Position numbers and translations under genes: made by a program
Notes under the pieces: generated by a model
Seen by the model: only the letters and a program-made list of their open reading frames with translations
Told to the model about the DNA's origin: nothing
Databases searched by the model: none
From: Gemmatimonadota bacterium
Lineage (GTDB): Bacteria > Latescibacterota > UBA2968 > GCA-2709665
Length of the DNA: 64,000 nt
Direction: 5' to 3'
Assembly: GCA_028873695.1 (NCBI GenBank)
Contig: JAPPNU010000029.1
Coordinates: forward strand, 50,383 to 114,382
Part shown: positions 1 to 64,000 of the stretch, in pieces
Layout of the letters: each line of letters opens with the position of its first letter
Numbering within the stretch: the stretch's first letter is position 1

Positions 1-807
1 ACCTCGGCCACCCATGGCTACGGGAATCCATCCCTCCTGCTGGACCACGATTTCAACGTCGTCTGGGAGGTGGAGGTGGACGGCGCCGGGCATGGCGGCA
101 ATTATGCCGACGTGGACGGCGACGGGCTGGACGAACTCCTGATCGGCTTCAGCCTGTTCGACCACGACGGCAGCCCCCTGTGGTCCCACCCGCCGATGTC
201 CGATAACGACCACCTGGACGACTCCGTGATTGCCGATATCGACGACGACGGGCGGTACGAATTCGCCCTCGCCCACGACGGGCACGATGCGGTCGTACAC
301 AATTCGGACGGGACCGTGCGGTTCACCGTTCCGATGCACCACTGCCAGAACATCCTGCCGGGAAGATTCTTCAAGGGCGAGCCGGGGCTTCAACTGGCCT
401 TTGTGGACAAGGCGATGGGACGCCCGGAGGAAAGGGAAGCCGCGATCGTCAACGCCGGCGGCCGCGAGTTGTCGCGCCACCGGACGATGGGCTACTACTC
501 GGTCATTTCGTGGGCGACCGATCTGGGCACAGACAGCCTGATGCGCCTGGAATGGCCGGCCCGGTCCGACGCCGAACATCGCGTGGTGTGGGTGGACCCC
601 ACGGGCAGGGAACTCGCGAGGCTGAAAGCCAGGGAGAACTTCCACGACCGGTTTCAGAAATTCGGTCTCGAGTCATTTCCCGCCGGGGGCCGTTACTTCG
701 GGACGTGCCATAACTCGACCATCGGAGACGTCGACGGAGATGGGCTCGATGAGTACCTTGTAACCGATCGAGAAAAGGTGTGGGTCTTCAAACAGCCGCG
801 ACTTTAA
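1..807 (+). CDS. FG-GAP/VCBS-type repeat protein, C-terminal part (5' end lies outside the window)
   Basis: Frame 1 is open from nt 1, so the listed Met at 70 is probably internal. There are two 'DVDGDGLDE' FG-GAP-like calcium-binding repeats. Stop at 805-807. Confidence 0.6.
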   Translation, partial: TSATHGYGNPSLLLDHDFNVVWEVEVDGAGHGGNYADVDGDGLDELLIGFSLFDHDGSPLWSHPPMSDNDHLDDSVIADIDDDGRYEFALAHDGHDAVVHNSDGTVRFTVPMHHCQNILPGRFFKGEPGLQLAFVDKAMGRPEEREAAIVNAGGRELSRHRTMGYYSVISWATDLGTDSLMRLEWPARSDAEHRVVWVDPTGRELARLKARENFHDRFQKFGLESFPAGGRYFGTCHNSTIGDVDGDGLDEYLVTDREKVWVFKQPRL

Positions 808-835
808 CGTTGATTCGAACGGGGCGAACGATCGT

Positions 836-1453
836 CTAGTCGAAATACTCGTCTTCGCTGAATTTCGTCCAGGATTTGAAAACAGGAAACGGCGACGGCA
901 GGTTACCGTCCGGGTCGTTAACCTTGAACGAAATCCTCCCGCTGTCGAAAAGGTCCCTGATCGAAATGGAAACGCCCGAGGTTGAAATACAGTTGTCGCA
1001 CTTCTCGGGGAATGACTGTGCAGAATTCGGCGCGACGAAGGAAATCCTGAATTCCGAACCGTTGCCTGCCCTTTCAATTCGATAAGCTTTCGCCCCGACC
1101 TCCCATTCGTTGACGGCATGGCCGTCCCTGGCATACTGGGCCCAGAGGTTGAACCCGCCGGTAAAATCGAGGATGACGCCCTTTCTCGGACTCGCGTCCC
1201 TGGAAGGTTCGAACTGGCGAAAAGACCGACCATCCATCGTTGTCCTGATTCGTTCTTCCTCATCCGCGCTCACCGGTTCGAACGGACCGTTTTCACCGCA
1301 TGACGTCGCGAACAACAAAGCACACAGCGACGCCAACAGCGCAATCCACCCACGTTTCCACGCAACAATCCGTTCGACATTGGACGTCGCGCCACGGATC
1401 ACTTCAAAGGCCGCTTCGGGCGTCACGCGGATTCTCACGGATTCGTCAGACAT
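836..1453 (-). CDS. hypothetical lipoprotein
   Basis: Lies within ORF 836..1624. The internal ATG at 1453 is preceded by GGAGGAAATC. It has a hydrophobic signal plus a lipobox-like 'LLFATSC'. The longer start would overlap the divergent gene at 1599. Confidence 0.5.
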   Translation of the reverse strand: MSDESVRIRVTPEAAFEVIRGATSNVERIVAWKRGWIALLASLCALLFATSCGENGPFEPVSADEEERIRTTMDGRSFRQFEPSRDASPRKGVILDFTGGFNLWAQYARDGHAVNEWEVGAKAYRIERAGNGSEFRISFVAPNSAQSFPEKCDNCISTSGVSISIRDLFDSGRISFKVNDPDGNLPSPFPVFKSWTKFSEDEYFD

Positions 1454-1598
1454 GATTTCCTCCTTCGTTCGACCCGGCATCCGTCCTGCAGGTCCGGACG
1501 CCGCAGATACGACGCGTCTTCGACACTGAATGAGAAATATACCCAAACCTACGGAAGGGTTCAACCCGGCGGTCCCGACGACCTGAGAGGAATGCCCC

Positions 1599-3008
1599 AT
1601 GACTCCTGACGCGATTCTGAACAAGGTCTGCGATTCGATCGACGTGCTGGTTGAGGCAGGAAAGCCCTATGGGGGTCTGTTTCCGTCATTGCTGGATTTC
1701 GAGACGCACCGGATGTTGACGGAACTGCCCCCGCCGATCCACGGACAGCGCATGGGCGACCGCGCTTTTCCGGGCAGCAATCTCATGCACGACCAGCACG
1801 TGCTCAAGATCATGTATGCCCTGGACCGCGACGGTTACCGGGACGCGGCCGACCGGTACCTGCGCCGGTTCGCGGTCCATTGCACCGATACGGTTACCGG
1901 CCTGTTCCCGTGGGGCGAGCACGCGTACTGGCACCTTGAGGAGGACCGTGTGGGCGACAGCCACCGGCTGGCCCTTCCGGACAAGGCGCCCGGCACCACG
2001 CTGCACGACCATCTGCGGCAGGCGCCCGTCTGGCTGTGGGAAAAGCTGCATGGCTTCAACCCCCGCTGCGTCGAGCGGTTTGCCGAAGGGCTGGATTACC
2101 ACTATAAGGACGGTGAGCCCAGAGAATATATCCGGCACGCCCACGTCGAGCGGAGGGAGCGCCTGGAACGCGGAGCGGCCTCCTCGGATTTCCCCCGCCA
2201 CGGCGGGTTCTACATTCTGGACTGGTCGTTCGCCTACCGGAAGTTGTCGCGCGCGGATTTTCTGAAGCAGGTCGAGATAATGCTGGACTACTGGTGGCCC
2301 CACAGGGATCCCTCCGGTCTTCTGCCGTCGATGACGCGAGGCCCTGAAGCGCCGGCGCCCATGCACAGCGCGAACACCCCGGCGCAGACGGTCTCTCTTG
2401 CGGCCAGCCTGCTGGAAGCCGCCGAACTCCTCGACGGAAGCCCGCCAGTGCTGATCGACCGGATGCGGAAGCGCGCCCGCGCGTATATCGGCGGGTTTCT
2501 GTCGGCCCCCCACGATCCGGACGCCGGCGTCTTCGTATCCGCATGCCGTCGTCGGACGAATGAGGTTGTGAATACCAACCCCGTCTGGGGAAGCGTCTAC
2601 GGAAACTGGCCGCTGGCTTACGTGGCTCTGATCGCCCTGTGCATCTATAGACTTACGGAGGATGAACGTCTGCTGGACTGGGCGGAGGGCGCGGCACGCT
2701 GGCATTCCAGGACCCCCTTCCCCGAAGGCGTCCCGGTCCCGGCGATGGACGCCGGCCTCGCGATCGAGTTGCTTGCCGACCTCTACGATCTCACCCGTGA
2801 CGCCGCTTGGCTGGAACGGGGCCTGAAACTGGCCCGGACGTTGATTCCCATCTATATGGACGGAGAGCTCGTGCGAGGCGCGGCGGGTATCGACTGGTAC
2901 GAGTCCCAGATGGTTCCGGGGGACCTGCTGCACGGCATGTCGAGGCTGGCGTTGCTCGCAACGCACGGCGATGCGTGTTCCCTGACAACGAACTATACCG
3001 CGAAGTGA
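1599..3008 (+). CDS. hypothetical protein (no motif I can name)
   Basis: 469-aa ORF with coding-like composition. The antisense ORF 1686..2966 is Arg/Pro/Gly-rich and was judged a shadow ORF. Confidence 0.5.
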   Translation: MTPDAILNKVCDSIDVLVEAGKPYGGLFPSLLDFETHRMLTELPPPIHGQRMGDRAFPGSNLMHDQHVLKIMYALDRDGYRDAADRYLRRFAVHCTDTVTGLFPWGEHAYWHLEEDRVGDSHRLALPDKAPGTTLHDHLRQAPVWLWEKLHGFNPRCVERFAEGLDYHYKDGEPREYIRHAHVERRERLERGAASSDFPRHGGFYILDWSFAYRKLSRADFLKQVEIMLDYWWPHRDPSGLLPSMTRGPEAPAPMHSANTPAQTVSLAASLLEAAELLDGSPPVLIDRMRKRARAYIGGFLSAPHDPDAGVFVSACRRRTNEVVNTNPVWGSVYGNWPLAYVALIALCIYRLTEDERLLDWAEGAARWHSRTPFPEGVPVPAMDAGLAIELLADLYDLTRDAAWLERGLKLARTLIPIYMDGELVRGAAGIDWYESQMVPGDLLHGMSRLALLATHGDACSLTTNYTAK

Positions 3009-3016
3009 GGCACAAC

Positions 3017-4066
3017 ATGGATGGAAAGACGTTCAGGCTGTGGGCGGGAGGCGACGCGCACGTGGGCACGGACCTGGCGGCGGGCAATCGCCGGAGTCTG
3101 GCCGATGCCATCATGCAGGCCGAAATGGGCGGCGCGGAAGGCGGGCCGACGTTCGAGTGGGACATCATGCTGGATATCGGCGACCTGTCGGGGTCGCAAA
3201 CGCCGCCGGGCGACGAAGAAGGGCAAGAGGTCGTCCGGCAGTACAGCGCGTCGACCCTTCACGCCCGTGAAGACTTCTACAATATCGTCGGCAACCACGA
3301 CGCGAGCGGCCCTGACGAGCCGTGCCAGTGGTGGTTTCGAAAATGGGTGGACCCCACCGGGGAGAATACCGGATACTCGAACGTCCACGCCGGCAGGCGG
3401 CCGTATCCGATCGAAGGAACCTGGGAGCGATATTCGTTTCAGGTTGGGAATATCCTCTTTCTGGCCATGGGAGACCGGAACGACGGCGGGCCGCCGGTGG
3501 GTCGGGCCGAAAGAGGCGGGTTTCCGGCCGGCGCGGTGACGCGGGAGACCTTCGAATGGTGGAAGAAGAAAGTAGAAGCGAACCGGGACAAGATCATCGT
3601 GACGGCGCACCACCATATGTTGAAGAACACGACGGTGGCATCCGGCCCCTGGGAAGGCGTGGACGCCGGATATCACGGCCGGTTCGAAGATGGCGCGCCC
3701 ATAGGCGCGTCCTACCTCTATTTTGTAGGGGGAATACCGGACGCCGGGGCATTCGAGTCCTACCTTGAAGCGCATCCGGGTGCGATCGACCTCTGGCTGG
3801 GCGGTCATACGCATACGAATCCGGACGACACCCACGGCGGCCGGTCCCACGTGGAGCGGAAATGGGGAGTAACCTTCGTCAACGTGGCGGCGATTTCCCG
3901 ATATCACGGAAAGAAGAATATCTCAATGAGCAGGCTGCTGACGTTTTCGGAAGGGGCGTCGGAGGTCAATATCAGGTGCTACCTTCATATGAGCGACTAC
4001 GCGCCCCAGGGGTGGTACGACAGGGCCGAGCGGTCGGCGCCGCTTCGGAAGGCATTCTCATATTGA
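3017..4066 (+). CDS. calcineurin-like metallophosphoesterase
   Basis: Motifs occur in canonical order: 'GDAHVG', 'GDLS', 'GNHD', 'TAHHH', 'GGHTH'. The ATG at 3017 follows the stop of the upstream gene. The listed ORF start at 2807 overlaps that gene. Confidence 0.75.
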   Translation: MDGKTFRLWAGGDAHVGTDLAAGNRRSLADAIMQAEMGGAEGGPTFEWDIMLDIGDLSGSQTPPGDEEGQEVVRQYSASTLHAREDFYNIVGNHDASGPDEPCQWWFRKWVDPTGENTGYSNVHAGRRPYPIEGTWERYSFQVGNILFLAMGDRNDGGPPVGRAERGGFPAGAVTRETFEWWKKKVEANRDKIIVTAHHHMLKNTTVASGPWEGVDAGYHGRFEDGAPIGASYLYFVGGIPDAGAFESYLEAHPGAIDLWLGGHTHTNPDDTHGGRSHVERKWGVTFVNVAAISRYHGKKNISMSRLLTFSEGASEVNIRCYLHMSDYAPQGWYDRAERSAPLRKAFSY

Positions 4067-4081
4067 CTGGCGGAGCCAGAG

Positions 4082-5047
4082 ATGAAGACATTCGAGATCG
4101 ACGGCCGGGACAAACGGGGACCCATCCGGCTGAGCATCGAGGCCGACAATCAGTTCGACGGCGGGGGGCGGTGGCTTCGGGGCGGACTTCACTCCCACGT
4201 GGCGCAGATGGGCGATTCCCGCGTAGTATGCGAGCACTACAGGAACCTGGGATTCGATTTCCTTGCGACAACGGACTACCTCAGCATCACGCCGATGCCC
4301 GAAGCAACGGAAGCCTTCCTGACCGTTCCCGGAGCCGAGGTTTTCTGCCCTGAAGGGGACGACCTGACCCATATCATTTGCCTGGGCCTGCGGCATCTGC
4401 CTCAACCGTTGGACGGCACGGTGGAAGACGTCTCCCGCCTGGTTCGGGACACCGAGGCGCAGGGCGGACTGGCCGTGCTGGCGCATCCCGCCTGGAGCGA
4501 CTATACCTGGGAGAAAGCGTTTGCCCTGGCAAAGTCCGGGCTGGTAGGCCTGGAGGTGAGCAACAGGCTGACCTGGCAGATCAATGGCAAGGAGCGTTCC
4601 GAGGAACTGTGGCAGATGCTCATCAACGCGGGCATCCGCCTGGCCGCGATCGGCGTGGACGATGCGATCGTGCTGGAGGATGGTGACGTGACCGGGCGGA
4701 CCTGGACCGGCGTGCTCGTACGGAGACCGGGCGTGGAGGGCATATTGGAAGGTATTCGCGCGCATCGGACTTACGCCAGCGAGGGGCCCGCGATTCACGA
4801 TTTCCGAATCGAAACGCGGGGCGCGGTCGTCGTGGAATGCAGCCCGTGCATGGCGTGCCACATCCGGTCGAAGGGATTCGGCGTCCGCAGCGTGCAGGCT
4901 GCGGCGCCTTCCAAACTGTTCGAGGTCGACCTCGCCGTGGACGGTTACCGCATGCGGGACTGGGTATTCGCGTGCGTGGAGGACGAAACCGGACGCCGCG
5001 CCTGGACCAGCGCCATACCCGTTTGCGTTGAGAAAACATCACTTTAG
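4082..5047 (+). CDS. PHP/CehA-like metal-dependent hydrolase (tentative)
   Basis: N-terminal 'GGLHSHV', then 'ATTDY' and 'LAHPAW' His/Asp motifs. GGAG lies upstream of the ATG. Confidence 0.4.
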   Translation: MKTFEIDGRDKRGPIRLSIEADNQFDGGGRWLRGGLHSHVAQMGDSRVVCEHYRNLGFDFLATTDYLSITPMPEATEAFLTVPGAEVFCPEGDDLTHIICLGLRHLPQPLDGTVEDVSRLVRDTEAQGGLAVLAHPAWSDYTWEKAFALAKSGLVGLEVSNRLTWQINGKERSEELWQMLINAGIRLAAIGVDDAIVLEDGDVTGRTWTGVLVRRPGVEGILEGIRAHRTYASEGPAIHDFRIETRGAVVVECSPCMACHIRSKGFGVRSVQAAAPSKLFEVDLAVDGYRMRDWVFACVEDETGRRAWTSAIPVCVEKTSL

Positions 5048-5062
5048 TCCCGGGAGGACAGG

Positions 5063-7078
5063 ATGAAAAGGACCATTCGACGGACGGCGATGCTGCACTT
5101 TGAGCGTGCGAGCTTTTCCCGGGACTACGTGAAGTGGGTCGGTGAGGAGGGGTTTACGGACATCGGATTGGGACTGAAACCCGACGACGATAAGATGACA
5201 GGGCAGGGATACGTCTGGGAAAAGGTCTGCCGGCTGGCGGAATGGGCCGGGGAATTCGAGCTTGGCGTGATCGTATTCACGGGATACATGAAATACCGCG
5301 AGACGTTTCTGCGGACCCACCCGGAACGCAGCCTCGTGTGCGTCGGGGGAAGCGGTACAGCCCTAGACAGCGACAATATCGTGAGGACACGGTGGCTCTG
5401 TCCGTTCCAGCCCGAGAACAAGGCGGAATACGTGGATCTGATTCACAAAGTGATCCGGCTGCCGGCACTCCGGGAAATCCATCTCAACGACGAGGCCGAG
5501 ATCGGGTTCTCGAACGGAGACGTGGGCTGCTACTGCGAGCACTGTGTCGCGTAATACGAACGCGACTCCGGCGAGCCGCCGCCGAGGGAGGTCGACTGGT
5601 CGTCCCCGTCCTGGTGGCGGTGGGTGCAGCACCGCATGGAGGCCTGGACCGCCGTTCACGCCTGGTTTCGCGAGGGAATCAAGAAGGTGCGGCCGGACGT
5701 CGTGGTGGGCATCCAGCATTCGCCTAAAGTGGTGACCTTCAACGACAATCCCTGGCTGTCCGGCATCGACCTGTCCCGCGACGCGGAAGCCATGGACGTA
5801 CTGTGTACCGACCCGTACCACCACATTCACTATTCTCATTTTACCTATCGTCCCATGCGCCGCATTCAGGCGGAAGCGACGCGCGCGCTGGCCGGAGCGA
5901 CGGTCGGGCGTTCCCTGTTCATCTATCCCCAGGGCTTCATGCCGCCCTCCGGGAGCCTGGAGTTGACGCGCCGGGACGGCTTCATGGCCGGGGCCGTGCC
6001 GTTCGCGCTGGGCGCGGAGAATATTTCGCCCTACACGTTCGATCTTTGCCAGATTATCCCGGGTTACTACGACGGTCTGAAGGACGCCGCGCGGCTGATT
6101 CCCTACTTTGAGAAAACGCGGCCTTACAGCGCCGCCACGTTGATCAAGCCCTCCCAGACGGAAATCTACGGGTATCCCGACAAACGATGGGGCCGGGAGG
6201 TCCTGGCGATCTGGCCGGACGTGATGAACCAGGTGGGGTTGCCCTGGCGATGGGTTTTCGACCGGCGGCTTCCAGATGCCGGCGATGCGTTGAGCGGCCC
6301 GGTCATCCTGCCGGACACCCACTGCCTGACGCGTGAACAGCGCTCCGTACTGGAATCGCATTCGGACGGAGGTAATGGGCTGCTCCGGGTGGGGCGGACG
6401 CCGTCCGGCGACTGGTCGGGCGAAGGCGCGCATCCGCCCCCCTCCGGCGACGAGACGGGGTTCTCGGAATTGAAGCCGGTCGATCCCGGCCATCCGCTGC
6501 TCGACGGTATCGATGCGCCCATCATGCTGGGGTCGGCGTTCCTGGAACCCGGTCTCGAAGGGGAAACGATCGCCGAAGTGGACGGGCGACCCGCTCTCGT
6601 AGCGGCCGAGTCCGACGGGCGGCGTGAGGTCTGGCTGGCGGGAACGCCCCTGTACAACTACGTGGAACCCGGAGACCACGGAGCCGTACGGACGCCTACG
6701 GGCGGGATGTCACTCTTGCGGAACGCGCTGGCGTGGCTGTCGGCCGAAGCGCCCGCGGCGAGGTTGTGGCCGTATCCTCCAAAAAACGACTACGGAGAAC
6801 TGCGTCCCTGGGACCGCCGGGACGTGCCGACGATGGAACTGTTTCCGAGTCTGGGAGACGGGTGCCTCGTCGGTCTGATCTTCAACTACCTGGGGCTGGC
6901 CTACGAGACGAATCTGGAGATGCGGGTTCCGGAAGGCGCGGCGGCAACAAGGCTGGTGGATATCTATTCCGGCGAGGATCTGATGGGATCCACGGCGGTC
7001 GACGGCCAGGTCGTCCGGTTGCCGGTAGATATGCCCGGCGACCGGGACTTCCTGGCGGTTGAACTGCAATGGGAGTAA
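5063..7078 (+). pseudogene. paralog of the 30163..32178 gene, interrupted by one in-frame TAA (5552-5554). Listed as two ORFs, 5063..5554 and 5624..7078.
   Basis: Both listed ORFs are in the same frame. Read through the stop, the sequence aligns end to end with the 677-aa paralog. 'GDVGCYCEHCVA*YERDSGEPPPREVDWSSPSWWRWVQHRM' aligns with 'GDVGCYCDYCVSEYEEEYGTPPPADFDWASEAWWAWVQRRM', so TAA sits where the paralog has GAA. Confidence 0.7.
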
Positions 7079-7098
7079 TGGTTCAGGGCCGGACCTAC

Positions 7099-7134
7099 CC
7101 CCTGACCCCCTTCCTGAATGAAGGGGGTCAGGGG
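7099..7134 (+). terminator. 12-bp perfect hairpin just after the 7078 stop
   Basis: cccctgaccccc (7099-7110) pairs with gggggtcagggg (7123-7134) around a 12-nt loop. The T-tract is weak. Confidence 0.45.
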
Positions 7135-7201
7135 TTCCTTGATGTCTCGTCCTTGCGTAAAACCGGCGATGAGGTTTTCCGGTCTATTAGCGTTTTTATG
7201 C

Positions 7202-7224
7202 CAAGGCGTCAACGCCTTGTTTTG
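7202..7224 (+). terminator. intrinsic-terminator-like hairpin
   Basis: caaggcg-tcaa-cgccttg followed by tttt. Confidence 0.5.
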
Positions 7225-7290
7225 CTTGTCTCCCCCTTTCCTTTAGGAGAGGGGGCCGGGAGGAGAGGTCTGCGGGGCCGGGAGGATGGG

Positions 7291-7355
7291 TTGCTTTTGG
7301 TCTTGCATTACGCTTTTGATTTTTGCTGACGGCTGATGGCTGAGAGCTGATGGCT
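7291..7355 (-). repeat. copy (inverted orientation) of a dispersed intergenic repeat, also present at 38825-38996
   Basis: The reverse complement reads tcagccgtcagcaaaaatcaaaagcgtaatgcaag. This aligns with tcagccgtcagctaaaagcaaaggcgaagggcaaag at 38845-38880. It is preceded by gctga(c/t)ggct heptad-like repeats. Confidence 0.6.
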
Positions 7356-7431
7356 CCCTGCGAACGAGAGTTCCAACCTGCTACCGTGAAGTCAACTCAA
7401 ACATGCCCATAAACCACGGAGGAACCAAACC

Positions 7432-8277
7432 ATGTCCGATCGAGCCGACGCGCATATCCATCTGTTCGAGGGAGGCTACCAGAATTCCTTTATGAAGCGG
7501 CTGAACCGGCCCGTCGATGAAGCCGTCGTCTACGCATCGCTGGCGAATGACCACGGGGTGAAGGCCGCGTTGATCGTTGGGTACGCGGACGTTCCATGGG
7601 CGGCGGAGAATACCCGCTATCTCACGCAAATGGTCGCGGAGTACGACTGGGTGTACCCCGCGGCTTATTTCGACCCCTCGGAACCGCCCACGATCGAAGC
7701 GTTGGCGCAACTTCACGCAGACGGATTCGTGGGCGTTAGCTTTTATATTTTCGGACCCGAACGCGTGGACGCGCTCCTCGCGATATCCGACGAGGTCTGG
7801 CAGTGGTTGGTTTCCGGGCGTTGGCTCGTGAGCGTCAACTCGAAGGGCGACGACTGGAACGCCTGGCAGGACGTCCTCGGGCGGCATCCGGAGTTGCGTC
7901 TCGTCGCGTCCCACCTGGGCCTGCCGCCCAGACAGGCGGAAGCGCCCGGCCCCGAGGAGGCCCGATCCGCGATGGCCAACGTGCTGTCGCTGGCGGAATT
8001 CCCCCAGTCGCGTGTCAAGCTGAGCGGCTTCTACGCGCTGTCCGATCCGGGTCACGACTATCCGCACCGCGCGGCCTGGCCGTACGTGGAAGCCCTGCTG
8101 GATGCCTTCGGCGCTGGTCGTTTGCTCTGGGCGTCCGATTATTCGCCCTGCCTGGACTGCCTGACGTTCCCACAGACCTACGACCTGTTTTCGAAAATGC
8201 CGTTCCTCACCGACGATGACCGGACGCGGATCGAAGGATCGAATCTTCTCGCGCTGCTGGAGGACGTCGAGAATTGA
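7432..8277 (+). CDS. amidohydrolase-family (amidohydrolase_2-like) metal-dependent hydrolase
   Basis: N-terminal 'DAHIHLF' (HxH) and C-terminal 'WASDYSP' Asp motif. GGAGGAA lies upstream of the ATG. Confidence 0.7.
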   Translation: MSDRADAHIHLFEGGYQNSFMKRLNRPVDEAVVYASLANDHGVKAALIVGYADVPWAAENTRYLTQMVAEYDWVYPAAYFDPSEPPTIEALAQLHADGFVGVSFYIFGPERVDALLAISDEVWQWLVSGRWLVSVNSKGDDWNAWQDVLGRHPELRLVASHLGLPPRQAEAPGPEEARSAMANVLSLAEFPQSRVKLSGFYALSDPGHDYPHRAAWPYVEALLDAFGAGRLLWASDYSPCLDCLTFPQTYDLFSKMPFLTDDDRTRIEGSNLLALLEDVEN

Positions 8278-8300
8278 GCCGGACGACGTCTCGAAACGAA

Positions 8301-9125
8301 ATGAAGCGCCCCGGAAAGGAGAACCCCTTGAAATTATCGCTGTCCGGCCGGCTGATTGAAGTGACGAAACAGTCCTATGCGATGCCGGTGGAAGCATTCC
8401 TGCAGCTTACGGTCAGCGCGGGCTATGAGGGCGTGCATCTGAGGGACGGTCAGATCGATCACCTCATCAGGGACGAACGTTTCGATGAAGTCGAAGCCCT
8501 CTATGCCGGACACGGGCTGGGCTGCAGCATGCTCTGGGGACGGCTGGATTCAGCTTCGTTCGACGGGGACCTGACCAGGAAGAAACTGGCGCTCCTGCCG
8601 CGCGTCGGACTGGACCAGCTGATGATCGGGTATCCCACGGACGTCGAACTGATCCGTGAATGGTGCGACCTGGCGGCACGGCAGGAAATCACGCTTGTCA
8701 TCGCCTGTCATTTCAACAGCATGTTCGAGGATATCCTCCGCGCCCGCGATTTCGTCAGGAAGGTGGACCGCCCGAACCTCGGGCTGAACGTCGATCCGTT
8801 GAATATCCACATGGCCGGGCAGGACTACGGCCTGGACACCCTGGAACAGGTGAGAGACCTGCTGAGCATCGTCAACGTACAGGGCGGCGTGCTGCACCAG
8901 GGCGAGCAGACCATCCGCAGGTACTACAGAAAGTCCACGCCGACGTTCCGCAGGGCATACCTGTGCGACGAGGACCATCTCGACATCCCGCAATTCATAT
9001 CGAATCTGAAAGCCATCGGATATGAAGGTTACGTCAACGTCCTGGAGCCGTATTCGAAGGACGACGACCTCTCTCACGTGGCGTCGCAAACGGCGCGCTT
9101 GCTGAAGGGATATATCGATCGATGA
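8301..9125 (+). CDS. sugar phosphate isomerase/epimerase (xylose-isomerase-like TIM barrel)
   Basis: Length and pattern are typical of the AP_endonuc_2/TIM-barrel family ('GYEGVHLR', 'NLGLNVDPLN', 'GYEGYVNVLEP'). The start is uncertain: TTG 8274 overlaps the upstream stop, and there is an ATG at 8301. Confidence 0.6.
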   Translation: MKRPGKENPLKLSLSGRLIEVTKQSYAMPVEAFLQLTVSAGYEGVHLRDGQIDHLIRDERFDEVEALYAGHGLGCSMLWGRLDSASFDGDLTRKKLALLPRVGLDQLMIGYPTDVELIREWCDLAARQEITLVIACHFNSMFEDILRARDFVRKVDRPNLGLNVDPLNIHMAGQDYGLDTLEQVRDLLSIVNVQGGVLHQGEQTIRRYYRKSTPTFRRAYLCDEDHLDIPQFISNLKAIGYEGYVNVLEPYSKDDDLSHVASQTARLLKGYIDR

Positions 9126-9242
9126 CGAATCCTTCCGCCAGCCGACCGAATTCGCCCGGTGTGAGCTCGACAGGGAGATTTGTCTTCAACCCGGCTGAAA
9201 AAGACTTGACAAAGCTAATATCACATATTAATTGCTACCAAT

Positions 9243-10007
9243 ATGATAGAATTTCGCCGGGCAGTGACTGCTGACCAGCTGAAGCCGGTTTCCAGAGAGA
9301 AACTGGCGGATCAGGTCGTCACGATTCTCAAACGGTTCATTTATGTCGAATCGTTAAATGCCGGTGACAAGTTGCCGCCTGAACGAAAACTGGCCGCGAA
9401 TCTGGGCGTCAGCTACCGGGTCATCCGCGAGGCGCTCTCCATCCTTGCGTCCGAAGACATCGTTGTCAGGGAGCAGGGGCGGGGCACATTTGTCAGATCC
9501 ACGGTTGGAATGGGCAACGGAGATGGTCATCTCTCTGTTTTCCCATCGATTTCAAGCCGATCCGACATCTATGCATTGCGGATCGCCGTGGAAATGGCAG
9601 CCGCTGCGCTTGCGGCCGAAAATGCCACGGAGGAGGACCTGTCGGAACTGAAATCGATTGCTGACTTCAAGGAACATGACTTCGGTCAGGGCATGATGTC
9701 GTATGAAATTCGCTTTCATCGTGCTCTGCTTCGGGCAACCCACAACCCGATGCTGAAGGGATTCGAGGATCTAATCGCCGAGGCGCTGCGCCTCAAGGCA
9801 TACGATATAGATATACCCGTATTCGGCGAACGCCATCCCACACGCGAATTCGGCAAGGTCGCCATCGCTGAGCATCGAGAACTGGTTGACGCGCTATCCA
9901 AACGAGACGGCGCGACGGCAACAGCAGTCATGTTCAGGCAGATGGACAGCGTACGCGCGCTGATCCATGGTCTGGAGCGGAAGGGCGACGGTGAGATTCT
10001 TCAGTGA
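9243..10007 (+). CDS. GntR/FadR-family transcriptional regulator (wHTH + FCD domain)
   Basis: 'LPPERKLAANLGVSYRVIREALSILASEDIVVREQGRGTFV' is a classical GntR HTH. The C-terminal helical FCD-like domain contains 'FHRALL'. Confidence 0.85.
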   Translation: MIEFRRAVTADQLKPVSREKLADQVVTILKRFIYVESLNAGDKLPPERKLAANLGVSYRVIREALSILASEDIVVREQGRGTFVRSTVGMGNGDGHLSVFPSISSRSDIYALRIAVEMAAAALAAENATEEDLSELKSIADFKEHDFGQGMMSYEIRFHRALLRATHNPMLKGFEDLIAEALRLKAYDIDIPVFGERHPTREFGKVAIAEHRELVDALSKRDGATATAVMFRQMDSVRALIHGLERKGDGEILQ

Positions 10008-10296
10008 AACGGGTCCCATCCCGTTCCAGCGTGGTTACGCATCGCGTGACAGTCACGTACGAGATTAAAGACGTCAGCCCTCCCATTCCGATTACCCGGA
10101 CGTGGCGGCTCCGAGAATTGGCAGCGGGATCTGTCGTTGATACACGTGCCGCCGTGCAATCGAACATTACGCATAGACCACGGACAACCACACATAAGGA
10201 GGTGATGATCCGACGGGATTGAAGGTGCGTTTTACAAAATGGCGCCGGAGTGTCCGGATGTCGCTCGTGACATCTGAAATTTGAAGGAGGTCGAAT

Positions 10297-11013
10297 ATGC
10301 GTAACGGTATGTTGGTATGTATGGCAGCGACGTTGCTGCTGCTTTCGGCGGGAACGGTCTATGGCGGCGGCGCGGCCGGAAGTTGGGGGCTCGGGACGTT
10401 CCTGGACTACAACCGGTCGATCTTCAAGCTGAAGGACTGGTATGAAACCGGCCGGGGGCAGGCCGGCGTGGTGTTCACCTACGTGATGAGTCCGCGGACC
10501 AGCGTGGAGATGGAGTTTCACCGGTCCATATTTGAGAACGGAGCACTGGAAGACACCCCGTTTACATGGCCAATTGACGGCAGAGACTATAAGTCACCTG
10601 ACGCTGCGAGCGAGATGCGTATCAGCAGCTTTCTGGTGAACGCGGTGGTCAGACGTGGAGGCGGAGGCATCCTGGCCAAGGAGAAGTATTCCACCTACGT
10701 GACCGTCGGCGCGGGCTTCTACGACTACAAGACGGACGTAAGCGGCCTGATCTTTCCGGGGCAGCGCGAGGCGCCTCTGGACAAGGACCTGGTCATTGAG
10801 CCGTTCAGCGATTCGCGCACGGCGCTGGGCGCCAACGTGGGCCTGGGCGTGGAGGCGTTCGTGTTCGACAACATTTCGCTGGACGTGCGCGCGCGGTACA
10901 ATCTCCTGCTGGGGGAGCTGAGGCCCATGGAAGCGTGGGGCCTCGAAGGCCAGACGTTTCCCATGCAGTTCCTGAACGCACGCGGGGGCATCCGGTTCTA
11001 CTTCAAGAAATAA
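10297..11013 (+). CDS. outer-membrane beta-barrel protein (OMP_b-brl-like)
   Basis: Has a signal peptide 'MRNGMLVCMAATLLLLSAGTVYG' and alternating beta-strand pattern. GGAGG lies upstream of the ATG. Confidence 0.6.
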   Translation: MRNGMLVCMAATLLLLSAGTVYGGGAAGSWGLGTFLDYNRSIFKLKDWYETGRGQAGVVFTYVMSPRTSVEMEFHRSIFENGALEDTPFTWPIDGRDYKSPDAASEMRISSFLVNAVVRRGGGGILAKEKYSTYVTVGAGFYDYKTDVSGLIFPGQREAPLDKDLVIEPFSDSRTALGANVGLGVEAFVFDNISLDVRARYNLLLGELRPMEAWGLEGQTFPMQFLNARGGIRFYFKK

Positions 11014-11102
11014 CGGTGCAGGGGTGACGCGAGAGAGGTCGCACGCAGAATTTCAGTTGGAACGTCTTGCAAGTGAAACAGACGCCGCGAAAAGGAGGAA
11101 CC

Positions 11103-14100
11103 ATGAGCAGGCTCAGGTTTTTGACGGGCGCTGTGGTCGTATTGTGTACCGTGTTCTTTGCCGCCAGTGCGGTAATGGCCGCGACAACCGGCAAGATCGT
11201 CGGCCGCGTGACCGACGAGAAGGGCGAACCTCTGCCGGGGGCGAGTGTGGCCTTAGAGGAAGCCCGGCTGGGCGGAACGACCGATGCGGACGGATTCTAC
11301 GTGATCGTCTCCGTAACGCCCGGCCAGTACAAGCTGACGGCATCAATGGTGGGGTATCACTCGGTGGTCCAGGAGCAGGTGGGCGTGCGTGTGGACTTCA
11401 CCACGACGGTCAACTTTCAGCTTCGAGAAACGGAACTCGAACTGGAAGAGATGGTGGTGGTGGCCGAGAAGCCCCCGGTAGACCCCGACAAGACGGACAG
11501 CCGTTACGTCGTGACCGCCGAGGAGATCGAACGAACGCCAATCTTAAGGAATGTCACCGAGGTCCTGGAACTGGAGCCGGGCTATGCCGTTGACGGCAGC
11601 GGCGCGATCCGGGGCTGGGTGGCCAGCCACAACGTCGTCTACGTCGACGGCGTTCCCGTTTCCGGCAGAGACGGGCGCGGAATCGGCGGCGGATGGGGCG
11701 ACGGCGGCGAGAGACAGTGGTACGGCGTCAACCTGAAGGCCGTCCAGGAGGTCTCGGTCATCACGGGCGGAATGAACGCCGAGTACGGAAACGCACAGGC
11801 AGGCGTCATCCAGATCGTAACGCGCGACGGCGGCGCGCAATATCACGGCGAGGCGGAATATCGTCTCACCCCTGCAGGTAAGAAGCACTGGGGCGAGAAC
11901 GTCTACGAAGCGCCAGAGTTGCGGGGAAACGCGAGGTGGAGCGATCCGGCGTGGACGTCCGAAGTTGACCCGGAAACGGGTAATCTGGTCCACCCGCGAA
12001 CGAACTACACGGACTGGCGTGGCCACTACCTGGATGGATTTCTGAGCGGTCCCCTGTTCGGGAACTCGTCTTTCTTCGCAAGCGCCCGGCACCTGCGTGA
12101 CGCCGCCGTGCTTCCCGGACCGTGGCGAACCCGGCCGGCGAACCTGAGGACCACGGCAAAGCTGACGGTCCCGGCGGGGTCGAACATGAAGCTTCGGATC
12201 GGCTGGATGTACGACTTCGCGGAGAATTTCAACAATGGACGGCTCTCCCGATACAGCTTCCCGAACGTCATCCGGGGAACGGGACGCGACCTCTTCATCC
12301 CCGATGGATCGATCGCGGGTGAAGAAAAGCAGACCGACAACATGATCTACGGCGTGATCACCCACACCATCAGTCCCAGAACATTCTACGAAGTGAGCGT
12401 ATCGCGTTATGGAAGCCGAACGGATACCAGCGGCGTGGGGAATAAAACCACGGCCGTCAGGACCGACAGCGAAGGGTACTTCTACATCGGCCGGGAGGAC
12501 GTCTGGGCGTTCAAGGTCGGCGAACAGAACCGATTCAGTCTGAAGGCCGACCTGTCAAGCCAGATGACGCGGGGCCACTTCGCCAAAACCGGCTTCGAGT
12601 TCATGACGTTCGAGAACTGGTGGACGTGGACCGGCATGACGCCCGGCGACGCGAAGCGCGATATCCGCTACATCGGGCAGCCGGAACCCGGCGAAGCGGT
12701 GACGCCCAGCCAGTTCGGCGCCTACGTCCAGGACAAAATGGAGTTTGAGGGGTTGATCGTCAACGTCGGCCTGCGCTACGACCGCCTTTGGGGTCAGGAC
12801 GTTCAGTTGCTGCCGTCGTTCACGTCGGGGTGGTACAACGCGATGGATACGTTCATCCAGGCGCCCACGGGGCCCATGCGGACCATACAGGGCTGGAGCC
12901 CCAGGCTGGGTATCTCACACCCCATCACGGCCCGGTCCAGCATGCACTTCTATTACGGCCGTTACATGATGATCCCCTCCTTCCGGCAGCAGTTCGGGAG
13001 CCATTGGGAGACGGCTTCCGGGCCCGATGGGATACCCGGCGTGCCGTGGAGTCATTTCAACGCGAAAGACGAAAGCTACGGCGCCAACGTCATCAGCCCG
13101 GTCTGGGACCACGGTCACCCCACGACCAGTTTCGAGGTGGGTACGGACTGGAACTTCGTAAGCGACTATGTCTTCTCGCTGGCGGCGTTCTACAAGAGCG
13201 GCCATCTGCAGAGCACCGGCATCTGGCACGACGCCGTCGATCCTGTTACGGGCAGGACGGGCGCCATCGGGGGCACGTACGGTTCCGAACGCACGGAAGA
13301 CGTCAAGGGCTTCGAGTTCAGCATGCGAAAGGGCTTCAGCAACTTCTTCGCGTTCCGCGCCGCATTGAACCTGGAGTGGCTGGAAGCCATCCACTGGCTG
13401 GGTGACGCCGAGACGGTTGCCAGCGTCCTGATCTATCCCGACCGGAGTTTCATCGCCAGCGGAAGGTATCACAAGGAATGGCGCGTCGTGGGCGGCCGCA
13501 GGGAACCCGTTCCGCTTACTGCGGAGGAGATCAAGACACTTGGCGACAAGGCGGAAGAGAACCTGCAAAAGGTCCGGGAAAACGTGAATGCCTTCAACCC
13601 CGTTGGCTCAGCGCCTCTCCAGCCGGCGTGGGAAGTCGAGGGCCTTACGGACGAAGCGAGAGAATGGCTTCAGGGCATCTGGTTTCAGAAGTTCTGGTTC
13701 AGCACCGGCAATATCTTCACGCAGGGACGCCGCAGCCAGGGCAGCCTTCAGATGTTCTTCTCGTCTCCGCTCGACTACGGGCCGGGTAAGCAGTACGCGG
13801 GCGCCACGCTGTTCGGCGGCATCAATGCCAATCTGATCTACCGGATCTACACGGGCAGCAAGTTCAATTACATAAAGCTGACCGGAGCCAACACGCCGGC
13901 GAGACGGCCCTTGCACACGGAGGCCGACCTGAACCTGCAGAAGCACTTCCGCTTCGGGAACCTGAACGCCGACGTGTTCGTGGAAGTCTTCAACCTGTTC
14001 AACCAGCAGGACGCCAGCGGCGTCACCGGTACGGACTACATGTGGTGGGGGCTCCAGCGGCCCAGGCCCAACGACGCGACGTACCTCAATTACGGGGACG

Positions 14101-14168
14101 TTTCCGACCGCTCGCGCTATATAGGCAATCCCCGGATTACGCACATGGGAATCAGGTTGAGCTTCTGA
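11103..14168 (+). CDS. TonB-dependent-receptor-like outer-membrane protein with carboxypeptidase-regulatory-like N-domain
   Basis: The ATG at 11103 follows AAAGGAGGAA. It has a signal peptide, then 'GKIVGRVTDEKGEPLPGASV...DADGFYVI...PGQYKL', then a plug-like region 'VVTAEEIERTP...VDGVPV'. It ends in '...GIRLSF'. Confidence 0.8.
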   Translation: MSRLRFLTGAVVVLCTVFFAASAVMAATTGKIVGRVTDEKGEPLPGASVALEEARLGGTTDADGFYVIVSVTPGQYKLTASMVGYHSVVQEQVGVRVDFTTTVNFQLRETELELEEMVVVAEKPPVDPDKTDSRYVVTAEEIERTPILRNVTEVLELEPGYAVDGSGAIRGWVASHNVVYVDGVPVSGRDGRGIGGGWGDGGERQWYGVNLKAVQEVSVITGGMNAEYGNAQAGVIQIVTRDGGAQYHGEAEYRLTPAGKKHWGENVYEAPELRGNARWSDPAWTSEVDPETGNLVHPRTNYTDWRGHYLDGFLSGPLFGNSSFFASARHLRDAAVLPGPWRTRPANLRTTAKLTVPAGSNMKLRIGWMYDFAENFNNGRLSRYSFPNVIRGTGRDLFIPDGSIAGEEKQTDNMIYGVITHTISPRTFYEVSVSRYGSRTDTSGVGNKTTAVRTDSEGYFYIGREDVWAFKVGEQNRFSLKADLSSQMTRGHFAKTGFEFMTFENWWTWTGMTPGDAKRDIRYIGQPEPGEAVTPSQFGAYVQDKMEFEGLIVNVGLRYDRLWGQDVQLLPSFTSGWYNAMDTFIQAPTGPMRTIQGWSPRLGISHPITARSSMHFYYGRYMMIPSFRQQFGSHWETASGPDGIPGVPWSHFNAKDESYGANVISPVWDHGHPTTSFEVGTDWNFVSDYVFSLAAFYKSGHLQSTGIWHDAVDPVTGRTGAIGGTYGSERTEDVKGFEFSMRKGFSNFFAFRAALNLEWLEAIHWLGDAETVASVLIYPDRSFIASGRYHKEWRVVGGRREPVPLTAEEIKTLGDKAEENLQKVRENVNAFNPVGSAPLQPAWEVEGLTDEAREWLQGIWFQKFWFSTGNIFTQGRRSQGSLQMFFSSPLDYGPGKQYAGATLFGGINANLIYRIYTGSKFNYIKLTGANTPARRPLHTEADLNLQKHFRFGNLNADVFVEVFNLFNQQDASGVTGTDYMWWGLQRPRPNDATYLNYGDVSDRSRYIGNPRITHMGIRLSF

Positions 14169-14234
14169 CATGAGTGAACCCTTCCTGAGAAGGAGGGACC
14201 GAACTCATCGGTCATCTTTGAGGAGGTCAAGGAA

Positions 14235-16502
14235 ATGAAAAGGAATATCGTAAGCGGGATTGCGCTCCTGGCTCTGGTGTTCAGCACCGCGGTCCACGCG
14301 GAACTCCGGGTGCAGTCCCGTGCGAAGGCATGGGACATCTACTGGAACTCGGGCACCCAGGGTGTGCGCGCCGCCACGCCCATGAGCTGGTACCGGCCCG
14401 TTGGCATGTCTTATCCGGGAAGGTTCTGGGTGCAGTACCCGCAGGAATTCATCGACTACTGGGGTACCCGGACCTGGGGCGTCCGGTCCGAGTGGGTGGT
14501 CTACTACAACGAACTGTGCGGCACCATGCCCGGCTGGAACCAGTTCATCGCGACACGGGTGGGCGGCGATTACCACGTTTCCGAATCCAAGGCCACGCTT
14601 GAATCGGAGGACGTGGTCCCCATGGCCTACGATCCTTCGCAGGGGCCGGAGAGCAATATCGGCTACCGGAAGGTGTCGCCCCTGGGTCCCGATATGGCCA
14701 ACTGGTGGCCGGGCCAGCCCGCGCCGGGTCCCGCTTCGCCGGTGGAGATCCACAACTACCGGTACAGCGAATATATGGAGGCCGACAAGGACAATTTTCC
14801 GGAGAGCATTATCGTCAGCAAATGGACCACGAAGAACGGCATCACCGTAACCAAGAAGGCTTACGCGTGGAGCTATCCGGACTTCGACGACTTCCAGATC
14901 ATGGAATATACGTTCGAGAACACCGGAGATTCCAACGGCGACGGCGTGGCCGACCTCGGCGGCGGGCTGCAGCTGAACGATACGTTCGTGATTTTCTCCA
15001 CCCGCTTTTACGCCTCACAGTGCGGCCAGGCCCACTATGCGGGGGATTCATTCTTCCGGCGCACCATTCCGGTCGCGCTGGACGATTGGTACAAGTATAC
15101 GGAAGCGGCCAATTTCGACGGGCCGGGAGATGCGTTGGGTCTCAAGATGTGGTACGCATTTGACGGTGAGAATCCCGACCTTCCGGGAAACGACATCGGC
15201 AAACCGTATAGTGAGGAACGCGCGAACCAGAGTTGGCACCAATGCTGTCTCCAGCAGACGAAAATCGAAGGCGAGATGGGGGCCTTCCAGTACATCGGCG
15301 TCGCCCCACTGGCCTACACGCCCGGGTCGGTCAACGATGCCTCGACCTTTACCTTCGACACCGGGGGAGACGCAAGCTTTATCCCGCCACGGGTGGCCGA
15401 CCAGCCCCACACGGTCAAATGGTGGGACTACAGGGACCGAACGGATTTTTCGGAACCCGGTTCGGAGAACATGAGCCCCGAGCAGATCTACAACGAACTG
15501 ACGAGCCCCGCGCCATTCATCAAGGACAATCCCACCACGATAGACGGGCTCGTCGCTTCCTTCGCCTACGGGCCGTACGACATGGCCCCCGGAGACAAGG
15601 TGAGAATCGTCTTTGCCCTGGTGGCGGCCGCGCCGGTGGAGGAGAATATCTGGGGTTGGGCCAAGCAGAGCAGGCAGGAAGATATGCTCTCGGACAAGCC
15701 CATGAACAATTTGCTCAAACACCACAAGGCCGCGGCCGACGCCTTCAGGTGGAACTACGATCTGCCCGATCCCCCGCCTGACGTCAGGGCGGAAACCACC
15801 GCGTCGGTCGACGGTTTCAACCTGGTCCGGTGGACCGACGAAGGCGACGACGCGACCGACCCGGACTACACCGGCGCCGAGGCGCAGGACATCGTGGGCT
15901 ACCGGGTCTACCGATCGGACTACAAGATCGACGACTGGAAGCTGATGGCCGACGTCCCGCTGAAGGACCCGGAGTACTACAGCGGCGGCACCTACCAGGT
16001 TGAAGACCGGAAGTCCGTTGCGGGTTTCGAGTACACCTACCGCGTGGCCGCCTACGACTCGGGCCACGACGACTGGAACGGTACCGGGATGGCCATTCCG
16101 TCTATGGAGGGCGGCAACAGCGCGCCCGAGCAGTGGGCTGGCGGCGTCATGACCAGCGTCCCCTTCGTGCCGGCCAACGCTTCGGCGGACCAGCTGGCGC
16201 GGAACGTGATCGTCGTACCGAATCCGCACAAGGTGGACGGCGCCCACAACTATCCCTCGGCGGGGTTGATCCGGTTTACGAATATCCCGCAAAAGTGCAC
16301 GATCCGGATCTACACCGTCGCGGGCGAGCTCGCCGCCGTCATTGAACACGAAGACCCTGCCCGGGGCGAGGCCGGATGGAACCAGATCCCCCATTCGCGC
16401 GGAGGGGACGTGCCCGCCGGCGTCTACTACTGGATCGTCGAATCCCAGATGCCGGGGAGCGCGGGCCAGACGCAGCGTGGAACGTTGATGATCATCAAGT
16501 AG
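14235..16502 (+). CDS. secreted protein with C-terminal sorting-type (FlgD-Ig/T9SS-CTD-like) beta-sandwich
   Basis: Signal peptide 'MKRNIVSGIALLALVFSTAVHA'. The C-terminus reads 'VVPNPHK...IRFTNIP..CTIRIYTVAGELAAVI...AGVYYWIV...GTLMIIK'. Confidence 0.6.
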   Translation: MKRNIVSGIALLALVFSTAVHAELRVQSRAKAWDIYWNSGTQGVRAATPMSWYRPVGMSYPGRFWVQYPQEFIDYWGTRTWGVRSEWVVYYNELCGTMPGWNQFIATRVGGDYHVSESKATLESEDVVPMAYDPSQGPESNIGYRKVSPLGPDMANWWPGQPAPGPASPVEIHNYRYSEYMEADKDNFPESIIVSKWTTKNGITVTKKAYAWSYPDFDDFQIMEYTFENTGDSNGDGVADLGGGLQLNDTFVIFSTRFYASQCGQAHYAGDSFFRRTIPVALDDWYKYTEAANFDGPGDALGLKMWYAFDGENPDLPGNDIGKPYSEERANQSWHQCCLQQTKIEGEMGAFQYIGVAPLAYTPGSVNDASTFTFDTGGDASFIPPRVADQPHTVKWWDYRDRTDFSEPGSENMSPEQIYNELTSPAPFIKDNPTTIDGLVASFAYGPYDMAPGDKVRIVFALVAAAPVEENIWGWAKQSRQEDMLSDKPMNNLLKHHKAAADAFRWNYDLPDPPPDVRAETTASVDGFNLVRWTDEGDDATDPDYTGAEAQDIVGYRVYRSDYKIDDWKLMADVPLKDPEYYSGGTYQVEDRKSVAGFEYTYRVAAYDSGHDDWNGTGMAIPSMEGGNSAPEQWAGGVMTSVPFVPANASADQLARNVIVVPNPHKVDGAHNYPSAGLIRFTNIPQKCTIRIYTVAGELAAVIEHEDPARGEAGWNQIPHSRGGDVPAGVYYWIVESQMPGSAGQTQRGTLMIIK

Positions 16503-16726
16503 GGGCAGATCTCTATTTCTGCTCGGCTAGGAAGTTGTTTTGAAATTACCGGTGAGTTCCCAAGCGCGAGCGAAAAGGCGGCGGTCAAGGCAGGAAAATC
16601 CGCGCATATTTGTCTATACGGGTGGATTTGACCAACGCCGACCGACGCCTTTGCAGCCGCGCGAAGACCGCTGGGAATTTTAAGACAGCTTCTCAGGTCC
16701 ATACTGAAACTCAAGGAGATGACGCG

Positions 16727-17680
16727 ATGAAACGGACGTTGTGGATCGGACTGACAGCGGCGGTGATCTGCGCCCTGCTCTACCCCCGGGGGGCGGATGC
16801 CCAGGACCAGCGGCGGTTGTCGCGGATGGTCCTCCCTGTTCTCAAGATCGATCATGGAGCGCGAATGGCCGGTATGGGCGGTGCGTTCGTGGCCGTATCG
16901 GACAATATCGATGCCATCTTTTCGAACCCCGCGGGACTCACGCATATCGAACGCGCCGCGTTTACGCTCGGATACACCCGGTGGCTGATGAACGACCACA
17001 TCCTTACGGGTGGGATGGCCTACAACACGGCGCACGGTGTTCTGGGTGTTAACGTGGTTACCTTCAGCCCCCACGAGTTCGAAGAGACGACCATTTTCCA
17101 GCCCACCGGGACCGGACGGTACCCCGATATGGGCGATCTCTCGCTGGGCGTGGTCTACGCCAGGAAACTGACGGACAAACTCTCGGTGGGCTCGATATTC
17201 CGCTGGACGCAGCAGACGCTGGATACGGACCGCCTGAACGCATGGGACGTGGGCGTATCCACGTTCTTCTACACCGGTTTCAGGAGCCTGCGTCTGGGCA
17301 TGACCTTCGAGAACATGGGAAAGGACGTCAAGGTGATTGACGACGTCCGAAAGATGCCGGTTGCCTTCAGCACGGCCGCGGCAATGGAGATTGTCGGCGC
17401 CACCGGCGACCCCACCTATATCACGGTAACCTTCGAAAATTCATATGCCACGGATTTCGCCGACCCGCAGTACCGGTTCGGCGGCGAACTCTGGCTTCAG
17501 AGCAACTTCGCCCTTCGGGCGGGCTATAAGGCGAACTTCGACGAAGAATCCTGGACGCTCGGAGCGGGGTTGAAATTCTCGATGCCGAACGGACGGATCG
17601 TGCAGGCCGACGTTGCGTACAGCGATTTCGGCACGTATCTGGATGCCCCGCTGCGGTTCACGCTGAGCGGCGCGTTCTGA
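16727..17680 (+). CDS. PorV/PorQ-family outer-membrane beta-barrel
   Basis: The ATG at 16727 follows AAGGAG. It has a signal peptide and 'GARMAGMGGAFVAVSDNIDAIFSNPAGL', and ends in '...LSGAF'. Confidence 0.7.
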   Translation: MKRTLWIGLTAAVICALLYPRGADAQDQRRLSRMVLPVLKIDHGARMAGMGGAFVAVSDNIDAIFSNPAGLTHIERAAFTLGYTRWLMNDHILTGGMAYNTAHGVLGVNVVTFSPHEFEETTIFQPTGTGRYPDMGDLSLGVVYARKLTDKLSVGSIFRWTQQTLDTDRLNAWDVGVSTFFYTGFRSLRLGMTFENMGKDVKVIDDVRKMPVAFSTAAAMEIVGATGDPTYITVTFENSYATDFADPQYRFGGELWLQSNFALRAGYKANFDEESWTLGAGLKFSMPNGRIVQADVAYSDFGTYLDAPLRFTLSGAF

Positions 17681-17705
17681 GTTTTCAGAAAGCATCGTGT
17701 ATAAG

Positions 17706-17742
17706 AGAAATGGCGGTCCCCAGGGATTGCCATTTCTTTTTA
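17706..17742 (+). terminator. rho-independent terminator
   Basis: agaaatggc (17706-17714) pairs with gccatttct (17729-17737), followed by ttttt. Confidence 0.75.
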
Positions 17743-17930
17743 TCCGTTACCACACCTGTCCAAAACCGTCTTTTCCACATAAACGCGGGCAGCGGTGATT
17801 GGACCTGGAATTCTGCCCGTCGCGGTTGGCCGCAGAAACCGGCAAGACCCCGAAGACGCTGCACCGGACACGAGCGCCCTGCGACCGAAGGCAATCCGCT
17901 CGCTATCACGACATGATCCACCCGTAACCG

Positions 17931-18003
17931 GAGCGAGGGCATCCTGCCCTCGAACTTCGCGTCACCTTCCCCTATTCGCGCCGAGGGCAGGATGCCCTCG
18001 CTC
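17931..18003. repeat. perfect 22-bp inverted repeat (29-nt spacer); each arm is itself palindromic
   Basis: gagcgagggcatcctgccctcg (17931-17952) is the exact reverse complement of cgagggcaggatgccctcgctc (17982-18003). Confidence 0.9.
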
Positions 18004-18049
18004 CCGGGAACACCAACGACACCGTTCCCAAAAGGGTTAGAGGTCTCCA

Positions 18050-19261
18050 GTGGGCCGATTTCAAAAGATCTGTCTGACGTGCGATGCGCAACAGGATGCC
18101 CCGGCCTTGAATTGCGGTGTCTGCGCGGGACCTCTGGGGTTTAAATACAGCTATGAGAACGTTACGTGGGACGACCGGTTCGAAGGGTCCATGTGGCGCT
18201 ACTGGCCCCTGCTTCCGGTCCAGCCTCCCGATGGCGCCGTGACCCTTGGCGAAGGCGGTACTCCTTTGCTGCCCGCGCGGAGCTTCGACGGACAGCGGGT
18301 CTATCTGAAGGACGAGACCCGCAACCCCACCGGATCCCACAAGGACCGCTCGCTCTCGGTCGCGATCACGCACGCAAAGTCCGTCGGCGCGGATGTGTCC
18401 GTCATCGTATCGACGGGCAGCGCGGGCATCTCGAACGCGGCGCTGGCCGCACGGGCGGGTATGCGCAGCGTCGTGGTCATGACGGAAGGAACGCCGCCCG
18501 ATCGGCTCTACCCCATGTACGGCCTGGGCGCGGCGCTTGTCGAGGTGAAGGCGCCCATCGATCCGATCGTACAGGGCGTGATCGACGTCTGTCGTGAGCA
18601 GAAACTCTATCTGAGCACCACCAGCCGGAATTCCAATCCTTACCAGGCCGAGGGGAACAAGACCATCGCCTTCGAGATCGTCGAGGAACTGGGCAGAGCG
18701 CCGGACTGGGTCGTGGTTCCCGTGGGCGGCGGCGGTACGGTCTCGGGGATCTGGCGGGGATTCCGGGACTGCCGCGCGCTCGGACTCATTGACTCCATGC
18801 CCCGAATGATTGGCGTGGTGCCTCGAGACTACAATGCGCTGGAGGTGGCCTTTAAACGCGGATTGGACCGGTGGGAAGAGGTGCTGGCGCTGCCTTATGA
18901 CAACCTGCCGCCTTCGATTCTGGTAAAACTCGCCCACAGCTACCCTCCGGACGGCATGGAAGCCCTGGGGGCCGTACGTTCGTCGAACGGGTTCTTTGTT
19001 TCCGTCACGGACGAGGAAGCGCTTTCGGCCCAGGAAGCCTGCGGCCGGCGGGAGGGTCTGTTCGTGGAGCCGTCCACGGGCGCCTGCCTGGCCGGCACAA
19101 CCCGTCTTCTGGATTCGGGGCAGGTACGTCCGGAAGACGTCGTCGTCGCCATCGTCAGCGGCTCCGGCTATCGCGAAACCGCTTGCACGATGGACTCGCG
19201 CCCCCTGCGGAAACAGTCCGTTTCGCTTGAGAAACTTTCCACGTCCCTGAGGGGATTTTAA
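18050..19261 (+). CDS. threonine-synthase-like PLP-dependent enzyme (PALP fold) with N-terminal Cys4 zinc ribbon
   Basis: 'CLTCDA...CGVCAG' ribbon. 'NPTGSHKDR' is a PLP-lysine motif. 'VPVGGGGTVSG' is the Gly loop. GTG start. Confidence 0.75.
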   Translation: MGRFQKICLTCDAQQDAPALNCGVCAGPLGFKYSYENVTWDDRFEGSMWRYWPLLPVQPPDGAVTLGEGGTPLLPARSFDGQRVYLKDETRNPTGSHKDRSLSVAITHAKSVGADVSVIVSTGSAGISNAALAARAGMRSVVVMTEGTPPDRLYPMYGLGAALVEVKAPIDPIVQGVIDVCREQKLYLSTTSRNSNPYQAEGNKTIAFEIVEELGRAPDWVVVPVGGGGTVSGIWRGFRDCRALGLIDSMPRMIGVVPRDYNALEVAFKRGLDRWEEVLALPYDNLPPSILVKLAHSYPPDGMEALGAVRSSNGFFVSVTDEEALSAQEACGRREGLFVEPSTGACLAGTTRLLDSGQVRPEDVVVAIVSGSGYRETACTMDSRPLRKQSVSLEKLSTSLRGF

Positions 19262-19273
19262 AGGATTGAACTT

Positions 19274-20296
19274 ATGTCCCTGCATCTTGCACGATGGCGT
19301 CGTCGCGAAGTACCGATTCTGTCCGCGCTGACCACCCGCCAGGACTGGTGCCGGGTCGAACTCTACAACCCGACTGTGCTACGCGTCGCGGACAGGTACA
19401 TGATGTGGTACATCGCTCACGGTACCGCTACCCGTACAGACGATTCGGTCGTCGGCTTCGCCGAATCGGACGACGGCATCCACTGGAACGAGCACCCGGA
19501 CAACCCCATTCTCACCCGCGACGATCTGCCCGCCTGCGACGCCTGGCAGACGCCCCACGTGATCTTCGACGCGGACGAGGGCCTGTTCAAGATGTGGTTC
19601 ATCATGTCGACCGTTGTCCGGGGCGGTCCAACCTGGCTCGTGAGCTTCGAACAGCAACTGGGATATGCCACCAGCCTCGACGGGCTGAAATGGGACGTAT
19701 ATCCGGAGCCGATCTATCACAGCGGGCGACGCCCGTGTGTGATCAAGGACGGTCCTGGCGCCTACCGGATGTGGATGAACTCATCCCCAACGCCAGACGG
19801 AAGCTTCGACGACCTGGTACATCACATCTTTCGCTTCGAATCCACGGACGGCCTCTGCTGGACGCGCGACCCCGAACCCGCCGTGAGCTTCAACGAGAAA
19901 CTCAGGGGCACGGTCTATCCATTCGTCATGCGCGACGGCGACGGATACATCATGTGGTACGGCGCCTGGCCTGCCGGCGGCGAAGTCGTGATCGACGCGG
20001 GGTCGGAATCGCCGCTGGCCCGGCCGGTGTTCGAGATCTACTGCTCCACGTCGTCGGATGGCCTCGCCTGGACCCACCACCATGACGCCCCCGCCCTGCC
20101 CGCGACGCGGGATCCCAATGACTACGACGGGCGGTATACCTCCACGCCGTGTGTCGTCGATGGCGGGGACCGCTATCTGATGTACTACTCCGCCAGGGAC
20201 TGGGGTACCCTCTACAGGACAGGCGCCGACACGCTTGGCATCGACAGGGCCGGAATCTACCGCCACATCGGCGTGGCCGAGTGCGGCAGGACCTGA
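19274..20296 (+). CDS. beta-propeller glycoside-hydrolase-like protein (paralog family with 24439 and 37323/37589)
   Basis: 'QDWCRVELYNPTVLRVADRYMMWY...GFAESDDGIHW' and repeated '...KMW' blades. It shares its N-terminal motif with the 24439 gene. Confidence 0.6.
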   Translation: MSLHLARWRRREVPILSALTTRQDWCRVELYNPTVLRVADRYMMWYIAHGTATRTDDSVVGFAESDDGIHWNEHPDNPILTRDDLPACDAWQTPHVIFDADEGLFKMWFIMSTVVRGGPTWLVSFEQQLGYATSLDGLKWDVYPEPIYHSGRRPCVIKDGPGAYRMWMNSSPTPDGSFDDLVHHIFRFESTDGLCWTRDPEPAVSFNEKLRGTVYPFVMRDGDGYIMWYGAWPAGGEVVIDAGSESPLARPVFEIYCSTSSDGLAWTHHHDAPALPATRDPNDYDGRYTSTPCVVDGGDRYLMYYSARDWGTLYRTGADTLGIDRAGIYRHIGVAECGRT

Positions 20297-20322
20297 AATG
20301 TCGGCAGCAGACGGGAGAATGA

Positions 20323-22314
20323 GTGGAAAGCGCTCGAGCGAAAGACCCCCATCACGCGCAATCGGAGAGCCAGCCGGCGCCTTCGGAGGACGGTCTGACC
20401 CTCCGCGCATTCCTGATCGGTCTCGGTCTCTGCGTGTTCATGGGCGTCGCATTAACCTACAACCGGATGGTCGTCCAGGGTCCCTTCATGGGCAATTACC
20501 ATATGGACCGGGGCGTGCTGTTCGTTTTTTTTGTACTCGTGCTGGTGGTCAACCCGCTGGCGGGAGCCCTGAAGCGCCGCTTCTCACTGGGGCGGGGCGA
20601 GTTGCTGGCCATCTACGTCATGTTGCTGTTTCTGATGCCGTCATGGAAGATGACCAAGGCCCTGCTGGGTTTCATGACGGGCGTCACCTACTATGCCTCT
20701 CCGGAAATGCGACACCTGGAAGCCGTGTTGCCCAATGCCCTTCCCTGGCTGTCGATCATGGATACGGAAGTGGTAAGGGGGCTGTACGACGGCCTTCCCG
20801 CCGGCGACCCGGTACCCTGGCGGTCGTGGGTGGTTCCCCTGTGGAGCTGGGGCTCGTTCCTGGTCGTGCTCTACGTCGTGCTCGTCTGCCTGGCGGTTCT
20901 CATGAGAAAGCAGTGGGAGGAGCACGAGCGCTTCGCGTTTCCCATCATGCAGGTGCCGCTGGAGATGAGCGAGACGGGGGCCCGGACGGTGGGGCGCCTG
21001 TTCCGCAGCAGGATGATGTGGGGAGGGTTCGCGGTACCGTTTCTGATCGGACTGTTGAACGGGCTTCAGAGGTACTACTATTCGCTGCCGCGGATTCAGC
21101 TGCGAACGATTCTCTGGATCTTCCGCCGGGCGATTCCCTTGCATATCGGTCTTCATTTCGCGATCCTTGGGTACTCGTATTTCGTGAATACGGACGTGAG
21201 TCTGAGTATCTGGCTGTTCAACGTCATCGCAAAGTGCATCAGCGGAATCCTGGCCGTTGTCGGGGCGGAGACATACGGCGTCTCGGGGGTCGTGGGGCGG
21301 CACAGCTCCCAGGGATCCGAATTCCTGGCGATGATGGGCATGGGGTACATGCTCGGCCTGGCGGGCTACAGTCTGTGGATCGCAAGGGGGCATCTTCGGG
21401 AGGTGTGGGCGAGGGCCAGGGGCCGCCCGTCGCGCCTGGACGATTCGGACGAGGTGATCCCCTACCGATCCGCGGTGGCCGGGATCGTTGCGGGGTCACT
21501 CTATCTCGGATGCTGGCTCTACCAGGCGGGCATCTCCCCCCATCTCGTGCTTCTGCTGGGCTTTTTCAGTTTTGTCGTCTTTCTGGTACTCGCCCGGATC
21601 GTGAGCGAGACCGGGTATTCCGTGGCCTATTCTCCGCTGAATCCGTCTGAGTTCGTGGTGTGCGCCGTAGGTTCCGCGGCGTTCGGCCCGACGGGGCTGA
21701 CGTCGCTGGGCGTCAGCTTCGCCTGGACGATGACCCGGTTGAATACGCTGATGCCGAGGGCCTCCGGCGCGCTGCGACTCGCACGGGAGATCGGGCGCAA
21801 GCGGGGGCTGGTGGTGGCGATGGGCGCCGCGCTGGCCGCCGGCCTGATCGCCGCGAGCCATACCACGCTTCAGCTGGGATACGAACACGGCGGCCGTAAC
21901 CTGGACTACTGGTTCAGGGACGTGAACGACTGCGCGCTGCCGTTCGACGAATACATCGGTCGAAGGCTGCTTTCGCCCTCGCCGATCTTCTACCCCGGGT
22001 TCCTGTATACGGGTCTGGGCATCGCCGTCGTCGTGGTGATGATGGCGCTACGCTCCCGGCTGCCGTCGTGGCCGCTGCACCCGGTTGCGCTGCCCGTGAG
22101 CACGATCGCCTATACGCACAACTACTTTTTCAGCGTGTTTCTCGCCTGGGGAATCAAATCGCTCGTGCTGCGGTTCGGAGGCGCCAACCTGTACAGGATG
22201 ACCCGCCTGTTCTTTGTCGGGATTATTCTCGGCGAGGCGGTCTGCCTGGGGATGTGGATCGTCATCGACGGCATCACCGGTAAAGTGGGCGGGATCTGGA
22301 TCCTGCAACCGTGA
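20323..22314 (+). CDS. large polytopic membrane protein (transporter-like, family unknown)
   Basis: 663-aa ORF with many hydrophobic segments along its full length. GTG start. The overlapping ORF 20235..21650 is Arg/Gly-rich and was judged spurious. Confidence 0.6.
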   Translation: MESARAKDPHHAQSESQPAPSEDGLTLRAFLIGLGLCVFMGVALTYNRMVVQGPFMGNYHMDRGVLFVFFVLVLVVNPLAGALKRRFSLGRGELLAIYVMLLFLMPSWKMTKALLGFMTGVTYYASPEMRHLEAVLPNALPWLSIMDTEVVRGLYDGLPAGDPVPWRSWVVPLWSWGSFLVVLYVVLVCLAVLMRKQWEEHERFAFPIMQVPLEMSETGARTVGRLFRSRMMWGGFAVPFLIGLLNGLQRYYYSLPRIQLRTILWIFRRAIPLHIGLHFAILGYSYFVNTDVSLSIWLFNVIAKCISGILAVVGAETYGVSGVVGRHSSQGSEFLAMMGMGYMLGLAGYSLWIARGHLREVWARARGRPSRLDDSDEVIPYRSAVAGIVAGSLYLGCWLYQAGISPHLVLLLGFFSFVVFLVLARIVSETGYSVAYSPLNPSEFVVCAVGSAAFGPTGLTSLGVSFAWTMTRLNTLMPRASGALRLAREIGRKRGLVVAMGAALAAGLIAASHTTLQLGYEHGGRNLDYWFRDVNDCALPFDEYIGRRLLSPSPIFYPGFLYTGLGIAVVVVMMALRSRLPSWPLHPVALPVSTIAYTHNYFFSVFLAWGIKSLVLRFGGANLYRMTRLFFVGIILGEAVCLGMWIVIDGITGKVGGIWILQP

Positions 22315-22368
22315 GCGCGGGGACGGGGCGGCATGCGCGCCGTCACGCCTGTCTAAGAGGAAAACTAT

Positions 22369-23193
22369 ATGGATTCAGGAGCAGACCGGATGCAGGGCGA
22401 ACTCATGCAGATGCGCGTCAACGGCTGGTGTGTCGTGAAGAACGTCGTACCCGAGGACCGGGTTGCGGCGGTGAGAGAGCGCGTCATGGATGCCGTCCAC
22501 CGGCACGCGAATGCCGAAACGCTCGAAGACAAGGGCATCGGCCACGTCTCCGGCTTCGTCGCCCGTGAGCAGTCTTTCGCGCCTTATCTGGCGGATTCCC
22601 GCGTCATGGGCGTCGTGGAGGGATTGCTGGGCAAACACGTCCGGATCTCTTTCACGACGGCGACGGTGAATTTCCCCGGCAATCCGCGCGGCGGCTGGCA
22701 CGCCGACTGGCCCTTCAACCAGAAAAATGCCGGGCATATCCCCGCGCCATACCCGGACGCGGCGATGCACGTCACCACGCTCTGGATGCTCTCCCCATTC
22801 AGCGAACGGAACGGCGGGACCCTCATTCTCCCCGGCAGCCACCGGTCCGACAACAACCCGAGCGGGGACAACGGTTTCGACCCGCTAGGTGAGATTCCCG
22901 GCGAATGCAACGCCGTAGGCGAAGCGGGAAGCGTGCTGATGCTGGACAGCCGGCTCTGGCACGCCACCGCTCCCAACCATTCCGACGAGCCGCGCGTTTC
23001 CGTCGTGATTCGCTACGCGCCCTGGTGGCTCGATACCGGTGTCCTGATGCCCGGCTCCGAAGCGCGCGAGCGGATGCTGGAGGCCACCGGACTCAATTCG
23101 CCTGAGGTCCCGCCCGTTCCTCAAGAGGTCTACGATTCCATGCATGAAAGCGTGAAGCCCCTTTTCCGGCACTGGGTGCGGGCAGGGGATTGA
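22369..23193 (+). CDS. phytanoyl-CoA dioxygenase (PhyH)-family Fe(II)/2-oxoglutarate oxygenase
   Basis: 'GGWHADWPF' (HxD) ... 'LPGSHR' ... 'RLWHAT'. AGAGGA lies upstream of the ATG. Confidence 0.75.
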   Translation: MDSGADRMQGELMQMRVNGWCVVKNVVPEDRVAAVRERVMDAVHRHANAETLEDKGIGHVSGFVAREQSFAPYLADSRVMGVVEGLLGKHVRISFTTATVNFPGNPRGGWHADWPFNQKNAGHIPAPYPDAAMHVTTLWMLSPFSERNGGTLILPGSHRSDNNPSGDNGFDPLGEIPGECNAVGEAGSVLMLDSRLWHATAPNHSDEPRVSVVIRYAPWWLDTGVLMPGSEARERMLEATGLNSPEVPPVPQEVYDSMHESVKPLFRHWVRAGD

Positions 23194-23337
23194 CTCGGGA
23201 GTGAGACTGCTTGATCAGGTAACTCAAACTGGCAGTTCGAGTTACGGCCGTGGGTTCAGTTCGAGACGCAGCCAGGGGTTCAATGAGGTTCGTTGAGCCT
23301 GTCGAAACGGACAGATTGTCTTTGGAGGTGCGCAAAA

Positions 23338-24291
23338 ATGGCCGAGACAGCGACGAAAACCAGATATGTCGCGCCGAATCCCGGGTTCGGGTTCTCGGAT
23401 GTGCCGCAGGAAGAATTCGACTTTCCATTCCCGGCCCTGACGCTGGAACAGCGGATGCGGTTCGAGCTTTTCGGGTACACCATCGTCGAGGACCTGTTTA
23501 CCGAGCCGGAGTTGCAATCCATCGAGGCGTCAGCCCACAGGTTGAAGGCGGAAATCCTGGACGCGGCCGGCGACAACGAGATCACGCCGCCTCCGCCGCC
23601 CAGGAAATACGAGGACTTCAGGGATGGGGCGATTTGGCGGGCAAACCGGAGGAGGACCGCCTCGGGCGACCTTCACCTGGAACGTCTCGAGATCGAGAAC
23701 GTGTTGGGGCTGGACCCCATATATCTGTCGGTGCTGACCAGGCCGCGCGTCCTGGGGATCGCAACCGAACTGCTGGGCGGGACGATACGGTTCCACCAGG
23801 TCGCCGTCCGCTTCAACCGGCGTTCCGAAACCCCTGTCCTTGGCTGGCACGGCGGGGTCACGCGGCACAAGGACCGGGCGGTGCGAAAAAACGGCTGGTT
23901 CCATACGCAGATCCTGGGTCTGATCCTCTACCTTACTGACGTCGGCCCCGGCGACGGCGGTACCGGGATCTTTGCGGGAAGTCACAGACTCGACCTCTCT
24001 TACGACGATCTTAAGCAGTATATCACGGACCATCCGGATTCCGAGTTCTTTCATCAGACCACGGCGAAGCGGGGCTCGGCGCTGCTGTTCGCCGACGGCC
24101 CGCTGATGCACCGCACCATCAACATCGAGACGGACAAGGAACGGCTCATCATGCTCTCGCGGCTGGTCCATTCCGACTACGATTTCGGCCAGATGGCGTC
24201 GCTGGGGCAGACCGACCAGGTACCGCATGAGCTGATGCCGCTGTTCTATGGTCGGGCGTTCACGCCGAGGTACCGACCTCGGGGGGAATAA
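23338..24291 (+). CDS. PhyH-family dioxygenase (second copy)
   Basis: The ATG at 23338 follows GGAGG. Contains 'LGWHGG', 'FAGSHR', 'GPLMHRT'. Confidence 0.65.
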   Translation: MAETATKTRYVAPNPGFGFSDVPQEEFDFPFPALTLEQRMRFELFGYTIVEDLFTEPELQSIEASAHRLKAEILDAAGDNEITPPPPPRKYEDFRDGAIWRANRRRTASGDLHLERLEIENVLGLDPIYLSVLTRPRVLGIATELLGGTIRFHQVAVRFNRRSETPVLGWHGGVTRHKDRAVRKNGWFHTQILGLILYLTDVGPGDGGTGIFAGSHRLDLSYDDLKQYITDHPDSEFFHQTTAKRGSALLFADGPLMHRTINIETDKERLIMLSRLVHSDYDFGQMASLGQTDQVPHELMPLFYGRAFTPRYRPRGE

Positions 24292-24420
24292 GTGCAGGAG
24301 AGAGTAGTGAGGAGAGAGTGGTGAGAGCCCCCCGCCACCCTCAGCGCGACACACAGGTCTCTCTTTCCTCACTCCTCTTTTCTCACTCCTCTTCTCTCAC
24401 TCCTCTTCTCTCTCTTCTCG
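24292..24420. repeat. purine-rich arm plus three tandem ~14-bp 'ctcactcctctt(y)t' units (imperfect long inverted repeat)
   Basis: gagagagtagtgaggagagagtggtgagag (about 24299-24328) faces cctcactcctcttttctcactcctcttctctcactcctcttctctc (about 24367-24412). Confidence 0.8.
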
Positions 24421-24438
24421 CAACGGAAGGATGATGAA

Positions 24439-25716
24439 ATGGCGGCGCGAGTTCCCGTTGTCCCGGCCTGGTACGTGCCCCGCATCTGCCGCGTCGAGCC
24501 GACCGGCCGGACGATTTCGGTTAAGGCTGGTGCGACCATCGACCTTCGTCTTGAGGTAGAGCCCTGTCAATGTCTCCCTACGGGGCAGGTCTGGCGGCGA
24601 CTGTCCGATCCCATCCTGTCGGCGTGGACGACGAACCAGGACTGGTGCCGGGTGATTCTCTACATGCCCTGCGTGCTGAGGGCGGACGGCATCTTCAAGA
24701 TGTGGTACGTGGGCAGTTCCGACCACGCGCGAAACCCTTCGTACATCCATCTCGGGTACGCCGCGTCGACGGACGGGCTGCGCTGGGAACCGCGGCCTGA
24801 TAATCCGATCGTCACTGACGATGCGATTCCGTGGGGCTGGCGATTCCAGACGCCGTACGTGCTCTACGACCTGGAGGAGAAGATTTACCGGATGTGGTTT
24901 ACGGCCGTCGATGAAATCGACACGGAGGGACGCCCGTGGTTGAACCAGCGAGTGGGGTACGGCGAGAGCGCCGACGGGATCTCATGGACGTTCCACCCGG
25001 AGCCGGTGCTGCGTACCGGGCGGCGTCCGTGCGTCCTGAAACTGGACGACGGGACGTACAGGATGTGGGTGAACGCGCCGTCGACCGAGACGCCGGAACT
25101 GAAGATGACCGAAAACATCATTTCCGCCCGGTCCGGGGACGGTCTGCACTGGGAATACGAAGACGACGCGGTGCGGTACGGCGGGATCTATCGCTCTTGC
25201 GTGTATCCCTTCGTGATGCGCGACCGCGGCGAACTCGCGATGTGGTTCGGCGGTCACCGCGCGGGCGGCCTCTTCGATATCTCGTTCGGGAGGACGCGTG
25301 ACGGCGACACCTGGTACTACCAGAACGACGTGCCGACGTTTCCCCCGAACCCGCGAAGGGAAGCGTTCGACGGCCGGTACACGTCCACCCCTCACGTATT
25401 GAAGTTGCCGGGCAGATACCTGATGTACTATTCCGCGCGGGATTTGGACGACGGATGGGTCGCGCCGGACGGCTCGCGCCAGCGGGACGGCGACGGGGTG
25501 TATCGTCACGTCGGGTGCGCCGAATTGCCGGTTGACCAGGTGGAGGATCCGGGCCTTCGTTATTCGTGGACGTCCAATGGCAGGGCGATACCCGGAAACG
25601 GCGGAACATTGCGGTTCGCGGCGGACAGGGCCGGAAGACATTCGATAACCTGCCGCGTGGAAAATGGCAACGGCTCAGCCGCGTACACCTGGGAGGTGCA
25701 TGCAGACAAAGGATAG
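24439..25716 (+). CDS. beta-propeller GH-like protein with an extra C-terminal Ig-like module
   Basis: 'NQDWCRVILYMPCVLRADGIFKMWY...GYAASTDGLRW' is paralogous to the 19274 gene. C-terminal 'LRYSWTSNGRAIPGNGG...ITCRVENGNGSA'. Confidence 0.65.
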   Translation: MAARVPVVPAWYVPRICRVEPTGRTISVKAGATIDLRLEVEPCQCLPTGQVWRRLSDPILSAWTTNQDWCRVILYMPCVLRADGIFKMWYVGSSDHARNPSYIHLGYAASTDGLRWEPRPDNPIVTDDAIPWGWRFQTPYVLYDLEEKIYRMWFTAVDEIDTEGRPWLNQRVGYGESADGISWTFHPEPVLRTGRRPCVLKLDDGTYRMWVNAPSTETPELKMTENIISARSGDGLHWEYEDDAVRYGGIYRSCVYPFVMRDRGELAMWFGGHRAGGLFDISFGRTRDGDTWYYQNDVPTFPPNPRREAFDGRYTSTPHVLKLPGRYLMYYSARDLDDGWVAPDGSRQRDGDGVYRHVGCAELPVDQVEDPGLRYSWTSNGRAIPGNGGTLRFAADRAGRHSITCRVENGNGSAAYTWEVHADKG

Positions 25717-25911
25717 AACCGTGATCCTGGCCTCCTACCACCGCACGCGCGATCGGGACCACTTGAAGCGGCTGGTCCGGGAACGGGACGCGATTGTCGA
25801 CTATATCGCCGCGAATCCCGTGGAAGGCGCCTATCACCTGGGCGGCATTGGGGGGCAGCGAGGGAATATCAACAACTTCCTGTTGGGGCACCTCTGGGGA
25901 GTCGAGAAGAT

Positions 25912-26232
25912 CTAACCAGCCAACCGCGCGCTCACCAACCGGTTCAGGCTCACGCCCTGTTCCGCCGCTTCGATTACCAGGGCGCGGTGGGATTCCGGCG
26001 GCAGACGCACCAGGAATTTTCCGCTAAACGCGCGGTCCGCCAATGGCACCGGTGTTGGTTCACCAGTGGCGCGCATGTCGTCCACGGATTCCCGAACCAG
26101 CCGCTGGATGCCGGATAATGCCTTGTCGGGTGACGGCGCGAGCCAGCTCAGCGACGGGAATTCCGCGCAGAGACCCACGTGTTCGCTGTCTTCCGCGGAC
26201 CACGTGATCCGGTAGGTGTAATGATCGTTCAT
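25912..26232 (-). CDS. hicB: HicB-family antitoxin (HicB fold + RHH/Arc-like C-terminus)
   Basis: 'YTYRITWSAEDSEHVGLCAEFPSLSWLAPSPDKAL..' followed by 'GKFLVRLPPESHRALVIEAAEQGVSLNRLV'. Confidence 0.7.
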   Translation of the reverse strand: MNDHYTYRITWSAEDSEHVGLCAEFPSLSWLAPSPDKALSGIQRLVRESVDDMRATGEPTPVPLADRAFSGKFLVRLPPESHRALVIEAAEQGVSLNRLVSARLAG

Positions 26233-26342
26233 TTTGACTCCTCGAGTTTCTCAATTGCCTTGATCACCTGGCGGACATGGGTGCTTGCCCTTTAATATGG
26301 TATCAATAATGATTTCACTTGTAAAGTAGAAACGGTACCTGC

Positions 26343-28157
26343 ATGGAACAGCCTATCCTGATTTTACGCGCGAACGGCGACCCGTCGGAAGGTCTGTGCG
26401 CCGAGGTGCTCCGATGCGAGGGCTTTCCGTGGCTCGAAGAGCGCCCCGCATCGGGATTTGACGGCGTGTCTCCCGGCGTGAGGCTGGTCGTTCTCGCTGG
26501 CACCGGCTTCGGCCATACGACCGCGGAACGCCTGGCGAGGGCCGTCTCCGGGGGTGTGACGCTGATCTCAACAGGGCCCGACCCGGCCGTCGCTGCAGCG
26601 TTCGGCGTCTCGGTCTCGGATGCCGTTACCGATGCCCACGTGGCCGTAACCGCGCTGAACGGCTGGGAACACGGCGACGTGCCGTTGCTGTGCCCGGACG
26701 ACACCGCCCGCCCCCTTCGCGGGGGACAGGAAGCGGCGGCGATTCGGGCCGACGGCGGAGAGCGATGCGGATCCGGACTCGTTTCTGTCCGCATGGGCAA
26801 CGGAACGGCCTGGTTTTACGGCTACGACCTCTGCCGGACCGTGGCCACGCTGCGTCACGGTACGGGCGACGTGAGAGAGCGGCCGGCGAAGGATATGGGC
26901 CCGCTCACGGGGCCCCGGCACATCTATGGTTTCTTCCACCTCTCCGACAAACTGCCCCGGGACGTGCCGGTATGCGATCTGCATCATGATATCCTTCGGA
27001 CGCTCGTTCTGGCTTCTCTGGCCGATACGGGTCTTCCTCGACTCTGGCACTTTCCACACGCCGCGCCCGCCCTCTGGTTCGTGAAGGGCGATGGCTGCGG
27101 AGAAGCCGGCGCCGACGTGGAGGTGGACGTCGTCGAGGAATACGGCGCCTATCTGACATTCAACAGACCCCCCGTGAGCAGGTACGACGGAGACTTGATG
27201 AAAGACTGGCACGAACGGGGGCACGGCGTCACCATCGAAGCCAACCTGGACCAGGTCACACGGCCTGTCGTCGAAGTCTCGGGACAGAAGGTGCGCCGGT
27301 CGCGCACCGCGCAGGACCTGAACGAAAACGCGCTTCCCGATATCCGCGCCAACCTCGAGGCGCACCGCGACAGCTTCATCCGCGACACCGGTCTGGAGAT
27401 GGACACCATCTGCATCCACGGCTGCCAGTGGTCGGGTCATCCGATGGCGGAGATGGTGGTTGACCTTGGCTGGTACACGCCCACGCACTTCATCTCCCAC
27501 GATCCGCGGATGCGGCACGATGAACGCTACGGGCCGTACATGATTTCGACCGCCCTGCCGCTCCGATACTTCCAGCACGGTGTGGGCGTCCTCGACCTGT
27601 GGCATATGCCGGCGCAGTGGGACGAGAGCCAGACGCTTGGTGAATGGGACCCCGCGGATCCGAAATCCACGGGGAGGGTGGGCCTGTCGGCGGAAGCGTA
27701 CGGCGAGGAGCTCGTCCGGTTCGCCGATGACGCCGCGCATCGCTGGCACGGGGTGCAAATTGCCAACTTTCACCCGAGTTACGTCGTCATGCCCCAGGAC
27801 CATCCCAGTGCGTCCCGCCGGTCGCTGGAGATGGGCCTCGACGGCGCCCGGGCGGCGGGATGCCGGTTCGAGAACCAGGAACGGTGGTCGCGGTTCTCCC
27901 GGGCCAGGGCCGACGTACGCCTCGAGGCGCGGCGGGAGGACGACCAGGCCGTTTTTCTGACGATGGCGTCCCCCGGCGACCTCAATGGACTCACGCTGCT
28001 GCTGCCCGATCGCGTGACCGGGGTCCGCGTTGCCGAAACGGGGGAAACCATGGACATTCGCGAGGTTATACTGGAGGGACGGCGCCAGCGGGCCGTGTCC
28101 CTGGATCTGGTCGCTGAAACGCCCCGTGTCCTTCGAATGGAGACCGCGGGACGATAG
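26343..28157 (+). CDS. hypothetical protein
   Basis: 604-aa ORF with ATG at 26343. I recognise no motif. The antisense ORF 26568..27803 was judged a shadow ORF. Confidence 0.5.
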   Translation: MEQPILILRANGDPSEGLCAEVLRCEGFPWLEERPASGFDGVSPGVRLVVLAGTGFGHTTAERLARAVSGGVTLISTGPDPAVAAAFGVSVSDAVTDAHVAVTALNGWEHGDVPLLCPDDTARPLRGGQEAAAIRADGGERCGSGLVSVRMGNGTAWFYGYDLCRTVATLRHGTGDVRERPAKDMGPLTGPRHIYGFFHLSDKLPRDVPVCDLHHDILRTLVLASLADTGLPRLWHFPHAAPALWFVKGDGCGEAGADVEVDVVEEYGAYLTFNRPPVSRYDGDLMKDWHERGHGVTIEANLDQVTRPVVEVSGQKVRRSRTAQDLNENALPDIRANLEAHRDSFIRDTGLEMDTICIHGCQWSGHPMAEMVVDLGWYTPTHFISHDPRMRHDERYGPYMISTALPLRYFQHGVGVLDLWHMPAQWDESQTLGEWDPADPKSTGRVGLSAEAYGEELVRFADDAAHRWHGVQIANFHPSYVVMPQDHPSASRRSLEMGLDGARAAGCRFENQERWSRFSRARADVRLEARREDDQAVFLTMASPGDLNGLTLLLPDRVTGVRVAETGETMDIREVILEGRRQRAVSLDLVAETPRVLRMETAGR

Positions 28158-28222
28158 TTGCGATCACGGCGGATGATACGGTCGATTCGCGGGACGAAGT
28201 TGCCGAATCGGGAATGTCAGGA

Positions 28223-28251
28223 TTGACAATTTATCGAAAAAGCCATATAAT
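28223..28251 (+). promoter_or_regulatory. consensus sigma70-type promoter for the abiE module
   Basis: TTGACA (28223-28228), a 17-nt spacer, then TATAAT (28246-28251), inside an AT-rich patch. A GGGATT/AATCCC inverted repeat at 28258-28287 lies just downstream and is a possible AbiEi operator. Confidence 0.6.
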
Positions 28252-28357
28252 ATTTATGGGATTTGTGTTATATTATCAAATAATCCCGATTGGCCACTCG
28301 AAAGAAACCTCGGCAACTCCATAATAAAAGCCTGGGAAACGCGATAGAAAGTCAAGA

Positions 28358-29173
28358 ATGCCCGGCGTAAAACACGAGGCGTTTCTTCGCACGCATCCGG
28401 TCTTCACCGGCGAGACCCTGGCCGCGCATCTCGCCCGGAGAGGTGGGGTGGGGCCAAGAGGAAAGGAAGCGTTTCTGGCCTATTACCGGAAAACCGGCCG
28501 GATCCTTCGAGTGCGGCGCGGTCTGTATGCGGTCATACCGCCGGGAGCCGACCCCGATTCCTACGCAGTCGACCCGTACCTGATTGCCGGAAAGCTGACA
28601 AGGGATGCGGTCCTTTCACATCACACTGCGCTTGAATTTCACGGACGTGCGTATTCGGTCTGGCGCCACCTGATTTATTCCGCCTCCCGTCCTGTGGAAA
28701 CGCTTGTGTTTCGGTCTCAAATCTATCGCGGCGTCAAGTTTCCGGGCGCGCTTCTCCGCGTGGGCGCGGAGCACTTTGGCGTTCTGAACTCGGAACGTTC
28801 GGGTGTTCCGATGCGCGTCACCGGTCTGGAGCGGACACTCGTGGACGTGCTGCATCGTCCGGATCTGTCGGGCGGCTGGGAGGAAATCTGGCGGTCGTTG
28901 GAATCGGTGGAATTCTTCGACGTCGACCGGGTCGTGGAATATGCGCTCCTGCTTGGGAATGCGACGACAAACGCGAAGGTGGGCTTCTTCCTGGAACAGC
29001 ATCGTGACGCCTTGTTGATCGAAGAGCGTCATCTAAGGCCGCTTCGTGACCGGCGCCCCCTTCAGCCCCATTACCTGGATCGCGCCAGGCGGATCCCCGG
29101 ATGCCTCGTGGTGAACTGGAACCTGGTGGTACCGGAGGACGTATTGGAACGGTCGTGGGCGGAGGTGCTTTGA
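28358..29173 (+). CDS. abiEi: type IV TA antitoxin/transcriptional regulator AbiEi
   Basis: 'RVRRGLYAV' in the N-terminal wHTH plus 'LSHHTALEFHG' in the C-terminal AbiEi_4-type domain. Directly precedes and overlaps the AbiEii gene. Confidence 0.75.
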   Translation: MPGVKHEAFLRTHPVFTGETLAAHLARRGGVGPRGKEAFLAYYRKTGRILRVRRGLYAVIPPGADPDSYAVDPYLIAGKLTRDAVLSHHTALEFHGRAYSVWRHLIYSASRPVETLVFRSQIYRGVKFPGALLRVGAEHFGVLNSERSGVPMRVTGLERTLVDVLHRPDLSGGWEEIWRSLESVEFFDVDRVVEYALLLGNATTNAKVGFFLEQHRDALLIEERHLRPLRDRRPLQPHYLDRARRIPGCLVVNWNLVVPEDVLERSWAEVL

Positions 29174-30141
29174 GAATCTCCCCCGAGAAGCTGGCCGCCG
29201 AAGCCGAAGCGACGGGATTCAGAGCCGATATGCTGGAAAAGGCGGTCCGACTGCTCGCACTGCTCGAGGCCATGCGCAGTCACCCCTTCCTTAAGGGTAA
29301 GCTGGTCCTTAAGGGCGGGACGGCTTTGAACCTCTTCGTCTTCGACGTCCCCAGACTTTCGGTCGACATAGACCTGAACTATGTGGGGACCCGGCAACGG
29401 GACGCCGTGCTGGAAGAGCGTCCCAGAATCGAAAAAGCTGTACAGGACGTGTTCCGTCGAGAGGATTTCGCAGTCAGGCGGATGCCTGAAGAACACGCCG
29501 GCGGGAAATGGTCGCTCCGCTATCAGAGCGCATCCGGGCCGAGCGGCAATCTCGACGTGGATATCAATTTCATGTACCGCGTTCCGTTGTGGCCCGTTGC
29601 CACGATGGATTCCCGATCGCTTGGCAGTTGGAAGGTCACGGATATCCCCGTGATGGACGTTCATGAACTCGCGGCAGGGAAGCTCTCCGCACTGGTGGCG
29701 CGACGAAGGGCGAGGGATTTGTTCGACAGCCGTCTGATCTTCTCCATGGAGGATCTCGACCGCGATCGACTCAGAATCGCTTTCGTCGTCTATGGCGCCA
29801 TGGACCGCAAAGACTGGCGCAGGATTTCGGTCGCAGACGTGGATCTGGACGTTGCAGAATTGGCCGGCCAGCTTGTGCCGGCGCTCCACGCGGGTGCGAT
29901 ACAGGGGCCCGAGGAGGCGACGACCTATGGAGAAATGCTTGTGAGAGAGTGCCGGCAAGGGATTTCAACGGTGCTGCCCTTTACTGACGCCGAAGGCGCA
30001 TTCCTGGACCTTCTGCTGGAAAAAGGCGAGATCGATGCGTCGATATTAACCGACGATAGATCCCTGCAGATTCGCATCCAATCCCAGCCGCTTCTTGAAT
30101 GGAAGGCTCTCAACGTGCGGCGCCACAAAGGATTATTCTGA
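29155..30141 (+). CDS. abiEii: nucleotidyltransferase toxin AbiEii/AbiGii (DUF1814)
   Basis: 'FLKGKLVLKGGTALNLFVFDVPRLSVDIDLNYVG' is the family hallmark. The start is uncertain: GTG 29155, or TTG 29170 overlapping the abiEi stop. Confidence 0.85.
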   Translation: MGGGALRISPEKLAAEAEATGFRADMLEKAVRLLALLEAMRSHPFLKGKLVLKGGTALNLFVFDVPRLSVDIDLNYVGTRQRDAVLEERPRIEKAVQDVFRREDFAVRRMPEEHAGGKWSLRYQSASGPSGNLDVDINFMYRVPLWPVATMDSRSLGSWKVTDIPVMDVHELAAGKLSALVARRRARDLFDSRLIFSMEDLDRDRLRIAFVVYGAMDRKDWRRISVADVDLDVAELAGQLVPALHAGAIQGPEEATTYGEMLVRECRQGISTVLPFTDAEGAFLDLLLEKGEIDASILTDDRSLQIRIQSQPLLEWKALNVRRHKGLF

Positions 30142-30162
30142 CCGGTGTTGCGAGGAAATCGA

Positions 30163-32178
30163 ATGAAGCGAACGATACGCCGGACGGCCCTTCTGAATAT
30201 TCAGAAAGTGAGCTATTCCCGCGAACACGTGGCGCGAATCAGGAGCGAGGGGTTCACGGACATCGGCGTCTCCCTGAAAGCGGGCGAACGGAAATTCACG
30301 GGTCAGGGATTCGACTGGGAACAGGTATGTCACTCCGGCGCGTGGGCGCTGGAGTTCGGCCTGGGGATGACGGTTTTTACCGGCTATATGAAGTACCGGG
30401 AGACTTTCCTTCGGGAACATCCGGAACGGGCCATGGTATGCGTTGGCGGTTCGGGTACCGCGCTGGACAGCGACAACCTGGTACGCACCAAATGGCTGTG
30501 CCCGTTCCAGCCGGAGAACAAAGCGGAATACCTGGATCTCCTGAGGAAAGTGATCGGGCTGCCGGCGCTCCGGGAGATCCATCTGAACGACGAAGCCGCG
30601 ATCGGGTTCGCAAACGGCGACGTCGGCTGCTATTGCGACTACTGCGTTTCCGAATACGAAGAGGAATACGGGACGCCGCCGCCTGCGGACTTCGACTGGG
30701 CGTCGGAGGCGTGGTGGGCATGGGTGCAACGCAGGATGGCGCGGTGGACCGGGGTCCATGCCTGGTTCCGCGAGCAGATCAGGAAAGAGCGCCCTGACGT
30801 CATGGTGGGCATTCAGTATTCGCCGGTGGTCGTATCCTTCAATGAAAACCTCTGGCGCGCGGGGATCGATCTCTCGCAGGACGCGCTGGCCCAGGACGTG
30901 TTGTGTACGGACCCCTACCACCACAATCACACGTCGCATTTCACATATCGGCCCGCGCGCCGGATCCTGACCGAGGCGACCCGGACGCTGGCCGGCGCCA
31001 CGGTGGGGCGATCCATGAACATCTATCCGCAGGCATTCAGACCGCCCCTGGGCGGGCCGGAGTTGACGCGCCGCGACGGTTTTATGGCCGGCGCGGTTCC
31101 GTACGCGCTGGGCGCGGACAATATTACGCCGTACTCCAACGATCTCGCCCGCATCCTGCCCGGTTTTCTGGGCGGGTTCCACGAGGCGGGTAAACTCATA
31201 CCCTGTTTCGAGAAGACGAAACCCTGCGCGGCCGTCACCGTCATCAACCCCACGCAGACGGAAATCTACGGGCATCCGGAAACCGGCTGGGGCCGGAAAG
31301 CGCTGGCGGTCTGGCCGGACGTGATGAACCACGTGGGGCTGCCGTGGCGCTGGCTCTTCGACGGCCGCCTCGCGGACGCCGGGGACGCGCTGGAAGGGCC
31401 GGCGATCCTGCCGGATGCCCACTGCCTGACGGGCGAGCAGAGGGCCGTACTGCAGGCCTATGCCGCATCGGGCAACGGTCTGCTCCGGGTAGGGCGGACC
31501 CCCAGCCGGGACTGGCCGGGATGCGGTCCGTGCCCGCCGCCTGAGGGGAAAACCATCGACAGCGCGGAAATGCGACCCGTAAGACCGGACCATCCTTTCC
31601 TGGAGGGCATCTCGCATCCCGTCAAGCTGCGGTCCGCGTTTTCCGAGCCGGGAATCGAAGGGGAAACGGTGGGTGAGATCGACGGAAGACCGGCGCTGGT
31701 CGTGAACGAGGAAAACGGCGGCCGGCAGGTCTGGCTGACGGGGGTCCCGGAGTTCAGCTACGTGACGCCCGGAGACCACGGCGGGGTCCGGACGCCCACG
31801 GACGGCATTCCGCTGCTGCGGAACATCCTGAGATGGCTGGCGCGGGACGAACCGGTGGCTCGCCTGCTGCCCTACCCGCCGGATAACGCCTACCGGGATC
31901 TGCGGCCGTGGGACCGCCGCGACGTACCGACGATGGAGCTGTTTCCGATGGCCGGTGACGGCTGCCTGGTCTGCCTCATCTTCAACTACGTGGGACTGGA
32001 ATACCGGACGAACCTGGTGATGCGAGCACCGGAAGGCACCGAGATCACCTCGCTGACCGACATTTTTACGGGAACCGACGAACTGCCCGGCTGCGACGTT
32101 CGTGGAAACGTGGTTTCGATGCCCGTGAGCATGTCGAATCAGACCGATTATCTGGCCGTGGAACTGACATGGCGATGA
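30163..32178 (+). CDS. intact member of the duplicated ~670-aa family (TIM-barrel/GH42-like hydrolase? function unknown)
   Basis: The ATG at 30163 follows GAGGAAATCGA. Collinear with 5063..7078. Conserved 'WLCPFQPENKAEY', 'LNDEAAIGFANGDVGCYC', 'LCTDPYHH'. Confidence 0.7.
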   Translation: MKRTIRRTALLNIQKVSYSREHVARIRSEGFTDIGVSLKAGERKFTGQGFDWEQVCHSGAWALEFGLGMTVFTGYMKYRETFLREHPERAMVCVGGSGTALDSDNLVRTKWLCPFQPENKAEYLDLLRKVIGLPALREIHLNDEAAIGFANGDVGCYCDYCVSEYEEEYGTPPPADFDWASEAWWAWVQRRMARWTGVHAWFREQIRKERPDVMVGIQYSPVVVSFNENLWRAGIDLSQDALAQDVLCTDPYHHNHTSHFTYRPARRILTEATRTLAGATVGRSMNIYPQAFRPPLGGPELTRRDGFMAGAVPYALGADNITPYSNDLARILPGFLGGFHEAGKLIPCFEKTKPCAAVTVINPTQTEIYGHPETGWGRKALAVWPDVMNHVGLPWRWLFDGRLADAGDALEGPAILPDAHCLTGEQRAVLQAYAASGNGLLRVGRTPSRDWPGCGPCPPPEGKTIDSAEMRPVRPDHPFLEGISHPVKLRSAFSEPGIEGETVGEIDGRPALVVNEENGGRQVWLTGVPEFSYVTPGDHGGVRTPTDGIPLLRNILRWLARDEPVARLLPYPPDNAYRDLRPWDRRDVPTMELFPMAGDGCLVCLIFNYVGLEYRTNLVMRAPEGTEITSLTDIFTGTDELPGCDVRGNVVSMPVSMSNQTDYLAVELTWR

Positions 32179-33278
32179 TCCAGACCGTTGACGGAGGCAT
32201 CCTCTCGTGGCGGCGCGGGATGGGGGCGTTCATGCCCGCCATCACCCCGTTGTCCGATGGCAGCCTGATCGCCTGCCAGCATGTGGGCGAGAGCCTGGGT
32301 TCCGCGGACAACCATATCGAAGTCCTGCGCTCCTCGGACGGGGCCGCAACGTGGGTGAACGAAGGCAGCATCCACGGCGCCGGGGCGGCGGAAGACGGCT
32401 GGAGCTACAGAAGCCCACACATCAGCCAGACGCCGGGCAACCGGCTGGTGATGACCGCGACGCGTTTCGAAATGCAGGGCGAGAACCTGTTCGATCCGAA
32501 TTCGGAGGTATTGCAGCGCCCGGAGTTGCTGCTGTTCTGGTCGGATGACGCTGGCCGCACCTGGTCCACGCCACAGGTCGTCCCCGTGGACCTGGCGGTG
32601 GAGAAATACACGTGCAATGGCGCGGGAGTGCTTCTTCAACTCGCTCCGGACCGGTGGATGTACCCGCTGGAGACCTGGAAACCCGAAGGATACGAGGGAC
32701 CCCCCGACCAGAAGGCCGCGGCGGTCTTTTCCGCGGACCAGGGACGGACCTGGGGTGAGTTTACGGTGGTGGCCGACGATCCTTCGGGGGAGTTGCTCTG
32801 GTGGGACCAGATGAATACGGTGTTGCCGGACGGCAGGATCTACACCATGCTCTGGACCCACGTCTATGGTACATCCGAGGACCTTCCCAATCACTGGACG
32901 GTGTCGGAAGACGGCGGGCGGACGTGGTCGGCGCCGCGGCCCACCAACCTGCGCGGACAGGTCTGCTCTCCCATCGCGCTGGCCGACGGACGGGTGGCGG
33001 CCATCTACAACTTCCGCCACGATCCGCAGGGCATACGCGTGGCCGTCAGCGACGACCTGGAGACGTTCGACCTGGCTGGCCAGGTTGTCGTTTTCGACGC
33101 CGGAGCAGAGGCAACGCTCGGTGAGCCGGAGACGGACAATTTCCTGGCCGAACACATGCAGATCGCGTTCGGCAAACCCGGCGGCGTCCGCCTCGACGAC
33201 GGCGACCTGCTGACGTATTTCTGGTGTACGGTCGGCGGCGTCACGCATACGCGCTGGGTGCGGCTGAGTGTCGGATAG
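32169..33278 (+). CDS. BNR/Asp-box repeat sialidase-like glycosidase
   Basis: Four Asp-boxes: 'SSDGAATW', 'SDDAGRTW', 'SADQGRTW', 'SEDGGRTW'. The start overlaps the upstream stop by 10 nt. Confidence 0.8.
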   Translation: MAMIQTVDGGILSWRRGMGAFMPAITPLSDGSLIACQHVGESLGSADNHIEVLRSSDGAATWVNEGSIHGAGAAEDGWSYRSPHISQTPGNRLVMTATRFEMQGENLFDPNSEVLQRPELLLFWSDDAGRTWSTPQVVPVDLAVEKYTCNGAGVLLQLAPDRWMYPLETWKPEGYEGPPDQKAAAVFSADQGRTWGEFTVVADDPSGELLWWDQMNTVLPDGRIYTMLWTHVYGTSEDLPNHWTVSEDGGRTWSAPRPTNLRGQVCSPIALADGRVAAIYNFRHDPQGIRVAVSDDLETFDLAGQVVVFDAGAEATLGEPETDNFLAEHMQIAFGKPGGVRLDDGDLLTYFWCTVGGVTHTRWVRLSVG

Positions 33279-33321
33279 GGATTTGAGCGACAGCGACAAC
33301 CGAATATTGGAGACTGGAAAT

Positions 33322-34401
33322 ATGCGCGGCCCCGACCGGACGGAAGCCCGAGTGGCTGCCGATGTACTCGAATCATTCGTACGCGACCTGTTTCTGGCTG
33401 CCAGCGTACCCGGCGACGATGCCGAAACGATCGCCGGAGCCGTCCTCTGCCAGGAGATCCGCGGCAATACGACCCACGGGCTCCGGCTCGTTCATTTCAA
33501 TCTTCGGGGGTTGGACGATGGGACGATCCGGGCCAACCCGGACCAGCCCGTCCTGAGCGACCGGGGCATGACCGCGGTGATCGAAGGCGACCACGGCGTG
33601 GGTATCGTCGGTTGCATGAAGGGGATGCGGCTTGCGATCGAGAAAGCTCAGGAGGGTGGCATCGGCATCGCCCTGATCGTACGCAACAACCATTTTCTCG
33701 CCGCCGTACCGTATTGCCTGGAAGCGGCCAACGCGGGCATGATCGGCATCGCGCTGTCGAACACCAAGGGATCCATGGGATATCCCGGCGCCCGCGGCCC
33801 GGTGATCGGCAACACGCCGATGGGCTTCGGCATACCCACGGCCGGCGGATTTCCGATACTCTTTGACGCCTGTATGACCGCCTCGGGGGGCAGGATGCGG
33901 CAGTGGATAAGGGAAGGCAAGCAAATCCCAGGGGATATTCGGGGCTTCGACCGGGACGGCAGACCCACCGACGACCCGCGGGCCGTAATCGGCGGCGGGA
34001 CCACGATGCCGATCGGCGGCCACAAGGGCGCCGGACTGGCCATTCTGGTCGAGGCGCTGACGGGGGTACTGGGCGGCGCCGCTTTCCTGAGCGATATCAC
34101 GCCCCGCGACCAGGCGGACCGAACGGACAAGACCCACGCGGTCAGCCATTGCTGCATCGCCATCGACGTCGCGGCGTTTATGCCCGTGGCGGATTTCGAA
34201 GCGCGGATGGCGGACTTTGTCGCGGACCTCAAGGGCAGTCCCCTGGACGGCGAGTCCGATGAGATCCGGCTGCCCGGTGAAAGAATGGAGCGGACCCTTC
34301 GGGAATGCGAAATTCGCGGCGTCCCGCTGGAACCGGACGTGCGGGAGGAACTGGAGGAGTGGGCAAAGCGATTGGGCGTGCGTTTCCCGGATACCGTGTA
34401 G
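33322..34401 (+). CDS. Ldh_2-family (malate/L-lactate/sulfolactate dehydrogenase type 2) oxidoreductase
   Basis: 'GHKGAGLAILVEALTGVLGGA' and 'THGLRL' are family motifs. The ATG at 33322 follows GGAG. Confidence 0.75.
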   Translation: MRGPDRTEARVAADVLESFVRDLFLAASVPGDDAETIAGAVLCQEIRGNTTHGLRLVHFNLRGLDDGTIRANPDQPVLSDRGMTAVIEGDHGVGIVGCMKGMRLAIEKAQEGGIGIALIVRNNHFLAAVPYCLEAANAGMIGIALSNTKGSMGYPGARGPVIGNTPMGFGIPTAGGFPILFDACMTASGGRMRQWIREGKQIPGDIRGFDRDGRPTDDPRAVIGGGTTMPIGGHKGAGLAILVEALTGVLGGAAFLSDITPRDQADRTDKTHAVSHCCIAIDVAAFMPVADFEARMADFVADLKGSPLDGESDEIRLPGERMERTLRECEIRGVPLEPDVREELEEWAKRLGVRFPDTV

Positions 34402-34416
34402 AACGCCGCTGACTCG

Positions 34417-35091
34417 ATGCGAGGAGATATGGACGACCGATACCGGATTCGCCCCGCGACCGAAGCCGACCTGGACCGGATAGGCGAGATCATCCGCCAG
34501 GCGTGGGAGCCGATTTTCGGGCTGCACCAAGAAAGCTGGGGCGAGGAGCTCTTCGACGTCCTCTACGCGAACTGGCCGGAAAACATCAAGGCCAGCGTGG
34601 GACGTCACTTGGCGGAACACCCGGAATCGGCGTTCGTCGTCGAGTCACTCGAAACCGGCGAGGTCGCGGCGTTCATCACCTATCTGCTGGATATGAAGAA
34701 AGGGATTGGAATCGTCGGCCTGAACGCCGTCGCGGCCGGGTTGCAGGGGCAGGGAATCGGGACCATGATGTACAAAATCGTCATGGATCGGTTCCGGAAG
34801 GCGGGGCTGAAACAGTCCGTTGATAAAGTCGCTCTGCAGGCGAGGCCGAGCCATTGTGGTCGAAGACAAGGCGCGCGACCGAGTCCCATCCTGCGATTCG
34901 GCGAGGGAGCGCAACGCAGTATTTCGACCTCAAGGGCCGGCCGCAGCCCGGATGGACTTTTTCAACGGGCTGTTAAATACGCGCAGGTGCGAACGGGCCT
35001 GAACGACGCGCAGACCGGCGCCAGGAGGGCCTACGAGAAAGCGGGCTTCAACATCAAGCGCAAAGAGGTCATCTATTACGCGTATCTGTGA
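34417..35091 (+). CDS. GNAT N-acetyltransferase carrying a 165-bp in-frame insertion
   Basis: 'LQGQGIGTMMYKIVMDRFRKAGLK' (motif A), then a 55-aa Arg/Ser/Gly/Pro-rich insert, then 'YAQVRTGLNDAQTGARRAYEKAGF' (motif B). Confidence 0.7.
   Translation: MRGDMDDRYRIRPATEADLDRIGEIIRQAWEPIFGLHQESWGEELFDVLYANWPENIKASVGRHLAEHPESAFVVESLETGEVAAFITYLLDMKKGIGIVGLNAVAAGLQGQGIGTMMYKIVMDRFRKAGLKQSVDKVALQARPSHCGRRQGARPSPILRFGEGAQRSISTSRAGRSPDGLFQRAVKYAQVRTGLNDAQTGARRAYEKAGFNIKRKEVIYYAYL
34813..34977. mobile_element. MITE-like / structured insertion inside the GNAT gene
   Basis: Terminal inverted repeats ccgttgataaagtc (34817-34830) and gactttttcaacgg (34955-34968) match at 13 of 14 positions. It is flanked by gggctgaaa (34804-34812) and gggctgttaaa (34967-34977), which may be a target-site duplication. 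Confidence 0.5.
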
Positions 35092-35196
35092 ACAACAGCG
35101 GCACGTCTACCCAGTAGCAAGACAACACACATGTACGTATATTATGTACGCTCTTCCGAAATGACCGCTAACGAATAGCTGCCAATTGAGGTAGGT

Positions 35197-35502
35197 ATGG
35201 CGCCTCTCCAGATAGATTTGCCGCATGCCCGGATTAATGATTTCTGTTGTCGCTGGAGAATTACTGAATTGGCTGCGTTTGGCTCTGTACTTCGCGGTGA
35301 CTTTGAAAAGGACAGCGACGTCGACCTTCTGGTTTCGTTCACTCCGGGTGCCGATCACAGTTTACTTGATATGGTTCAGATGCAGGAAGAATTGACGGAA
35401 ATCCTCCAACGGCCCGTTGACCTCATCGAAGAGCAGGGGCTCCGAAACCCTTTCCGCAGGAAGGGCATTCTGAGCACCAAAGAGGTGATTTATGCGGCCT
35501 GA
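35197..35502 (+). CDS. MNT-type nucleotidyltransferase (antitoxin of HEPN/MNT modules)
   Basis: 'FGSVLRGDFEKDSDVDLLVSF' is the GSxxxG...DxD polymerase-beta NTase motif. Confidence 0.8.
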   Translation: MAPLQIDLPHARINDFCCRWRITELAAFGSVLRGDFEKDSDVDLLVSFTPGADHSLLDMVQMQEELTEILQRPVDLIEEQGLRNPFRRKGILSTKEVIYAA

Positions 35503-35593
35503 ACGTCTGGATGCCGCTATATTGCAAAGCGGCAATCCCTAATGGGAGAACAGAAACGCACATGCTGTTTCGATGACGTAGCTTAAAGCCGAC

Positions 35594-35866
35594 TTACTCA
35601 TTGAATAGGTCGGAATGGGTGCCGGTACGGATCAGGTGCAAATGGTCCCTATCGATACGGTAGATCAAAAGCCAGTCCGGTTCGATGTGGGCTTCCCGGT
35701 GCCTCCGCCAGCTCCCCCGAAGCTGGTGGTCGCGATAACGAGTCGGCAAAGGCGCCTCCCGGATCAACAACGCCAGGATCTCTCTCAGTTTGCCGAGATT
35801 CTTCCCTCTCGCCTCTGCTCGTTTAACGTCACGCCGGAATTGAGTTGAACGAACAATAGCCAGCAT
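35594..35866 (-). CDS. yafQ: YafQ/RelE-family mRNA interferase toxin
   Basis: 'FRRDVKRAEARGKNL..L..I..L....PLP.RYRDHQLRG.W...REAHIEPDWLLIYRID...L.L.RTGTHSDLF'. The ATG at 35866 lies immediately beyond the antitoxin stop codon (35868-35870). Confidence 0.85.
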   Translation of the reverse strand: MLAIVRSTQFRRDVKRAEARGKNLGKLREILALLIREAPLPTRYRDHQLRGSWRRHREAHIEPDWLLIYRIDRDHLHLIRTGTHSDLFNE

Positions 35867-35867
35867 G

Positions 35868-36125
35868 TCAGATGCCAAGATCCCGGAACAATTCATCGGC
35901 GCTGCTGAATCGTTTGCCCTTTCCCTCTTCCAGTTCCTTCATCGCCTTGACAGTCGTGGAATTAGGGACTTTCACAGTGAATGGCAGCCGTTTCTCTTCG
36001 GCTATCCGCAGCAACAGCAGGCGGATCGCATCGGAAACGGAAAGGCCCATGGCTTCGAGCGCCTCGGTTGCCCGGGCTTTGGTATCGCTGTCGATTCGCG
36101 CGCGTACCACACTATCGTTACCCAT
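35868..36125 (-). CDS. dinJ: DinJ/RelB-family antitoxin
   Basis: 'VRARIDSDTKARATEALEAMGLSVSDAIRLLLLRIAEEKRLPF' is an RHH antitoxin signature. Confidence 0.85.
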   Translation of the reverse strand: MGNDSVVRARIDSDTKARATEALEAMGLSVSDAIRLLLLRIAEEKRLPFTVKVPNSTTVKAMKELEEGKGKRFSSADELFRDLGI

Positions 36126-36229
36126 TTGAAGACCTCCAAAGTGTAGCTACAATGTAGCAACAAAGACATGGCTTGTCAAGGAAGAACCGGTCGGAATTGA
36201 CTCGAAGCGCTCGTTGAAAGGCTGCTGTT

Positions 36230-37297
36230 GTGGAAAAGTACATCTTTGCGGGAGGTCCTGCCGAAGCGGGACGGGCGCAGGGCGCGCTCGATCCGGAATA
36301 CGCCAGGCGTGAACTGAAGAAGCGGTTGGAACTTCGCCAGGACTTCAAGGACAGCTACTTCCGCGAGAACATGGCCTTCATGCGGCGGGAATTCCCGGAA
36401 CTGGTGACGCAAATGGAGGCATACGGAGAAGCGGCGGGGATTGAAGACTTCGACCATACGTTTCTGCTGCATGTTTACTTTACCGCCGCCGACCTGGACG
36501 GATGTTCGGCGCTCGGGATCATGCTGAAGGACGAAGGTCCGGCGATGTTGAGGACGTACGATACGAGTTCGATCGGCAGGGTCGAGGATTTCGTGAACGA
36601 CAAGATCCTGATGGGGTTTCCGGACGGCAGGCCGCACGGGCTGATCGGCATCGGCGAGCGGTTCGGCGTCACCGTCGGCACGGCGATCAACGACGCGGGG
36701 CTGCTGGTGGGCTGCGCGTCGGGACACCGCAAGTTCAAACCGGGCGCCAACCCCGAACACGTCAATCTCTATTTCACCACGCATCTCATCGCGCAATATT
36801 GCACCAATTGCGACGATGTCAGGCATTTCCTCCGGCAGTATCGGATCTCGGGCATCAAGGGATTGACGGGCGTGGCCGTGGACGCGGCCGGCGACATGGT
36901 GGGTTTCGAGCTGGAATCGGAGAACATCGCCCTTCGGGAACTGGAAAACGGAATGGTTCTCGAGACCAACCACTGGCAGGACCCGGACCTCCAGCGCCCG
37001 TCTCGCGAAGCCGATCCGGACTGGTGGGCGAGCGCCTCGTACTACAACTCCCAGAACCGGGTCCAGTACCTGGCCTGCCACCGGGACGCGTTCGAAAAAA
37101 TGCGCACCGTGAGCGAACTGACGGATTTTTCGTTCGACGTGCACGCGCCGGGCAGAATTCTGCAGAACCCCGAAACCAATATCGGAGGCTGGTTCACCAC
37201 CCACACTGTCTTCATGACGTCGCGGGACAGGAAGCTGCGCGTCCACCGGTATCCGCTGGAAAAGGAACGGTCCACGGAAATGACCTGTGGGGAGTAA
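36230..37297 (+). CDS. C45-family Ntn-hydrolase (acyl-CoA:6-APA acyltransferase-like)
   Basis: 'LDGCSALGI' supplies the nucleophile Cys. Collinear with the 42160 paralog ('GDACSTLGI'). GTG start. Confidence 0.65.
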   Translation: MEKYIFAGGPAEAGRAQGALDPEYARRELKKRLELRQDFKDSYFRENMAFMRREFPELVTQMEAYGEAAGIEDFDHTFLLHVYFTAADLDGCSALGIMLKDEGPAMLRTYDTSSIGRVEDFVNDKILMGFPDGRPHGLIGIGERFGVTVGTAINDAGLLVGCASGHRKFKPGANPEHVNLYFTTHLIAQYCTNCDDVRHFLRQYRISGIKGLTGVAVDAAGDMVGFELESENIALRELENGMVLETNHWQDPDLQRPSREADPDWWASASYYNSQNRVQYLACHRDAFEKMRTVSELTDFSFDVHAPGRILQNPETNIGGWFTTHTVFMTSRDRKLRVHRYPLEKERSTEMTCGE

Positions 37298-37322
37298 CGG
37301 AAACCACGATGCGGAAGGAATC

Positions 37323-39187
37323 ATGGGTCGGATGAACACGGACGCCGGCAGCGCGGACGGATTCCTTCTGATGGACGGGATCGAGCGGGTTCATCATGTT
37401 ACCCAAACCGTTTGTGAAGCCGAAAAACACCCGCTGAATCCCGTACTGCCGGTGGGCGACTCCCACGAGTGGGATTCCACGCACTGCGCGCCGTGGTCCT
37501 CGCCCACGGTCATCTACGACGATGAAGACCGGCTGTTCAAGGCCTGGTACGCCGGATCGGACATTGCGACACGTCGAGGTGGTGGGCGATGGGGTACGCG
37601 GTGAGCGAGGATGGGGTCAACTGGCACAAACCCGAACTGGGCCTGTACGAGTACAACGGGAGCAGGAAGAACAACATCGTCCTGGACGGGCGCGGCCCGA
37701 TCATCAAGGACGACGCCGAGCCGGACCCGAACAAGCGATTCAAGGGGATCAAGCGCAGCTTCGGGGGACAGAAAGTCTACGCCGGCAAAGGCGCCCGGGC
37801 CAATTATTCGCCCGACGGCATTCACTGGTCCGAGGGCCCGAACATCGACCTGCCGGAGTGGTTTCGCGGCCCACCCGATATCGGCGTGCTGGTCCGCGAC
37901 GACCAGGACCCGGATCCCTCGCGCCGGTACAAGACTGTCTTCCAGGAAATGGTGCCGTTCGACAAGCCGGACATCAAGCGCAACGCCGACCGGTACAGCG
38001 GCCTCGGGCGCGCCAAGATTCTGGCGTACGGCCCGGACATCGAGAACTTCCGGAGGGCTGAAGAGAACCCCCTGCTCTCCCCCGCCGACGGACTCGAGTA
38101 CGAAGACCATCACGTCATGATGTCGCCCTACGGCGGCGCCTGGATCATCTGCTACGAGTACGGCTGGTACGTGCCGAACGGTTACGGCCGCTACGGGATG
38201 TACTCGGCCGACGTCCGCCTGGCGGTCAGCGGCGACGGGCTGAGTTTCCATCGCGTCAATCCCCACCAGAAGGTCATCGGCCGCGGCGCCCACGGCGAGT
38301 GGGACGGGGGCCTGCTCATCATTACCGATAAGCCGGTCGTCAAGGACGGGACCGTCTACCTGTTCTACGGCGGGGCGGGCGAAGAGTTCACAAGCTGGCC
38401 GCCGGAGAACGAGGTCCCCGAGTTCATCCATGAAATGGGGAGCGGGAGCGCGCGCATGGCGCGGATGGGTCTGGCCACGCTTCGCGAAGACGGTTTCACC
38501 TGTCTGGAGACCCCCGACCGCGAGACGCCCGGACACGCGACCACCGCGCCGCTGGCACTGACGGACCGGTCAACCGAACTGACGCTCAACGTGGGCGACG
38601 TCCGGCGCAACCGCAACTGGCTCGAAGTCGAAGTCCTCGACGCCGACACCGGCGAATCGATTGCGGGATACGGATGCCAGGACTGCGACGATATCGACGT
38701 CGACGGGCTCCGGCGCCGCGTGACGTGGGGCGACAAACGACTTGCCGGCATCGGTCGCGAGCGTTTCAGGCTGCGCTTCCATCTGTACGGCGCGGCCCGG
38801 CTGTACGGCTACCGGTTTCAGAAGCAGCTATCAGCCGTCAGCCGTCAGCCGTCAGCTAAAAGCAAAGGCGAAGGGCAAAGGCCGAATAGCGGGGAGACGC
38901 GAAGGAAAGGAAGAAGGAAGAGAAAAAACAGAGGCGAAGAGCAGAAGCGGGACCAACAGACAATGCCGTCAGCCAGAAGCAAAGGCGAAGGGCAAAATGC
39001 CGAAAAGGAGAGAGTCGTAAGACGAGAGAAGGGAGAGATTGCCTGCCCAGCGATATTTCCTCTCGCGCCGAAGGCAATTACGGTAACTTACCTGGCAAGG
39101 ATTTCTTCTACCGTCTACCCTCTCCCGTCTCCCCGCATTTCTTCCACCGTTCACTGGTTTTTTTTTAAGGTGAATTCCCATGAGTGA
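37323..39187 (+). pseudogene. beta-propeller GH-like gene split by a frameshift (ORFs 37287..37604 and 37589..39187) and lacking a stop at the expected C-terminus
   Basis: ORF1 ends '...VIYDDEDRLFKAWYAGSD...' and ORF2 begins 'MGYAVSEDGVNWHKP'. Together they form the blade junction seen in the paralogs ('MMWY..x..GFAESDDGIHW'). The two frames overlap at 37526-37604. The ORF2 tail (after ~38825) is repeat-derived low-complexity sequence. Confidence 0.6.
38825..39140. repeat. composite intergenic-type repeat region
   Basis: A (cagccgt)x3 array lies at 38832-38852 (preceded by a degenerate cagctat unit from 38825). Two 32-bp direct repeats, gccgtcagcNNNaagcaaaggcgaagggcaaa, lie at 38848-38879 and 38965-38996 and share 29 of 32 positions. 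A purine-rich arm (ggggagacgcgaaggaaaggaagaagg) opposes a pyrimidine-rich arm (..cgtctccccgcatttcttcc..). Confidence 0.8.
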
Positions 39188-41009
39188 GACTCATACGGCT
39201 GACGTTATTGTAGCCCGGGACGTGATGGTCCCGATGCGGGACGGCGTGCGCCTGGCCACCGACCTCTACTTCCCCGGCGAAGTTGCGAATCGACCAACCG
39301 GGGCCTTCCCGGCGATCCTCGAGCGGACGCCTTACAACAAGAACGGCGGTTCGGCCGCAGCAAGCTTCTTCGCGCGGCACGGTTATATGGCTGCCGTACA
39401 GGACTGCCGGGGACGCTATGGTTCCGAGGGCGTGTTCTTCCCGTTCAGGGACGACCCGGAGGACGGATACGACACAATCGAATGGATCGCCGATCATCCA
39501 TCGTGCAACGGGAAGGTGGGCATGCACGGGTGTTCGTACGATGCGTGGGTGCAGTTCCACGCGGCCACGCAGAACCCCCCGTCCCTGGCGACGATGATCC
39601 CCTTCGAAGGGCCCATTAACGCCTACCACTACAGTATGCGCGAGGGCGGCGCCCTGCATCTCGGCCTCCTGAACTGGGCGGTCCGGATGTCGGCCACGGG
39701 CCACGAGGCGCAGGCGAACCCTGCCATTGCCGAAGCCATACAGACCATGTCCGCCGACGGGCAGAACTTTCTCGAATGGGCTTCACGCATCCCCTGGCGG
39801 CGCGGCCAGACGCCGCTCGCGGCGGTGCCGCAGTATGAGGACGCGGTCTTCCAGCTCTATTTCGAGAACAACGACTATACGGAATTCTGGCGGCAGCCGG
39901 GATTCGCAATGGACGAGTATTTCGAGTCGTTTCCCGACATGCCCATCCTCTGGATGGTCGGCTGGTTCGACTGGTACCCCAGAACCATCATCGACGGTTT
40001 CCGAAAGATGGTGAGCATGGGACGCGGGAATCAGCACCTTCTGGTGGGTCCGTGGACCCACGGCAACTGCGAACCGTCCTGCGGGGACGTACACTTCGGT
40101 CCGGAGGGCGGCCTCCATTTCCATAAGGGTTTCCTCCACCTCTACCTGCAGTGGTTCAACCGGTGGCTCCAGGAGGATACCTCGGTGGACGTGGGCAGCG
40201 CGGTGCGGATGTTCCGGATGGGCGGCGGGGACGGCAGCCGGGACAGGGACGGGCTTCTTCAGTACGGCGGAAAGTGGTTCAGCGTGGATGGCTGGCCGCC
40301 GGAAAGCACGCGCGAGACACCGTACTACATTCATGAGAACGGTATCCTGTCGCCCGTAGCACCCTCAGAGAAAGACGCCTCGACGACGTATACCTACGAC
40401 CCGCGCAATTCGGTGTCCAGCAACGGCCGGTGTATCATCCCCTACGGCCCGATGAAAGAAGGGTGGTTCAAGGGGATGGGGCCCCGCGATCAGATCGAGA
40501 TCGAGACCCTTCCCGGCCATGGCATCCCCGGCATGCCCATCGCCTCGCGGCCCGACGTGCTGGTCTTTCAAACCGAGCCACTGCCCGCGGACCTGTCGAT
40601 CGCAGGGAACATCAGAGGGGTCCTCTGGATATCCTCGGACGCGCCGGATACCGATTTTTTCATGAAGCTGCTCGACGTCTATCCCCCGAGTACGGACGAT
40701 CCGAACGGGTACGCCTTTCCGGTTTCGGAGGGCATCCTGCGCGCGCGATACAGGGAAAGCTTCGAGCGTCCGCGTCCGATGGAACCCGGAACAGTGTACA
40801 GCATCGAAATCGACATGCAGCCGTCCGCAAACCTGTTCCGGGCGGGCCATCGCATCCGCCTGGACATCTGCAGCAGCAACTTTCCCAACTACGATATCAA
40901 CCGCAACACGGGCGATCCGGACGACATGGACTGGCGCATCGCCCGTAATACCGTCTACCATGACACGGGACGCGCCTCATACGTTCAATTACCCATCTGG
41001 AAATCGTGA
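39180..41009 (+). CDS. CocE/NonD-family (S15 X-Pro dipeptidyl-peptidase-like) hydrolase
   Basis: 'VMVPMRDGVRLATDLYFP....PAILERTPYNK' and 'GMHGCSYDA' (nucleophile elbow variant). The C-terminal beta-sandwich contains 'GHRIRLDICSSNFP'. Confidence 0.8.
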   Translation: MSETHTADVIVARDVMVPMRDGVRLATDLYFPGEVANRPTGAFPAILERTPYNKNGGSAAASFFARHGYMAAVQDCRGRYGSEGVFFPFRDDPEDGYDTIEWIADHPSCNGKVGMHGCSYDAWVQFHAATQNPPSLATMIPFEGPINAYHYSMREGGALHLGLLNWAVRMSATGHEAQANPAIAEAIQTMSADGQNFLEWASRIPWRRGQTPLAAVPQYEDAVFQLYFENNDYTEFWRQPGFAMDEYFESFPDMPILWMVGWFDWYPRTIIDGFRKMVSMGRGNQHLLVGPWTHGNCEPSCGDVHFGPEGGLHFHKGFLHLYLQWFNRWLQEDTSVDVGSAVRMFRMGGGDGSRDRDGLLQYGGKWFSVDGWPPESTRETPYYIHENGILSPVAPSEKDASTTYTYDPRNSVSSNGRCIIPYGPMKEGWFKGMGPRDQIEIETLPGHGIPGMPIASRPDVLVFQTEPLPADLSIAGNIRGVLWISSDAPDTDFFMKLLDVYPPSTDDPNGYAFPVSEGILRARYRESFERPRPMEPGTVYSIEIDMQPSANLFRAGHRIRLDICSSNFPNYDINRNTGDPDDMDWRIARNTVYHDTGRASYVQLPIWKS

Positions 41010-41020
41010 AGGGAGCATCG

Positions 41021-42100
41021 ATGTCCGACAGCGCAGGACCTGGCCTGAAGACCGCGGAAATCGAGGGCAGAGAGATGCATTGCATGGATGTCCTGGAAGC
41101 GCCCGTTGAGGTGTCGGGCTTCCCATGGCTGGACCTGGAGAGACGGTTCTGCCGGCTGCCGGTCGACGCCCTGCCGGACATGAGCGATTCCGTCCGGAGA
41201 CTGGCCTGGTGCACGTCGGGCGGAAGGGCTCGCTTCAGGACGGATTCCGGTACAATCGCCATCCGGGTGGAGTTGGCGGAAGTCGTGGACATGCCGCACA
41301 TGCCCCGGTCCGGAAATTCCGGATTCGACATCTACGTGGGATCCGGAACGGAGAAGCGGTTCATCAACGCCGCAAGACCGCCCCAGAACGAGCGGGTATA
41401 CGAAACGCTCCTGGTCGATGGAACTGACGGCGGCATGCGGGAATGGACGCTGAATTTCCCCGTGTACAACGGCGTTAACCAGGTTGTCCTGGGGTTGGAT
41501 ACGGGCGCAAGAATCGAGCCGCCCTCGCGGTTCACCGTTGAGAAGCCGCTTCTCTTCTACGGTTCCTCGATCACGCACGGGGGCTGCGCGTCCCGTCCCG
41601 GGAACACCTATCCCAATATCCTGTCGCGTTGGCTGGATGCGAAGCTGATCAACTTCGGATTCAGCGGGAGCGCCCGGGCCGAACCGGCGATGGCACGTCT
41701 GATCGCGACCGTGGACATGCGTGTGTTTGTGATGGACTACGACCACAATGCGCCGACCGCCGACTATCTGGAGCAGACGCACGAAGCGTTCTTCCGGATT
41801 GTAAGGGAGGCACAACCGGAGCTTCCCGTTGTGATCGTCTCGAGTCCTTCCATCAATGCCAATCCGTCACGCTGGATGGAGAGGCGAGAGATCATTCGCG
41901 GGACGTACGAGAATGCCTTGAAGCGGGGAGATACCAGGGTCTGGTTTGTGGATGGGGAGACCCTCTTCGGCGATTCCGATCAGGATGCGTGTACCGTCGA
42001 CGGGGTTCACCCGAACGACCTTGGATTCCTGCGCATGGCCAAAGCAATTCGACCATCGGTGGAAACGGCCTTACTGGCAGGAAACTTTGAATGCGGTTGA
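41021..42100 (+). CDS. SGNH/GDSL-family hydrolase with N-terminal beta-sandwich
   Basis: 'FYGSSITHGG' (block I Ser) and 'DGVHPND' (block V DxxH). The ATG at 41021 follows AGGGAG. Confidence 0.65.
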   Translation: MSDSAGPGLKTAEIEGREMHCMDVLEAPVEVSGFPWLDLERRFCRLPVDALPDMSDSVRRLAWCTSGGRARFRTDSGTIAIRVELAEVVDMPHMPRSGNSGFDIYVGSGTEKRFINAARPPQNERVYETLLVDGTDGGMREWTLNFPVYNGVNQVVLGLDTGARIEPPSRFTVEKPLLFYGSSITHGGCASRPGNTYPNILSRWLDAKLINFGFSGSARAEPAMARLIATVDMRVFVMDYDHNAPTADYLEQTHEAFFRIVREAQPELPVVIVSSPSINANPSRWMERREIIRGTYENALKRGDTRVWFVDGETLFGDSDQDACTVDGVHPNDLGFLRMAKAIRPSVETALLAGNFECG

Positions 42101-42159
42101 TCTGAAGCCGGCGGCGGAAGCCTGGATGAGCAAAGCATTGTTCAGATAAGGAGGTGGTT

Positions 42160-43224
42160 ATGGAAACGCGGACATTTCGCGGAAGTCCCGCGGAGATCGG
42201 CAGGGCGCAGGGCTCCATGAATCCGGAGGCAGCACAGGACTATCTGAAGTTCTGGCAGGCCCGACCGCACGATTTCGAGAATGCCTACTTTCGACGGAAC
42301 ATGGCGTTCATGCGCCGCGAGTTTCCGGATATGATCGATCAGATCGAGGCGTTCGGCGAGGCCGCGGGAATGGCGTCTTTCGACCACGCATACTTCGGCC
42401 ACATTCTCTGGACGGGGCCCGTCGGGGATGCCTGTTCCACATTGGGAATCATCCTGCAGGACGACGGCCCCGCGATGTTGTCCACCAATGACGGAGGAAC
42501 GGATACGGTGCCCGGAACGGTGTCCAATTCCGTCGTCTCGTTTTTCCCGGACACGAAACCTCATGGAATGATGGGGTTCGGCACCAGGCGGCAGGTCACG
42601 CTGGGGATGGCCGTGAATGACGCCGGACTGGCGGTCGGATCGAATTCAGGGCATCGGAAGTTCAACTTCGTCTCCAACCCCGAGCACCTGAACCTCTACT
42701 TCGTCGTTCACCTGCTGGCGCAGCACTGCGGCGACTGCGACGACGTCCGGCATTTCGTGGAACAGTACCGCCTCTCCGGGCAGAAGGGGATGAACCTGGT
42801 CACGGTCGACGCCGGGGGGAACATCCTGGGTCTGGAACTGGAATCGGAGAACGTCGCCATTTCGGAAGCGCAGGACGGGATGCTCCTGGAGGTCAACCAC
42901 TGGCAGCATCCCAAACTTCAGAATCCGTCACGCGAGGCAGACCCCGAATTCTGGGACGGACCCTACTATTACAACTCTCAGGCGCGCGTCATGTATTTCA
43001 CGCACTATCGAAATGTCTTCGCCCGGATGAAGACCCTGCAGGAACTGGTCGATTTCTCGTTCGACGTCCACGCGCCCGGGCGCATCCTGCAGACGCTTGG
43101 TCTGAACGTCAGCGACCTGATCTCCTGCCAGGTCATGTTCGCAACCACGAGAGATCGAAAAATGAGGCTTTATCTTCATCCGATCGAGAAGGACGATTAC
43201 GAGGAGTTCGAATTTCCAAATTGA
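42160..43224 (+). CDS. C45-family Ntn-hydrolase (second copy)
   Basis: The ATG at 42160 follows AAGGAGG. Collinear with 36230..37297. Confidence 0.65.
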   Translation: METRTFRGSPAEIGRAQGSMNPEAAQDYLKFWQARPHDFENAYFRRNMAFMRREFPDMIDQIEAFGEAAGMASFDHAYFGHILWTGPVGDACSTLGIILQDDGPAMLSTNDGGTDTVPGTVSNSVVSFFPDTKPHGMMGFGTRRQVTLGMAVNDAGLAVGSNSGHRKFNFVSNPEHLNLYFVVHLLAQHCGDCDDVRHFVEQYRLSGQKGMNLVTVDAGGNILGLELESENVAISEAQDGMLLEVNHWQHPKLQNPSREADPEFWDGPYYYNSQARVMYFTHYRNVFARMKTLQELVDFSFDVHAPGRILQTLGLNVSDLISCQVMFATTRDRKMRLYLHPIEKDDYEEFEFPN

Positions 43225-43564
43225 CAAAAGGGGGGAAAGGGAGTCGTGAGGGGCGACGTCGGAACGGGTCCACAGCCGGTGCTGCCGCGTTTTGCAATAG
43301 TGAACCGCCATTTGGTGAAGATGCCTATTGCGGTACGGATGTGAATATTGTAGAATTAAAGGTGAATTTGCCGTTTCACACGGGCCGTGGCGGTGGCAGG
43401 AAATCCCCCGGCGTTCAGGTGCTTTATTCACGATTGTCTTCTACGTCGGCCCGACGCTGTCCGGCAGGCCGGGGGACGTATCGAAAAGGAGACTCGAGTT
43501 GAGCCTCATTAAGGAAATTCCGTACTCGGACGCGCAGAACGGGAATCTCAGGTCATACTTCAGG

Positions 43565-44413
43565 ATGGCACCCGTTCTCATCGCCGCCCTTTGTATTCTT
43601 GCGCCCCAGGCCGCTTACGCGGGCGCGTGGACCCTTGAAAAGGGGCAGGTGTGGAGCAAGATTACCGGCCTGTACCAGGCCACCGATGAACACTACAACA
43701 AGGACGGAGAACCGAGTGGGATTCCCGCGGATTATACGTCGCAGGAGGTGTATCTCGACGTGTACTACGGGGTTACCAAACGCTTCGATCTCGGCGTTCA
43801 GTTCGCGGCGATCAACCGGAAGTTCGAAAATTTCACCTCGAACACCCACAGAGAGATGTTCGGATATCGCGCAAAGGAATCGGGGCTGGGCGATATCCGC
43901 GTCTTCGGCAAGGTCAATCTCGTTCATGAGCCCGTCGTGGGCACGCTGATGCTTGGCATCAAGGCGCCAACGGGAGATTTCCGGGCCGAGCCCGAGGCCA
44001 TGTCCGCCGGCAACGGCCAGTGGGACGTCGAAGTGGTCGCTCAGATCGGCAAGTCCTACTGGCCCACCCCGATTTACGCCAACATCGACCTGGGATATCG
44101 CCTCAGAGAGACCAACGAGACCATTCATCACAATCCTGACGACGAGTTGATCTACAATGTCGAGATCGGTGGCAGCCCCGTCGAAATGTTGAATGTTGCC
44201 CTCAAGCTGGAAGGGATCTCGGGCGCGGGCCGGCGGGTCACCTATGCGATACCCACGGCGATCGTTAGCCTGCCGCAGGGCCTCGCCCTCGAAGCCGCGG
44301 CGCGTGTGTCCGTGCTCGGCCGCGCCGACCCCTCGTTGGGAGCGCCCTATACCTTCTTCGCCGGCTCCACGTTCCTGTTCGGGATCTCCTACACCGGAAG
44401 CCTGATGCAGTAA
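43565..44413 (+). CDS. outer-membrane beta-barrel (MetA/phenol-degradation-transporter-like)
   Basis: Signal peptide 'MAPVLIAALCILAPQAAYAGAW'. 'WTLEKGQ' occurs at the mature N-terminus and the strands alternate. The listed ORF start at 43328 is probably too far upstream. Confidence 0.55.
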   Translation: MAPVLIAALCILAPQAAYAGAWTLEKGQVWSKITGLYQATDEHYNKDGEPSGIPADYTSQEVYLDVYYGVTKRFDLGVQFAAINRKFENFTSNTHREMFGYRAKESGLGDIRVFGKVNLVHEPVVGTLMLGIKAPTGDFRAEPEAMSAGNGQWDVEVVAQIGKSYWPTPIYANIDLGYRLRETNETIHHNPDDELIYNVEIGGSPVEMLNVALKLEGISGAGRRVTYAIPTAIVSLPQGLALEAAARVSVLGRADPSLGAPYTFFAGSTFLFGISYTGSLMQ

Positions 44414-44472
44414 GGGCTACAACGAAGAATCCGACGCCGCCGATGGAACAGCCAGGGGAACCAGAAACAGAA

Positions 44473-44500
44473 GGGAAGGGGCAATGCCCCTTCCCCTTTT
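44473..44500 (+). terminator. palindromic terminator
   Basis: gggaaggggca / tgccccttccc, followed by cttttt. Confidence 0.7.
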
Positions 44501-44546
44501 TCATCCAACGAATGGAGCCCCATTACAAGGTTGTTCGCTGGAATAT

Positions 44547-44834
44547 ATGATGATACGACCAATTGCAGTGGAGGCCCGAGAAGGCTACCACATCTGGCTG
44601 CGCTATTCGGACGGCACTGTGGGTGAGGTAGACCTGGAGCACCTCGCCGGACGCGGCGTATTCACGGCCTGGGAAGATCGCGCCTTTTTTGAGGCCGTGC
44701 GTATTGAGGATCATGGCGCTGTGGCCTGGGGTGAGGAATTGGAACTTTGCCCCGATGCCCTGTATTTGCAGCTCAGCGGCAAATCGGTTGTGGAGGTGAT
44801 GTCCGACACATTAGTAACGGTTGAAAATGCCTGA
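44547..44834 (+). CDS. DUF2442-domain protein
   Basis: 'IRPIAVEAREGYHIWLRYSDGTVGEVDL...AWGEELELCPDALY' is the typical DUF2442 pattern. Confidence 0.7.
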   Translation: MMIRPIAVEAREGYHIWLRYSDGTVGEVDLEHLAGRGVFTAWEDRAFFEAVRIEDHGAVAWGEELELCPDALYLQLSGKSVVEVMSDTLVTVENA

Positions 44835-44855
44835 ACTCTGCCGATTTTACGGTAA

Positions 44856-44890
44856 CAGGGGAAGGGGCGATCGCCCCTTCCCCTGTTTTC
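44856..44890 (+). terminator. perfect 30-bp palindrome plus T-tract
   Basis: caggggaaggggcga|tcgccccttcccctg (44856-44885), followed by ttttc. It shares the ggaaggggc core with the hairpin at 44473. Confidence 0.7.
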
Positions 44891-45227
44891 AATTCTCGAA
44901 TACAAACCGCAACAGCCAAATCGAAGCCGGATCAAACGAGGATGAAGGACTGTTGACCTTGATCCACAAATTTCCGGGGACCTGAAGGTCGAAAATATAC
45001 TGAAGAACAAAGGCGAATTGACGTCAAGGGTCCCGGATACTTCAGGTCACTGGACGTGAAGGGAATTCTCATCTATTTGAACGACCTCAATACCCCGTTT
45101 TCGCACCGTCACCTTCTGTGCCTTTTGTGCTTTTTGTGGTAAATTGACTGTTGTCTTTTATCGAATTGGGGTTAAGCTTTGATTCATTGATTATGCAGCC
45201 CGCCGACCCGTTTTTTACACTCCCCTT

Positions 45228-45644
45228 TCAGGTAGTGGGATCGACAACTTCCACGCCGCTGACTTCGAAGTTGCGACGATTTCGGGTCGCCAGAGGTAGT
45301 CCGTGGGTCAGTGCGGTGGCGGCAATTAAACTGTCCTTGATCGGCATCGGCTTTCCGACAAGACGAAGATGCGCCAGCAGTTCCGCCCAGCGCAATCCCG
45401 TCTCGGCATCCCACGGAATACAGTGAATGCGACCGGCGACGTCGTCGAACCAGCGCTCGAGCGCGCGGCGCCGACGCCCTTGCGGCAGCAAAAGGACCCC
45501 GAAGCGGATTTCTCCCAGGATCACGGGATCGACGGCCAGGTCGCGCTCGTTTCGCGCCAGCCACTCGACCACCCGCGGATCCGGCCTCGACTGCGTCGCC
45601 TCGGACAGTACATTGGCGTCCACGAGAAACGTCATGGTGATCAT
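45228..45644 (-). CDS. vapC: PIN-domain toxin VapC
   Basis: 'FLVDANVLSE' (first acidic residue) and 'IAATALTHGLPLATRNRRNF'. Overlaps the vapB stop by 4 nt. Confidence 0.85.
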   Translation of the reverse strand: MITMTFLVDANVLSEATQSRPDPRVVEWLARNERDLAVDPVILGEIRFGVLLLPQGRRRRALERWFDDVAGRIHCIPWDAETGLRWAELLAHLRLVGKPMPIKDSLIAATALTHGLPLATRNRRNFEVSGVEVVDPTT

Positions 45645-45874
45645 CCGAGCGAATCGGTCGACTCCGATTCAATTGGCACGAACCAGCCATTTTCGGGACA
45701 CGCGAGGAGTGTATCCACCAGGCCGTGGTTCTTCGGGGGATCGGCGGCGACCAGACGATATTCGCCTCTGTCCACCCGTTCTATTGCAAACGACTGGCCC
45801 GGTACGAGCTTGTCCCGATGGCGAAGCTCTGCCGGAATGACAATCTGACCCTTTGTTGAAAGGACTGTATTCAT
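45641..45874 (-). CDS. vapB: AbrB/SpoVT-type antitoxin VapB
   Basis: 'STKGQIVIPAELR' is the SpoVT/AbrB swapped-hairpin motif. Confidence 0.8.
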   Translation of the reverse strand: MNTVLSTKGQIVIPAELRHRDKLVPGQSFAIERVDRGEYRLVAADPPKNHGLVDTLLACPENGWFVPIESESTDSLG

Positions 45875-45877
45875 AGG

Positions 45878-45898
45878 ATGTAAGATAACGTCTTACAT
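45878..45898 (-). promoter_or_regulatory. putative VapB operator
   Basis: Perfect 8-bp inverted repeat atgtaaga-taacg-tcttacat, immediately upstream of vapB. Confidence 0.5.
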
Positions 45899-46058
45899 CA
45901 TGATTGTCAATGCCCCTCCTGCCTGTTCAGTCCCGCTGGTGCGCCCTGACGGGCAACCGATGCGGGAAATATGCTTTTGAGAATTGTGCATGGCGGGGCC
46001 GTGCGCCGGACAGTAAACGGTATTGAATTACTGTAGAAAGGACGCAGCGTTGACGCAG

Positions 46059-47147
46059 ATGCGGCGGGTAATCGGACTCTTAGGTTGGGTTCTATTGAGC
46101 GGGGCTTTATGGGCCGAGACGAAGAACCCGGCTTCCCCGGCATCGACATTGAAGAAAAAACACCGCGGTGTGTGTTTCGTGGCCGGACCGGGGCGCCCCG
46201 CGGATGCCGCGTTCGACCGCCTGGCCGCGTTGAACGTGAACTGGATTTCCCAGACGCCGTTCGGGTGGCAGCAAAGCGCCGGCAGCCCTGAGGTGGTCCT
46301 GGCGACGTCGGGACGGGTCTGGTGGGGGGAATCGGACGAGGGCCTGGCGGATGCGTCCCGGCGGGCACGGAAGCGGGGCATCCGGACCATTCTGAAGCCG
46401 CACGTCTGGATCCGGGATCGCAGCGACGGGAGGTGGCGGGGAAATATCGACTTTTCGACGCCTGAAGAATGGGACAGGTGGTGGGCAAGCTACCGGCGGT
46501 TCATCCTCCATTACGCCGCACTGGCGGAATCCGCCGGGATGGAGGCGCTGTGTATCGGGACGGAACTACGCAGCGCCGTGTTGAACCGTCCCGACGCCTG
46601 GCGCGGGCTGATTGCGGACGTGAGGGCGGTGTACGGTGGCGAACTCACCTATTCGGCGAACTGGTACCGGGAGTTCGAGGAGGTGCCCTTCTGGGACGCG
46701 CTCGATTACATTGGTATTCAGGTCTACTTCCCGCTGGCGGACAGCTCCAGCGCCGCTTTGATGGTCGACGAGTTAAAGGCTGCATGGGCGCCCCATGTAA
46801 AGCTGATCGAAGCAGTTCAGCAGCGGGCGGGTAAGCCAGTGCTCTTCACGGAGGTGGGCTACCGCAGCACCGCAGATGCGGCCGTGGAGCCGTGGGTCTG
46901 GCGATCCAACGCACCGGTTGATCTTGAACTGCAGGCAGCATGTTACGATGCGATGTTCCGGACGTTCTGGCGCAAGCCCTGGTTTGCGGGCACGCACGTT
47001 TGGAAGTGGTTCCCCGAGGGGAGCACGCCATTCGGCGGACGACGCGCACGCCGCCACGCCCTTCAAAGGGAACGGGGGTTCACGCCGCAGGGCAAACCGG
47101 CGGAAGAGGTACTTGGCCGATGGTACCGGGGGGACGGCCTCGAGTGA
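46059..47147 (+). CDS. secreted TIM-barrel glycoside hydrolase (clan GH-A-like; family uncertain)
   Basis: Signal peptide 'MRRVIGLLGWVLLSGALWA'. Contains 'ELTYSANWY', 'DYIGIQVYFPL' and 'LFTEVGYRS' (candidate nucleophile Glu). Confidence 0.5.
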   Translation: MRRVIGLLGWVLLSGALWAETKNPASPASTLKKKHRGVCFVAGPGRPADAAFDRLAALNVNWISQTPFGWQQSAGSPEVVLATSGRVWWGESDEGLADASRRARKRGIRTILKPHVWIRDRSDGRWRGNIDFSTPEEWDRWWASYRRFILHYAALAESAGMEALCIGTELRSAVLNRPDAWRGLIADVRAVYGGELTYSANWYREFEEVPFWDALDYIGIQVYFPLADSSSAALMVDELKAAWAPHVKLIEAVQQRAGKPVLFTEVGYRSTADAAVEPWVWRSNAPVDLELQAACYDAMFRTFWRKPWFAGTHVWKWFPEGSTPFGGRRARRHALQRERGFTPQGKPAEEVLGRWYRGDGLE

Positions 47148-47970
47148 AGGCAACTCTTGCACAAGCCATGCGAATGTGCATGGACAGACGAAGGCAGAGG
47201 CGTTATCGGGAGAGATTATTGGATGATAATGCCTGGGGTGCCGTTATTGAACCCAGCCCTTTACAAGCGAACAGTTGTTTCCCATATTAAACCCAGCCTG
47301 CAATAGGGCCGCAATCATGAACCTTGGTAAACGTATACTCTGATACAACGTGAGCTAAACGCACAGCCAACGGGCCTGATTCACATTAGGAAAACTTGAT
47401 ACAGTCCGTCGAGCAACGGAAATCGGATCTTGAATTCTCCCTAAGGACGCCCGAACATTATGGTCAACGAAGTGCTCGAATCGACCGAGACCACGTATAC
47501 GGCAGTAACAATCCAATCAACCGATTGGCGTCCTACGGTATCTTCGAAGCATTTGGGCGTTACCAATTGTCCGTCGGGCGGTGACGTTTTCGATTCGTTT
47601 TCAACCGACGCCCACCCGCATGTATCCGGGAAGACGGCTAATCGTGAATTGTGCCATTAGACGATAAATGGTACAAATGGCATAAAATCGGCACAATCTT
47701 GGCATAAATCACTTTATAAATATTTGTTTTTTTGGATCTTATTACATTTTTCTTTCTTTACAAAACATAATACTTCACGCAAAAGAGTTATAACTCATGG
47801 GTTCGATGCGCAGATCCTCACGGGATGATGTATACCACGTTCGTTGTAGCCTAGACACAAATGCCGCGCCACCAGCAATGCTGACCGACATTGCGAATAG
47901 TCAATCTCCAGAGCCTGAGTTTCTATTGGCTGCCAATTGATCGCGAATTGTCAAAACGATAGCTGAATCC

Positions 47971-48020
47971 TATAACCCATTAATTTTATTGCATTTGTTT
48001 AATTGACGGGTAATTGACTG
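47971..48020 (+). repeat. 50-bp direct repeat, copy 1
   Basis: tataacccattaattttattgcatttgtttaattgacgggtaattgactg. Identical to 49883-49932 at 49 of 50 positions. Confidence 0.9.
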
Positions 48021-48219
48021 AAAACGCACTAAGACCATTGGCGTCCGCGTCCAGATGTTTACCTCGGTTGTTTCTAATAGAAAAAAACCCGTGAACGAGG
48101 GCTCGGCCAATCTGCCAAAGAAGACTGCCAAGCCGAAGTCCTGCCCATTGCGGATGCCCTGAACGGCGATGAGGTGACGATCGTTGTCGGTTTAGACACT
48201 GGATGCAAGAGGTCGCAAC

Positions 48220-49686
48220 ATGGCAACAAATAGAAGACGTGACTACCTTGTCGGCCTGGTAAGGGAGTTGTGCAATCTGCCATATGAGACCGAGTGGGTC
48301 GAATTCAAGGTCAATCACCGCAAGCCCCAGACCATAGGTGAGTACGTCTCGGCGCTTTCCAACGCGGCAGCCCTGCTCGATAAGGCCCACGGATACATCG
48401 TGTGGGGCATCGAAAATGAAACACACGACGTTGTTGGAACAGAATTCTCGCCGGCCGTCGCAAGGAAGGGCAGCGAGCCACTCGAAACTTGGCTGCTCCA
48501 GCTAACGAAGCCGAGAATCGACTTCTGCTTTTATGAAGTGACGATTGACGAAAAGCGCGTGGTAATCATGGAGATCGATCGTGCCTACCGGCAGCCAGTC
48601 GCCTTCTCGGGCGTCGAGTTTATCCGTATTGGCAGCACAAAGAGAAAACTCAAAGACTATCAGGAAAAGGAACGAGCACTCTGGCGCGTTTTCGACCGGG
48701 TGAGCTTCGAAGATGGCATCGCCGCCGAACGAGTAAGCAAAGATGAGGTTCTGTCATTGCTCGACTACCCGTCGTACTTCGACCTGCTTGAATTGCCGCT
48801 TCCCGATGGTCGTGAAGCCATCCTTAATGCATTGGAGAAAGACCGACTCATCGTCCGCAGCGAAGCAGGCGGCTTCGACGTTACGAACTTAGGCACCATC
48901 CTGTTCGCCAGGGATCTCGGCGAATTCCCAACCCTGAAGCGTAAAGCCATGCGCGTCATACAGTATCGGGGTAAGGGCAAGATAGAAACATTGAGAGAGC
49001 AGGAAGGCGTTCGCGGTTATGCGGTTGGATTCAAAGGGATTGTCGACTACATCATGGCGCTCGTGCCCTCGAACGAAGTGATGCAACAGGCCTTGCGAAG
49101 GTCCGTGCCGATGTTCCCGGATCTGGCTATTCGAGAACTCGTTGCCAACGCGCTCATCCATCAGGACTTTCTCGTCACGGGTGCAGGACCGATGGTAGAG
49201 ATCTTCGATGACCGCATAGAAATCACGAATCCCGGCGAGCCCCTCGTAGATACGCAGCGTTTTTTAGATACACCACCCAGATCCCGCAACGAAACCCTGG
49301 CCTCACTGATGCGCCGGGTTCGCATCTGCGAGGAACGAGGCAGTGGGATCGACAAGGTTGTCACTGAAATTGAGTCATACCATCTGCCAGCGCCGCTTTT
49401 CGAGGTTCCGCCCGGTTCTACCCGCGCGATCCTCTTTGCCCACAAGACCTTGGCTGACATGGACGGAGAGGAGCGGGTGAGAGCCTGCTACCTGCATGCA
49501 TGCCTCAAGTACGTGATGCGAGATTTCCTGACTAATGCGTCACTTCGGGAAAGGTTTGGCATCAAGCAGAACAACAAGGCTGTCGCCTCTCGCCGCATTC
49601 GCGAGGCCATGGACGCCGGCATGATCAAGCCGTTTGACGAGAATGCCTCCCGAAGAATGATGAAATACGTCCCGTACTGGGCTTGA
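48220..49686 (+). CDS. Schlafen/AlbA_2 ('divergent AAA') + HATPase_c_4-type DNA-binding/ATP-binding protein
   Basis: 'YETEWVEFKVNH' is the AlbA_2 hallmark. 'IRELVANALIHQDF' and 'ICEERGSGID' are GHKL-like motifs. The tail is wHTH-like. Confidence 0.8.
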   Translation: MATNRRRDYLVGLVRELCNLPYETEWVEFKVNHRKPQTIGEYVSALSNAAALLDKAHGYIVWGIENETHDVVGTEFSPAVARKGSEPLETWLLQLTKPRIDFCFYEVTIDEKRVVIMEIDRAYRQPVAFSGVEFIRIGSTKRKLKDYQEKERALWRVFDRVSFEDGIAAERVSKDEVLSLLDYPSYFDLLELPLPDGREAILNALEKDRLIVRSEAGGFDVTNLGTILFARDLGEFPTLKRKAMRVIQYRGKGKIETLREQEGVRGYAVGFKGIVDYIMALVPSNEVMQQALRRSVPMFPDLAIRELVANALIHQDFLVTGAGPMVEIFDDRIEITNPGEPLVDTQRFLDTPPRSRNETLASLMRRVRICEERGSGIDKVVTEIESYHLPAPLFEVPPGSTRAILFAHKTLADMDGEERVRACYLHACLKYVMRDFLTNASLRERFGIKQNNKAVASRRIREAMDAGMIKPFDENASRRMMKYVPYWA

Positions 49687-49882
49687 CCCCGTTTGTTGGG
49701 GATTGATCGACGGCCGGATCTCTCGGAAACCGCCAGAAATCGTATCAATTTACGGAAAAATGATCGAACGCATTCGAAAATGGTTGAATGGGCCGACATA
49801 TCTTTCTTTTTCAATAAGTTACGCCACAGAGGAGCAATAGACGGCCAATTGATCATGGAACTCCCGACAGCCGTTGAAATTC

Positions 49883-49932
49883 TATAACTCATTAATTTTA
49901 TTGCATTTGTTTAATTGACGGGTAATTGACTG
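49883..49932 (+). repeat. 50-bp direct repeat, copy 2
   Basis: See 47971-48020. Confidence 0.9.
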
Positions 49933-50048
49933 GAAGTGTCCAATGACCGCCGCCCGCGCCCGAGCCATCTTGTACGTGAGCACGGGCAAAACCGATGTTC
50001 GCGAGGCGGCCGGTCACTCTACCTATATTCCCAAACCCAGCGTAAGCT

Positions 50049-50324
50049 ATGCTTGGCCGACGGACGAAAGTTAGTTTGCAGCCTGGTGTGCTGCAGTGGG
50101 CGCGAGAACCTACCTGCGTCAGCCGCGAAGAACTGGATCGCAAGATGCAGGTCAAAGTCGACCGCGTCGTGGAGTGGGTGGAAACCGGCGCCATCAGCGA
50201 TGTTCAGGCGAACAGCCTCGCCAAACGAACCCACACTCCCACTGATTCGCACATTGTTGCGACATCCCCCTGCGCTCTGATCAAATACAACCCTTTACTT
50301 CACCTGGATTGTTTCCCATATTAG
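50049..50324 (+). CDS. XRE-type HTH protein resembling the N-terminus of ImmA/IrrE-associated regulators (possibly truncated)
   Basis: 'LQPGVLQWAREPTCVSREELDRKMQVKVDRVVEWVETG...SLAKRTHTP'. The C-terminal 25 aa run into the 50291-50323 repeat. Confidence 0.4.
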   Translation: MLGRRTKVSLQPGVLQWAREPTCVSREELDRKMQVKVDRVVEWVETGAISDVQANSLAKRTHTPTDSHIVATSPCALIKYNPLLHLDCFPY

Positions 50325-50496
50325 GCGAAGAACCATGGCCGGCTAAGGCTGTACGCAGCGGCTGGTGTTGTGTCATGGATAATACTGATGAAGCACTGGC
50401 GCACGTCTACGACATCTTCTTCGGTCCGTATCCGCAACTTTGGCCTGCGGCGCGGCGCCGAGGGCAACTATACACCACCTGACAGGAGGTAGAACC

Positions 50497-50817
50497 ATGG
50501 CCAATTACATGTTCCGCACCAGGTACACGCGGTCAGGTCTTGAGGGCCTGCTCAGAGAGGGAGGCACCGGACGGCGGGCGGCTTTGACGCAGACCGTGGA
50601 AGGGATGGGCGGCAAGCTGGAGGGCTTCTACTACGCGATGGGCGATGACGATCTCATTCTGCTCGCAGAGATTCCCGATGAAGCCACTGCTGCGGCGATC
50701 GCCCTCAACATCGCGGCGGCAGGGGCTCTGGAAGTCTCCACGACGGTGCTCGTATCGCCTGAGACCATCGACGAAGCGGTGAACAAGAGCGTGCCATACC
50801 GCCTGCCCGGCGAGTGA
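50497..50817 (+). CDS. GYD-domain protein
   Basis: The ATG at 50497 follows AGGAGG. Contains 'GKLEGFYYAMGDDDLILLAEIPD'. GC-rich, host-like composition. Confidence 0.75.
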   Translation: MANYMFRTRYTRSGLEGLLREGGTGRRAALTQTVEGMGGKLEGFYYAMGDDDLILLAEIPDEATAAAIALNIAAAGALEVSTTVLVSPETIDEAVNKSVPYRLPGE

Positions 50818-50941
50818 TCCGGCAAAGCCTCATGAAAACTGGATAACCGGAAGCCGGCACGGAAATCGTGGAGGCGTCGATGCGTGTCGAACGCCGAACC
50901 GACAACGATCGGTCGATTCACCGGATAGATTTGCCTGTAAG

Positions 50942-50979
50942 GGCCCCTTTTCGCAGCGGAGAAGGGGCCTGTTTCGTTT
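50942..50979 (+). terminator. rho-independent terminator
   Basis: ggcccctt (50942-50949) pairs with aaggggcc (50962-50969), followed by tgtttcgttt. Confidence 0.65.
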
Positions 50980-51010
50980 CCCATCCATAGTAAATCAGGT
51001 GGTTTGATCA

Positions 51011-51154
51011 ATGACAATTCCAGTCAAAGGCCACGTCCGGGACGCGACCTCAGGGACCGGACTCGAAGGTGTCCCCGTTTCCAACTGTGAGCACGTCGTG
51101 CGGACGGATTCGGACGGGCGTTACGCGCTGGAGGTCTCGCCGGGCGGGCGATGA
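51011..51154 (+). pseudogene. 47-codon 5' fragment of a gene encoding a carboxypeptidase-regulatory-like N-domain
   Basis: 'MTIPVKGHVRDATSGTGLEGVPVSNCEHVVRTDSDGRYALEVSPGG'. The fragment is GC-rich and is followed immediately by AT-richer DNA. A diverged second copy lies at 60067. Confidence 0.5.
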
Positions 51155-52172
51155 ATTGCTGGCGAACCGTTACTTGGTGAAGTTTCAGACTCTCTGGTGC
51201 CGTCCCCAGCTTCCAAGCGCCCACATCAAGACGTGGCTCTCCACGGTGAGCAGGTGATTTGGACGTCGGCGTGTAAGTTGCTGAGAACTGGGATTACGCC
51301 ACAGAACAACCGTCGTAAGCCGTACCATTAGGTTAATGCAAGGGAGCCGGACAAAAAATATACGTCTCTGGCCCTGCATCACCGCAATCTGGCAGAGACA
51401 CCGCTGCAGTTGGGTTGAACATCAACAACTTTTTTCGAACCTCGATCCGTTGTCTGTTCGATGCCACCGTAAGAGTTCGCAATTGCGAGTCGAGTACCAA
51501 CTATGCAGCGAACTGCACGACACGGAGCATGTGACTTTGCATGAAGTCGATAGTATGGAGAGCTTCCTGCCAAGCGCAGAACTGCCGTAAGCATCTAATG
51601 CATGCCATGAAATAGTCAAGGTTGGGTACGGAATTTGCGTTAAGTGTTACCTCAACAAGCCACGATCGATGCCGCGGCAGGAAGAAATAGCTGCGGAAAT
51701 TCAGTCATATCTGAGGGAACAGAGGGACAAACGTCAGAGTATCTCGGCGGACGAAGGAACGTCGGCCCTTTATTGAATCCAGAACTTTACAAGGGTACTA
51801 TTTTTTCTCATATTAGAAGCAGGCTTTAGCCGTGTTGTGGTAAGAAAACAGGTTGAGATGCGACCCTTAAAGAGTTTAGACACTCATTCAGAAATTGAAA
51901 ATCCCACTTCGGCTCCAGATTTTCAACCTCGGGACTTGCACGACCACGTATCATGCGGCCAGACGGTAATCGACCCTTCCTTCTCGCTCCTTCAGTAAAA
52001 AAACCCACCTGAAGTGATGAGTGATGGAATCAATCATGCGCGACATGAAGGCCAAGAAGCCGAAATTGGTGACTGAGGACGATTCAGTAGTCGGTGGCCG
52101 CACCGGCATACGGAATTGTAAAGATTACCGTCTAATGGGTAACACAGTTGCAAAGTCTGGATTGGGAACGGC

Positions 52173-53228
52173 ATGAATGCGATAGATTTATTCGCTGGCG
52201 CGGGCGGCATGAGCGTTGGGGCAGTCCAAGCCGGTATTGATGTAAAATTCGCCGTCGAATGCGACAAGTTTGCTGCAGGAGCATATCGTATCAATCATCC
52301 TGGATGCGAAGTTTTCGCCGACGACATACGTAAATTACCTTCCCGAGTGATCGCACAAATTCCGCGTGGCTCCAATGGCACCGTTGTCTTCGGCGGGCCG
52401 CCGTGTCAGGGTTTCTCGTATTCCAATACACGCACGCGCGGGGCGTACAACGAGGACAATTGGTTATTTGAACACTTCGTGCGTGTTGTTAAACTCTGGC
52501 GGCCCGATTTTGTGGTACTCGAAAACGTACGAGGAATCATCGATACGGCCCAAGGTCTAATACTTCATGCCATTATAGATCGATTCGAGCGATTGGGATA
52601 TATACTCACATATGGCATTCTGAACTCGGTCGAGTTTGGCGTACCGCAAAATCGCAAGCGTTTTTTTCTTGTCGGTTCGCGAACAAACAGGTCGGCTGAG
52701 CTACCTCGCCCGGTAGAATCTCGATACACGACTGTCAGGGATGCTATTGGCGATCTGCCAAGTCTGGAAAACGGTGCATCAACGACTTGGCTTTCCTATG
52801 GAGACATCCCGCCTTCCAAATACGCCCGAAATCTACGCGAAAACCTATATGGTTGTTCAAGCCATTTCGTTACAAGAAACAGCGAGACGGTGCTACGTCG
52901 TTACACATTCGTACCTCCAGGTGGTAATTGGGAGGACATACCTCCGAATTTGATGCGTAATTACAAAGACAGAAATAGATGTCACACAGGGATTTATCAT
53001 AGACTTAGGTACGACCATCCGTCGATCGTAATCGGAAATTATCGTAAGAACATGCTCATCCATCCATCAGAGGATCGCGGCCTTTCTGTCCGTGAGGCAG
53101 CACGTATTCAGTCGTTTCCAGATACATACGAATTCGCTGGATCAATTGGCTTTCAGCAGCAACAGGTCGGAAATGCTGTACCCCCGCTACTTGCGAAAGC
53201 AGTATTTGAAAAAATTCGCTGCTGCTAA
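52173..53228 (+). CDS. dcm: DNA (cytosine-5)-methyltransferase
   Basis: Motifs I 'DLFAGAGG', IV 'GGPPCQGFS', VI 'ENV', VIII 'QNRKR', IX 'REAARIQSFPD', X 'GNAVPP'. Confidence 0.95.
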   Translation: MNAIDLFAGAGGMSVGAVQAGIDVKFAVECDKFAAGAYRINHPGCEVFADDIRKLPSRVIAQIPRGSNGTVVFGGPPCQGFSYSNTRTRGAYNEDNWLFEHFVRVVKLWRPDFVVLENVRGIIDTAQGLILHAIIDRFERLGYILTYGILNSVEFGVPQNRKRFFLVGSRTNRSAELPRPVESRYTTVRDAIGDLPSLENGASTTWLSYGDIPPSKYARNLRENLYGCSSHFVTRNSETVLRRYTFVPPGGNWEDIPPNLMRNYKDRNRCHTGIYHRLRYDHPSIVIGNYRKNMLIHPSEDRGLSVREAARIQSFPDTYEFAGSIGFQQQQVGNAVPPLLAKAVFEKIRCC

Positions 53229-53249
53229 TATCGGTCGAACGAATTTCAA

Positions 53250-54278
53250 TTGCTTCAAGTCAAGATCGGAGAAATCGAGAAGGTGTCAAACACAAGCTTT
53301 GACAGACAACTTCGAGACAAAGTCGTAGAGGATTTCGACGGCAACAGCGGAGAGGAACTAGCCAGCGCTTATCACCAAACAAAGTCGATGCTAGAGCAGC
53401 AAATCTACCCCCAAATTCAACGATCGGAACCCGATCTCTCGGATCACGGAACAGAACATATATCGAATGTACAAGAGAACGCAATTGACCTTCTTTCTCA
53501 TGATGGTAGAGTAAGTAACCTATCTGGCATCGAGATGTACTGTCTTGGGATGTTTATTCTCTTTCACGATACGGGTATCGTTTATGGCAGGGAAGGCCAT
53601 CACAAGAATGTCGGGAGAGTGTTTGATAAGATACGTGGAACAGCCGCTTCACTGCTTCGCGAGAAAACACTAGTTGTCCGAGCCACCGGTGCGCATACAG
53701 GCAAAGCGCTGGATGGATCGTACGATACCCTTAAGGAACTTGATGAGAACGACCACCTCAAACGGCGGCGGGTCCGCCTTCGAGAACTGGCAGCGGTGCT
53801 TCGGTTTGCCGATGAGTTGGCGGAGGGTCCTCAACGCACGTCGGAATTCATGCAGGATGAGGGTCTCTATGCACGAGAGTCACGACAATACCATGACAAC
53901 GCGAACATTACGCACATTCGGATTGAACGTGCTACAAACCGAATTGTGATTGATTACGAAATCAAAATCGAAACGGGCCTCCCAAGCGAAGTTCGTCGAT
54001 CAGGTTTAGTAGATCTGTTGGGCATTGTCTATAAGAGGATTCAAAAGCTCAACCAGGAGCGTCAATACGCGCGCTTTTATAGTGAACTCCTTGCACCCTT
54101 CAGATTTACTGAGGTTAAGTTCAACTTTCACTGTGACGGTGAAATCCTAGACACTGACCTCCTGCCGCTTAAACTGACCGATATTGTTGTGCCCGGTGAT
54201 CAGGCAAAAGAAATCCCATCTATAAACCCTGCTTATGCCATTAATGAACTTGCAGATGATATTCTAGCAAGATGTTAG
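53250..54278 (+). CDS. HD-superfamily metal-dependent phosphohydrolase/nuclease-like protein (operon gene 2)
   Basis: 'DHGTEHISNV' (His), 'LFHDTG' (HD) and 'RFADELAEG' (Asp) have H..HD..D spacing. The putative TTG start lies 21 nt after the dcm stop. Confidence 0.6.
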   Translation: MLQVKIGEIEKVSNTSFDRQLRDKVVEDFDGNSGEELASAYHQTKSMLEQQIYPQIQRSEPDLSDHGTEHISNVQENAIDLLSHDGRVSNLSGIEMYCLGMFILFHDTGIVYGREGHHKNVGRVFDKIRGTAASLLREKTLVVRATGAHTGKALDGSYDTLKELDENDHLKRRRVRLRELAAVLRFADELAEGPQRTSEFMQDEGLYARESRQYHDNANITHIRIERATNRIVIDYEIKIETGLPSEVRRSGLVDLLGIVYKRIQKLNQERQYARFYSELLAPFRFTEVKFNFHCDGEILDTDLLPLKLTDIVVPGDQAKEIPSINPAYAINELADDILARC

Positions 54279-54487
54279 CCCCAATTCGAAGAAAACAGCA
54301 ACGCGGCGAAGCGACGAAAATCCCTGAAACGGGGCACAAAAGTCGTTCAAAAGGTCGTTCCTTCAGTTCACGCCCGGTGACATGGTGTATCCTGTGCTCT
54401 TCCGAAGTCAAATCGCCTTTGTCTACTTGCATGTATTCGGTTTTACGTCCCTGAAAAATCACGCGTAATGGTTAGGAGAATTGTAGG

Positions 54488-56233
54488 ATGATTTTAGGAA
54501 GCAATCCGTTTCAGTTTGAAGCCGCAAACAACCTGACGGACGAGATGATTGCGGACTATTATATAGACGACTTCAATTATTCCCGATTCATTCAATCCAA
54601 ACGTAACATATTCTTGGTTGGTGAACGTGGTAGTGGCAAGACAATGGCTTTGTTGTTCAATAGATGGCGACTTCAAAAGCTGATTGCCGAGCGAAACGGA
54701 CAAGATCCATCACTTTCAACGATCGGTGTATATATACCTTGCAACACACCTCTAATTCATAAAGCCGAATATCAACTGCTTGACCCCTTTCTCGGGTCTG
54801 TCCTATCGGAACATTTCTTGGTCTTGTCAATCGTGCATGGCCTGATTGAGACAATTTCTGAAATACCTAATATACTCTTAGACACGGACGAGACAGATCT
54901 ACTCCAAGAAGCCAGTTATGTATTGGGAGCCGAATTGCCAGAGGGTAGAGGTTTTTTTGATGCAGCAAAACAGTTCCTTCAGCGTAGCTTACTGGATACT
55001 CAACGAGCAATCAACAGTGCGGGCCGGGAGACGTTCTATGACAATACATTCTCTTTTGCATCAGCGTTTGTTCCGGTATTAAATATATGTGTCAATAAAA
55101 TCCCACGGCTCGGTGATTCACATTTCCTGCTTTTGATTGATGACGCACACGCATTAAACGAACATCAGCTTCGTGCGCTAAACTCCTGGATAGCGTATCG
55201 TGATCATTCGCGCTTTAGCTTCAAGGTTGCGGTCGCAAAAGTTGGTAACCAAACTAGAGTCACGTCTTCCGGAGGGTCTATCCTTGATGGGCACGACTAC
55301 ACCAAAATCGACTTGGAAGCACCTTTGCAAAACAAAGAGACCAATTTCTATAAACTCGCAGAGAGGTTAATCAAACGTCGACTGGAGAAGATTTCTATAT
55401 CTGCTACTCCTAAGGAGTTTTTCCCAGTCAGCAAAGCCATGGAAAGGGATTTGAAATCATCGGAAATCGTGGTGCGGGAAGAGGCGATTCGTAAATTCGG
55501 CGAGGCTACCGAGTCCTCCAAAGCGGTAGCTGACTACATATATAAATACAAACGGGCGCATTATTTCAAGAATCGTCCATCGAAGGCGAACAGACCACCG
55601 TACTCTGGTTTTGAGACGTTGGTATATTTGTCGACTGGAGTAGTTCGCAATCTATTGGAGCCATGTTATAGGATGTTTGATAGTGCCGTATCGAGAGCTA
55701 GTGATATCAAACGTTCGAAAAGGTCCGGGACCTTTACCATTCCTCCCACAATCCAGACAAATGTCATTCTGGAACTAAGCAAAGACTCGTGGGATCGCCT
55801 GAGGAACAATATAGCTCAGTATATTGAGGACTGCTCTGAGGAAGATGGTCAACGAGCGTTTAAACTCCTTAATGCTCTTGCTGTCCACTTCCGATACCGG
55901 CTCCTGCATCATGAATCGGAACCATGCGCGTTGTCGTTTACAATATCAAGGCGCGAACATCACGCAATGGAACAATTAAGTCGCTTAATCGAAATACTTC
56001 GAAAGGCACAGCTCTTGTACATAACAAGCGGCCCGGCTAAGGACGATGGGCAAATAGAACCCTATTACGTGCCGAATAAAATCCTTTGGCCAATTCGGGG
56101 GTTGGATCCCTACGGACAACATGCAAGGGTCTCAATACCGGCCGAAATCCTTTGGAACGCGGCTGTGAGTGGCGAGATCAAACCGAAGAGCCCACAAGAA
56201 GACCAACAGATGGAGCTCTGGAATGACGAATAG
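54488..56233 (+). CDS. P-loop NTPase (ORC/Cdc6-like or STAND-like AAA ATPase) with long helical C-terminal region (operon gene 3)
   Basis: Walker A 'VGERGSGKT' and Walker B 'HFLLLIDDAH'. AGGAG lies upstream of the ATG. 581 aa. Confidence 0.7.
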   Translation: MILGSNPFQFEAANNLTDEMIADYYIDDFNYSRFIQSKRNIFLVGERGSGKTMALLFNRWRLQKLIAERNGQDPSLSTIGVYIPCNTPLIHKAEYQLLDPFLGSVLSEHFLVLSIVHGLIETISEIPNILLDTDETDLLQEASYVLGAELPEGRGFFDAAKQFLQRSLLDTQRAINSAGRETFYDNTFSFASAFVPVLNICVNKIPRLGDSHFLLLIDDAHALNEHQLRALNSWIAYRDHSRFSFKVAVAKVGNQTRVTSSGGSILDGHDYTKIDLEAPLQNKETNFYKLAERLIKRRLEKISISATPKEFFPVSKAMERDLKSSEIVVREEAIRKFGEATESSKAVADYIYKYKRAHYFKNRPSKANRPPYSGFETLVYLSTGVVRNLLEPCYRMFDSAVSRASDIKRSKRSGTFTIPPTIQTNVILELSKDSWDRLRNNIAQYIEDCSEEDGQRAFKLLNALAVHFRYRLLHHESEPCALSFTISRREHHAMEQLSRLIEILRKAQLLYITSGPAKDDGQIEPYYVPNKILWPIRGLDPYGQHARVSIPAEILWNAAVSGEIKPKSPQEDQQMELWNDE

Positions 56234-57113
56234 CGTACTTCTCATTACCTTCGCGAGTTGGGAAGACCGGTTCAAATTCGGATTCGAACGGAACATGGCT
56301 AATATGCCCTTTCACAAGGCATTGGTGTATTACTTTAGCAACTATAAGGATCGTACGAGAACCCATCGGCTGGAAGTTAAGAAAGCATGCGATAGTGAAC
56401 GTATCGAATATATCCCTGTCGTACTAGACATCAACAATCCTGCGGCAAATTGGCGATCCGTGTTGGAATCTTTCGAACGCTCTATAGAGGAATGTGAATC
56501 TGTCTATATTGACATTTCAACAATGCCCCGAGAGATTACATGGTACATTCTCTGGATGATTGAACAAAATTCGTTGGTAGCAAAATACGTTTATCACAGT
56601 CCCAGTGAATATGGCGACGAATGGTTGAGTCGAGATCCTAGGTCACCGCGGCTCGTCTACAAGCTATCAGGTATCGCGTGGCCCTTAGCGAAGACGGGAC
56701 TGTTAGTTACGGTCGGTTTTGATTCCTCAAGAGCAGAACGACTTATTAGTAGATATGAGCCTTCGAAACTGTTGATTGGTGTACAAACATCCTCCCATTT
56801 TTCCAGAAACGAATCGGAGATGGCAGTATATCAAGATAAGATCGATGAGTATAGCAAGAAATACGACTGTGAGATATTCGAGTTGGATGCGTTTGATGAA
56901 GATCGTGGAATGGTCAAGATTGAAGAAGCATTGAAGCCGCTTGTCAAATCGTTCAACATTCTAATGGGATCTTTAGGGCCAAAACTTACGGCAATATCGT
57001 TGTACAGGCTTCAGAGGAAATGGGATAACATCGGGCTAGTCTATGCCCCTTCCAACCAATTCAATGAGAAATATTCAAGCGGAATAGGGAATTGCTTCGA
57101 AGGTACCATATGA
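56223..57113 (+). CDS. tandem Rossmann-like (Csa3/CARF-like?) protein of unknown function (operon gene 4)
   Basis: The ATG at 56223 overlaps the upstream gene by 11 nt. Two similar half-modules are present: 'VLLITFASWEDRF...VYIDISTMPREITWYIL' and 'GLLVTVGFDSSRAERLI...FNILMGSLGPKLTAISLY'. Confidence 0.55.
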   Translation: MTNSVLLITFASWEDRFKFGFERNMANMPFHKALVYYFSNYKDRTRTHRLEVKKACDSERIEYIPVVLDINNPAANWRSVLESFERSIEECESVYIDISTMPREITWYILWMIEQNSLVAKYVYHSPSEYGDEWLSRDPRSPRLVYKLSGIAWPLAKTGLLVTVGFDSSRAERLISRYEPSKLLIGVQTSSHFSRNESEMAVYQDKIDEYSKKYDCEIFELDAFDEDRGMVKIEEALKPLVKSFNILMGSLGPKLTAISLYRLQRKWDNIGLVYAPSNQFNEKYSSGIGNCFEGTI

Positions 57114-57176
57114 ACCATTTGCTCTGAGAATCACTCACAGATCTTTCGAATACTCCGTGATGAGAGAAGGCTCAAA

Positions 57177-57680
57177 TTGCCAGACGCTGTTACCCGAGAA
57201 GTTAGAAGTCGAATAATGTCCGGTATCCGTTCTAAGGACACACGCATCGAACTTGAAGTACGCCGGCGGCTTTTTGCTTTGGGTTATCGCTATCGCATGC
57301 ATCGAAAGGATCTCCCAGGAACACCTGACATCGTGTTTCCGAAATTTCGAGCTGCGATATTTGTACATGGATGCTTCTGGCATTATCATGGATGCCACCT
57401 ATCTGTTGTCCCCCAGACACGGCGATCTTGGTGGTTAACGAAACTATCGAGGACCGCAAATCGGGATTTCGATGCTGTTTCCGAACTGCGTAAGCAGAGT
57501 TGGCGTGTACTCGTTATTTGGGAATGTGCATTTCGCAAGCCCCGCATCAACCGATGTGCCGCCCTAGATTCCATCGCGATACGAGCGGCTGATTTTCTCA
57601 ATTCAACTTCGGAGCTCGTTGAGATTCCTTGCCCCTTTGATAAATCACGATTTGACAGCCTATTTTCATTAGGATCATGA
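57177..57680 (+). CDS. vsr: very-short-patch repair endonuclease
   Basis: 'RSRIMSGIRSKDTRIELEVRRRLFALGYRYR...PGTPDIVFPKFRAAIFVHGCFWHYHGC'. Probable TTG start. Confidence 0.9.
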   Translation: MPDAVTREVRSRIMSGIRSKDTRIELEVRRRLFALGYRYRMHRKDLPGTPDIVFPKFRAAIFVHGCFWHYHGCHLSVVPQTRRSWWLTKLSRTANRDFDAVSELRKQSWRVLVIWECAFRKPRINRCAALDSIAIRAADFLNSTSELVEIPCPFDKSRFDSLFSLGS

Positions 57681-58041
57681 AATAGTGTTCGAATTCCAAA
57701 ACTCAGTGCGTCGAGAATTACAGTTACAGTGGATCTTCGTCGGTCTCCGTTGGACCTTCAAAATCAAGAATGGCGAATCTTCTATACTAATGGCGTTCTC
57801 AAAAATGGCGGATCCTTCGTTTCAATATTACCCCAGAGCATCACAATCCATACCAAAAAACAAAGCTGGCTCACCTCACGGGCGCTAAACGCCATTCAAA
57901 TCCTCCAAGCGTAGTTGTAGTTGTAGGCCATCATCAATCCTTACCTCGCTAGCAACTTTCTAGTCTCGGCTGCCTAGATGTCCCTCGCGAGACTTCTACA
58001 CTCAAGGTCCTTAAAGCCAAGGCATTAATCGGAAACGCTCT

Positions 58042-58968
58042 ATGGCCCACCGCAAATCGAACGCTAAGATTGTTTCAGAAAAGAGACGCTTCGTTGAAGC
58101 CCTAAGGCAATTTGCCGCAACGCTTCCAAACATGGTCACGACCCTTGATGGCGAATGGACAGTAAAAGGATTCATCGATGTCTATAAGAATATTTACACC
58201 ATAAGTTCCGACACCAAGATAGTTTCCAAGATTCTGGAAATTCATCTGTTCCCCAAAATCCTGCATCTAGCTGACCGGCTTGAGTATTCCATCGTCTTGG
58301 CCGAACACCAGAACTGGTATCCCGATCTCAGCCTTGTGAATAGGAAGGACGAATCAGTTAAATTCGCGCTTGACCTCAAGACTACCTATCGTGATCCAAT
58401 TCATCCTGGCCACGCGAACGGGTTCACATTAGGAAGCCATGGTAGCTACTTTAGAAATAGAACATCCACAAAAAACGTACAGTTTCCCTACTCGGCTTAC
58501 GCCGGTCACTTTTGCCTGGGGCTAATCTATTCGAGAGCAGACAAGAATAAGATCGACGAGTTTGGTGTTACTCAGGTCGGAGAACTGAAAGGCGACAGTC
58601 ACGATCGTGATTCAACGCTGGATACCGTTGTTGAGGTATCGAATCTCCAATCGATCGCATCAGTCATTAAGGACTTCGAGTTTTTCGTCTGTGAAAAATG
58701 GCAATTGGCCAGTGATCGCCAAGGGTCTGGAAACACCGCAAATATCGGATCCATTACTTATATCGAGGATATAGTCAGAGGACACGGAGTATTCGCAAAG
58801 TTGGGTGAGCACGTGTTTGATGAATATTGGATGAATTACAACGTTACAACGATGTTAAAGGCGGGCAAAGTTACTCCAATTCGAAGAATCGAGGACTTCT
58901 TGGAGTTCAAGGGTGGGAATCCGAGCCTGATCGTGCCAATGAAGACAAAAAGGAAGGGTCGCAAGTAG
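58042..58968 (+). CDS. EcoRV-like type II restriction endonuclease
   Basis: PD-(D/E)XK core 'QNWYPDLSL...FALDLKTTY', 'SSDTKIVSKILEIHLF', 'GSGNTANIGSI' and 'FDEYWMNY' closely parallel my recollection of R.EcoRV ('QNHYPDFTL..IAIDIKTTY', 'GSGNTTNIGSI'). Confidence 0.8.
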   Translation: MAHRKSNAKIVSEKRRFVEALRQFAATLPNMVTTLDGEWTVKGFIDVYKNIYTISSDTKIVSKILEIHLFPKILHLADRLEYSIVLAEHQNWYPDLSLVNRKDESVKFALDLKTTYRDPIHPGHANGFTLGSHGSYFRNRTSTKNVQFPYSAYAGHFCLGLIYSRADKNKIDEFGVTQVGELKGDSHDRDSTLDTVVEVSNLQSIASVIKDFEFFVCEKWQLASDRQGSGNTANIGSITYIEDIVRGHGVFAKLGEHVFDEYWMNYNVTTMLKAGKVTPIRRIEDFLEFKGGNPSLIVPMKTKRKGRK

Positions 58969-59873
58969 TGAACCGTGTCGTCGTTCCCCCACTCAAGAGT
59001 CAGGGAATCAAGACAAAGCTGGTTCCTTGGATCAAGAATCTGGCTCCGACGGTCTCTGGCAGATGGATAGAGCCATTCCTTGGTACAGGCGTAGTCGCAA
59101 TCAATTCGGGTTTCAGTCGGGCACTCCTGAATGACGCCAATCCCCACATTGTACGGTTCTACACCGCTATACAAGCTGGCGAAATAACGCCCGAATCAGT
59201 TCGAAATTACCTCGAATCTGAAGGTAAGGCACTTAGTAACGCAGGTGCCGATGGTTATGATCACTACAATTTTATCAAGGACAGATTTAACCGGGATCAT
59301 GCACCCCTCGACTTTCTTTTCTTGTCTAGAGCTGGATTCAATGGGATGATGAGGTTTAACAAGCGTGGCAATTGGAATATTCCTTTCTGCAAGAAGCCGA
59401 AAAGATTTAGTAAATCGTACATAACGAAGATTGTGAACCAAGTCCGTGATGTTGCAGTCATCATTGCAGATGAATGGCACTTTGTCTGTGGACCCTTTCA
59501 AGACACAATTGAGAATGCAGTCAGCGACGATTTCATTTATTGTGATCCACCTTATTATGGCAGATACGTAGACTATTATAACGGTTGGACTGAGGAGGAT
59601 GAAAAGGAATTGGCAGATCTGCTCGAAAAAACACCAGCGAAGTTCATTTTATCCACTTGGCACCACAACGACTATCGCGAAAACGAGATGATCGAAAAAT
59701 ACTGGTCTAATTTTAATATAGTTACTCGTGACCATTTCTATCACTCAGGCGGAAAGATCGAGAATCGTAAATCAATCGTCGAGGCACTGGTATTTAACTT
59801 CGATACGACGATAAAGCGTCACAATCACGGTGTAGTTGAAAGGCCGCAGCAGCTGTTCATATTGGACAGATAA
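58968..59873 (+). CDS. Dam/EcoRV-type N6-adenine DNA methyltransferase
   Basis: 'PPLKSQGIKTKLVPWI', motif I 'EPFLGTGVV', motif IV 'CDPPYYG', 'STWHHNDYREN'. The GTG start shares one base with the R-gene TAG (TAGTG). Confidence 0.85.
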   Translation: MNRVVVPPLKSQGIKTKLVPWIKNLAPTVSGRWIEPFLGTGVVAINSGFSRALLNDANPHIVRFYTAIQAGEITPESVRNYLESEGKALSNAGADGYDHYNFIKDRFNRDHAPLDFLFLSRAGFNGMMRFNKRGNWNIPFCKKPKRFSKSYITKIVNQVRDVAVIIADEWHFVCGPFQDTIENAVSDDFIYCDPPYYGRYVDYYNGWTEEDEKELADLLEKTPAKFILSTWHHNDYRENEMIEKYWSNFNIVTRDHFYHSGGKIENRKSIVEALVFNFDTTIKRHNHGVVERPQQLFILDR

Positions 59874-60066
59874 GACACTCTGGATTGATACTATCGGCTT
59901 CATTGCCTCTAACAGTTCCATCTGAAGCACCGAAATTGGCCAGAACTTCCAACGGTTTTGTATGCAAATCGTACCACATTGAACGTCAATTCCGCCTTAC
60001 GGGCCTCATTCCGACATAGGAAGTGGCCCATGTTTTTTCTTCGTCCTCCATTCTACGGATCGGTCA

Positions 60067-60213
60067 ATGACCACGAATGTCCATGGCCAGGGCCGCGACG
60101 TTTCGTCCGGCCGCGGTTTGGAAAATGTCCCCGTTTCTAACCGGGAGCACGTGGTGCAGCCTGCTCAATTCTCCACAAACAGTATTTCCAGGATGACCAA
60201 TAAGAAAAAATGA
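60067..60213 (+). other. 48-codon ORF whose first 30 codons are a diverged copy of the 51011 gene fragment; stop overlaps the next ATG (ATGA)
   Basis: 'MTTNVHGQGRDVSSGRGLENVPVSNREHVV' matches 'MTIPVKGHVRDATSGTGLEGVPVSNCEHVV' at 20 of 30 positions. The two share the 12-mer tgtccccgtttc. Confidence 0.4.
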
Positions 60214-63200
60214 ACGGTTACGATTCAAAGGCGAGAAACGCCGGGGACAAACTCATCGTATCCCAAGCCCAAAGCCAGATCCAGACCTTTTTCGATGAAC
60301 TGAAGAATGGCACCCGGAACTATCGGACGATCGCGAGCTTGAGTGGGCAAGTTGCACAGGAATACCGAGGCCGGTGTGTATTGGAGTTGTTGCAGAACGC
60401 CCACGATGCAATGGAAAATGCCGCCCCAGATGACCCGCGACGAGTGACATTCGTACTGACTACTGATCCCAAACCAGTACTTTTGGTTGGGAACAGCGGC
60501 CACCCGTTCAGCACCGACGACTTTTATGGGATGTGCAGGCTCGGTCAAAGCCCGAAGGATCCAAACAGGAGCGTTGGCAACAAGGGCCTCGGATTCCGTA
60601 GTGTGTTAGAGGTGTCCACTTGTCCCGAAATTTGGTCCACGGCTCATCCTGACGAAAACACCGCGTTCGCCTTCCGCTTCGACCCGTCCATTTCTGATCG
60701 GGTCGCGGCGGTAGCGCAGCAGCTTGACCAACATCGGTTCGATTCGAGGTCACCATTCAATCCGGAACTCCCGCTAGTCGATTGGTCCAATGAACATCTG
60801 AAGCAATATCATAATCGCATGGCTGCGACTAGCGTCAAGGGGTCCGATGAAGCCAAACAATACCTATCTCCCTACCTGTTTCCTATTCCAATCGAAGGAG
60901 ATTTTTCCGAAGTAATAGGGCTACTCTGCACAGGACACGTTACTGTCATCCGGCTCCCATTGGACGGTGGTCGTACCGGTACGTCCGAGGTGGCTGTGCA
61001 GTCAGTGAAGGATCAACTCGAAGAATTGGATGCCCGTTCGACTATCTTCTTGTCTCAACTTCGAGAGCTTGAAATCGACATTAATGGCGAAAAGCGTGTC
61101 TTGGAAAGAGTAGTCGACTCCGATGTTCTGATCTCAGACTCTCAGGGTACACGACAGGAGCGTCTACTTGTCGGATGTTCAGGACTGAATCCACAGGACA
61201 ATACAACCAGCCTATTCCATCTATGGAGCCGAAACTTCGGTGGGAATAACGATCTCAAGCAGGAAAAGCGAATACGTGCTTCGGTAAGGCACTTGCCTAA
61301 TAGGTGGCCGGAGGTCCGTCGTGTTTCGGTAGGGATCGCTGTTGAGGAAGCACCTAATCCCGTCGAAGGAGTCTTCGTGATCTTTCTGCCGTCAGAGATG
61401 GCGACCGGTACAGGGACGCATGTAAATGCCCCCTTCTACGGTTCCGTCGACCGTCGCCATATAAACTTCGACGACGCCTATAACCGCCTGCTCCTCGAGT
61501 ACGTGTTGGACCTTTGTATCGACACGGTCACCGGGTTGATTCTTGAGGAGCCTGAAGGCTGGCGAGCAAAGGCCGTGATTGACGTCCTATCTTCTACTGC
61601 GACGGTCGGTGGACAAAACTGGCGATTTCTAGATCGGCTTCTTGAGCGAGCTTTGGAACGAGAAATTACTCTCGATAGACATTCCCTAGTTCTCTGCGAT
61701 GACGGCTGGCGACTTCCTGGTGACGCAAGATTGATGCCTGACATTCCTGACGACGATTTAATCGGCACGGCAAGATGGCGACAACACGCTGCGTTCGCAG
61801 TCGTTGAATCCATTCTCAATGGACGGCGCGCGGGTGTCGAAGCGCTACTCGAAAAGTTAAATTGTGCCCTACGGCCAATGCCGGATGAATGGTGCCGGAC
61901 GATCGAGCAAATTGCGAAAAAAGTACGTGCTTCAAACATTGACCTGACGTGGGACAACTTCTTCAGGAGCATAATCACAGTGCTGCCGAATGACTTGCGA
62001 TCCGGCCCGTCGCCGTGGACTGATGATCCAGATCCACTCTTGGACGCCAGATTCCTTCCGACTCAAGACGGGCGTATACTTAACGCATCCGACCCGATTA
62101 AACTGTTCTTTCAACCTGTCCGCGGAATCGACGATGTCGCAGAGCTCGTCGAGGCAGTTCCCGAGTCTGTAAGCGACCGCGTCGCATTCCTCCACCATGA
62201 CATCCGTACGCGAGAAAAAAATCCGCAAGGCCGCAACACACCAATACAAGAGTTTCTCAATCGTCGGTTCGTACAGACATTCGAGCGGGAGGAACTGCTG
62301 CGTGTGGTACTCGACTCCATGCCTGCACTACCCGCTTACCATGGCACGCCCCAATCTGAACTCTGCGCAGAACTCTTTGTATGGATCACGAAAATCTTGG
62401 GACAAGAGGAGCTGGATTCATCATTGTCCTTAATTCGGCAATTGCCGGTGGCTTGTCACGGTGGCTGGCTTGCGATGAACGATGCCACGTTTGGTCCCGG
62501 TTGGCCAAACCGGCTTGGCGACCTCGTCTGGTCATTGGGCGCAGAATTGCCGCGAGACGCGGCAATGCGGTTATGTCAATCAACCCTCCTCCCTCCGGAC
62601 GATCAGCGATGGCGAGTTCCAGTACGCTGGTTGGGCGATTTGTTCGAGCGTGCCGGGGTATTTGATGGAATTCGATTGCAGCAAGTTCCCGCAGTTCGAT
62701 TTCGTATGAGTAGTTACTCCCACGAACTACCCGATGTTCCGCCTGCAGGAATTCCGCGGACCGCATGGGACGAATGGCGTGACGCCGCGAGAAATGAGGC
62801 AAAGCCCCCATTCATCAGTGAGTTCGAGTACGAATTGTTGGACGTCCAACTTCTGCCTGAAATCCACTACCTGCCAGAGTTGAATCAATCGGGAAAGAAA
62901 ATCCTTTCTGACCTCGTACTTGCTTCGCTCGGGTCTTGGACCGGTTGGGAAACGGTGACGATCAGCAAGACGTCACGCAACTACCGGGAATGGCACGTCA
63001 CATCTCCGCTGGAATGTTGGTTGAAGACGCTTGGCTGGCTAAGTGATGGACCCGAAACAAAGCAACCATTAGGTAGACGTTGGTTAGTGCCGGAGTCTCT
63101 CTTGCGTGGCCAACGTTTTCGTTATTCGTATCTCAATCCACTCTCGTTGGACCTCGCGCACAGATTGAATAACGAGCCGGACTTGAAGACTTCACTCATC

Positions 63201-64000
63201 AGACTTGACCTTAACGTATACCCAACTGAGGATGAACAGACTGGCCCAGAGTTGCTGGACGCTCTGGCGAAAGCTTGGGCTGCTAATAAGGTCAACGCTG
63301 ATCAATTTGACATGTTCCTCGGGCAGGTACGTGACGCGTGGCAGCATCTCGACAGGGAGAAGGGACTGCCCGATATATTCCTCGTAAGGACAGCGAAGCG
63401 GACTTTTGAGACACGCGGGCTTGACAAACTTGCGGACGTCTACCTTCCGGATAGCCGAGACCGAACTCGATCACTTCAGGAATACGGTAAGCACGTTTTG
63501 GAGATGCATACGTCAGACGCTCGCCGTCTTGCCTCAACATTACTTGCCGAGACAAGCATAAGGCGGGCATCATTGCTTAAGGAGCGATTCCTCATTGACG
63601 ACGAACTTTGGACGGACGTAATCGAAGGAATACCGGCGATTGACGAAACCAAGTTTACTTGGCTTCCCGTTACCCTTCTCACGATCGCTGCCCAAGGTGG
63701 TAATAGTCCAATGGGTACAACAACCGCGACGTGGAATGAAGCTGCGGATCGGCTTCGGCGTACCCGTGTCCTGGAGTGCGAGACCATTGATGTACAGTTG
63801 GTCCACGAAGCCCAGCTAGTTGCATCAGACAAACCAGTGGCACATTGGTTAACCGCGGACGTGTTGGCCATACGACGCGACATGGAACTGGAGTACGAAT
63901 CCCTTGCCCCTGCAGCGCAAGCGATGCTGCGCCGACAAGACGTCTCAAAGGACCTGCGTCTCGTACTGGGAGCTCTTGCCAATTGCGAGGAGCCGACACA
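60210..64000 (+). CDS. very large GHKL/sacsin-type (HATPase_c_3-like) ATP-binding protein, N-terminal >1260 aa (3' end outside window)
   Basis: Frame 0 is open from the ATG at 60210 to the window end, and no other plus-strand ORF is listed in that frame. It has an N-box 'LELLQNAHDA', 'VGNSGHPF' and a G2-box 'VGNKGLGFRSV'. Confidence 0.75.
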   Translation, partial: MNGYDSKARNAGDKLIVSQAQSQIQTFFDELKNGTRNYRTIASLSGQVAQEYRGRCVLELLQNAHDAMENAAPDDPRRVTFVLTTDPKPVLLVGNSGHPFSTDDFYGMCRLGQSPKDPNRSVGNKGLGFRSVLEVSTCPEIWSTAHPDENTAFAFRFDPSISDRVAAVAQQLDQHRFDSRSPFNPELPLVDWSNEHLKQYHNRMAATSVKGSDEAKQYLSPYLFPIPIEGDFSEVIGLLCTGHVTVIRLPLDGGRTGTSEVAVQSVKDQLEELDARSTIFLSQLRELEIDINGEKRVLERVVDSDVLISDSQGTRQERLLVGCSGLNPQDNTTSLFHLWSRNFGGNNDLKQEKRIRASVRHLPNRWPEVRRVSVGIAVEEAPNPVEGVFVIFLPSEMATGTGTHVNAPFYGSVDRRHINFDDAYNRLLLEYVLDLCIDTVTGLILEEPEGWRAKAVIDVLSSTATVGGQNWRFLDRLLERALEREITLDRHSLVLCDDGWRLPGDARLMPDIPDDDLIGTARWRQHAAFAVVESILNGRRAGVEALLEKLNCALRPMPDEWCRTIEQIAKKVRASNIDLTWDNFFRSIITVLPNDLRSGPSPWTDDPDPLLDARFLPTQDGRILNASDPIKLFFQPVRGIDDVAELVEAVPESVSDRVAFLHHDIRTREKNPQGRNTPIQEFLNRRFVQTFEREELLRVVLDSMPALPAYHGTPQSELCAELFVWITKILGQEELDSSLSLIRQLPVACHGGWLAMNDATFGPGWPNRLGDLVWSLGAELPRDAAMRLCQSTLLPPDDQRWRVPVRWLGDLFERAGVFDGIRLQQVPAVRFRMSSYSHELPDVPPAGIPRTAWDEWRDAARNEAKPPFISEFEYELLDVQLLPEIHYLPELNQSGKKILSDLVLASLGSWTGWETVTISKTSRNYREWHVTSPLECWLKTLGWLSDGPETKQPLGRRWLVPESLLRGQRFRYSYLNPLSLDLAHRLNNEPDLKTSLIRLDLNVYPTEDEQTGPELLDALAKAWAANKVNADQFDMFLGQVRDAWQHLDREKGLPDIFLVRTAKRTFETRGLDKLADVYLPDSRDRTRSLQEYGKHVLEMHTSDARRLASTLLAETSIRRASLLKERFLIDDELWTDVIEGIPAIDETKFTWLPVTLLTIAAQGGNSPMGTTTATWNEAADRLRRTRVLECETIDVQLVHEAQLVASDKPVAHWLTADVLAIRRDMELEYESLAPAAQAMLRRQDVSKDLRLVLGALANCEEPT

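Follow-up and report, generated by a model that had tools for sequence, protein, structure and literature searches.

The dcm–vsr cassette in the 64,000-nt stretch of DNA analysed here (the window) appears, from its sequence, to represent a four-gene immune module, with an optional repair gene, that is widespread in bacteria. The order Dcm–HD–ATPase–CARF was found in about 120 of 151 related loci, and most of the others end at contig ends. The related loci span more than 10 phyla and include plasmids. Chance could not plausibly yield the same four-gene arrangement in about 120 independent loci. The module is a new variant made from catalogued parts, not the undescribed system that the first-pass annotation had proposed. 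For its function, we favour, at a probability of roughly 0.35, an abortive response that is sensed by the CARF protein, switched by the ATPase, executed by the HD-CE protein and dependent on the operon's own m5C mark.

Table 1. Positions of the cassette genes, the spacer and the upstream repeat in the window
Feature	Position	Strand	Match or remark
dcm (C5 DNA cytosine methyltransferase)	52173..53228	+	PF00145, TIGR00675; cassette gene 1
HD-CE phosphohydrolase (predicted effector)	53250..54278	+	Pfam PF24391
Spacer HD/ATPase, 209 nt	54279..54487	.	missing from relatives
ORC/Cdc6-like (STAND-like) AAA+ P-loop ATPase	54488..56233	+	Pfam PF24389
Tandem-CARF protein (predicted nucleotide sensor)	56223..57113	+	PADLOC PDLC01917
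Vsr T:G mismatch endonuclease (accessory)	57177..57680	+	PF03852, TIGR00632
Direct repeat, 155 nt, upstream copy bounding the cassette island	50995..51149	+	

The five open reading frames were intact and co-directional, as annotated before (Table 1). The tight spacing described for them held at dcm/HD, where dcm stops at 53228 and the next gene has a TTG start at 53250 (a public gene call uses GTG at 53283). It also held at ATPase/CARF, where the CARF ATG at 56223 gives an 11-nt overlap, and at CARF/vsr, where vsr starts 63 nt past 57113. It did not hold at HD/ATPase. The 209-nt spacer there is unique within the window and among the loci, and no Rfam match was obtained for it. The gap is 13 nt in the nearest relatives (L072–L074), and the stop-to-stop ORFs of HD and ATPase overlap in most other loci. 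GC falls to 0.44–0.49 over 51.5–60 kb. The 155-nt repeat has a second copy about 14.9 kb downstream (95% identical, approximately 65884–66038 by offset, outside the window), which is the 5' end of a CarboxypepD_reg/Metallophos gene. The cassette is located in mobile defence islands, with restriction–modification, AbiE and Schlafen/AlbA genes as neighbours.

The HD protein matched Pfam PF24391 (HD-CE) with an E-value of 1.2e-19 and 71 bits, against a cutoff of 27. The HD motif noticed earlier was borne out by 132 homologues, in which H66, H70, H106–D107, H117, H149 and D188 (342-aa numbering) were at least 95% conserved. No PDB sequence matched the protein. Its AlphaFold2 model (pLDDT 91) gave only weak Foldseek matches in the PDB (E ≥ 1e-3). 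They were PPX/GppA and cyclic-nucleotide phosphodiesterases, and nuclease HD domains were not among them. The term "HD nuclease" in the first-pass annotation was an assumption. Because the fold matches are weak, the protein may still act as a nuclease, and its H..HD..H..D set would also suit a two-metal centre resembling that of Cas3-type nucleases. HD-CE is presumably one of the "conflict effector" families, which target nucleotides; Nicastro, Burroughs, Iyer and Aravind reportedly named it in 2023 (NAR) together with Calcineurin-CE and PRTase-CE. In such names, "CE" is short for "conflict effector" and denotes effectors with a predicted action against nucleotide pools (bioRxiv 10.64898/2026.01.15.699771).

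The 581-aa ATPase matched Pfam PF24389 (ORC-CDC6-like) over its full length (4.6e-98, 330 bits). AAA_16 and AAA_22 matched weakly, and no match was found among PDB sequences. The annotated motifs GERGSGKT and LLLIDDAH were present. Across 141 homologues, G45, R47, G48, G50, K51, D218 and D219 were at least 95% conserved. Walker A reads GxRGxGK[ST], with an Arg inside the P-loop, Walker B reads hhhhDD, and an N-terminal NPF motif is invariant. A search of 1.84 billion representatives placed 1083 clusters at 50% identity in the family (E ≤ 1e-3). Three of 12 distant ATPases weakly matched the AAA domain of kinase–AAA–CARF fusions (PDLC01925, 5e-5). These fusion proteins have been described in a paper with an Arg in the P-loop, a residue that the cassette ATPase has in common with them.

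The 296-aa "tandem Rossmann" protein proved to be a tandem CARF of the CARF6 clade, matching PADLOC PDLC01917 "CARF6--CARF_CARF_CARF" over its full length (1.2e-35). Its two Rossmann-like halves were confirmed by AlphaFold2 (pLDDT 89, pTM 0.90). Foldseek matched the model to Can1 (6sce, TMq 0.55), Cam1, Can2 and Sso2081. Can1 carries two CARF domains on one chain as an intramolecular pseudo-dimer, and the cassette protein also has two per chain; Cam1, Can2 and Sso2081 were matched by its single halves. E14, R16, D97, G165, R170, N245 and K254 were at least 95% conserved in 128 homologues and are located within or adjacent to the loops that follow predicted strands β1 and β4 in each half. In the model, these residues appear to occupy the canonical ligand loops of both CARF halves. 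The two halves differ, which would argue against a symmetric ligand. A predicted nucleotide-sensor subunit had been missed, and its presence opens a non-restriction reading of the cassette.

The m5C methyltransferase was confirmed by full-length matches to PF00145 (8e-63, residues 1–348) and TIGR00675 (2e-57), by the visible motifs PCQ, ENV, QxRxR and GNAVPP, and by DNMT1 as the best PDB sequence match (3e-50). Cassette Dcms form their own clade, with 45–55% identity to the Dcms of four cassette-bearing plasmids and at most 38% to the next 130 plasmid Dcms among the matches listed. Their target-recognition region is conserved to the same degree as the catalytic core. At the deepest split, Dcm keeps 45–55% identity, whereas the ATPase, being less conserved, keeps 22–25%. 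The identity of Vsr was also confirmed (PF03852, 2e-30; TIGR00632, 2e-40). It had been taken as a core part, but only 12 of 71 loci in one related set and 13 of 80 in another (~16%) had the gene, at variable positions. Vsr is therefore accessory, and may serve to reduce the mutational burden imposed by 5-methylcytosine.

Related loci fell into two sets. All four genes were present in 64 of the 71 genome loci of the first set, 57 in the order Dcm–HD–ATPase–CARF and 7 in the order HD–ATPase–CARF–Dcm. The second set came from metagenomes and comprised 80 loci from a distant clade (22–25% ATPase identity); 57 had the order Dcm–HD–ATPase–CARF, and most of the remainder were cut by contig ends. Dcm was found in every complete first-set locus and in all second-set loci except L155 and L159, whose contigs both end about 1.2 kb past CARF. 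Plasmids of Yoonia and Agrobacterium showed the order Dcm–HD–ATPase–CARF as well, and the cassette Dcm and ATPase were found on a plasmid of Spirosoma. No phage copies were found. The neighbourhood check proposed earlier indicated that the HD–ATPase–CARF trio co-occurs across genomes, nearly always with dcm. Mirror-tree correlations were 0.79–0.81 among HD, ATPase and CARF, which co-evolve tightly, and 0.51–0.59 between Dcm and these three. The distribution is patchy and horizontal. These data support the earlier reading of the genes as one module linked to an m5C methylase of its own, and show the module to be conserved and horizontally mobile.

Two loci had altered contents. L050 encodes a CARF protein with fused GNAT and SAM-methyltransferase domains and lacks HD, while Dcm and ATPase are kept. 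In the decayed locus L067, Dcm survives, and HD and half of the ATPase are gone. ThyX, with its RHRx7S motif intact, adjoins the cassette in 10 of 71 loci and was found in 9 of 80 second-set loci, about 12% of loci overall. The 8-kb flanks of the 71 loci contained no further conserved gene family and no recurring cas or cyclase gene, indicating that the module itself encodes no cyclase.

We favour a sensor–switch–effector pathway, not a classical restriction enzyme. In the complex that we infer, a nucleotide ligand would bind in the asymmetric pocket of the tandem CARF. Ligand-bound CARF would drive the ATPase, which, as in STAND NTPases, would serve as a switch or as an assembly scaffold dependent on ATP, and the ATPase would activate HD-CE. 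HD-CE would hydrolyse nucleotides, possibly nucleic acid, and stop phage replication, probably at a cost to host growth. The operon's Dcm would write the mark needed by the pathway. The leading candidate for the alarm ligand is 5-methyl-dC nucleotides, which may be released when a phage degrades the m5C-marked chromosome. Their counterpart in PUA-Cal-HAD would be its trigger, the Dam-derived m6-dAMP.

PUA-Cal-HAD combines a nucleotide-sensor domain with a "CE" phosphoesterase as its effector; it requires a DNA methylase, since host DNA broken down by the phage releases the trigger m6-dAMP, and ligand-driven higher-order assembly leads to dNTP depletion and abortive infection (bioRxiv 10.64898/2026.01.15.699771). 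In the characterised E. coli system, the methylase is the host Dam, outside the two-gene module, and Dcm is dispensable (bioRxiv 10.64898/2026.01.15.699771). Its sensor is PUA-like, whereas that of the cassette is CARF, and its effector is Calcineurin-CE plus HAD instead of HD-CE. It also lacks an AAA+ ATPase, which the cassette has. The cassette ATPase resembles STAND NTPases (Avs/NLR-like) in its hhhhDD Walker B and its weak AAA_16 and AAA_22 matches, and these proteins share the logic of sensor, NTPase switch and effector. In contrast to them, the cassette distributes sensor, switch and effector over three polypeptides and has no repeat-type sensor domain.

For the abortive-response pathway, we counted the domain assignments, the conservation of the four-gene unit, the co-evolution of the trio, the lack of a cyclase in the flanks, the conserved CARF loops, the fold matches of the HD model and the loci with Dcm in last place. 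We also counted the effector swap in L050, the depletion of dNTPs by the sister family Calcineurin-CE once it senses a methylome-derived nucleotide, and the weak matches of three of 12 distant ATPases to the kinase–AAA–CARF AAA domain. Several points were counted against it, among them the weakness of the HD fold matches and the suitability of the HD residues for a two-metal nuclease. To our knowledge, CARF ligands so far are cyclic oligoadenylates or RNA ends, not mononucleotides, which tells against a 5-methyl-dC alarm. If any m5C were sufficient, the cassettes would need neither a Dcm clade of their own nor conservation of its target-recognition region; such specificity is in keeping with a direct reading of the DNA site. 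By analogy with STAND proteins, we assume that the ATPase has a role in a pathway based on small molecules alone.

Only slightly less likely, in our view, is the restriction-like reading of the first-pass annotation, taken here in a slightly wider form, which is the closest rival. Dcm would protect host DNA, and the ATPase would recognise unmethylated sites on incoming DNA and, with ATP, assemble a DNA-cutting HD protein or a BREX-like block, with the tandem CARF as a structural or licensing subunit. A methylase strictly linked in a defence operon is usually a self-mark, and Dcm is linked in this way: it is in every complete first-set locus and nearly all second-set loci, and it outlasts HD and half of the ATPase in L067. 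Its dedicated clade, with a conserved target-recognition region and more conserved than the ATPase, also fits self-marking. Vsr and neighbouring restriction–modification systems give a matching context, ORC/Cdc6-clade ATPases (including BrxC of BREX) bind DNA, and the conserved HD residues would suit a two-metal nuclease. However, as the first-pass annotation had stated, none of the three middle proteins matched a PD-(D/E)XK, HNH, PLD or GIY-YIG family, and profile searches found no recognised nuclease, translocase or McrBC-type domain in them. The HD family is named a conflict effector beside nucleotide-targeting families, its fold matches are phosphodiesterases, and the GNAT and methyltransferase domains that L050 carries without HD cannot cut DNA. 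The effectors are co-transcribed with Dcm and precede it in seven loci, an arrangement that would put a naive host at risk and ill suits a lethal restriction enzyme. The conserved CARF ligand loops are also left unexplained. Of this reading, the link to an m5C methylase and the lack of a classical nuclease fold stood; the HD nuclease had been assumed and the CARF overlooked.

Dcm–Vsr type II systems, BsuMI and LlaJI also have an m5C methylase and Vsr, with the adjoining genes as restriction candidates, but the cassette lacks PD-(D/E)XK, HNH, PLD, GIY-YIG and McrBC-type domains, and Vsr occurs in ~16% of loci. BREX shares methylase self-marking, an ORC/Cdc6-clade AAA+ ATPase (BrxC) and a phosphoesterase-type effector (PglZ), and neither system has a classical restriction nuclease. 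In contrast, BREX uses the N6-adenine methylase PglX, needs BrxA, BrxB, PglZ and BrxL, none of which is in the cassette, and has no CARF, which the cassette has in tandem. PADLOC BREX models matched no protein in the window.

An unlikely two-signal hybrid would let the ATPase read unmethylated DNA as non-self, with HD-CE also needing an infection-derived nucleotide bound by CARF; nucleotides would be degraded and DNA left uncut. It would reconcile the dedicated Dcm clade with the sensor and conflict-effector identities and explain how an operon that ends with Dcm could become established in a new host, but it is less parsimonious, and we know of no precedent.

We give very little weight to a CARF acting in trans, which would sense cyclic oligoadenylates from a cyclase (type III CRISPR-Cas or CBASS) encoded at another genomic site, with HD-CE as a CARF-controlled effector or ring-nuclease-like signal remover and the Dcm linkage as secondary. 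CARF proteins with known ligands mostly bind cyclic oligoadenylates, and the fold matches include Can1, Cam1, Can2 and the ring nuclease Sso2081. Unlike Can1 and other type III CARF effectors, however, the cassette CARF has no fused effector domain, its halves are unlike, which would disfavour a symmetric ligand, and no Cas10 or other cyclase lies near the cassette. No cas or cyclase gene recurs in the 71 flanks, the Dcm linkage is near-universal, and small plasmids that lack CRISPR carry the cassette.

Upkeep of a methylated genome, with HD-CE clearing 5-methyl-dCTP or related nucleotides as human DCTPP1 does, Vsr repairing T:G mismatches and ThyX balancing thymidylate, is highly improbable: Dcm, Vsr and ThyX (adjoining or found in the loci counted above) all deal with 5-methylpyrimidines, but a 581-aa AAA+ switch plus sensor would be excessive for pool cleaning, and the cassette lies in mobile defence islands and spreads patchily and horizontally across many phyla and plasmids.

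The claim of an unnamed system stood in that PADLOC 2.0 and NCBIfam gave no system name; the claim that its parts were unmatched did not, as the Pfam HD-CE and ORC-CDC6-like and PADLOC CARF6 matches indicate that comparative genomics had already catalogued them. The cassette HD and ATPase match PF24391 and PF24389 above curated cut-offs, and HD-CE/"conflict effector" systems are a comparative-genomics prediction. No solved structure of the middle proteins was found in the PDB, and no experimental paper on this module was found in the literature. The module is a good target for experiments.

The first-pass annotation had described five ORFs in a tightly spaced row. Its ORFs and the junctions it gave proved correct: 21 nt separate dcm from the HD gene, the ATPase gene overlaps the ATG at 56223 by 11 nt, and 63 nt precede vsr. 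The tight spacing held at these junctions but not between the HD and ATPase genes, where a gap of 209 nt (54279–54487) had been overlooked. The gap is 13 nt in the nearest relatives, and the stop-to-stop ORFs of the two genes overlap in most other loci. The non-coding 209-nt spacer had no second copy in the window or in related loci and no Rfam match; an Rfam scan of 50.8–58.2 kb also gave no match. Promoter-like and terminator-like sites were not above the shuffled expectation. Short ORFs are present in the spacer region at 54241–54462 (minus strand) and 54272–54454 (plus strand).

Table. Positions of the cassette genes and of neighboring features (window coordinates)
Feature	Position	Strand	Remarks
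dcm	52173-53228	+	351 aa ORF
HD gene	53250-54278	+	342 aa ORF, TTG start
ATPase gene	54488-56233	+	581 aa ORF
Tandem-CARF gene	56169 or 56223-57113	+	314 or 296 aa ORF
vsr	57177-57680	+	167 aa ORF
Direct repeat, upstream copy	50995-51149		47-aa piece of a gene with its intact 5' end downstream
Direct repeat, downstream copy	about 65884-66038, outside the window		5' end of CarboxypepD_reg/Metallophos gene
EcoRV-family endonuclease	58042-58968		PF09233, 1e-104; inside the repeat-bounded segment
Dam-type N6-adenine methylase	58968-59873		PF02086, TIGR00571; pairs with the EcoRV-like endonuclease
Sacsin-like ORF, 1769 aa	about 60381 to beyond 64000	+	Weak SACS match; inside the island

Dcm matched the m5C methylase models over its full length (PF00145, 8e-63; TIGR00675, 2e-57), and the PCQ, ENV, QxRxR, and GNAVPP motifs were visible. 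Vsr was matched by PF03852 and TIGR00632. The HD protein matched the Pfam family HD-CE (PF24391, 71.4 bits against a cutoff of 27), in which CE stands for conflict effector (bioRxiv 10.64898/2026.01.15.699771). Residues H66, H70, H106–D107, H117, H149, and D188 were at least 95% conserved among 132 sequences. In Foldseek searches, its AlphaFold2 model (pLDDT 91) only weakly resembled cyclic-nucleotide phosphodiesterases and PPX/GppA, the latter in its helical HD-like domain; all matches had E ≥1e-3. The protein is an HD-type metal-dependent phosphohydrolase with all ligands conserved; nucleotide degradation is the prediction for its family. The earlier term "HD nuclease" was too strong, as the family is grouped with conflict effectors that target nucleotides and its predicted fold is closer to phosphodiesterases. 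HD-CE and PRTase-CE were reportedly also named by Nicastro and colleagues in 2023, and the consecutive Pfam accessions fit this origin.

The ATPase matched Pfam ORC-CDC6-like (PF24389, 329.8 bits against a cutoff of 27) over essentially its full length. It carries a Walker A motif (GxRGxGK[ST]), a Walker B motif (hhhhDD), and an invariant N-terminal NPF; K51 and D218–D219 were also invariant. Among 1.84 billion representatives, the family comprised 1083 clusters (50% identity) at E ≤1e-3 and 240 at E ≤1e-30. It is a small but real family. Two proteins, P0370 (925 aa, joining HD-CE to the ATPase) and P0506 (joining the ATPase C-terminus to CARF), were considered as Rosetta-stone fusions and rejected. 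We treated them as frameshift artefacts because their junctions are Arg-rich and look out of frame and the N-terminal NPF segment is missing.

The third protein had been read as two Rossmann-like halves, and its AlphaFold2 model agreed (pLDDT 89, pTM 0.90). It matched PADLOC PDLC01917 "CARF6--CARF_CARF_CARF" end to end (1.2e-35), and its Agrobacterium homologue scored 1e-94. The CARF6 models presumably derive from the CARF census of Makarova et al. in 2020. A match to Pfam Csa3_N was marginal (E 0.04). In a Foldseek search of the PDB with the model, the highest query TM-score belonged to Can1 (6sce, TMq 0.55), a type III CRISPR nuclease that is activated by cyclic oligoadenylates and carries a pair of CARF domains on a single chain. 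The individual halves superposed on Cam1, Can2, and the ring nuclease Sso2081 at rmsd 3–4 angstroms, and tandem USP-like and KaiC folds beat the CARF structures on E-value. As the fold evidence alone is moderate, the assignment to CARF, as a Rossmann-like fold with a dimeric or pseudo-dimeric ligand pocket, rests on profile match and fold together.

Thirteen CARF residues (E14, R16, D97, Y124, R143, G150, G165, R170, P180, N245, K254, Y274, and Y284) were at least 95% conserved among 128 sequences from both clades. CARF domains bind their ligands at the loops after β1 and β4. E14, R16, D97, G165, R170, N245, and K254 lie in or beside the loops after the predicted β1 and β4 in both halves. Conservation of Arg, Lys, Asp, and Tyr at the pocket loops hints at a nucleotide ligand, although this is suggestive only. 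That the third protein is a CARF protein alters which mechanism is likely.

The earlier statement that the middle trio lacks a known nuclease signature was borne out, with no nuclease family matched in Pfam, PADLOC, or NCBIfam. "Undescribed" overstated the case, since the three proteins match Pfam HD-CE, Pfam ORC-CDC6-like, and a PADLOC CARF6 model. The PADLOC scan it had proposed gave no PADLOC 2.0 model for the HD and ATPase proteins and the CARF6 model for the third. NCBIfam held no model matching the three, PDB profile searches with each returned nothing meaningful, and RefSeq labels the plasmid homologues "hypothetical protein".

To follow the genes across genomes, one genome per species was scanned with the ATPase alignment, which yielded 71 loci. 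They came from Latescibacterota, Gammaproteobacteria, Binatia, Acidobacteriota, Planctomycetota, Bacteroidota, Verrucomicrobiota, Chloroflexota, Desulfobacterota, Chlorobi, Fusobacteria, and Clostridia. The five window proteins were compared with six-frame ORFs of these loci. All four core genes were present in 64 of the 71, in the order Dcm-HD-ATPase-CARF in 57 and HD-ATPase-CARF-Dcm in seven. Five loci were truncated by contig ends and two were variants (L050 and L067). L050 (381–6300, a Desulfovibrio MAG) encodes ThyX, Dcm, the ATPase, and then an 826-aa fusion of CARF, GNAT, and a class I SAM-methyltransferase; HD is absent. Clustering of the flanks in this set gave no further conserved partner gene.

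Plasmids of Rhizobium, Yoonia, Agrobacterium, and Spirosoma gave the first view of a second, much more distant clade (22–26% ATPase identity). On the Yoonia and Agrobacterium plasmids, the gene order and the three families are as in the window. An alignment mixing both clades (A4) was too diverse for scanning, and metagenomes were scanned with an ATPase alignment of the distant clade (A5) instead. The scan returned 395 relatives, and 80 loci were retained. Complete Dcm-HD-ATPase-CARF units were found in 57/80, 19/80 were truncated by contig ends, and four deviated. One of these (L144) has no CARF gene and another (L157) has an inverted Dcm gene. In L155 (8467–9564) and L159 (9926–11077), a GHKL-type ATPase gene (HATPase_c_3) follows CARF; no Dcm was seen in the 4–6 kb upstream, and as both contigs stop inside the HATPase_c_3 gene, one may lie further on. 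Three of 12 distant ATPases weakly matched PADLOC "CARF6--CARF_STK_AAA" (5e-5; kinase-AAA-CARF fusions).

Pairwise-identity matrices correlated at r = 0.79–0.81 among HD, ATPase, and CARF, and at 0.51–0.59 with Dcm. The cassette was not found in complete E. coli genomes, phage genomes, or IMG/VR viral contigs. The neighborhood analysis suggested earlier thus showed that homologues of the trio co-occur in many genomes, nearly always with dcm and optionally with vsr. The finding is real and well delimited, and the cassette is a member of a widespread module.

When plasmids were searched with Dcm, the best four matches (45–55% identity) were four of the five ATPase-carrying plasmids; among the plasmid matches listed, the next 130 drop to 38% or less. 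The cassette Dcms are a distinct clade. Across the deepest split, Dcm was far better conserved than the ATPase (22–25%). The target-recognition region equalled the catalytic core in conservation (mean top-residue frequency 0.61 against 0.59), and a single Dcm specificity has probably been kept. The best solved-structure matches of Dcm were to eukaryotic DNMT1 (3e-50), in both halves and including parts of the target-recognition domain; M.HaeIII and M.HhaI were far behind. Outside the cassette, the closest plasmid Dcm (38% identity) has a NotI-family endonuclease as its partner. Transfer of a Dcm site from this relative was rejected because the recognition loops differ.

Vsr was found in 12/71 loci of the first set and 13/80 of the second, in variable positions and on either strand, so it does not define the module. 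Where it occurs, it speaks for a methylase that genuinely methylates the genome. A gene for ThyX, a flavin-dependent thymidylate synthase, abuts the cassette in 10/71 first-set loci (L012, L017, L020, L023, L029, L037, L049, L050, L054, and L060), usually no more than 50 nt away and in the same direction. Nine of the ten abutting copies have an intact RHRx7S motif, and the tenth is cut by a contig end. ThyX also occurs in 9/80 second-set loci (L081–L085, L087, L088, L093, and L122) and on the Agrobacterium plasmid (L076, 8703–9641). The window itself contains no ThyX gene. Both Vsr and ThyX are accessories of the cassette. Dcm and ThyX share the property of methylating a pyrimidine at C5.

The window was identical to scaffold_238 of the metagenome ENA ERZ23495468 over the 19 kb compared. 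Direct repeats of 155 nt, 95% identical, enclose a segment of ~14.9 kb carrying the cassette; in the coordinates of L077 they lie at 6508–6662 and 21397–21551. The repeats are the signature of an insertion into the 5' end of the CarboxypepD_reg/Metallophos gene. No integrase was found among the called genes. GC content drops to 0.44–0.49 over 51.5–60 kb. An EcoRV-type restriction-modification pair adjoins vsr and is separate from the cassette. The ORF start of its Dam-type methylase at 58827 is probably too early; the public call starts at the endonuclease stop. Another direct repeat of ~58–71 nt (47966–48036 and 49878–49948, 87–95% identical, 1912 nt apart) flanks a Schlafen/AlbA_2 plus HATPase_c_4 gene (48220–49686). 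Genes with these domains also lie near the cassette in two of its nearest relatives (L073 and L074).

The cassette was compared with known systems. As in type II m5C restriction-modification, it has a C5 cytosine methyltransferase with conserved motifs, but no adjacent endonuclease of a recognised restriction-nuclease fold was found in Pfam, PADLOC, NCBIfam, or PDB sequence searches. Neither AAA_5, McrB, nor McrC families, as in McrBC-like LlaJI/BsuMI, were found in the window proteins. No BREX model (PglX, PglZ, BrxA, BrxB, BrxL, or BrxC) matched them, and one distant ATPase matched BrxL marginally (E 0.01). The MADS gene set (mad1–mad8) was not found either; three of the 12 distant ATPases, other than those matching "CARF6--CARF_STK_AAA", matched mad8 weakly (7e-5). 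The window ATPase matches neither mad8 nor "CARF6--CARF_STK_AAA". As for the cyclic-oligonucleotide systems (type III CRISPR and CBASS), no Cas10 or CD-NTase was found among the window proteins scanned. The families that recurred in the flanks were limited to additional Dcm genes, ThyX, and an ATPase (no more than 9/71 loci), with no cyclase. Full-text literature searches returned no experimental study of the operon, and the CARF6 and HD-CE terms gave nothing relevant. Its parts are catalogued already, and in silico work has probably come across the operon.

In the PUA-Cal-HAD system, phage-degraded host DNA yields m6-dAMP, upon which a CE effector depletes dNTPs (bioRxiv 10.64898/2026.01.15.699771). 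For its Calcineurin-CE family, the preprint refers to Nicastro, Burroughs, Iyer, and Aravind (2023, NAR 51:11479); nucleotide pools are that family's predicted target. PUA-Cal-HAD has a PUA-like sensor fused to Calcineurin-CE plus HAD, whereas the window has CARF, HD-CE, and an AAA+ protein. The resemblance is one of logic only.

Since HD, ATPase, and CARF co-evolve and their translation is probably coupled, we infer that the three form a single working complex. In it, CARF would be the sensor, the ATPase a switch or scaffold, and HD-CE the effector. Our leading model, to which we give a probability of roughly 35%, is an m5C analogue of the PUA-Cal-HAD methylome-nucleotide alarm. A bolder form of it, a cyclase-less CARF immune pathway, is more doubtful, at about one chance in four. 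In this form, the cassette's own Dcm would make the host chromosome a store of latent alarm signal. Degradation of host DNA by a phage would release 5-methyl-dC nucleotides or short m5C oligonucleotides, which would bind the asymmetric tandem-CARF pocket. Ligand binding would set off an ATP-dependent assembly of the ORC/Cdc6-like ATPase and so switch on nucleotide depletion by HD-CE.

A restriction-like reading, in which the system reads the DNA site itself, is tentative but stands close behind the leading model because the Dcm clade is dedicated and the ATPase clade binds DNA. The dedicated, conserved Dcm clade fits such a reading better than it fits the m5C alarm, and ORC/Cdc6-clade ATPases, such as BrxC of BREX, bind DNA. 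Four features tilt the balance away from a plain restriction enzyme. The HD family is placed alongside nucleotide-targeting conflict effectors, and the HD model is nearer to phosphodiesterases than to nuclease HD domains. L050 has no HD, and its CARF-fused GNAT and SAM-methyltransferase domains cannot cut DNA. Dcm comes last in the operon in seven loci. The conserved small-molecule pocket needs a ligand, and C5-pyrimidine methylases are the operon's only nucleotide modifiers. A two-signal hybrid is improbable. Two further readings, that CARF senses cyclic oligoadenylates produced in trans and that the module maintains a methylated genome, are minor and each highly improbable.

The main known role of CARF domains is to receive cyclic oligoadenylates from CRISPR-Cas systems. 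In the present operon, which is led by a methylase and has no cyclase, a CARF protein is a fixed part, in more than 10 phyla and on several plasmids. At about 4.3 kb without vsr, the module is small and easily cloned. Knowing its ligand and what HD-CE acts on would answer what CARF proteins outside CRISPR sense, and would reveal whether nucleotides from the methylome serve as a general danger signal or the module is a new restriction class. If the cyclase-less CARF pathway is true, the ligand would be the first of its kind for a non-CRISPR CARF protein, and the module would be an m5C counterpart of the m6-dAMP alarm.
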